Below, in pieces: positions 1-30,356 of a stretch of DNA of 30,356 nt. Both the position numbers and the translations under genes were made by a program. Under the pieces are notes generated by a model. That model worked only from the letters and a program-made list of their open reading frames with translations, was not told the origin of the DNA and searched no databases. Positions within the stretch are counted from its first letter, which is position 1; each line of letters opens with the position of its first letter. The DNA is from Candidatus Microgenomates bacterium (GTDB taxonomy: Bacteria > Patescibacteriota > Microgenomatia > UBA1406 > GWC2-37-13). The stretch spans positions 1 to 30,356 of the forward strand of contig WFWI01000077.1 in the NCBI GenBank assembly GCA_015491205.1, given 5' to 3'.

Positions 1-203
1 ACAAAAGGCCCCTTTGCCCTAAAATAAAAAATCAATAAGTTTAAAAGAAATAGTGCTGTAAGGCTTGTACCCACAAGGCCTAAAAAACCTAATAAAGAAC
101 CAAAGACAAAATACCACCGTGGCTTCATCTTAACCTTTCCTTCCCTAATAAGGTTCATAACTCTCTCCTCAAAGTCTATGGTTTCACCTTTTTTCTTTGG
201 CAT
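1..203 (-). CDS. Membrane protein, 3' partial at window edge; candidate anti-sigma/ECF partner
   Basis: Not in ORF track. Manual translation from ATG at 203: MPKKKGETIDFEERVMNLIREGKVKMKPRWYFVFGSLLGFLGLVGTSLTALFLLNLLIFYFRAKGPF..., open to the edge, one long hydrophobic segment; overlaps the 3' end of the sigma gene by 28 nt. Confidence 0.7.
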   Translation of the reverse strand, partial: MPKKKGETIDFEERVMNLIREGKVKMKPRWYFVFGSLLGFLGLVGTSLTALFLLNLLIFYFRAKGPF

Positions 204-730
204 ATTTTTTTAAGTAAACTTTTAGCTCGCCTTAAGCGCGTTGCCACTGTTTTTTCAGGAATCCGCAAAATCTCGCTTATCTGATTATAAGATTTCCCAT
301 CCAGATAATACAAAACCAGCGGCTCCTTGTAAATAACTGGCATATTCTCCAAACACGCTTGTAAATTCTCTTCCAACTCCCTTTTGGCTACCTCATCTTG
401 CATATCCTCCTCGCTCTTAAAGTCAAAATCTTTATCCATTTTTATCCACTTTTTTTCCCTTTTTAACAAATTAGCTGCTTCGTTGTGGACTATTCTGTAA
501 ATCCAACTTGAAAATTTTCGCTTTGTGTTAAACCCGTGCAGGTTTATATAAGCTTTAATAAAAGCTTCTTGCACAACATCAGCTGCCTGCTCTCTGTCAA
601 GCAAAAGATACTGCGCATATCGCAAAAGCCTGTCTTTATATCGCTTTATAATCTCCGCATAAAACTCTTTATCCTTGCTTCTTACAAGCTCCACTAATTG
701 CTCATCTGTCAAACTTTTGTAATCCTTCAT
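176..730 (-). CDS. ECF-type sigma-70 family RNA polymerase sigma factor
   Basis: Region 2 (AADVVQEAFIKAY...FSSWIYRIVHNEAANLLKR) and region 4 (LVLYYLDGKSYNQISEILRIPEKTVATRLRRAKSLL). Start moved to ATG 730 (MKDYKSLTDEQLV) because the longer ORF start at 799 runs through a hairpin and into the upstream gene. Confidence 0.9.
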   Translation of the reverse strand: MKDYKSLTDEQLVELVRSKDKEFYAEIIKRYKDRLLRYAQYLLLDREQAADVVQEAFIKAYINLHGFNTKRKFSSWIYRIVHNEAANLLKREKKWIKMDKDFDFKSEEDMQDEVAKRELEENLQACLENMPVIYKEPLVLYYLDGKSYNQISEILRIPEKTVATRLRRAKSLLKKICQRKKVKP

Positions 731-754
731 GAAATTTTTTATGAATAAACTGGT

Positions 755-780
755 GCCCTCCCGAAAAACTTCGGGAGGGC
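755..780. terminator. GC-rich hairpin between secreted-protein gene and sigma gene
   Basis: GCCCTCCCGAA-AAAC-TTCGGGAGGGC, perfect 11-bp stem; no clear U-tract follows it on the transcribed (minus) strand, so termination is uncertain. Confidence 0.45.
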
Positions 781-786
781 AAAAAT

Positions 787-1152
787 TCATCTTTGCCAAC
801 CCATACCATCCATTTCTGGCCTGAACATTCTCATCATACCAAAACCTCTCATCTCATTTACCTGTTCTCCCCCATTTTCTTCTTGCATCATTCTCTCCAT
901 ATGCTCATGCATTTCATCAAACATAGGAAAATCACCTCTTCTGTTAAATCTCATTGCTCTAATTGGGGACTCTTTTCTTTCTCCATTGTAACCTTTTCGC
1001 TCAAAACCATTCATTCTCTCCTGAATTGTATTTTGATAATTAGCATTTCTTGGTGCCCTTCTATCTCCTCCATGAGCTAGAGCTATTTGGGAAGCAAGAA
1101 CTGCTCCAGCTGCTGCTACAGCTATAAAAGCTGCAACTGTGCTCTTTTTCAT
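787..1152 (-). CDS. Secreted Met/Gly/Arg-rich hypothetical protein
   Basis: Signal peptide MKKSTVAAFIAVAAAGAVLASQIALA/H; low-complexity Met-rich body (MFDEMHEHMERMMQ, MRGFGMMRMF); SD-like AAAGGGGGTGA at 1169..1159. Confidence 0.75.
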   Translation of the reverse strand: MKKSTVAAFIAVAAAGAVLASQIALAHGGDRRAPRNANYQNTIQERMNGFERKGYNGERKESPIRAMRFNRRGDFPMFDEMHEHMERMMQEENGGEQVNEMRGFGMMRMFRPEMDGMGWQR

Positions 1153-1269
1153 ACTTTTTCACCCCCTTTCTCAATCTGAATTTATAACCTTCTACCCTTA
1201 ATACAATTTCACCCCCAATTTTCTTTCACTAATTTTAAAAAACCACAGAAGCCCCTTCCTTCAGCGCTG

Positions 1270-1278
1270 TGTTATAAT
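1270..1278 (+). promoter_or_regulatory. Extended -10 promoter of era (likely leaderless)
   Basis: TGTTATAAT ending 7 nt before ATG 1286. Confidence 0.65.
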
Positions 1279-1285
1279 AAGGGCA

Positions 1286-2155
1286 ATGAAAGAAGGAACT
1301 GTTCTGATAATTGGCAGGCCAAATGTTGGGAAGTCTACCTTCCTAAATAACCTTATTGGCCAAAAGGTGGCTATCACCTCACCCAAGCCCCAGACTACCC
1401 GTTTTCCAATAAGGGCGGTGTACAAGGACCAGCGCGGCAATATAATCTTTGTTGACACTCCTGGAGTTTTTGGAAAAGCAGAGGATCTGCTCTCGCGCCA
1501 AATAAACAAAAAAACTTTGGAGTCAATTCAGGAAGATATTGACCTTGTGCTTTATATGGTAGATCACACCAGACGCAGGGATTTTGAGGAAGCAAAAGTT
1601 TTAGGGATAGTAAGAAAAATTGAAAAACCAAAAATACTGGTTATCAACAAAATTGACAAAACAACGCCCTCTTATCTTGCCCAGTACAAATTTCTGGAGA
1701 AGGAATTTGATAGGGTGCATATGATCTCAGCTTTAAAAGGGAAGCATATAAAACCTTTAATTGACGATATTTTCAAGTTTTTGCCTGAGAAAAAAGGTGA
1801 ATCTGAGGTTGATTTTCACGAAAAACCCACTCCAATTTTAAATATTGACAGCAAGACCTATGTGGCAGAGCTTATTCGCGAAAAACTATTTCTTTTAACC
1901 CGCGATGAAGTGCCTTATACTGTAAATGTTGAGGTGGAAGAAATTACACCTCGTTCAGAGAATTTAACCTATGTTAAAGCAAAAATTATTACGACAGCTG
2001 ACCGGTACAAAAAGATGCTTATTGGAAAAGGAGGAAAGATGATAAAAGAAATAGGCAGGCTTGCAAGAAAAGAACTTGAGCTTATGTCTAACAAAAAATT
2101 CTATCTTGACCTTGAAGTAATAACAGACCCCCATTGGCAGGAGAGGATAGAATAA
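1286..2155 (+). CDS. era: GTPase Era
   Basis: G1 GRPNVGKS, G2 PQTTR, G3 DTPG, G4 NKID, C-terminal KH domain (IREK...EVPY, MLIGKGGKMIKEIG). Confidence 0.97.
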   Translation: MKEGTVLIIGRPNVGKSTFLNNLIGQKVAITSPKPQTTRFPIRAVYKDQRGNIIFVDTPGVFGKAEDLLSRQINKKTLESIQEDIDLVLYMVDHTRRRDFEEAKVLGIVRKIEKPKILVINKIDKTTPSYLAQYKFLEKEFDRVHMISALKGKHIKPLIDDIFKFLPEKKGESEVDFHEKPTPILNIDSKTYVAELIREKLFLLTRDEVPYTVNVEVEEITPRSENLTYVKAKIITTADRYKKMLIGKGGKMIKEIGRLARKELELMSNKKFYLDLEVITDPHWQERIE

Positions 2156-2161
2156 AAAATT

Positions 2162-2350
2162 TCAAATGTCAAAGCTCAAATGTCAAATCAAATCCAAATG
2201 ACAAATTTCAAATGTGAAAAGCTTCACAAATCCTAAATAAATAATCTTTCCAACTTTCTAACCTTCCAACCTTAATATTTTCCAATTTTTAACTTTTGTC
2301 ATTTGGATTTTGTCATTGACTTGTCATTTGTCATTTGAAATTTGACATTC
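2162..2350. repeat. Heptamer-array element A with imperfect inverted arms (TCAAATG-type)
   Basis: Left arm 2162-2214 of TCAAATG/ACAAATT-like units; right arm about 2295-2350 of complementary CATTTGT/CATTTGA units; core contains TTCTAACCTTCCAACCTT at 2256-2273. Confidence 0.7.
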
Positions 2351-3777
2351 TCTAACCTTTCTATGCACTCTTCCCTCCCCAATATCTCCATTGACTCATT
2401 TAAGGGAGGAGTTATTTTCTGGCCGGTTATAGCAACGCGCAGGACCATAAAAAATTTGGAGCGGGAAACGTTATTCTTTACCTCCTCGGGCAAACTTTCG
2501 TAAAGCTTTACCATAACCTCTCCAATCTTCTCAGCCTTCCATTCATGCTCGGGAATTTTCTCTAAAGCGGACTTCATTTTTTCAATCAAGTCCTTAAAAG
2601 GTGATAAGTCCATCTGATACTTCTTTGGTCTTTCAAAAAAGAACTTGCAGTAAAACATATAATCCGAAAGCTTTTTAACCCGCTCCCTTATCAAAGGAAT
2701 CGTCTTCTCAACCAACTCCTCCGGCAAATCTAAATCATGATATTTCTTGTAATATTCCAAGATTTTCGCTTTTAGCTTTTCGCTTTTCGCTTCCCTCAAA
2801 TACTCTCCATTCAACCACTCAAGCTTTTGTACATCAAAAACAGGCCCTACTGTTTTTATGCGCTTTATGTCAAAAATTTTTACAAGCTCTTCAATTGAAA
2901 ATTTTTCTTTACCCTCAGGGTGGGACCAGCCCATTAAAGCTAAATAATTTAAAATCGCTTCAGGCAAAAACCCTTCTTTTAAATACCAGCTTGCCCAAAC
3001 TGGATTTTTTCGCTTTGAAAGCTTTGATTTATCAGGATTGCGCAAAATAGGAAGGTGGATAAATTTCGGAAGCTCCCAGCCAAAAGCGGTGTACAAAAGC
3101 ACATGCTTTGGAGTAGAGGAAATCCACTCCTCTGCCCTTATAACATGGGTTATTTTCATTAAATAATCATCCACTACAACTGCCAGATGATAGGTTGGAA
3201 AACCATCGGATTTTAAAAGCACCTGATCATCAATAAGGTCTGATTTAAAAGTTATCTTTCCCCTTATCTCATCAACAAAAGAAATTTCGCTTTTTTCTGG
3301 AATTTTAAGCCTGATGACAGCTTTTTCACCCTTTTCAAACTTTTCTAAAGCCTCCTGTTTTGAATATCTTTTAAGGCAATACCTGTCATATTTTGGAGGA
3401 ATAATTCCTTTTTTTTGCTGTTCTTTTCTTATTTTTTGCAATCGCTCAGGCGAGCAAAAGCAAAAATAAGCATAACCTTTTTCAACAAGCTCCAAAGCAT
3501 GTTTTTTGTAAATCTCAAGCCTTTCGGATTGTCTATAAGGCCCGTAAGGACCACCCACATCAGGCCCTTCATCGTACTCAAGACCAAACTCCTTTAAAGT
3601 CTTTAAAATTCTCTCCTCTGCTCCTTCAATTAGCCTTTTCCTGTCAGTATCCTCAATCCTTACAATAAACTTTCCATTATTTTGTTTGGCAAAAACCCAG
3701 TTTATAAGCGCTGTATAAAGGTTTCCAATGTGAAGATCCTCACCTGTGGGAGAAGGAGCAAGCCTTGTTCTTACCAT
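2299..3777 (-). CDS. gltX: Glutamate--tRNA ligase
   Basis: VRTRLAPSPTG..HIGN (HIGH), RIEDTD, YFCFC zinc motif, THVIRAEEWI, KLSKR (KMSKS). Start set at ATG 3777 (MVRTRLAP); the longer ORF extension overlaps the upstream gene. Confidence 0.97.
   Translation of the reverse strand: MVRTRLAPSPTGEDLHIGNLYTALINWVFAKQNNGKFIVRIEDTDRKRLIEGAEERILKTLKEFGLEYDEGPDVGGPYGPYRQSERLEIYKKHALELVEKGYAYFCFCSPERLQKIRKEQQKKGIIPPKYDRYCLKRYSKQEALEKFEKGEKAVIRLKIPEKSEISFVDEIRGKITFKSDLIDDQVLLKSDGFPTYHLAVVVDDYLMKITHVIRAEEWISSTPKHVLLYTAFGWELPKFIHLPILRNPDKSKLSKRKNPVWASWYLKEGFLPEAILNYLALMGWSHPEGKEKFSIEELVKIFDIKRIKTVGPVFDVQKLEWLNGEYLREAKSEKLKAKILEYYKKYHDLDLPEELVEKTIPLIRERVKKLSDYMFYCKFFFERPKKYQMDLSPFKDLIEKMKSALEKIPEHEWKAEKIGEVMVKLYESLPEEVKNNVSRSKFFMVLRVAITGQKITPPLNESMEILGREECIERLENVKFQMTNDKSMTKSK
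2763..2790. repeat. Intragenic heptamer array (TTTTCGC)x4 inside gltX
   Basis: TTTTCGC TTTTAGC TTTTCGC TTTTCGC; reads as EAKSEKLKAKI on the coding strand. Confidence 0.75.
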
Positions 3778-3787
3778 AGGCCTTATT

Positions 3788-4468
3788 TTACTCCATTTTG
3801 CTCTGCCTCTCAAGCGCCTGCTCCTGAGCTTTTTTGATTTTTGAAGAGCCAAGCAAAGAAAAGATAAGCATTGAGGACAAAACAACTCCAGCCAAATTCA
3901 AAAGATAGACTAAAAAAAAGTTTTCTACAAAAGCTGGGCTGTTAATTGCCAAGGCAATGCCTGTGGCACAAAGCGGCGGCACCAAGGCAACAGCTATTGC
4001 CACGCCTGGCAAGGCTACAGAGTGCTTTTCATTTATCCAGGCAAAGGAGGCTGCCATACCTGAAAAAAAGGCAATTAAAAAGGACAGAAAATTAGGGGAA
4101 AGGGAAATTAAAATCTGCTGACCGCGAAACTCCGCTCCTTCCAAAAAGTTTGCTACTAAAAAGGCCACAGCCACAACCGTTATGGTTGAAACAAAAATTC
4201 CGTTTAATGCCCTTTTTACTCCTTTTAAATTTAGAGCAGTAAAGGAAAGACCAAGCGATAAAATGGGGAAAAGCAAAGGCGCAATAAGCATGCCGCCAAT
4301 AACAATGCTTATCTGCCCAACTACAAGACCTATGGTAATTATTATTGAAGAAAGTATTAAAAGAAGAAGATACCCCCCATCAATCCTGCTTTCCTCAATA
4401 AGCTCCTCAACTGCTTTGTACTCCTTTGATCCCCTAAACCAAAAGTTGAATCTTTCAAAAAACGCCAT
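3788..4468 (-). CDS. DUF389 / TIGR00341-family integral membrane protein
   Basis: IGGMLIAPLLFPI and ALPGVAIAVALVPPLC motifs; about 6-7 TM segments. Confidence 0.85.
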   Translation of the reverse strand: MAFFERFNFWFRGSKEYKAVEELIEESRIDGGYLLLLILSSIIITIGLVVGQISIVIGGMLIAPLLFPILSLGLSFTALNLKGVKRALNGIFVSTITVVAVAFLVANFLEGAEFRGQQILISLSPNFLSFLIAFFSGMAASFAWINEKHSVALPGVAIAVALVPPLCATGIALAINSPAFVENFFLVYLLNLAGVVLSSMLIFSLLGSSKIKKAQEQALERQSKME

Positions 4469-4482
4469 CTTTCAATACCTTA

Positions 4483-5061
4483 TTAAAATGGTAAAGTCAA
4501 ACTCATCTGGGACTTTCCCTCGCCTAGCAATATTTTTTCCCAATCAACCGCTATCTCTTTTTTTCCTTCTGCGGTTGGGTAAAAAACCTTCCCTCTTTTT
4601 GCACCAAACTCAAAAAGCCTGCGGGTCAGCTCAACATCATCAAGGCAATACTTTTCCAAAGCCTGCCACTGGCCTTTTCTGTAATACTCAACTGCCAAGA
4701 GTCCATGTCCGGTTTTCTTCACTCCCAAGGTGGCATAAAGCACCTCATCCAAGGCTATCCTTTTTCCAATTCTTTCCTTTATATCTTCCATAATATCAAA
4801 AACTGAAAAATTCCTCACATCTCCTGGATAATAGCGCTGTAACACCCTAAGGTCAAAACCTTTTATATTGTAGCCTATGATGTAAGAGGCCTTTTCCAAA
4901 ACTGGAAAAATCTGGGAAAGCTCCTCTTCCCTTACTATCCAAGCCTTAGAACTGGCATAGTCATAAATCCCAAGAACTGAGACCTCAAGATCTTCAGGAT
5001 CTTTTTTCTCTCGAAAGGTATACTTTGTTTCAAGATCTATAACTACTGGAAATCTTGCCAT
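4483..5061 (-). CDS. RNase H-like / DEDD 3'-5' exonuclease-like protein
   Basis: VVIDLET (ExoI), IGYNIKGFD (ExoII), YCLDDVELT (ExoIII). Confidence 0.8.
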   Translation of the reverse strand: MARFPVVIDLETKYTFREKKDPEDLEVSVLGIYDYASSKAWIVREEELSQIFPVLEKASYIIGYNIKGFDLRVLQRYYPGDVRNFSVFDIMEDIKERIGKRIALDEVLYATLGVKKTGHGLLAVEYYRKGQWQALEKYCLDDVELTRRLFEFGAKRGKVFYPTAEGKKEIAVDWEKILLGEGKSQMSLTLPF

Positions 5062-5063
5062 AA

Positions 5064-5447
5064 TCAGTTAAGTTTTTCTTTTAATGGCATCTGTTTTACT
5101 ATTTCAAGCTCTACTCCCAGATCTTTAAGATCCGAAGGAGAAAGGCCTTTCACAAGTTCATCTCCATATACCTCGTTAACTGCTTCCAAAACCTGATCTA
5201 TCTCCTTCTCAGTTATCCTTCTTCGCCTCTGCCGGTGCAAAAACTCATCCAGCTTTCCAATAAACCAAACTATCTCTACCAACTTGTCATTTCGAAAAGC
5301 AGCTAGCTTAAACAGATCACCATGCACTGGTCTGAGCTTTAACCCCATAAGCTTTGCCTCTTCTCGCATTTTATCAACTGGAGGCTTTTTGGAAAGTACT
5401 TTTTGATAAAACTCTCTTACTATTTCAACAACCTCTCCTTTTTTCAT
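5064..5447 (-). CDS. Hypothetical protein
   Basis: Charged helical ORF 2 nt upstream of the exonuclease gene; start moved to ATG 5447 (MKKGEVVEIV) because the longer start overlaps the divergent NUDIX gene. Confidence 0.6.
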   Translation of the reverse strand: MKKGEVVEIVREFYQKVLSKKPPVDKMREEAKLMGLKLRPVHGDLFKLAAFRNDKLVEIVWFIGKLDEFLHRQRRRRITEKEIDQVLEAVNEVYGDELVKGLSPSDLKDLGVELEIVKQMPLKEKLN

Positions 5448-5457
5448 AGGCCAAGGT

Positions 5458-5469
5458 TTATAATTATAA
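5458..5469. promoter_or_regulatory. Palindromic bidirectional -10 element TTATAATTATAA
   Basis: TATAAT on + at 5459-5464 (8 nt before ATG 5473) and on - at 5468..5463 (15 nt before ATG 5447). Confidence 0.6.
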
Positions 5470-5472
5470 CAA

Positions 5473-5976
5473 ATGTATAAATTCTGCCCACTTTGCAAAG
5501 GAAAGCTTGAGAGTAAAAAAGCTGGTCTTTATGTTTGCTCTTCCTGTGGGTTTCATTTTTATAACAATCCAAAGCCAACAACTGCTATTTTTCTTATAAA
5601 CACAGCAAAAGAAATTTTGCTTGTCAAAAGAAACAGAGAACCAAAAAAGGACTGCTGGGACAGTCCAGGAGGGTTCATTGAAATAGGTGAAACGGCTGAA
5701 GACTCAGCAAAGAGGGAGGTTAAAGAAGAACTAGGAATCGCAATCAAAACCCTTTTCTACATTGGCAGTTTTCCTGGCACCTATCTTTATCAAGGAATAA
5801 ACTACTCAACCCTTTGCCTTGCGTATTTTGTTAAATTAAAGAAGGAACCAAGTTTTGTTTTGGAAAGGGAGGAAATAAAAGAAGCAAGGTTTTTCAAAAA
5901 AGATGAAATCCCTTGGGAAAAAATTGCCTTTGAAGACGTAAAAGCTGCTTTGAAAAAACTCTTATCTTCGCTTTAG
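5473..5976 (+). CDS. NUDIX hydrolase with N-terminal zinc ribbon
   Basis: CPLC...CSSC followed by YNNPKP; Nudix box GGFIEIGETAEDSAKREVKEELG. Confidence 0.92.
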   Translation: MYKFCPLCKGKLESKKAGLYVCSSCGFHFYNNPKPTTAIFLINTAKEILLVKRNREPKKDCWDSPGGFIEIGETAEDSAKREVKEELGIAIKTLFYIGSFPGTYLYQGINYSTLCLAYFVKLKKEPSFVLEREEIKEARFFKKDEIPWEKIAFEDVKAALKKLLSSL

Positions 5977-7434
5977 AACCCGAATTATTCCAAAGGAAAG
6001 GTACAAAAGCGGCAAGCCCAGAATACTGCCGTACTTTACAGCCTCTTTAACCTGAAAAGAAACCTCTGGCACAAGGTAAACGCTTGGTTTTTTCAACGAT
6101 ATACCTGACAAAAGCCCGCCTGAGGAGAGGGAAAGAGCAAGATTTGAAACAAAGCTTAAATTATCGTTGCGCCTTAAAAACCTACCAAGCACAAATCTGC
6201 GGGAGGATATAACAACAACCTCTTCTTTTCCTTTTTGGGCTTTTGCACCTATAACAAACTCTCTAAACCCTTTTTCTGGAACTGTAATATTGTCAGGAAT
6301 AAGCTGAAAAGGATCCTTTTGTTCCCAGGATTTTTTTGTGGTCTTGACCAACCAGCTGGTCTTATAACCATTTTTATTCTCAAGCTTTATCTCCGAAGCC
6401 CAAGGAAAGGTCAAAAGGCTTACATTTGAGAAGTAGCCGGAGGAGAGGTTAAAAACATCGGTCTTTATCCAAAAGGGGTAGGGAAAAAGATAAGCAACAA
6501 GCTGGTTGCCAAAGCTTACAACCTCTGATGAAGCTGAAAGTACAAGGTTTCTCTGAAGTTTAAGCCCACGGCTTTCCAAAAGGTTAAAAAGATTGTGATC
6601 AGCTGGTGCATAGGACAGGTCATCCCTTACCCAAACTCCATCAATAAAAAAGATAGCTTTTTTGCCTTGTTTTAAAAACCTATTAATTGCCTCAGCCTCT
6701 GGAGTAGAGTATCTTTTCTCTCCGTTGTCAAAAACAAGGGCTAGAGCAAAATCTTCTTTTAAATCTTCAGGTTTTACATAGTTTAACTGAAAACTTTTGG
6801 AGAAGAATCTGTCAAAGGTTGAAACTGGACTTTCTTGATTTCCAAAAGGATTCTCGTATCCCAAAACTGCCAGCTTTGGAAGCTCCTTGTTTACCAACCT
6901 ATAGATAGCAGTTGTCAACTCATACTCCAAGTTTTCAAAATTAACAACTTGAGGAATAACCTCCTTCTTATCCAAATAATAAACCACAATTCCAAAATAA
7001 CCTTTTGCTACTTCAAACTTCTCCCTTCCAAGCTGAGAAAACTGCAGCTCAGGCAAGCCTGCAGATCTAACTTCTTCTTGTACCTTTGGATCTTTATCAG
7101 GGTAAAGCAGAACAACCTCTATGTTTGGATTTGCCTTCTCATACTCTTTTAAAAAACTCCAAACAGTGCTCTTGACAGGCTCCAGTCTTCGGGGAAGATT
7201 AGAGGAAACGTAAAATTTGATTTTTAAAACATCATCCACATCTTTCAAAACCTTTTTTGTAGAAGGAGAAAGGGAGAAAAACTTACCTTTTGAAAAATCA
7301 AGCGAAAAGGGAAGATTCTGAGCTACAAGGTTGAAAAGGAAAAACGCAGCAAAAGAAAGAACAATAATTGTATTCTTTTGCAGGTTCTCAAGTCCGACAA
7401 TCCTAAGCCTTATTTTTGGCAGTTTTATTCTCAT
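5962..7434 (-). CDS. GldG-like ABC transporter auxiliary component
   Basis: N-terminal TM, DFSKGKFFSLSPSTK motif, ENLEYELTTAI, C-terminal TM; GldG-type layout downstream of permease and ATPase. Confidence 0.8.
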   Translation of the reverse strand: MRIKLPKIRLRIVGLENLQKNTIIVLSFAAFFLFNLVAQNLPFSLDFSKGKFFSLSPSTKKVLKDVDDVLKIKFYVSSNLPRRLEPVKSTVWSFLKEYEKANPNIEVVLLYPDKDPKVQEEVRSAGLPELQFSQLGREKFEVAKGYFGIVVYYLDKKEVIPQVVNFENLEYELTTAIYRLVNKELPKLAVLGYENPFGNQESPVSTFDRFFSKSFQLNYVKPEDLKEDFALALVFDNGEKRYSTPEAEAINRFLKQGKKAIFFIDGVWVRDDLSYAPADHNLFNLLESRGLKLQRNLVLSASSEVVSFGNQLVAYLFPYPFWIKTDVFNLSSGYFSNVSLLTFPWASEIKLENKNGYKTSWLVKTTKKSWEQKDPFQLIPDNITVPEKGFREFVIGAKAQKGKEEVVVISSRRFVLGRFLRRNDNLSFVSNLALSLSSGGLLSGISLKKPSVYLVPEVSFQVKEAVKYGSILGLPLLYLSFGIIRVLKRR

Positions 7435-8132
7435 TCCCGTCTTTCAAGCTCTAAAACTGTTAAAAAAAGAAAAAGCAAAGTAAATGACAGGAAATATAAA
7501 AGCGATGGCAGACTGATAAGACCTTTAGTAAAAGGATCAAAATGAAAACTCGGGAATATGAAGTTTATGTAGGAAAGAATTGACTCTGGCACGACTGAGC
7601 CGGCAAAATCGCTTGAGAGAACAAGCAGGAAAAAGAGGCTCAAAGCTGACAAAAGAAATGCTAAAATCTGAGAATCAGTTTTTGATGAGATATAAAGGGA
7701 TAGAGAAAGAAAACTTGCTCCAAGAAGAACAACTCCAAAATACCCAACTGCCACTTCAGGCAGATAAACTTTTGCAAGGTAGAAAAGAGCAAGGGGCAAA
7801 GGCAAAGTCAGAAGAACACCAATAACAACTACAAGAAAAGCTGAGAAAAATTTTCCCAAAACTATTTGCCTTTCAAAAAGCGGCAAGGATAGCAAAACTT
7901 CCAAGGTGTTCCTTTTTCTCTCCTCAGCAAAGGCCCGCATCGCAATGGCTGGTATAAAAATCATAAAAATCCAGGGAATAATGGAAAAGAAGTTGACAAA
8001 AGAAAAGGAGCCAATAACAAAAATGTCCTTCATAAAGAGAAAAACAGAAAAGGCCGCAAAAAGGGCTGGCACAGCAAACCCAATAAGGGAAGAAAAGTAA
8101 GAGACAACCTCTTTTTTAAATAGGCTCTTCAT
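7431..8132 (-). CDS. ABC-2 type permease (GldF-like)
   Basis: IPAIAMRAFAEERKRNTLEVLLSLP...IVLGKF motif; about 6 TM segments. Confidence 0.88.
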   Translation of the reverse strand: MKSLFKKEVVSYFSSLIGFAVPALFAAFSVFLFMKDIFVIGSFSFVNFFSIIPWIFMIFIPAIAMRAFAEERKRNTLEVLLSLPLFERQIVLGKFFSAFLVVVIGVLLTLPLPLALFYLAKVYLPEVAVGYFGVVLLGASFLSLSLYISSKTDSQILAFLLSALSLFFLLVLSSDFAGSVVPESILSYINFIFPSFHFDPFTKGLISLPSLLYFLSFTLLFLFLTVLELERRE

Positions 8133-8809
8133 TGTAAAACTGCTTTTTTAAACAAACTTTCAACTGTGCCTTTTCTTTTGGGCTTTTGACCGTCATAAAC
8201 TATTTTCCCTCCATTTATGATTATAAGCCGCTCTGCTACTGCTTCAACCTCTGATAAAATATGGGTGGAAAAAATGATGATCCTATCCTTTGAAAGCCTT
8301 ACAATAAGCTCCCTTATTTTCTCTTGCTCTATTGGATCAAGTCCTGAGGTTGGCTCATCCAAAACAAGAGCCTTTGGGTTGCCAACAAGCGCAGCTGCCA
8401 AGCCAACGCGCTGTTTAAACCCTCGGGATAGATTCTCAATCTTCTCATCAAGCTTTTCCTCAAGCCCAACCTCCTTGGCAATTCTTTCAAACCCCTTTGC
8501 TTTTTTAACCTCACAGATAAACTTTAAATATTCTTTTACTTTAAGCTCAGGATAAAGTGGATTGTTTTCAGGAAGATATCCAACGCGCCTTGCGATATCC
8601 ACCCGATCCTCAAGAGGATCATAGCCAAAAACTTTGATTTTGCCTTTATCGGGCTTTAAAATACCCATAATAAGACGCATAGTTGTTGTCTTTCCCGCTC
8701 CATTTGGCCCTAAAAACCCCACAATCTCGCCTTTTTTTATCTTAAAGGAGACGTTATCTACAGCCCTTACCCTTCCAAAAGATTTTGAAACCCTTGAAAG
8801 CTCAATCAT
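8129..8809 (-). CDS. ABC transporter ATP-binding protein (GldA-like)
   Basis: Walker A GPNGAGKTT, signature LSRGFKQR, Walker B LVLDEP, H-loop STH. Confidence 0.95.
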   Translation of the reverse strand: MIELSRVSKSFGRVRAVDNVSFKIKKGEIVGFLGPNGAGKTTTMRLIMGILKPDKGKIKVFGYDPLEDRVDIARRVGYLPENNPLYPELKVKEYLKFICEVKKAKGFERIAKEVGLEEKLDEKIENLSRGFKQRVGLAAALVGNPKALVLDEPTSGLDPIEQEKIRELIVRLSKDRIIIFSTHILSEVEAVAERLIIINGGKIVYDGQKPKRKGTVESLFKKAVLQ

Positions 8810-8873
8810 AAATAAGAAATAAAACTATAAACCTTTCAAACCTTCTCACTTTCTAACCTTCAAACCTTTTTTG

Positions 8874-8946
8874 TGATCCGCCGGGGACTCGAACCCCGAA
8901 CCACCCGGTTAAGAGCCGGGTGCTCTACCAGTTGAGCTAGCGGACC
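8874..8946 (-). tRNA. tRNA-Lys (anticodon CTT), CCA not encoded
   Basis: Minus strand GGTCCGC...GCGGATC-A acceptor stem, D-arm AGCTCAACTGGTAGAGC, anticodon arm CCCGG-CTCTTAA-CCGGG, T-arm CGGGG-TTCGAGT-CCCCG; 73 nt. Confidence 0.95.
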
Positions 8947-8982
8947 AAACAAAACTGCACTGCCAAAAGAAACTCAAGTAGA

Positions 8983-8991
8983 ATTATATCA
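8983..8991 (-). promoter_or_regulatory. Extended -10 promoter of tRNA-Lys
   Basis: TGATATAAT on the minus strand, 36 nt upstream of the tRNA 5' end. Confidence 0.55.
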
Positions 8992-9006
8992 AAAAAGGGG
9001 AAAGGG

Positions 9007-9300
9007 AAAAGCGTAAAAGGAAAAGCTGGTAAAATGACTAATTCCTAATTGACCTAATGACTAAAAAGCTAAAAAGGAAAAGCGAAAAGCTAAAAACTAA
9101 AAAAAAAATCCCAAGTTTCAAATATCAAATCAAATCTAAAGGACAAATATCAAGTTTCAAAATCTAAATAAACTATCCTTCCCAACTTCTAACCTTCCAA
9201 CCTTTAACTTTTATCATTTTAAATTTCCCTTCCTTTCTGACTATTGGTAGTTGGAATTTTAAAGTTTTTCGCTTTTACTTTTTCGCTCTTCGCTTTTCGC
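9007..9300. repeat. Heptamer-array element B with inverted 5x7-bp arms (AAAAGCG-type)
   Basis: Left arm 9064-9098 (AAAAGCT AAAAAGG AAAAGCG AAAAGCT AAAAACT); right arm 9266-9300 (TTTTCGC TTTTACT TTTTCGC TCTTCGC TTTTCGC); 3 extra units at 9007-9027; core resembles element A. Confidence 0.75.
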
Positions 9301-9882
9301 TTATAAAACCTTCAACACATTCCACCAGTTCTTTACATACTCAGCCCTTCTGTTTTGATACTTTAAATAATAAGCGTGTTCCCAAACATCAAGGCCAATT
9401 ATAGGCTCATATCCTTTAAGATAAGGCGAATCTTGGTTGGGAAGGGAGAAAACTTCCAGCTTTCCTTCAGGGCTTTTTGCCAGCCAGGCCCACCCGCTTC
9501 CAAAATGCGAAATTGCTGTTTTTTCAAAAATCTCTTTGAACTTCTCAATTGAACCAAACTGCTCTTCTATCTGCCTTTTTAAAGCCTCATCAACCTGCTT
9601 TTTAGGGCCCATTATTTTCCAGAAAAGTGAGTGGTTTACATGCCCACCTCCATGATTGCGGATAAGCGTTTTATCCTCCTCTGATATAGGAAGGCTTGAT
9701 AAATTGCGCAATAAGTCCTCAACAGGCCTTTCTGCTATCTCAGGGTTTCTTTCTAAAACCTCGTTTAACTTGTTGATATAAGCCTGATGATGCTTTGTAT
9801 GATGAATCTCCATCGTTTGCCTGTCAATATAAGGCTCTAAAGCATCATACGGATAATCTAATTGCGGCAAAGTGTATTTCAT
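9301..9882 (-). CDS. sodA: Superoxide dismutase, Mn/Fe family (Mn-type GGGH signature)
   Basis: HHTKHHQAY, NHGGGHVNHSLFW, FGSGWAWL, DVWEHAYY. Confidence 0.95.
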   Translation of the reverse strand: MKYTLPQLDYPYDALEPYIDRQTMEIHHTKHHQAYINKLNEVLERNPEIAERPVEDLLRNLSSLPISEEDKTLIRNHGGGHVNHSLFWKIMGPKKQVDEALKRQIEEQFGSIEKFKEIFEKTAISHFGSGWAWLAKSPEGKLEVFSLPNQDSPYLKGYEPIIGLDVWEHAYYLKYQNRRAEYVKNWWNVLKVL

Positions 9883-9906
9883 AGCTAAACTTTTACAAAA
9901 CTTGTA

Positions 9907-9947
9907 ATAGTTAATTTAACTATACTACTCTCTTCACAAAAAGTCAA
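9907..9947 (-). promoter_or_regulatory. sigma70 promoter of sodA with overlapping 8-1-8 palindrome
   Basis: TTGACT (9947..9942)-N17-TATAGT (9924..9919); palindrome ATAGTTAA-T-TTAACTAT at 9907-9923. Confidence 0.65.
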
Positions 9948-10010
9948 CTCGTAGCCATATTTAAATTCAAGCAAATTCATTCTATCCTATTAGCACAAAC
10001 CAAAAAACTT

Positions 10011-10048
10011 AATTGACTATTTTTTCCGATCGAAAATAATAGTCAATT
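10011..10048 (-). terminator. AT-rich hairpin downstream of comM
   Basis: Perfect 11-bp arms AATTGACTATT / AATAGTCAATT plus inner pairing; on the minus strand followed by AAG-TTTTTT. Confidence 0.45.
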
Positions 10049-10083
10049 TTAAATTATTTATACTGTCACAATAGGAAGAAACA

Positions 10084-11607
10084 CTAAGCCTCCTGTCTTG
10101 GACGATACTGCAAGGCTTCGGCAATAAATTCGGGCAAAATCTTCTCCTCTCCCTGAAGATCTGCAATTGTCTGGGCTATCTTTATGATTTTAAAGTAAGA
10201 ACGGGCAGAAAGGGAAAGCCTGTCCACAGCCTGTTTTAAAAGCTCCTTTGCCTGAGGCTCCAAATTGCAAAACTTTTTAATCTCCCTTGGCGTAAGCTGG
10301 CTGTTATACAAAACCTTTCCATAACGCTCCCTTTGCCTTTTTAAAGCCATCTCCACCCTTTCCCTGACTTTGGAACTTTCCTCTTCCTCTCCCTCTCCTA
10401 CCAGCTTTTCTGTATCAACATCAGGCACTTCAACGTGAAGGTCTATCCTGTCCATTATTGGGCCTGAGATTCTCTGGCGGTATTTTAAAATCATCCTGGG
10501 TGTGCAGCGACAAGGTTTTTTTGGATGACCAAAAAATCCACAAGGACAAGGATTAGAAGCAGCCAAAAGTATAAATCGAGCAGGAAAGGTGGCAAACCCA
10601 GCAGCACGCGAGACAGTAATCTCTCCATCCTCCAAAGGCTGGCGCAGGGCCTCCATCACAGAGCGAGGGAACTCTGGAAACTCATCCAAAAACAAAACTC
10701 CCCTGTGGGCCAGCGTTACCTCTCCTGGCTTTGGCCTTGAACCTCCACCAATAAGCCCGATACGAGAGGTTGTATGATGGGGAGAACGAAAGGGCCGGGT
10801 CTTAACAAGCCCTTCCTTGGGTAAAAGACCTACAACAGAATAAATCCTTGAAACCTCCAAAACCTCCTCCTGAGTCATTTTCGGCAGAATAGAAACAAAA
10901 GCGCGAGCCAAAAGGGTTTTTCCTGTGCCTGGCGGGCCGTAAAGATGCACATTGTGAAACCCAGCTGCTGCTATCTCCAAAGCCCTTTTTGCTTTATGCT
11001 GGCCTTTTATATCTTTAAAATCAACCTCTGCTCCTTCAAAATTTAATGCAAGATCCAAAGGCTCAGCTTTTTCAAGAGAAGAAATTTCATTAAGGTGCAA
11101 AACCAAGCTCTTTAAATCCTCAACTGGATAAACTTCAATTTCCTTGTAAAAACTTGCCTCTCTAGCATTTTCCTTTGGCAGAAAAATCCTTTTAAACCCC
11201 TCTTTGACCGCAAGCTCTGTTAAAGGTAAAACTCCATTTACTTTCTTTAATCTTCCATCCAAAGAAAGCTCTCCAATAAAAAAACTATCCTGCAAAAGGG
11301 ATCTTTCAACCGCACCTGAGGCCGCTAGAATACCAATACTTAAAGGAAGATCCAAGAAAGTCCCCTCCTTTGGAAGATCAGCTGGAGCCAAGTTTACTGT
11401 AATACGCGTCTCCGGCATGGAAAAACCAGAGTTTTTTATGCCTGCCCTTATTCTTTCCTTTGCTTCGTCAATTGCCTTGCTTGGAAGACCAACTAACGAA
11501 AATGTAGGCAAGCCATGGGAAGAAACATCAACTTCAACTTCTACAAGCTCTCCCCCAATCCCAAGGATTGTCCCAGAAAAAACTTTTGACAACATAACCT
11601 CTTTCAT
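10084..11607 (-). CDS. comM: YifB/ComM family Mg-chelatase-like AAA+ ATPase
   Basis: VGLPSKAIDEAKERI, RITVNLAPADLPKEG..DLP, Walker A GPPGTGKT, FRSPHHT, LAHRGVLFLDEFPEF, NPCPCG, SGPIMDRID, LSARSY. Confidence 0.95.
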   Translation of the reverse strand: MKEVMLSKVFSGTILGIGGELVEVEVDVSSHGLPTFSLVGLPSKAIDEAKERIRAGIKNSGFSMPETRITVNLAPADLPKEGTFLDLPLSIGILAASGAVERSLLQDSFFIGELSLDGRLKKVNGVLPLTELAVKEGFKRIFLPKENAREASFYKEIEVYPVEDLKSLVLHLNEISSLEKAEPLDLALNFEGAEVDFKDIKGQHKAKRALEIAAAGFHNVHLYGPPGTGKTLLARAFVSILPKMTQEEVLEVSRIYSVVGLLPKEGLVKTRPFRSPHHTTSRIGLIGGGSRPKPGEVTLAHRGVLFLDEFPEFPRSVMEALRQPLEDGEITVSRAAGFATFPARFILLAASNPCPCGFFGHPKKPCRCTPRMILKYRQRISGPIMDRIDLHVEVPDVDTEKLVGEGEEEESSKVRERVEMALKRQRERYGKVLYNSQLTPREIKKFCNLEPQAKELLKQAVDRLSLSARSYFKIIKIAQTIADLQGEEKILPEFIAEALQYRPRQEA

Positions 11608-11617
11608 TTTTCAAACA

Positions 11618-11630
11618 AGTATATTATGAT
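11618..11630. promoter_or_regulatory. Back-to-back -10 boxes for comM and cohesin gene
   Basis: Minus TATACT (11623..11618), 10 nt before ATG 11607; plus TATGAT (11625-11630), 8 nt before ATG 11639. Confidence 0.45.
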
Positions 11631-11638
11631 TTTATTGT

Positions 11639-12241
11639 ATGATAAAGTTGCTTTTACTTTCAATATTTTTTTACGTTCTTGTTCTACCCAGACCTGTTTA
11701 TGCTCTTACTTTTGGACTCATTGGACCAACTGAGCAGCTTGTCAGAGGACAAGAAGTGACATTTACAATTACAGTTGATACAAAAGGAGAAAGTCTATCT
11801 ACTGCTAGAATAGGTCTTCAATACGAAACACAATATTTAGAATTTCTAAACGCAATTCCAGGAGACACATTTACCTCAATATCAGTAGAAGAAATTGAGC
11901 CTGGAAAGCTTGTTCTTACTGGAACATCCACTACTCCCTTCAACGGAGAAGGAGTCTTTTCTTACGTAAAGTTTAAGCTAATTGCAGATAGTCCAGGCAC
12001 AAGCCAATTATGTTCTCTGTTTAACCCAGACAGTGTCGAGACCTCTCCTACCCCCACAACAACCCCTACTCCTACCACTCCTCCACCACAGGCCCAGACT
12101 ACCTCTATCCCTACTCCAACTGCACTTCTTAAAAGCGGCAGCACATCGCTTCAAGAAAAAGCTTTTACAATAGGAGTTGTTCTTTTAACACTCCCTTTGG
12201 CAGGCTTAGTTTTATCAAGATTTAAAAGAATCCCTTTTTAG
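11639..12241 (+). CDS. Secreted cohesin-domain protein with Pro/Thr linker and C-terminal membrane anchor
   Basis: Signal peptide; cohesin-like beta-sandwich pattern (VTFTITVDT...IGLQYETQYLEF...GEGVFSYVKFK); PTPTTTPTPTTPPP linker; LLKSG + hydrophobic helix + RFKR tail. Confidence 0.7.
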   Translation: MIKLLLLSIFFYVLVLPRPVYALTFGLIGPTEQLVRGQEVTFTITVDTKGESLSTARIGLQYETQYLEFLNAIPGDTFTSISVEEIEPGKLVLTGTSTTPFNGEGVFSYVKFKLIADSPGTSQLCSLFNPDSVETSPTPTTTPTPTTPPPQAQTTSIPTPTALLKSGSTSLQEKAFTIGVVLLTLPLAGLVLSRFKRIPF

Positions 12242-14065
12242 ATAGAAAAATATACTACCCGCAATACTAACAAGCATAATGAATAAAAGTCCTATTATTC
12301 CCCACAAGAATCTTTTTGCTTGCTCACCTTCTGAAGAGATATCCTTATAATAAACTGGAGAAGGAGTTAGCTTAGCCTTCTCAACCTTTCTATTTTCATC
12401 TGCTTTCAAATACTGAGCCTTAATTTTTTCCCTTTCTTCTGTAGGAAAAGTTATAGGCTTGCCAGCTTTTTGATTTTTTACAAGATCAAGGCTTTCCTTT
12501 TCCAAATAATCTTTGTTTAAAGAAACAAATTGAGAGGTAGTATAAGCGTACACTTTGTTTTCGCTCTCTATTTGTAAATAATAAGGAAAACGAGGTAGGT
12601 ATTCCGGAAGAATTCTTATGAAACCATTCCCATCAGCCTGAGCTTCAAGCAGAACATTTCCTGTAGAATAAGAAATTATCTTTACCTTAGCATAAGGCAA
12701 CACCTTCTTTTTGTCATCATAAACATAGCCTTCAATATAAGACAATATGGGTTCAAATTTAACCTTAGTTCTGTAAAGATTGGTAGATGCTTTTGCTTTT
12801 ATTTTATAAGTTAATACTTCCTTTATCCTACCAACAATTTTTCTAAACCAACCATCTTTAGAAAGAGCTAGATTCACCTTTTCAACCTCCAACACAAGAC
12901 TCCTGTCTTGTGGAACCTCTTTTAAAGACAACTCAACCCTCCACCTCCCGTTCTTATCAGATTGAGCCCTGGCCACAACCCTTCCTGATCCTTCCTCACG
13001 TAAAATTCCGATGCTAAAAGGATGAGAAAACCTAGCAGTAAATCCTACCTTACCTGATGGTAAGATTAAATGACCGTAATCAAAAATAACAACCTCACCC
13101 TCATAAGGAGTACCCAAAGGATTTAAAGGAATATCACATTGTATTAGTTTTCCTCTTTCCTCAATTATATATTTGTCATTATAAAGCTCTGCTCCAACTT
13201 CAGGATCACAACTGTATGCCTTAGAAAACCCAGGATTTATATCAGAAATATCTACAGGAAAAGAATAACCTGTCTTCTCAACTTCAAGCTTATATCTTCC
13301 TTCCGGCACCATAAAGGTAAATACACCATCTGGACCAGTTAATTTCTCAGGTTTAAATCCAGGCCTTGCTGGCAATAGATTTTCACTCTCATCTAAAATT
13401 CTAACGCGCACATCTGGCAAAGGCTCAAGACTTTTCGCATCAAACACTCTACCAGCAGGATCCCAATAAATCGAAATACACTCTGAAGGATCTTGGGTAA
13501 AAACAAGTTCTCCAAACTGTACTGTTTTTTCTCTTGGAATCCCGTCTCCAGACAATGGAATTATCCCAAAAAACCGGTGGTCCTCTGGATTTGCCGTTGC
13601 ACTCCTTACTATCATTTCAACCTTATCTCCATCTGCTCTTACAGGGTTTTCTAGAATCTCAAACTCATAAACCTCTCCTCCTACAGTTGGGTTAGCTTCA
13701 GCATCAAATCCAAGCCTTGTAAGCTCTCTATTCAACCTTGTATCGCCTGTTCTTGCTGTACACATATAATTGTTTCCAGTTGAAACACATCCAACTATGT
13801 AAATATCCACATTTGAAGGAAATCCTGTACCAGAAATTTTTAAAGTATGATCTTTCTTTTGAGGGTTAGGATACTTTGCAGGATCAAGCGATTTACACTC
13901 ATAATTGGAAGAACAAGTGGGAAAATACGTTTCTTCTATCTTAAGACATCTAGTCTCATATCCTACAACTTCGCTTTGAGCCTGGACAAGACTAGGAAAA
14001 CTTAGTACAAAAGCTGTTGACAAAAAAAGTATGGCTGTTTTAAAAAAACTGATCAACCCTATCAT
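12215..14065 (-). CDS. Large surface protein with carboxypeptidase-regulatory-like (prealbumin-fold) domains
   Basis: N-terminal signal; 8 Cys in the N-terminal half; GRVFDAKSLEPLPDVRVRI...GPDGVFTFMVPEGRYKLEVEKTGY and GYVYDDKKKVLPYAKVKI...ADGNGF patterns; C-terminal TM. Confidence 0.7.
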   Translation of the reverse strand: MIGLISFFKTAILFLSTAFVLSFPSLVQAQSEVVGYETRCLKIEETYFPTCSSNYECKSLDPAKYPNPQKKDHTLKISGTGFPSNVDIYIVGCVSTGNNYMCTARTGDTRLNRELTRLGFDAEANPTVGGEVYEFEILENPVRADGDKVEMIVRSATANPEDHRFFGIIPLSGDGIPREKTVQFGELVFTQDPSECISIYWDPAGRVFDAKSLEPLPDVRVRILDESENLLPARPGFKPEKLTGPDGVFTFMVPEGRYKLEVEKTGYSFPVDISDINPGFSKAYSCDPEVGAELYNDKYIIEERGKLIQCDIPLNPLGTPYEGEVVIFDYGHLILPSGKVGFTARFSHPFSIGILREEGSGRVVARAQSDKNGRWRVELSLKEVPQDRSLVLEVEKVNLALSKDGWFRKIVGRIKEVLTYKIKAKASTNLYRTKVKFEPILSYIEGYVYDDKKKVLPYAKVKIISYSTGNVLLEAQADGNGFIRILPEYLPRFPYYLQIESENKVYAYTTSQFVSLNKDYLEKESLDLVKNQKAGKPITFPTEEREKIKAQYLKADENRKVEKAKLTPSPVYYKDISSEGEQAKRFLWGIIGLLFIMLVSIAGSIFFYLKRDSFKS

Positions 14066-14076
14066 TTTATAATTTA

Positions 14077-14140
14077 ATAATAAGCTTCCGTTTTCTTTCT
14101 GTCAACTCATATTGAAAGATAAACCTTTTTTTCTTATCAT
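14077..14140. promoter_or_regulatory. Divergent sigma70 promoter pair
   Basis: Minus TTGACA (14105..14100)-N17-TATTAT (14082..14077); plus TTGAAA (14112-14117)-N17-TATCAT (14135-14140), 6 nt before ATG 14147. Confidence 0.7.
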
Positions 14141-14146
14141 AAAAAA

Positions 14147-16960
14147 ATGATTAGAAAAACAAAACTAATCTTTTCAATTATATTTTTGCTCTTACTGCCT
14201 CTGTTTTTACAGGTATTAGCTCAATCCCCTACTCCAAGACCTTGCCAAAATTCAGGTTGTCCTATTGCCCCTTCACAACTGAATTATCAATGTGCTGCCT
14301 CCTACCAAGATTGGCTTTCCGATCCTTCCCAAAATTTTTGGGTAGAAGACGAAGAAATAACTTTCCTTGGGAAAAATGCTGAGCGGGCAAGACAGTTCCT
14401 CTACTGGGTATTAAACCGTTCTCCCATCTATTATCACAGGTCTATTTTTGAGTCCTGGGGCTCAACCCGAAATTTGGCCTTTGCTCTTGTTTTTCTTACA
14501 GCTGCCCTTGCGGGGGTGGGAATAATTGTTGCCCGCCGTTTTACTTTTTCAACAAAGCTAGATGTTAAAAATATAATTCTAAAACTCCTAGGAATAATAT
14601 TATATGTAACATTCTCAGCTACACTTGTAATAACCATAATCCAGCTTTCTGACATTCTAATGAGGTTTTTTGTAGAAAACCTAAATGTAGGAAACCTTTT
14701 TAATATTTTCTTTACAAGACCAGAAGGGTTTGTGCTTTCTGACTCAGAAACAGCTTACAGAAGTTTTGTTGGATGCAAGAATATAAGCACTCAAGCTGTA
14801 GAATCAGTAAAAATATCTATATTCTTAGTAAAAATTACTAATCTAACCTACTTTTTAATAGGTCTTCTGCTTCTTATACGCCAAATCATCCTCTGGCTTC
14901 TTGTTGCTATCTCACCCTTTCTTGCTATCCTCTTGTTCTTTAAGATAGTAAAAAACGTCGGGAAAATTTGGATTGGCGTATTTTTCCAATGGGTCTTTTA
15001 TGGCCCTTTAGTAGCTTTGTTTTTGGGAACAGTCTCTAAAATGTGGCAATATGGAATACCTTTTAATTTTAACTTTACCCGAGCCAACACTCCAGAAGGC
15101 TTCGTCTATCCAACAGCTATAAGCATCCTTTATGGAGGCCCCTCTCAACAACTTGCCTTTATGAACAGCTCGAACTACGTTGACACTTTTGCCGAATATG
15201 TAATCTCTATCCTTATGCTTTGGGCTGCTATCGTGCTTCCTTGGTGGCTGCTGCGAACTTTCCGTGACTACTGCTGTGATGGGATTTACGCTATTAAGAA
15301 CCTTCTTATGGCTTTTTATGAAAATTATCGCGGCAAAAAACCTCCTTCTCCGCCTACGCCCACTCCACCTGATTTAAAATCAGCCATTAAAGCTGCCTTA
15401 AAGATTGAACAGCCAGCCAAGGAAAAAATAAAAATTGAACTTGGGGCTTTGCAAGATATTAAGAAGTTAAGGACAACTGACATAGTAGCAAATATAAATC
15501 TGAAGGTAAACGCTTTACACGACCTTGTTAAAATTGAAACCAACAAGGCTTACAAAGAAAAAATTGAAAGAACCCTAACATCATTAAAGCAACCTGACAG
15601 AATTGCCAACCCTAAAGAAAGGGAGAAAATAATGCAGCTTAAGACAGAGCTTTATCAGCGAGCCAAAAAGCAAGATAAAGTGGCTCAAAGAATTCTACAG
15701 GCCACCTCAACTTCAGTCATCGAAAGAGAAAAAGTTAAAAAAGAAGTCATCCAAAAAATTCCACAAGCAGCCCCTGCTCAAAAACTTGTAGCCTCCACCA
15801 CAAAACTACCACCTCAACAGATAACCAATATTTTCAGCAACTTGGTACAAAACTTTGTCAAAAACACAACCTTAACTAAAACCCTTTCCCAAACTACTCA
15901 GCTTCCAAAGGAAAAAATCTCGCAAATACTTATCGAATTTACAAACAATCTATCTCTTCCTTTAACTTCAGTGATAAATAAGATTTCTAAAACTACCCAG
16001 GTTGAAAAGGAAAAAATAAAACAAACTATAAAAACGTTTACAAATGTAATAAAAACCTCTTCCCTTATTTCCCACACAGCTAAAAAAGAAAAAGTAGAAA
16101 GAGAAAAAGTAAAGGAAACAATTGCAAAGTTAACAAAAGCCACGCCCCAGCAAATTCCAGAAAAAGAAACTTCCATAATAAAAGCCCTTCACGAGACAAT
16201 ACTCCAAAAAGAGGAGCTGGTAACCACCCTCTCACACCAAACAAATGTAGAAAAACAAGTTATAAAACAGATCCTAACCCAAGCAAAAGATGAAGAAGAG
16301 TTCAAACAATTGTCTTCAGACCCACAAAAACTAACTGTGCTTTCCCAAATTTACACTACTATTTTGCAATCGGATGAGTTGGTAGATGAAGTGTCAAAAC
16401 AAACTGGGGTAAGAAGAGAAGTTATTGAAAAAACTATTACTGAAGCCCTTCCAAAAGTAGCAGAAGCAGAACAAAACATAGAACAAGCTGTTCCTGTGCC
16501 GCCTACTGTTTCAATTGAAGAATATGAAAATACCAAAAAACTATGGAAACACCACTATCTCAAAGGCGAGGTGCCAGTCTCAGAGAATATAACCTCGCGC
16601 AAAGAATGGGTAGAGCAGGACATAATCTACCTTACAAACATTTTAAACAAACTCTTATCCGATGACGAAAAGCTAAAAGAAGAAGCTATGGAAGAGCTAT
16701 CTTACCTTCTACCGATCTTTATTATCAATGATCTTTCACCTGAACAACTCTTGGTTTACCTTAAGGCCAAGCTTGAAGCAGCCAAGGAAGTCAAAGAAGA
16801 GCTTGAAAAAGAAGAGGAGCTTAAAGAAAAACTGAAAAAAGAGATGGAAAAGGAAGAGCTTGTTGAAGTGCCGCTCGAAAGGAAAAAGAAAGAGGAAAAA
16901 CAAAAAGAGTTAAAACAAGAATTATCCCAAGAATTGCCTGAAGAAGAAAATGAGGTTTAA
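14147..16960 (+). CDS. Large polytopic membrane protein, TrbL/VirB6-like N-terminal half and long charged cytoplasmic tail
   Basis: About 7-8 hydrophobic segments including LLLLIRQIILWLLVAISPFLAIL...WIGVFFQWVFYGP (VirB6/TrbL-like pattern), then a Pro-rich hinge and K/E/Q/T-rich helical tail. Confidence 0.6.
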   Translation: MIRKTKLIFSIIFLLLLPLFLQVLAQSPTPRPCQNSGCPIAPSQLNYQCAASYQDWLSDPSQNFWVEDEEITFLGKNAERARQFLYWVLNRSPIYYHRSIFESWGSTRNLAFALVFLTAALAGVGIIVARRFTFSTKLDVKNIILKLLGIILYVTFSATLVITIIQLSDILMRFFVENLNVGNLFNIFFTRPEGFVLSDSETAYRSFVGCKNISTQAVESVKISIFLVKITNLTYFLIGLLLLIRQIILWLLVAISPFLAILLFFKIVKNVGKIWIGVFFQWVFYGPLVALFLGTVSKMWQYGIPFNFNFTRANTPEGFVYPTAISILYGGPSQQLAFMNSSNYVDTFAEYVISILMLWAAIVLPWWLLRTFRDYCCDGIYAIKNLLMAFYENYRGKKPPSPPTPTPPDLKSAIKAALKIEQPAKEKIKIELGALQDIKKLRTTDIVANINLKVNALHDLVKIETNKAYKEKIERTLTSLKQPDRIANPKEREKIMQLKTELYQRAKKQDKVAQRILQATSTSVIEREKVKKEVIQKIPQAAPAQKLVASTTKLPPQQITNIFSNLVQNFVKNTTLTKTLSQTTQLPKEKISQILIEFTNNLSLPLTSVINKISKTTQVEKEKIKQTIKTFTNVIKTSSLISHTAKKEKVEREKVKETIAKLTKATPQQIPEKETSIIKALHETILQKEELVTTLSHQTNVEKQVIKQILTQAKDEEEFKQLSSDPQKLTVLSQIYTTILQSDELVDEVSKQTGVRREVIEKTITEALPKVAEAEQNIEQAVPVPPTVSIEEYENTKKLWKHHYLKGEVPVSENITSRKEWVEQDIIYLTNILNKLLSDDEKLKEEAMEELSYLLPIFIINDLSPEQLLVYLKAKLEAAKEVKEELEKEEELKEKLKKEMEKEELVEVPLERKKKEEKQKELKQELSQELPEEENEV

Positions 16961-17981
16961 AAAAATTTACATATTTGATCCAACTGTAAAAGATAAGCTT
17001 TCAAAAACACGTGGTCTGGGCAGGTATACCAGGCTTTTAACCAAAGCCTTGCCTGAAGCTGAAGTTGTCAGCTCGCCAAAGGAAGCTGAAAAAGACAGCC
17101 TTCTTATCTTCCCCTATCTTGACCCTTTAAAAGCACCCCAGCTTCCTCCAAAGCAAACCTTTAATATTGCTGTAATTCACGATGTGATCAAACTAAAGTA
17201 CGAAGATAAATTCCCAAAAGGCCTAAAATCCCGCGTTTTTCTTTTTTTAAACAAATTTGCCTTAAATGGGTTTAACTTTTTCATCACTGATGCTAAAGCC
17301 ACAATTAAAGACCTTGAAAAATATTTGGGGATAAAAAGGAAGAAAATTACAGCAATCCACCCGCCAGTTGATGAGATATTTTTTGAAAGTAAAAAGCCAA
17401 CCCAACTTTCCTCAAACCTACCTCAAAAGTTCTGTCTTTATGTAGGGGATGCCACCTGGAATAAAAACCTGGTGAACCTTGCCAAAGCTATAAAGCTTGC
17501 TAACATAACCTGTCTGTTTGTAGGAAAGATTTGGGAAAGAGCAAAGGAGAAAGGTTTTGAGAAGGGGCTATCCCACCCTGAGCTCTTGCCTTTAAAGGAA
17601 TTTTTAAGGCTTGCAAAAGACGACAAGCGCTTTGTTTTTTTAGGCTATGTAAACGATTCAATCTTAAAAACCCTTTATCAGACTGCCCGAGCAAATATTC
17701 TGGTTTCCTTTGACGAGGGTTTTGGCTATTCGCCTTTGGAAGCAGGAGCGTGCAGTACTCCCTCAGTTGTTTCAGATATTCCTGTATTCAGAGAAACCCT
17801 TGGGAATGCTGCGCTTTTTGTCAATCCAAATGATCCTTATGAGATTGCAAACAACATTGGCGAGCTTTATTTTAAAGACGAGCTTCGGGAGAATTTGGGA
17901 AAAAAAGCTAAAAAAAGAGCAAATGAATTTACTTTAAAAAAATTTCAAAAAAACCTGTTAGAATTTTTAAGAGCCTTATGA
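16950..17981 (+). CDS. Glycosyltransferase family 4 (GT-B)
   Basis: VIHDVI, LYVGD..WNKNL, EGFGYSPLEAGACSTPSVVSDIPVFRE (EX7E motif). Confidence 0.92.
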   Translation: MRFKKIYIFDPTVKDKLSKTRGLGRYTRLLTKALPEAEVVSSPKEAEKDSLLIFPYLDPLKAPQLPPKQTFNIAVIHDVIKLKYEDKFPKGLKSRVFLFLNKFALNGFNFFITDAKATIKDLEKYLGIKRKKITAIHPPVDEIFFESKKPTQLSSNLPQKFCLYVGDATWNKNLVNLAKAIKLANITCLFVGKIWERAKEKGFEKGLSHPELLPLKEFLRLAKDDKRFVFLGYVNDSILKTLYQTARANILVSFDEGFGYSPLEAGACSTPSVVSDIPVFRETLGNAALFVNPNDPYEIANNIGELYFKDELRENLGKKAKKRANEFTLKKFQKNLLEFLRAL

Positions 17982-18427
17982 AAATCTACCTTGGCGCAGA
18001 TCACAGGGGCTTTGAGTTGAAGGAATTTTTGAAAAAAAAGCTTAAAAGGATGGGTTTTGAGGTAGAAGATTTGGGAAATTTAAAGTATGATCCTTTGGAC
18101 GATTTCCCAGATTTTGCCTTTCCTGTGGCGCTGAAAGTGGCAGAGGATGGGCGCTCGCTTGGAATTTTGCTTTGTGGCTCAGGAATTGGAGTCTCAATTG
18201 CGGCAAACAGAGTGAAGAGCGTGCGCGCCTGCCTGGGATTTGACAAAGATCAGGTAGAAAAAGGTAGACAACACGACCATTGTAACATCCTCTGTCTTCC
18301 AGCGGATTATATCGATAAAGAGTCCGCCCTTGAGCTTGTCAAAACCTTCCTCTCAACAGAGCCGATGAATAAAGAAAAGTATTTAAGAAGAATCAAAAAG
18401 TTAGACTCAAATATCTTCTCCTCCTAA
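17978..18427 (+). CDS. rpiB: Ribose-5-phosphate isomerase B (RpiB/LacAB family)
   Basis: GADHRG, CGSGIGVSIAANRV, RQHDHCNILCL. Confidence 0.92.
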   Translation: MKIYLGADHRGFELKEFLKKKLKRMGFEVEDLGNLKYDPLDDFPDFAFPVALKVAEDGRSLGILLCGSGIGVSIAANRVKSVRACLGFDKDQVEKGRQHDHCNILCLPADYIDKESALELVKTFLSTEPMNKEKYLRRIKKLDSNIFSS

Positions 18428-18449
18428 AAATACTCCAGATCTCATTCTG

Positions 18450-18478
18450 TTGACAACAAACTTTGTCTTAGGTATTAT
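18450..18478 (+). promoter_or_regulatory. sigma70 promoter
   Basis: TTGACA (18450-18455)-N17-TATTAT (18473-18478). Confidence 0.7.
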
Positions 18479-18514
18479 TTTTGTAGCAACAACAGTTTAT
18501 CTAAGAACCAAAAT

Positions 18515-18658
18515 ATGAATCCCTCTCCAATCTATGAAAGGCTGCTGACAGTGCAAGTCGTTGTACTTCTTACTTTAATTACTATTTTCCTCCTCTACAT
18601 CATTTATTTGCTGGAAAGAAATCAGAAAAAGAAAGTTTTGCTTAAGAAAAAAATATGA
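18515..18658 (+). CDS. Small single-pass membrane protein (47 aa)
   Basis: Not in ORF track. MNPSPIYERLLTVQVVVLLTLITIFLLYIIYLLERNQKKKVLLKKKI; one TM plus basic tail; downstream of a strong promoter; ATGA overlap with the next start. Confidence 0.65.
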   Translation: MNPSPIYERLLTVQVVVLLTLITIFLLYIIYLLERNQKKKVLLKKKI

Positions 18659-19196
18659 CAGACAATATACCTGAAGAGCCACACACACTAATAAAGAGCA
18701 AATAGTCCAGAAATCTAATCTACTAAGATTTTTTCTTAATCCCCCGTCAGATTTTGCAGCATATAAAGCATATGCCTTGTTCGCTCACCAAGAAGATCTT
18801 AAAGGAATTGATAAAGAGACTCTTCAACAATTAATTACCCTATCATCAGCTGCAACCACCTATGGAGCTCTATTTGGAATATTTGACACTACTAGAGCAC
18901 CGATAGAAAGCATCAAAGGTCTCGCACATTCAATTTTGTTAATAGGAACTAAATTAACTAGTTTTGAAGAAATAGAAACAATCCTACCTGATCTTACATC
19001 CGCCCTTAAAGATCAATTTAATCACCTTTTCCTCACTCCATCCGAGCAATTCCAAAGAAGCAATAAAAAAAGAGATGTAATACAACAATGGATTAGAGCG
19101 ACTTTATGGTTAGGCTCACTTTATCGAGAAGAAGAGCCTGATTTGGGAGCATTTAAAGATTTTATCCAAAACGAACTAGACCTTGATGGTTTATAA
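18655..19196 (+). pseudogene. Hypothetical gene split by a frameshift at an (AC)4 tract (phase-variable, pseudogene or assembly error)
   Basis: ATG 18655 frame stops at 18703-18705; a second frame is open from 18675 to 19196 with no ATG/GTG/TTG before 18777; deleting one AC unit at 18681-18688 joins them into 179 aa. Confidence 0.55.
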
Positions 19197-19233
19197 GCAA
19201 ACCTTACTTTCTCTAACAAACTCAAAATGTTAG

Positions 19234-19261
19234 ATACTAGCTACTAACTACCAGCTACCAA
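19234..19261. repeat. Heptamer array (CTACYAR-type) x4
   Basis: ATACTAG CTACTAA CTACCAG CTACCAA just after the ychF stop codon. Confidence 0.55.
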
Positions 19262-19264
19262 TCC

Positions 19265-20311
19265 TCACTTCCCCACCTTCACCTCTATCACATCTCCCTC
19301 CTCAACAACATAATCCCTTCCCACAACCTTAACCTTCCCTTTTTCAACAGCCTTTTGGAAGGGTCCAATATTGAAGAGCTCTGAAGCTTTAATAACAAAG
19401 GCTTTGACAAAGTGCTTTTGAAAATCAGAGTGAATCTTTCCAGCTGCCTCCCAAATGGTTGTGCCTTCCTCCACACTCCAGGCTCTTGCCTCCCTGCCTT
19501 TGGCAACTGTGTAGAAAGTAATAAGGCCCAGCCGCTCGTAGCAAATCCTTATCAATTTTCTTTTTGCACTCTCCTTTAAACCCACCTCCTTCATAAACGC
19601 CCTCTTTTCTGTCCAAGGCAGGGCAGAAAGCTCTGCCTCAAGCCGAGCACAAACTGGAATAACTTCTTCCCCATTTACCCTTCCCAAATCCTTTCCAATA
19701 TCCTCCTCTCCTATATTGCCCACCACCACCTGGGGCTTTAAGGTCAAAAGGAAAAGGGCCTTAACCCACTCCCTCTCCTTTTCAGAAAAAGGATAATCTC
19801 GGGCAAACTTGCCTTTATCTAAATATCCAAGAAGCTTTTTTAAAAACTCCTTCTCCTCAGGAGCCACTCTTTTCCGCTTCATCCTTCTTTCTATTGTCTC
19901 CATGTCCTTTAAAATAAGCTCTTGGTTTACAATGGCATAATCTTCCTCTGGATCTATTTTTGGATGAACATGAGGCACCCTTTCATCTTTAAAATATCGC
20001 AAAACATGAAGGATAAGGTCAACCTCTTTTATGTGCCCCAAAAACTCGTTTCCCAAACCCTCGCCCTGATGGGCTCCTTTTATAAGCCCTGCAATATCAA
20101 CAAATTCAACCTGGGCATAAGTTACTTTCCCAATGTTGTGAAGCTTGGCAAGCTCAACCAAAGTTTCATCCGGCACGTTTACAACGCCAGCATTCTTTTC
20201 AATTGTAGTAAAAGGCCGCGGCTCAGTACGAGCTTGTGGCTTTTCAACCAAGGCATTGAAAAGCGTTGATTTTCCAGCGTTGGGAAGGCCAACTATTCCG
20301 ATTTTCAACAT
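19265..20311 (-). CDS. ychF: Redox-regulated ATPase YchF (Obg family)
   Basis: GIVGLPNAGKSTLFN, PFTTIE, DIAGL..GA..GEGLGNEFL, LITFYT, AAGKIHSDF, TGS tail GRDYVVEEGDVI. Confidence 0.95.
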   Translation of the reverse strand: MLKIGIVGLPNAGKSTLFNALVEKPQARTEPRPFTTIEKNAGVVNVPDETLVELAKLHNIGKVTYAQVEFVDIAGLIKGAHQGEGLGNEFLGHIKEVDLILHVLRYFKDERVPHVHPKIDPEEDYAIVNQELILKDMETIERRMKRKRVAPEEKEFLKKLLGYLDKGKFARDYPFSEKEREWVKALFLLTLKPQVVVGNIGEEDIGKDLGRVNGEEVIPVCARLEAELSALPWTEKRAFMKEVGLKESAKRKLIRICYERLGLITFYTVAKGREARAWSVEEGTTIWEAAGKIHSDFQKHFVKAFVIKASELFNIGPFQKAVEKGKVKVVGRDYVVEEGDVIEVKVGK

Positions 20312-20323
20312 GCAATTATTATA

Positions 20324-20992
20324 CTATTTTCTCTTTCCCAAAGAATAGGCTGCATAATCGCCGTAAGGATTCTCCAAAGTCAGCATCTCATCAATTGAAA
20401 GATTTTCAAAATACATTCTAATAAGCCTTACAGTGTTGTTTGTGCCACAATAGGCAACGTTTATCCCCTCCTTTTTCATCTTCTCCTCAAGCCATTTGCA
20501 AAAAGGCTCTATCCTTGATTCCCAAACCTGTTTTAAGCTCTCCCCTCCAGGCGGTGGAACATCCCAGGACCTGCGCCACAAGATTGCTTTTTCAGGATAA
20601 AGCTTCATGATTTTAAGCTTGCTTTTGCCTGTTAAATTCCCATAGTCCCTCTCAACCAGCTCTTTTTTTTGGATGTAAGGCACATTAGGGAAATACTTGC
20701 GTAAAGGCTCCAATGTCTGTTTGCAGCGCTTAAGAGGGGGGCTTATAAAAAGGTCTATTTTTTTGTTTTTAAGTTTTTCTGCTAATTCTTTTGCCTGTTT
20801 CCAGCCCTCTGGAGTAAGTCGTGTCTGTCTTCTGCCGGAAAAAATCCTTCTTATATTGTCATAAGTTTGTGCGTGGCGGAAGAGGTAGAGGATAGGAGGG
20901 TTAGACTCATCCTTAGGCATAGGTTTTGCTGATTTTCCAGGATTTTGGAGCGAGCTTAAAGCGGCTTGTTTAAGCTTTTCTATATCTGTCAT
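20324..20992 (-). CDS. Histidine phosphatase family, 2,3-BPG-dependent phosphoglycerate mutase-like
   Basis: LFRHAQT (RHG-like), LVERDYGNLTG, WRRSWDVPPPGGESL as in dPGMs; second catalytic His appears absent. Confidence 0.75.
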   Translation of the reverse strand: MTDIEKLKQAALSSLQNPGKSAKPMPKDESNPPILYLFRHAQTYDNIRRIFSGRRQTRLTPEGWKQAKELAEKLKNKKIDLFISPPLKRCKQTLEPLRKYFPNVPYIQKKELVERDYGNLTGKSKLKIMKLYPEKAILWRRSWDVPPPGGESLKQVWESRIEPFCKWLEEKMKKEGINVAYCGTNNTVRLIRMYFENLSIDEMLTLENPYGDYAAYSLGKRK

Positions 20993-21014
20993 GGATTAAT
21001 TTTACAACATAAAG

Positions 21015-21179
21015 TTAAGCATGGCGAGATAATAAATTTTTCAATTTAGATATATCATTTATCAATTGTCCTCCTTTGGCCTCTTCTACTAAACGCAAAA
21101 TTTCTTTTTTTTGTAGAGGCTTTTTGAGTTTTATAACTGGTCTTAGTTTTGAAAAAATCGAGTCTTTTTGAGCGGGCAT
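21015..21179 (-). CDS. Small ORF (54 aa) resembling the C-terminal half of the neighbouring Phd antitoxin
   Basis: Not in ORF track. MPAQKDSIFSKLRPVIKLKKPLQKKEILRLVEEAKGGQLINDISKLKNLLSRHA; ATG 3 nt after the NUDIX stop. Confidence 0.45.
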   Translation of the reverse strand: MPAQKDSIFSKLRPVIKLKKPLQKKEILRLVEEAKGGQLINDISKLKNLLSRHA

Positions 21180-21182
21180 ATC

Positions 21183-21644
21183 CTACATTATATTAAAATA
21201 TAGTAATGCTTTTATCAAAGATTGTTTGCAAATGTAAGAGAGATTTCTCTCTTCATCGATTTTTAAAAAAGGAAGTAAAAAGATACTCTCTCCTTCTCTT
21301 AATTTGAGATTGTTTGTAGGAAGGGGAACGGTGTATACATAGACTACAACTTCAACTCTTTCTTTTCCTTCAATTTTTGTGGTTTTCCAAAGGAGTTTTA
21401 AAAACGATGCTTCAAGATTGACAGAAAGCTCTTCTTTGAGTTCTCTTAAAGCGCATTGCAAGGAGTGTTCTTTTGGAAAACAAGTTCCTCCAAATAAAGT
21501 AATTTTTCCAGGATTTGTTATGTCAGGAATATTTTCTCTTTTTTGGAGAATAAATTTCTTCTCAGGCGTAAACAAAACTACCCCCGCATATTTTCTTGCA
21601 GGAGTTTTGCTTGAGAGAGTTTGATTTGGTATTCTGGCACTCAC
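21183..21644 (-). CDS. NUDIX hydrolase
   Basis: Nudix box G-TCFPK-E-HSLQCAL-RELKEEL; GTG start overlaps the toxin stop (GTGA). Confidence 0.85.
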   Translation of the reverse strand: MSARIPNQTLSSKTPARKYAGVVLFTPEKKFILQKRENIPDITNPGKITLFGGTCFPKEHSLQCALRELKEELSVNLEASFLKLLWKTTKIEGKERVEVVVYVYTVPLPTNNLKLREGESIFLLPFLKIDEERNLSYICKQSLIKALLYFNIM

Positions 21645-22081
21645 CTTATAATTTTCACAAATTTTTGCAGTTTTTGCTTCTCGAAATCTTTGTCTAAGGT
21701 AAGTAAATATCTTATTTTGTTATCCAGCATTGTCTTTAAATGTATTGCATCACGCGGCTTCAGTCTAAATCTTTTCATCAAATCTATTATTTCCTGAGGA
21801 ACAAATGGATTCCATTGAGGCTGGATATAATAAAAAGGAAGAGTAGTAATTTGTTCAATAAATTTGCTTACTAGAAATCTGTTTTTACTTACCGACTGGT
21901 ATTTTTGTAAGTGGAAAATAGTTTCGTCAAAAGTTAAAATTGAAATGCAAGGATACAAATTCTTTTCTATGGCTTTTTTGTTTATCTCCTGTGCTTTTTT
22001 ATTTAGGGGATGACTTTCTACTAAAAGTGAGATAAGGAAACTGCTGTCTAAATAAACAAGTTTGTCACTATCTTTTATCAT
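21641..22081 (-). CDS. vapC: PIN-domain type II toxin (VapC family)
   Basis: VYLDSSFLI, TFDE, LKPRDAIHL, LLTLDKDF acidic PIN residues. Confidence 0.9.
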   Translation of the reverse strand: MIKDSDKLVYLDSSFLISLLVESHPLNKKAQEINKKAIEKNLYPCISILTFDETIFHLQKYQSVSKNRFLVSKFIEQITTLPFYYIQPQWNPFVPQEIIDLMKRFRLKPRDAIHLKTMLDNKIRYLLTLDKDFEKQKLQKFVKIIR

Positions 22082-22353
22082 AACTGTATCTTTTTATAAT
22101 GATACTCCTTTGCTTCTCTGAATTCTTTTTGAGCCTCTTCTTTAGAGATTTTTCTACCAAGTTTGAAAATTGGTTTAAGAAACTTAAGCGGGTTTACCTG
22201 TCTTTCCTTATCCTTTGGTTTATATTGAGAAATTCTTATTACCGGCTTCTTACGCTTTAGGACAATATACTCACTTTCATCAGTAGTAATTTTTCTAATA
22301 ATTTCAAAAAGGTTTTGTCTAAGCTCTGTAGCAGAAATGTACATTTGTTTCAT
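22078..22353 (-). CDS. Phd/YefM-family antitoxin
   Basis: YISATELRQNLFEIIRKI...YIVLKRKKPVIRI; ATGA overlap with the toxin. Confidence 0.85.
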   Translation of the reverse strand: MKQMYISATELRQNLFEIIRKITTDESEYIVLKRKKPVIRISQYKPKDKERQVNPLKFLKPIFKLGRKISKEEAQKEFREAKEYHYKKIQL

Positions 22354-22391
22354 AATATGTACATTATATAGAGGATTTTGGATTATTTCAA
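22335..22391 (-). promoter_or_regulatory. TA promoter with two TGTACA operator palindromes
   Basis: TTGAAA (22391..22386)-N17-TATAAT (22368..22363); palindromes AAATGTACATTT (22335-22346) and ATGTACAT (22357-22364), centres 20 bp apart. Confidence 0.75.
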
Positions 22392-23675
22392 CTCTAAACT
22401 GTAAATCTCCAGCAGGCGGTTGTATTTTGCGGTTCTTTCGGACCTGCAGGTTGAGCCGGTTTTTATGAAATCAGCTCCGCAGGCTACGGATAAGTCTGCT
22501 ATAAAAGGATCTTCTGTTTCTCCTGAGCGGTGGGAAATCACGACTTTAAACCCTGCTTTGCGGGCCATTTTTATTGCTTGAACAGTTTCAAAAAGTGACC
22601 CAATCTGATTTACTTTGATAAGAATTGCATTTGTAGCTTTTTCTTTTATTCCCTTTTCCAAGCGCTTTGGGTTGGTTACATAAAGGTCATCTCCGATAAT
22701 GAGCTTTTCTGGAAATTTTTTTGTGAACTTTGCAAAACTTTCCCAGTCATCTTCAGCAAAAGGGTCTTCAAAAGAGTAAATTTTGTATTTTTCGATAAGC
22801 TGACTGTAGAAGTTAATAAGCTCCTCTGGAGAAAAGGTTTTACCTTCTTTTTTAAGCTCGTATATAAAGGTATTAACCTCGGAGGTTTCTTTGTCAACCT
22901 CCGAGGTTTTTTTTACAATTAGAACTTCAGTTGCAGCTGCGTCTATTCCAAGCTCAAAATCTTTTCCATTTTCGTACCCCATTTTTTTAGCTGAATCCAA
23001 AATTAATTTGAAAGGTGCTTCATTGTCCTCAAGCTCAGGAGAATAACCTCCTTCATCTCCCACCAAGGTTGACAGCCCCATTTTTTTCAATTCCTTTCCA
23101 ATCTGATGAAAAATTTCAGAAGCAATTCTTATATTCTCAGCAATTGAGTCCTTTTTTGGAATAATAAGATACTCTTGAAAATCAAAACGGAAGTTCGCAT
23201 GTGCGCCTCCGTTTATCACATTTACCATTGGCCTTGGAAAGGCAGGAGAAGAGATATCATCAAAATAATACTCATTTAAAACTTTCCACAAAGGTCTATT
23301 TACATAGTTTGTTAAAGCTCTTGCACAGGCTAAAGAAACTGAGAGAATTGCGTTTGCCCCCAAATTAGATTTATTTTCAGTTCCATCAAGCTCCAAGATC
23401 TTTTTGTCAATTTCTTGTAGATTTTCAATATTAAAACCTTTTAAAACTGGAGCAATTTTTTCATTAACATTTGAAACTGCCTTCAAAACTCCTTTTCCGT
23501 GAAAACGGGAAGGGTCGTTGTCCCTTAACTCCAAAGCCTCATGAGAGCCAGTTGAAGCGCCTGAAGGAACAGAGGCTTTAGCAACTGCCCCATCCTCAAG
23601 CTCTACAAAAGCTCTTACAGTTGGATTCCCCCTTGAATCCAAAACCTCAATGGCAAAAATGTTTTTTATCTTCAT
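22383..23675 (-). CDS. eno: Enolase (phosphopyruvate hydratase) with a loop insertion
   Basis: DSRGNPTV, VPSGASTG, NVINGGAHA, GDEGG, EDP, IIGDDL, ILIKVNQIG, SHRSGETED, IKTG...RSER..KYNRLL. Confidence 0.97.
   Translation of the reverse strand: MKIKNIFAIEVLDSRGNPTVRAFVELEDGAVAKASVPSGASTGSHEALELRDNDPSRFHGKGVLKAVSNVNEKIAPVLKGFNIENLQEIDKKILELDGTENKSNLGANAILSVSLACARALTNYVNRPLWKVLNEYYFDDISSPAFPRPMVNVINGGAHANFRFDFQEYLIIPKKDSIAENIRIASEIFHQIGKELKKMGLSTLVGDEGGYSPELEDNEAPFKLILDSAKKMGYENGKDFELGIDAAATEVLIVKKTSEVDKETSEVNTFIYELKKEGKTFSPEELINFYSQLIEKYKIYSFEDPFAEDDWESFAKFTKKFPEKLIIGDDLYVTNPKRLEKGIKEKATNAILIKVNQIGSLFETVQAIKMARKAGFKVVISHRSGETEDPFIADLSVACGADFIKTGSTCRSERTAKYNRLLEIYSLELK
22875..22908. repeat. Pair of 13-bp palindromes inside eno
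   Basis: AACCTCGGAGGTT-tctttgtc-AACCTCCGAGGTT; each is 6-1-6 palindromic and the two are reverse complements; encodes KTSEVDKETSEVN. Confidence 0.8.
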
Positions 23676-23686
23676 AAGGTTTTATT

Positions 23687-23950
23687 TTAATACACCTCAT
23701 CGTGTTTGCCTATGTCTATTATAAAAATATCCTTTCCTTTGAATTGAAAAATTATACGCAAGTCCATTGTCACGCTTATACTCCAAGCTGTTTTTCTCTT
23801 TCCGGAAAGTTTATGTAATCGAAGGGAAGGATGAACAGGGTCTTTTTCAAGAAGTTGCAAAGCTTTTTTAATTTTTACTTTTAAAATATGATTTTTGTTG
23901 CCCAGTTTTTGATATTTTCTAAAGCTTTGTTTATCAAAGTATATTTTCAT
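23687..23950 (-). CDS. RelE/ParE-superfamily type II toxin (YoeB/YafQ-like mRNA interferase)
   Basis: 87 aa basic protein; HPSLRLHKLSG, WSISVTMDLRIIF, IIDIGKHDEVY. Confidence 0.85.
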   Translation of the reverse strand: MKIYFDKQSFRKYQKLGNKNHILKVKIKKALQLLEKDPVHPSLRLHKLSGKRKTAWSISVTMDLRIIFQFKGKDIFIIDIGKHDEVY

Positions 23951-24192
23951 TAAAGACTGTCAATATTTTTTATTTCAATTACTTCTCCTTCTTCAAAGGC
24001 TTTTTCTGCCTCTTCTACTCGTTTTTCCAACCTTTCGGACATTGGAAGAGTTGGACCCCCGATTTTCAACAAAAACTCCCTTAAGGCTGTTCTTATAACT
24101 TCGCTTACAGAAGAAAAGTATCCTTTTTCAACCTGTAATCGAACCTCTCTTAAAAGTCTATCTGGAATCGATACATTTATTGTCTGATTCAT
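23950..24192 (-). CDS. Ribbon-helix-helix (CopG/Arc/MetJ) antitoxin
   Basis: INVSIP beta strand and GYFSSVSEVIRTALREF helices; acidic tail; stop overlaps the toxin ATG. Start set at ATG 24192. Confidence 0.85.
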   Translation of the reverse strand: MNQTINVSIPDRLLREVRLQVEKGYFSSVSEVIRTALREFLLKIGGPTLPMSERLEKRVEEAEKAFEEGEVIEIKNIDSL

Positions 24193-24229
24193 ATACAAAA
24201 ATGATACAATAAAATTTCTTTTGTGTCAA
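24193..24229 (-). promoter_or_regulatory. sigma70 promoter of the RHH-RelE module with TTGTAT direct repeats
   Basis: TTGACA (24229..24224)-N17-TATCAT (24206..24201); TTGTAT at 24209..24204 and 24198..24193. Confidence 0.65.
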
Positions 24230-24281
24230 GAGATGGAGAGGAGGGAGGAGGTTAAAAGGTTGGAAGGTGAAGGGATTCCAA

Positions 24282-24341
24282 TTCGAACCTGCGGGGTTAG
24301 AAATGGAGCGTTAGGACCTTCTGTTTCTAACCTGCGGGGTT
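24282..24341. repeat. REP-like doublet TTC(G/T)AACCTGCGGGGTT
   Basis: Two 17-mers (24282-24298, 24325-24341), 16/17 identical; GGTTAGAAA (24295-24303) can pair with TTTCTAACC (24324-24332). Confidence 0.65.
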
Positions 24342-24355
24342 CTCGAATAAGTTGG

Positions 24356-24385
24356 TTGACGCGCTAAGGAGGTTTTTGATATATT
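24356..24385 (+). promoter_or_regulatory. sigma70 promoter with extended -10
   Basis: TTGACG (24356-24361)-N18-TATATT (24380-24385), preceded by TG-A; 6 nt before ATG 24392. Confidence 0.55.
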
Positions 24386-24391
24386 ACCTGT

Positions 24392-25222
24392 ATGTATTTT
24401 ACCCTGATATCTGAGGAGGAGGCGGATGAGGAGATAAAACAAGCTTATCAGCGCCTAAAGGGCCTTTTTAAAGTGGGAAGCCTGCCCGCTTTCTTTTACT
24501 TCCTTGGAAATTTTCCTGATTACTTCCTCTCCCTTGCTTCACAGATCGAAAGGAATTTCTCCCACCCCCGTTTTAGGTGGCTCGTCAATGAGACAAAAAG
24601 TTTTTTGGCTAATATTTTTAAAGAAGCAGAAATCTGTAGGATTAACGACGTCCCTCTAAGAACCTCCTTGGCGTTTTACAAGGAGGACCTAAATAGACTG
24701 ATAGATTTAAACGTAGGCCTTTTGCTTTTAGTCCTTGCCCAAAGGGAGGCATTAAAGGGCAGGGCGTTTGGCCTAAAGAGCTTGCCCCAAGACTCCGAGC
24801 GGGCGAGGGAGTCTTTCAATGAGAATCAATTGGCGAAGGCAGACCTGCTTTGGAAGGAGGCAGGAGAGGGGAAGGGAGAATTTCTCTCCAAAAAGGAGGA
24901 ATCAATAGAGAAGTACGATCAGAGCCTTATCTTGCCCTTTGATGAGGTGCTTGCAAGGCTCTCCCTAAAATTAGAGGGGTTTTTGGCGCATGAAAGGAAT
25001 TTTCTCCTTCGCGTATCACTGGAGAGGCTACTGGTGGAACTTATAGGGATGTTGCCCGAAAAGCTACAAATAGACTATAAATATTTAGCAGGAAAAGCAA
25101 AGGAGGACCCTCGCTATCTTGAGCTCATTTATTTTCTCTCCGATGCTCTGCCGACGCTGCTGACCCATAAGGTAATGCTCTTGTTTGCCATAGAAAGACT
25201 TGCTAAACAAAGCCAAAGCTAG
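24392..25222 (+). CDS. Hypothetical protein, N-terminus DehI/AhpD-like
   Basis: ISEEEADEEIKQAYQRLKGLFKVGSLPAFFYFLGNFPDYF resembles the start of DehI/CMD-fold proteins; the rest is unrecognised. Confidence 0.5.
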   Translation: MYFTLISEEEADEEIKQAYQRLKGLFKVGSLPAFFYFLGNFPDYFLSLASQIERNFSHPRFRWLVNETKSFLANIFKEAEICRINDVPLRTSLAFYKEDLNRLIDLNVGLLLLVLAQREALKGRAFGLKSLPQDSERARESFNENQLAKADLLWKEAGEGKGEFLSKKEESIEKYDQSLILPFDEVLARLSLKLEGFLAHERNFLLRVSLERLLVELIGMLPEKLQIDYKYLAGKAKEDPRYLELIYFLSDALPTLLTHKVMLLFAIERLAKQSQS

Positions 25223-25229
25223 CCCTAAT

Positions 25230-25985
25230 TTACCGATCCAGGGTCAAAATGGATTTCAGCCTTTTTGCGTTCTCAATTGCCCAGCCTTCTGCGTCGTTGT
25301 TAAAGTAAACAAACACATCCAAGCTTTTCTTTTGCTTTTCCTTTGCCAGAAAAGCAATCTCCTCAAGCTCCCTTCTTTCATACGAGGAGCGGTAAAGCAA
25401 TTTTGAGCCGTGAAGCCTTATATAGAAAAAAGGAGCTGTCTCAACCTCAACCCTAGGCCAAAGCCTACTTCCATCTTTTTTAGCTGGCGAGTCTGAAAAA
25501 ACTAAAGCAGCATTCTCTTTTTTAAAAAGCTCATAAACCTCCTCCCTAAACCAGCTTTGATGTCGGAATTCAAAAGCGTACAAAAATTTTTCTGGAAGAA
25601 GCTTTAAAAAAAGCTGCAGCCTTTCCAAATCAAATTTTAAACCTGCTGGCATCTGCACAAGCACAACCGTTTTCCTCCCTTGTAAAGGCTCAAGGCTGGC
25701 AAAAAACTTGTCCAAGAGCAATACCTCCGGCTTTAATCTTTTAAGATGAGTGATTGACCGATGAAGCTTTAAAGAAAAGACAAAATCTTGCGAAACAACA
25801 GCCTTCCACTTTTCAATTGTGGAGCGCCGGGGGAAATGGTAAAAGGAAGAGTTTATCTCAACCGTATTAAAATGCTGGCTATAAAAGGATAAAACCTCCT
25901 CCCGCCTCAAATCCTCAGGATAAAACTTTCCTATCCAATGAGTATAATAAAATCCTGAGGTGCCAATGTAAATTTTGCCTGCCAT
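25230..25985 (-). CDS. DUF72 (YecE-like) protein
   Basis: IYIGTSGF, FNTVEINSSFY, FSLKL, AFEFRH..WF, YIRLHG, VYFNND. Confidence 0.92.
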   Translation of the reverse strand: MAGKIYIGTSGFYYTHWIGKFYPEDLRREEVLSFYSQHFNTVEINSSFYHFPRRSTIEKWKAVVSQDFVFSLKLHRSITHLKRLKPEVLLLDKFFASLEPLQGRKTVVLVQMPAGLKFDLERLQLFLKLLPEKFLYAFEFRHQSWFREEVYELFKKENAALVFSDSPAKKDGSRLWPRVEVETAPFFYIRLHGSKLLYRSSYERRELEEIAFLAKEKQKKSLDVFVYFNNDAEGWAIENAKRLKSILTLDR

Positions 25986-25988
25986 AGC

Positions 25989-26405
25989 CTACAACCTTGC
26001 CTCTTTTGAAAAGGTAATCAAAATTTCCCTCTCTCTCGGCCTCGTGTCAAAATCAATAAGCGCAATCTTTTGCCAAGTGCCAAGGTAAAGCTTGCCGTTG
26101 ACAACTGGCACGGAAAGGGAGGGGCCGATAAGCGAGGCCCTTATATGCGCTGCTCCATTATCATCTCCCCATGTCTGATGATGCCGCCAGTTTTTCTTGT
26201 AAGGCGCAATCTCCTCCAAAACTTCTTTTAGATCCTCAAAAAGGTTTGGGTCATTCTCGATTGTGGTTATAGCAGCGGTCGAACCCAAAACAAAAAGATG
26301 AAGAGTGCCATTCTCCCAACCCTCTTTTGCAGCTAGTCGCAAAACCTCTCCTGTAATATCCACAATATCAGTAAACCCTCTTGTCTTTACCGTAAACGAC
26401 CGCAT
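25989..26405 (-). CDS. yjbQ: YjbQ / UPF0047 family protein
   Basis: IVDIT, GSTAAITTIEND, HHQTWGDDNGAAHIRASLIG, LGTWQKI. Confidence 0.9.
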   Translation of the reverse strand: MRSFTVKTRGFTDIVDITGEVLRLAAKEGWENGTLHLFVLGSTAAITTIENDPNLFEDLKEVLEEIAPYKKNWRHHQTWGDDNGAAHIRASLIGPSLSVPVVNGKLYLGTWQKIALIDFDTRPREREILITFSKEARL

Positions 26406-26412
26406 AAGAAAA

Positions 26413-27495
26413 TTATACTACTTCCACCCTCTCCCCTTCCACTTTCACCACTCCCTTTATCTCAAGCATTGAAAGGAGCGACAAAAGGCGGTTTATTGGA
26501 AAACCTGTTTTTAATCTTAAATCTTCAATCTCAGCTGCTCTTCCTTCAAAAGCTGACAAAATTTTCTCTTCCTCAGGCAAAAGATTGGCCTTGTCTTCTC
26601 CATAAACTTTTACCTCTGGTAAGTACTCCTCTACAATCTCCTCTACCTTCTCAACCAACTTTGCGCCCTGCTTTATTAAAAGGTTTGGCGCTCTTGCTTG
26701 TCTGTCAAAAATCCTGCCTGGCGTGGCAAAAACATCCCTGCCTTGCTGCCCAGCATAACGGGCTGTAATTAAAGAGCCTGAGGTCTCGCTTCCCTCAACC
26801 ACCAAAACGCCCTTTGACAGACCTGAGATAATCCTGTTTCTTGCAATAAAAAGGCCTTTTTGAACAGTTGTGCCAGGAGGAAATTCTGAAATTACAAGTC
26901 CGCCCCTCTCAAGGATTTTGTTGTAAAGCGGCCGGTTTAAAGCAGGATAAACAACATCCACCCCGCACCCCAAAACCGCAATAGTTTTTCCCTCCCCTTC
27001 CAAAGCTCCTTTGTGAGCGCTGCTGTCTACCCCTAAAGCCATGCCAGAGACTATACAAAATCCTGCACGGGCAAGCTCCTTTGCAAAAGAAAAGGCCACC
27101 TGCCTGCCGTAATCTGTTGGCTGCCTTGTGCCAACTATCGCAAAATAAAGCCCCTTTTTAAAATCAAAGCTCTCCCAATCGCCTTTCACATAAAGACAGA
27201 TTGGCGGATCAGGAATATTCTTTAGAGCCTCCGGATAATCCTCATCGCAAAGCGCCACAACTCTTATGCCCTTGCCTTCACATTTTTCAAGCTCCTTTTC
27301 TATCTTAAACTCGCTCCTAAACTTTTCAAACTTTTCTGCAACTTTCTCGCCCAAAACTTCTTTTAAATTCTTAAAACTCTCCTTGTAAGCTTTTTCAGCT
27401 GAGCCAAAGTGAGCTAGAAGTTTTCCAAAACGCTCCGGCCCAATGCCAAAAAAATTGGAAAAAGCAAAGTAATACAACCTTTCCATTTTATCCAT
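26413..27495 (-). CDS. dprA: DNA-processing protein DprA (Smf)
   Basis: YPEALKNIPDPP.CLYVKG, AIVGTR, IVSGMALGVD..AH, RNRIISGLS..VLVVEG..SGSLITA..A..QGRDVFA.PG, C-terminal winged helix. True start may be ATG 27486. Confidence 0.96.
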   Translation of the reverse strand: MDKMERLYYFAFSNFFGIGPERFGKLLAHFGSAEKAYKESFKNLKEVLGEKVAEKFEKFRSEFKIEKELEKCEGKGIRVVALCDEDYPEALKNIPDPPICLYVKGDWESFDFKKGLYFAIVGTRQPTDYGRQVAFSFAKELARAGFCIVSGMALGVDSSAHKGALEGEGKTIAVLGCGVDVVYPALNRPLYNKILERGGLVISEFPPGTTVQKGLFIARNRIISGLSKGVLVVEGSETSGSLITARYAGQQGRDVFATPGRIFDRQARAPNLLIKQGAKLVEKVEEIVEEYLPEVKVYGEDKANLLPEEEKILSAFEGRAAEIEDLRLKTGFPINRLLSLLSMLEIKGVVKVEGERVEVV

Positions 27496-27501
27496 TATAA
27501 T
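27494..27501. promoter_or_regulatory. Palindromic shared -10 element ATTATAAT between dprA and prgI
   Basis: Plus TATAAT 27496-27501 (9 nt before ATG 27511); minus TATAAT 27499..27494 (7 nt before the in-frame ATG 27486). Confidence 0.65.
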
Positions 27502-27510
27502 AATTTAAAG

Positions 27511-28275
27511 ATGTATAAGCACCCAATCCCAAGGCAGATTACCACCTTTGAGTTTAAACTTATTGGCTTTTTAACTTTAAAGCAGTTTCTTTATCTTGTG
27601 ATTTTTTTTCCTTTAGGATACATCTTTTACGTGCTAACTCCTATACCTTACGTCAATATTCTATTAGGAAGTTCTATCGCCTTAATCGGCCTTGCTTTTG
27701 CGTTTTTGAAAATTCAAGAGCGGCCCTTGGAAGTCTGGCTTAAAAATCTGTTAAAAAGCCTCTCCTCGCCTACAATTTATGTCTACAAAAAAAACAATCT
27801 TGCGCCTGAGTATTTGAAGGACATAGTTCTTCCTACCTCACCAGTCAACGAGCATCTTGCCGCAAGAAAACACCTTAAAAACTACCTCTCCCAAAAAAAG
27901 TCAACCCAAGTAAAGGAAAAAAAAGGGCTTATAAGCTCGCTTTTCTTTTTCAAACCAAAAAAACAGGAAGCAGCCCAAGAAAAAAAGGAACAAACCCCTC
28001 CCTTAAACCAGCCCTTTCTTTCTGGAGTTGTCAAAAGCTCAAAGCAAGTTCCTTTGCCTGGAATTCTGGTTTATATCAAAGACCCAGAAGGCAATCCAGT
28101 GAGACTCATGAAGACCAACCCCCATGGCGTTTTTGCCACTTTCAAGCCGTTAAAAGATGGCTCATACACAATTGAAGCCTACGATCCCACAGGCGCAAAC
28201 ACCTTTGATAAAATGGAAATACAGGTGGAAGGAAGGATAACCTATCCTGTTGAAATTGTTGCCAAAAGCCTATGA
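27511..28275 (+). CDS. prgI: PrgI-family (VirB3-like) membrane protein fused to a C-terminal carboxypeptidase-regulatory-like domain
   Basis: HPIPRQITTFEFKLIGFLTLKQFLYL, two TMs, KIQERPLEVW; C-terminal SGVVKS...LPGILVYIKD...TNPHGVF...GSYTIEA. Confidence 0.8.
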   Translation: MYKHPIPRQITTFEFKLIGFLTLKQFLYLVIFFPLGYIFYVLTPIPYVNILLGSSIALIGLAFAFLKIQERPLEVWLKNLLKSLSSPTIYVYKKNNLAPEYLKDIVLPTSPVNEHLAARKHLKNYLSQKKSTQVKEKKGLISSLFFFKPKKQEAAQEKKEQTPPLNQPFLSGVVKSSKQVPLPGILVYIKDPEGNPVRLMKTNPHGVFATFKPLKDGSYTIEAYDPTGANTFDKMEIQVEGRITYPVEIVAKSL

Positions 28276-28922
28276 AAGCAAAGGATTTTAAAAACGTGCC
28301 CAAGGCTGCCACGCAGGATTTTATAGAGATTGAAGAGGTTTTTGAGGATATAGTAATGTTCAAAGACTACTCCTGTGTTAACATCATTGAGGTTGGCGCG
28401 ATAAACTATTGGTTTTTGTCCCAAGAAGAGCAAGAATCGGTCATCTACTCCTTTGCTGAGTTTTTAAACTCGCTCTCCTTTCCAATCCAGATTCTTATCC
28501 TTTCCAAAAAAATGGACATCTCCTCCTACCTTGAATATCTTGACTCAAAAATTTTCGAGCAGAAAAACCCTAGGTTTAAGGAGCTTTTAAAAAAATACAA
28601 AAACTTTATTAAAAACATTGTTGTTCAAAACACAGTTTTGGAAAGGCGTTATTTTATAGTTGTCCCCTTCTCTCCTTTAGAGCTTGGGATCCAGGCTGCC
28701 AAGGGTAAGCTTAACAAACAATACGTTTTAAACCGGGCCAAGACCTCACTTTACCCAAAAAGGGATCACATCCTGCGGCTTTTGGCAAAAATCGGGCTTA
28801 AAGGCTCAGTGCTTGGAAAGCAAGAAATAGTTGAGCTTTTCCACAACCTTTACAATCCATCCGCAACCGGAGTAAAGCTTGCACCAATTGAAAGTTATAC
28901 TGATGTTATTCAAACAACTTGA
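28272..28922 (+). CDS. TraC/VirB4 N-terminal-like conjugation-associated protein
   Basis: ATQDFIEIEEV...IIEVGAINYWFLSQEEQESVIYSFAEFLNSLSFPIQI...RYFIVVPF pattern; coupled between prgI and the VirB4 ATPase. Confidence 0.65.
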   Translation: MKAKDFKNVPKAATQDFIEIEEVFEDIVMFKDYSCVNIIEVGAINYWFLSQEEQESVIYSFAEFLNSLSFPIQILILSKKMDISSYLEYLDSKIFEQKNPRFKELLKKYKNFIKNIVVQNTVLERRYFIVVPFSPLELGIQAAKGKLNKQYVLNRAKTSLYPKRDHILRLLAKIGLKGSVLGKQEIVELFHNLYNPSATGVKLAPIESYTDVIQTT

Positions 28923-28928
28923 AATCTT

Positions 28929-30356
28929 ATGTTTTTTTCAAAAAACAAAAATAAAAAAACACAAGGCAAAAAAGCAGCCGATATTTTAGCAAAAGGCATG
29001 GTAAGCGTAAAAGATCTCATAGCCCCTCATTTTATTGAAGTTGATTTCAACCACATAAAAGTCAATGAAACTTATTACAGAACCCTTTTTGTCAGCGGCT
29101 ATCCGCGCTATGTTTCAGCCAACTGGCTTCACCCCTTAATCACTTTTGACCACCCCCTTTACATCTCAATGTTTATTTACCCAACTGAGTCAAAGGAGAT
29201 CCTGGAGCAGCTTAAGAAAAAAATTGCTGAAATGGAGGCAACAATTGAAAGCCAGATAAGACAGGGAAAAGTGGTCGACCCAGCCCTGCAGGTTGCTTTG
29301 GATGATGCTTTAGCGCTTCAGGCAGAGCTTGCCAAAGGCGCAGAGCGCTTTTTCCAATTTGCTCTTTACATCACAATTCCCGCCAAAGACAAGAAAGAGC
29401 TTGAAAATATTACAAAACAAGTAAAATCCCTTTTATCCTCCCTTCTTATCATCTCCCACCCAGCAACGCTTCAAATGGAAGAAGGCTTTAAAGCCACCCT
29501 TCCAATGTTTAAAGACAGACTTAATATTTTGCGCAATATGGACACGACCTCAATTGCCCTTACCTTCCCGTTTTCCACTGCCTCATTAACCCAAAACGAA
29601 GGCATTCTTTATGGCGTCAACACCCACGATGGAAGCCTCATCATCTTTGACAGGTTCAAAATGGAAAATGCCAACTCCGTAATTTTAGGTAAATCAGGCG
29701 GTGGAAAAAGCTTTTTGGTAAAGCTTGAGGCTTTAAGGCTTTTAACCTTGGGCGTGGAGGTAATAATTGTTGATCCGGAGAATGAGTATAAAAAACTGGC
29801 TGAATCAGCAGGCGGCGAGTTTATTGAATTTGCCCTGGACTCGCCTTATAAAATAAACCCGTTTGAGCTGCCAAAGGATAACATTGAGCCTGATGAGCTT
29901 CAAAGCAAAATCTTAGATCTTCACGGACTTTTGAAAGTAATGCTTGGAGAAGTCACTCCAAGCCAGGATGCTCTCTTGGACAAAGCCTTAGTCTTAACCT
30001 ATCAACAAAAAGGAATCACCCTTGACCCTGACACCTTTCAAAACGAACCTCCGCTCTTGGAGGACCTTTACAAAGTGCTTATTGGCATGGAAACTCCAGA
30101 GGCAAAGGAGCTTGCGAACAGGCTTGAAAAATTTGTCAAAGGCTCAGCTGCTGGGATCCTAAATCAGCGCTCAACCATAGACCTTAAAAACCAGTTTACA
30201 GTTTTTGGCCTAAGAGACCTGGAGGAGAATTTAAGGCCTGTTGTAATGTACATTGTGCTTGATTATATTTGGCGAAAAATAAGGAAAGATCGAAAAAAAA
30301 GGATTTTGGTGGTTGATGAGGCCTGGTGGCTTATTAAAAACAAGGATTCAGGTGCC
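28929..30356 (+). CDS. virB4: VirB4/TraC-like type IV secretion ATPase, 3' partial
   Basis: Not in ORF track (no stop in window). MFFSKNK...KDLIAPHFIEVDFNHIKV...GYPRYVSANWL; Walker A GKSGGGKS at 29688-29711, IIVDPENEY, KINPF, Walker B ILVVDEAW at 30303-30326, all in one frame. Confidence 0.9.
   Translation, partial: MFFSKNKNKKTQGKKAADILAKGMVSVKDLIAPHFIEVDFNHIKVNETYYRTLFVSGYPRYVSANWLHPLITFDHPLYISMFIYPTESKEILEQLKKKIAEMEATIESQIRQGKVVDPALQVALDDALALQAELAKGAERFFQFALYITIPAKDKKELENITKQVKSLLSSLLIISHPATLQMEEGFKATLPMFKDRLNILRNMDTTSIALTFPFSTASLTQNEGILYGVNTHDGSLIIFDRFKMENANSVILGKSGGGKSFLVKLEALRLLTLGVEVIIVDPENEYKKLAESAGGEFIEFALDSPYKINPFELPKDNIEPDELQSKILDLHGLLKVMLGEVTPSQDALLDKALVLTYQQKGITLDPDTFQNEPPLLEDLYKVLIGMETPEAKELANRLEKFVKGSAAGILNQRSTIDLKNQFTVFGLRDLEENLRPVVMYIVLDYIWRKIRKDRKKRILVVDEAWWLIKNKDSGA

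Follow-up and report, generated by a model that had tools for sequence, protein, structure and literature searches.

The question raised by this locus is whether the back-to-back placement of dprA and the T4SS gene prgI reflects a T4SS that takes up DNA in concert with transformation. The window (the whole 30,356-nucleotide stretch that was analysed) is from a Roizmanbacteria-like MAG of the Microgenomatia, obtained from hydrothermal-vent metagenomes, and not from a member of the Saccharibacteria. The cargo of the essential Patescibacteria T4SS is debated, with import of host nucleic acid as a leading published idea. Had a dprA-T4SS pair been conserved, it would have given that idea useful genetic backing; the pairing turned out to be a gene-order accident of one lineage. 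Our analyses indicate that prgI, a trsD-like gene and virB4 (Table 1) are very probably the ordinary, vertically inherited core of a Patescibacteria-clade T4SS of MPF-FATA derivation, with dprA as a lineage-specific neighbour.

Table 1. Coordinates in the window of the T4SS, transformation and promoter features discussed in the text
Feature	Position	Strand	Evidence
ComM/YifB-family helicase	10084-11607	-	Pfam Mg_chelatase, ChlI, Mg_chelatase_C
Cohesin-like surface protein, 200 aa	11639-12241	+	Pfam Cohesin 7.8e-5, just below cut-off; synteny
Surface protein, 616 aa	12215-14065	-	Signal peptide, CarboxypepD_reg-like domain (Pfam), C-terminal TM anchor (hydropathy)
Extended VirB6/TrbL-like polytopic membrane protein, 937 aa	14147-16960	+	Family and fold evidence
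dprA (DNA-processing protein A)	26413-27495	-	Pfam DNA_processg_A 3e-77 and DprA_WH
TATAAT, candidate -10 for prgI	27496-27501	+	Sequence
Divergent spacer, 15 bp	27496-27510		Sequence
TAAATT, candidate -10 for dprA, six nt before ATG	27507-27502	-	Sequence
PrgI/VirB3-like membrane protein, 254 aa	27511-28275	+	PF12666 1.9e-9, 38.4 bits (cut-off 27)
TrsD-like protein, 216 aa	28272-28922	+	NCBIfam VirB4_plasma, CD1110 and TrsD matches
VirB4 ATPase, N-terminal 476 aa	28929-30356	+	Pfam CagE_TrbE_VirB, P-loop_TraG, AAA_10

The head-to-head arrangement of dprA and prgI, as described in the earlier note, was confirmed by the gene coordinates and by independent Logan contigs from two runs that bridge the junction; the arrangement is real in the population. 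dprA is the first gene of a leftward run of dprA, UPF0047 and DUF72. Spacers as short as this are common among the divergent gene pairs of the genome (15 bp or less in 11 of 81). Conservation of the linkage, which the same note had proposed, was not found. Among 80 Microgenomatia loci, dprA lay near the prgI locus in two, both with an intervening aminotransferase gene, and only one of 11 same-contig dprA/T4SS pairs among the relatives was a near one. No genome of the phylum sample had dprA within 5 kb of the T4SS locus, the nearest placement being 10 to 11 kb away (two genomes). Only this genome had the two genes directly adjacent; placement nearby was limited to the closest clade, in which the aminotransferase gene sits between dprA and prgI; in this genome that gene is on another contig. 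As judged from these gene orders, the back-to-back order is a recent local rearrangement restricted to this lineage and, hence, adds little support for a role in DNA uptake. This was an outcome that the earlier note had itself named as refuting its proposal.

The prgI operon proposed in that note was plausible in structure, as prgI and the trsD-like gene share a 4-bp ATGA overlap and only 6 nt separate the latter from virB4. The assignments of prgI and virB4 stood, while the middle gene, which had been called traC, was reassigned as TrsD-like; it resembles the N-terminal domain of VirB4. The PrgI-like protein has two TM helices (residues 15-66) and, C-terminal to them, a CarboxypepD_reg-like beta-sandwich; it was the only PrgI match in the genome and had orthologs in all 80 related loci. 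The TrsD-like protein, with 53-77% identity across the order, matched the NCBIfam models VirB4_plasma (4.3e-14, positions 93-280) and CD1110 (6.4e-8, positions 1-170). Its match to NF041427 TrsD (2.8e-6) fell under the curated cut-off and was weaker than that to the N-terminal 170-190 residues of the VirB4 models. A profile search of PDB sequences with the TrsD-like family returned nothing meaningful, and no paralogy with VirB4 was detected by BLASTP (E 8.8). The TrsD-like and VirB4 proteins tile a CD1110-type VirB4 (positions 1-170 and 178-734, respectively), and the former is, on these profile matches, the equivalent of a detached N-terminal domain of a FATA-type VirB4. The virB4 gene runs off the contig and resumes on contig C15 (L013 11892..11206) with a 381-bp overlap of 95% identity, giving a full length of ~585 aa. 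A full-length VirB4 ortholog from genome G005 (79% identical) scored 407.6 bits over positions 178-734 of NF045971, the CD1110-family VirB4 model (cut-off 325). PRT199, a gene that converges on virB4 and is among the neighbours at 17 of 80 loci, was considered as ComF-like and rejected, having generic PRTase matches only.

The earlier note had also proposed that a single palindromic -10 element, the octamer ATTATAAT at 27494-27501, fires both genes. TATAAT was indeed present on both strands of the octamer, but the minus-strand copy (27499-27494) overlaps the dprA start codon at 27495-27493, the start favoured by the N-termini of the orthologs (MDK..YY). A shared element would fit dprA only if translation began at the fourth codon (ATG 27486), which would place the minus-strand TATAAT at -13, within the leaderless peak observed genome-wide. 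That peak consists of -10 hexamers with start positions at -15 to -12 before the ATG; no Shine-Dalgarno peak was found genome-wide. The octamer itself was not above chance; the window has one copy where 0.65 would be expected, and at least one was present in 48 of 100 shuffles. A two-hexamer sigma-70 scan found no -35/-10 pair in the 15-bp spacer, a null that carries little weight since the promoters of this genome look -10-only. An exact TATACT was present at -14 to -11 of prgI in 63 of 77 relatives, whatever the gene upstream, and this sharply conserved candidate leaderless -10 of the prgI operon, TATACT at -12, retains value in its own right. On this comparative evidence it is more likely that dprA and prgI each have their own predicted -10-only, leaderless promoter. 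The prgI operon mRNA would then be leaderless or near-leaderless, its -10-only promoter lying directly against the prgI start codon, and dprA would most likely be read from its own TAAATT. The proposed co-regulation of the two genes was not supported.

The description of a resident, chromosomal T4SS without a linked relaxase was upheld. The prgI, trsD-like and virB4 trio was present in 41 of 41 relatives (VirB4 identity, 62-79%), and VirB4 was detected in 145 of 151 genomes sampled across the phylum. In the relatives the trio is flanked by housekeeping genes that vary by genome (e.g., dnaA, dnaN and rpsA), and GC was flat along the locus. As the earlier note had observed for the window, no relaxase or integrase was found on the contig of the window (C77), and none was found on C15. 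Tyrosine recombinases were likewise absent from both contigs, the recombinases of the MAG being on contigs C74 and C13. Mob_Pre was not found, and Replic_Relax was also unmatched, although its control matched in no genome. An integrative conjugative element was, therefore, rejected, given the absence of relaxase and integrase genes from both contigs, the flat GC and the retention of the locus in all relatives.

Other parts of the apparatus were located elsewhere in the genome. The VirD4 homologue expected downstream in the earlier note was found on the continuing contig, C15, its gene lying 5 kb downstream and having an ortholog in 41 of 41 relatives; this T4CP shows DNA-binding-domain family matches. 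The check for pilin-like genes that the note had suggested yielded six T4SS_pilin (PF18895) matches above the cut-off, VirB2-like proteins encoded elsewhere in the genome. The VirB6-like protein proposed at 11.6-17 kb was supported by family and fold evidence, and the genome has no other TrbL candidate. The window's own sequence had no Pfam match even at E 5, while 19 of 73 members of its family matched TrbL (best, 6.7e-7). An AF2 model of its N-domain built from an 8-sequence alignment was unusable (pLDDT, 44.6) and was superseded by one built from a 73-sequence alignment (pLDDT, 90.1). The best PDB matches of the latter model were to TrwI/VirB6 (7o3v, E 0.05, prob 0.99), and matching AFDB clusters carried TrbL/VirB6 names (E 1e-5 to 1e-8). 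The protein has a long, hydrophilic, repeat-rich tail. This divergent, extended family is of value for the Microgenomatia, in which VirB6 has been reported as scarce (PMC12102498). The gene for the 616-aa surface protein is divergent from the VirB6-like gene and is kept with it and ComM in relatives; the cohesin-like protein has a signal peptide and a C-terminal TM anchor by hydropathy. From homology, PrgI/VirB3 and the TrsD-like N-domain protein would hold VirB4 at the membrane, and VirB4 would be partnered by the VirB6-like channel protein, the VirD4-like coupling ATPase and the VirB2-like pilins, the assembled T4SS providing a contact-dependent passage to the host cell. For the cargo we lean towards import of host nucleic acid, at somewhat less than an even chance, with effector export and other functions each less probable and on a par.

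Transformation genes other than dprA were also found near T4SS genes. Each of the three T4SS clusters of this genome is placed head-to-head with an operon that includes a transformation gene, namely ComM-cohesin (31 bp), DprA-PrgI (15 bp) and VirD4-TPR-AcyP-ComFC (37 bp), and in G005 the T4SS clusters and transformation genes are all inside 29 kb. Twelve genera of one family had ComM within 5 kb of the VirB6-like gene; nine genomes of other families did not. ComFC was within 5 kb of VirD4 in four genera. As a class-wide search for the VirB6-like family detected it in just 13 of 111 genomes at E 1e-25, the ComM linkage was testable outside the family in only 9 to 10 genomes. These ComM and ComFC links are weaker and lineage-restricted; the family-level ComM/VirB6-like gene block is of continuing value. 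ABY1-class T4SS loci carry comF, recG and radA (PMC12102498). On this, the three head-to-head pairs, the 29-kb region of G005 and the ComM linkage in 12 genera, the recombination genes may be functionally connected with the T4SS.

One version of such a connection is that of a DNA-uptake machine coupled to DprA, with divergent operons fired by one palindromic -10, co-regulated with transformation and passing imported ssDNA to DprA, ComFC and ComM. The 15-bp arrangement in the population, the -13 position of the minus-strand TATAAT under a fourth-codon start, the three head-to-head pairs, the gathering of these genes into 29-42 kb in the G000/G005 clade (G000 being the present genome), the ABY1 loci, the published proposal of DNA import (PMC12102498) and the conserved T4CP with its DNA-binding-domain matches are all consistent with it. 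We consider it unlikely, however, since dprA adjacency was not conserved at the family, class or phylum level, the ortholog N-termini favour the first dprA ATG, the prgI promoter was conserved independently of its upstream gene and the octamer was at chance level. A single -10 bound by one polymerase would, moreover, give competition between the two directions and not co-firing. The T4SS of S. epibionticum is essential (epibiotic growth), whereas the organism can do without dprA, comF and comEC, and ComEC is required for its transformation (Wang et al. 2023, PMC10633639). The present genome also encodes a canonical ComEA/ComEC/ComFC/ComM transformation pathway, which dprA most likely serves. 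In a narrower form, confined to the hot-spring and vent clade of Microgenomatia to which this genome belongs (G000, KatS3mg090/091), VirD4, the VirB6-like surface module and PrgI-TrsD-VirB4 would have been drawn together with ComFC, DprA and ComM into one 30-42-kb region, with a transformation gene head-to-head with every T4SS cluster, because the T4SS imports host ssDNA for processing by ComFC/DprA/ComM, with leaderless divergent promoters coupling expression; this seems improbable.

Continued service of the T4SS and VirD4 in conjugation or mobilisation, for example of a small relaxase-bearing element, is very improbable. The MAG does contain one relaxase, a 752-aa MobA/VirD2-type protein with a fused Toprim domain; its gene is on a separate 3.2-kb contig (C61), together with those for a NikA/MobC-like RHH protein and an HTH protein. 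A conserved T4CP is also present. C61 is, however, unlinked, is lower in GC (0.35, compared with about 0.39) and may be a plasmid that was binned wrongly; the relaxase was found in none of 40 relatives, while the T4SS and T4CP were in all, and relaxases are rare in Patescibacteria (PMC12102498). The reading retained is that of a resident core T4SS with a chance dprA neighbour.

The T4SS core, its resident nature and the hypothesis that it imports DNA or other macromolecules have already been published for Patescibacteria (Quinonero-Coronel et al. 2025, PMC12102498; Wang et al. 2023, PMC10633639). The present locus resembles this chromosomal, Patescibacteria-clade T4SS in its PrgI/VirB3-TrsD-VirB4 order, vertical inheritance, lack of a linked relaxase, VirB6-like protein, VirB2-like pilins, distant T4CP and the dnaA/dnaN flanks of its relatives. 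It differs in the divergent extended VirB6-like protein of this Microgenomatia family and in the abutment of dprA and prgI, which has not been reported before, the competence link in print being that of comF, recG and radA in class ABY1; the text of the PMC12102498 supplement contains no mention of DprA or ComM.

Archaeal Ced/Ted DNA import likewise combines a VirB4/HerA-like ATPase, a VirB6-like membrane protein and VirB2-like pilins, but the sequence similarity is distant (weak NCBIfam CedB/CedD matches, 58.9 bits; cut-off, 700) and the partners are different. Helicobacter pylori ComB is a T4SS-derived machine that could act alongside ComEC, ComFC and DprA. It is also relaxase-independent, but is a diderm machine of VirB2-4 and 6-10 without a coupling protein, whereas the present system is of the monoderm FATA type with a conserved VirD4; ComB imports DNA, while import by the present system is a hypothesis and its dprA linkage is not conserved. 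A further likeness is to the MPF-FATA conjugation systems of Gram-positive plasmids, of the pGO1/pSK41 and pIP501 types (TrsC-TrsD-TrsE), which share the order VirB3-like, TrsD, VirB4, the NCBIfam TrsD and CD1110-type VirB4 matches and a monoderm machine without VirB7/9/10. The present T4SS differs from these in being a chromosomal core system without a linked relaxase or oriT, in having VirB2-like pilins and in the extra C-terminal beta-sandwich on PrgI.

The T4SS core operon at the right end of the window consists of prgI, a TrsD-like gene and virB4 (the trio), and lies head-to-head with dprA. The window is one entire contig (C77, 30,356 bp) of the Microgenomatia MAG G000, which comprises 838 kb in 128 contigs. 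An ATGA overlap joins prgI to the gene for the 216-aa protein, and virB4 starts 6 nt further on. The spacer between dprA and prgI was 15 bp, with the palindromic octamer ATTATAAT at 27494-27501, exactly as described in the earlier note. This junction was spanned by Logan contigs from two runs of one hydrothermal-vent metagenome study and is, therefore, not an assembly artefact.

Features of the T4SS and transformation loci in G000 (C15 continues C77 past virB4)
Feature	Location	Coordinates	Strand	Evidence or arrangement
dprA	C77	26413-27495	-	DNA_processg_A 3e-77
PrgI-family protein, 254 aa	C77	27511-28275	+	PF12666 38.4 bits (cut-off 27)
TrsD-like ORF, 216 aa	C77	28272-28922	+	without Pfam match
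VirB4-like ATPase	C77	from 28929, runs past contig end	+	window copy partial
VirB6-like protein, 937 aa	C77	14147-16960		signal peptide, ~7 TM helices, long hydrophilic tail
ComF-family gene	C15			TIGR00201 96.5 bits, full-length alignment
VirD4-type coupling protein, 791 aa	C15			
ComM versus cohesin, surface protein, VirB6-like	G000			31 bp, head-to-head
DprA versus PrgI-TrsD-VirB4	G000			15 bp, head-to-head
VirD4 versus TPR-AcyP-ComFC	G000			37 bp, head-to-head

The 216-aa protein aligned to the N-terminal 170 to 190 positions of two VirB4 models (NF045975, 4.3e-14; NF045971, 6.4e-8) and also matched the TrsD model NF041427 (2.8e-6), while the complete VirB4 from G005 (KatS3mg090), the closest relative, covered positions 178-734 of NF045971 with 407.6 bits (cut-off 325). 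No paralogy was found between the 216-aa protein and VirB4. Judged by these alignments, the two proteins together tile one FATA-type VirB4, which argues that the middle gene is TrsD-like. TraC was rejected as its identity on the basis of the matches to TrsD and to N-terminal VirB4 positions; thus, in the prgI-traC-virB4 operon originally proposed, prgI and virB4 stand and traC is replaced by a gene that is TrsD-like by NCBIfam models. The same gene order, VirB3/PrgI-TrsD-VirB4, has been described for the Patescibacteria-clade T4SS, which is chromosomal, lacks relaxases and is proposed to import DNA or other macromolecules (Quinonero-Coronel et al. 2025, PMC12102498). The trio is, hence, a known system that had been correctly identified.

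Two TM helices near the N-terminus of the PrgI-family protein are followed by a CarboxypepD_reg-like domain at its C-terminus. In this order, PrgI/VirB3-like proteins were 254 to 355 aa in length, compared with ~100 aa for classical VirB3, and a charged linker preceded a C-terminal beta-sandwich (CarboxypepD_reg-like, sub-threshold). A 9-nt in-frame insertion (three residues) at window position 27951, within the lysine-rich linker of PrgI, was present in contigs of two runs and represents strain variation.

The T4SS is resident in the G000 lineage, as had been claimed. The trio was detected in all 41 relatives of the order examined (VirB4 identity, 62 to 79%) and in 80/80 related loci, these being the best Microgenomatia loci, and VirB4 was found in 145 of the 151 genomes of a phylum-wide sample. 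Flanking genes were housekeeping genes that varied among genomes (dnaA, dnaN, rpsA, HIT and others), GC was flat across the window, and neither a relaxase nor a tyrosine recombinase was detected on C77 or C15. Elsewhere in the MAG, a 3.2-kb contig (C61, L103 1-3164; GC 0.35) encodes a NikA/MobC-like RHH protein, a 752-aa MobA/VirD2-type relaxase-Toprim fusion and an HTH protein. No counterpart of the relaxase turned up in 40 relatives, and C61 probably represents a mobilisable element or plasmid of small size, or else a binning guest.

Conservation of the dprA linkage was examined at several levels. Among nine relatives inspected fully, dprA was near the trio only in G005, where an aminotransferase gene separates it from prgI. 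In 11 of 40 relatives dprA and virB4 were on the same contig, and 10 of these 11 pairs were 31 to 136 kb apart. At least 1.5 kb of sequence was available upstream of prgI in 67 of the best 80 Microgenomatia loci; dprA was upstream in only two of these 67 (KatS3mg090 and a further close relative, KatS3mg091), both with the aminotransferase gene in between. In the phylum-wide sample, ~20 genomes carried dprA and a VirB4 gene on one contig, the shortest distances, 10 to 11 kb, occurring in two genomes from a single family. The rarity of this linkage, together with the location of the aminotransferase gene on another contig in G000, argues that the 15-bp juxtaposition is a recent local rearrangement. 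Non-conserved adjacency is the outcome that the earlier note had itself set against its proposal, and dprA is a lineage-specific neighbour that was over-read as evidence of co-regulation.

The earlier note had also proposed that both genes were fired from one palindromic -10. Genome-wide, -10-like hexamers starting 15 to 12 nt before the ATG were in sharp excess (23 to 36 genes at each position, with ~5 as background), occurring there in about a quarter of 481 G000 genes, and no Shine-Dalgarno peak was detected. Leaderless or near-leaderless expression thus seems to be the norm in G000, confirming a separate earlier note on leaderless starts. In the 40 nt upstream of prgI (loci L023-L102), an exact TATACT started at -14 to -11 before the ATG in 63 of 77 Microgenomatia loci, and at -12 in 43. 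As this hexamer was kept whatever gene was upstream (exceptions include L026, L027 and L076, with virD4 directly upstream), prgI is probably served by a conserved leaderless promoter of its own that consists of a -10 only. The window equivalent is TATAAT at -15 to -10 or AATAAT at -12 to -7. On the minus strand, the palindrome half (27499-27494) overlaps the first dprA ATG (27495-27493) and could act as a -10 only for a transcript that begins at codon 4 (ATG 27486). N-termini of dprA orthologs (M, five residues and YY, several beginning MDK) favour the first ATG, for which TAAATT at 27507-27502 occupies the canonical -12 to -7 position. The arrangement is, therefore, better described as two predicted -10 boxes side by side, each within the discriminator region of the other. 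The octamer was not above chance in the window, no -35 was detectable in the spacer, and 11 of 81 divergent gene pairs of G000 had spacers of ≤15 bp. A -10 shared by both strands was, hence, not borne out.

Other T4SS components were located elsewhere in the MAG. C15 overlaps C77 by 381 bp at 95% identity and carries, in order, the virB4 end, a convergent generic phosphoribosyltransferase, a few housekeeping genes, the ComF-family gene, a small TPR gene, an acylphosphatase and VirD4, the component that the earlier note had suggested seeking there. VirD4 orthologs were present in 41/41 relatives (65 to 76% identity), and virD4 was directly upstream of prgI in some Microgenomatia. The 199-aa phosphoribosyltransferase (L013 on C15, 10617-11216) was a recurrent direct neighbour of the trio (17/80 related loci), lying either immediately upstream of prgI or in convergent orientation to virB4; a ComF-like identity was ruled out by NCBIfam. 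The Pfam score of the 937-aa protein was itself sub-threshold. A profile of its N-domain recovered 828 representatives, and 19 of 73 aligned family members matched Pfam TrbL (best, 6.7e-7). The AF2 model of this domain (pLDDT 90.1) had TrwI/VirB6 of R388 as five of its six best PDB matches (best E 0.05, probability 0.99) and matched AlphaFold-DB clusters named TrbL/VirB6 at 1e-5 to 1e-8. This family-level and fold evidence is stronger than the protein's own Pfam score and upholds its designation as VirB6-like. Six VirB2-like pilin genes were also present elsewhere in G000.

A functional tie between the T4SS and transformation genes was suggested by gene arrangement, as all three T4SS clusters in G000 are head-to-head with an operon containing a transformation gene (ComM, DprA or ComFC). 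In G005, a 29-kb region (C1:34.9-64.0 kb) contains VirD4, ComFC, the VirB6-like gene, DprA, the trio, two surface proteins and ComM among housekeeping genes. Twelve genera of the G000 family kept ComM ≤5 kb from the VirB6-like gene, and ComFC was ≤5 kb from VirD4 in four genera; comF, recG and radA have been reported at ABY1 T4SS loci (PMC12102498). The block of ComM, CarboxypepD_reg-like surface protein, cohesin-like and VirB6-like genes (window 10084-16960; L125-L135) was retained across the 12 genera; its internal order was shuffled and its flanks were unconserved, with ComM 15 to 34 bp downstream of the surface-protein gene in some genomes. The ComM-VirB6-like linkage was absent in nine checkable genomes from other families of the class. 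These links are suggestive, although clade-restricted and non-independent. Weighing against a tie, G000 has a complete canonical set (ComEA, ComEC as Competence-domain and MBL ORFs, ComFC, DprA and ComM). Furthermore, S. epibionticum cannot do without its T4SS but tolerates the loss of comEC, comF and dprA, and its transformation depends on comEC (PMC10633639).

On contig C71 (L104 870-3362), comEA is followed by comEC as two ORFs split by a stop, encoding the Competence domain (268 aa) and the metallo-beta-lactamase domain (285 aa). Either the gene is truly split or the stop is an artefact, of sequencing or of strain.
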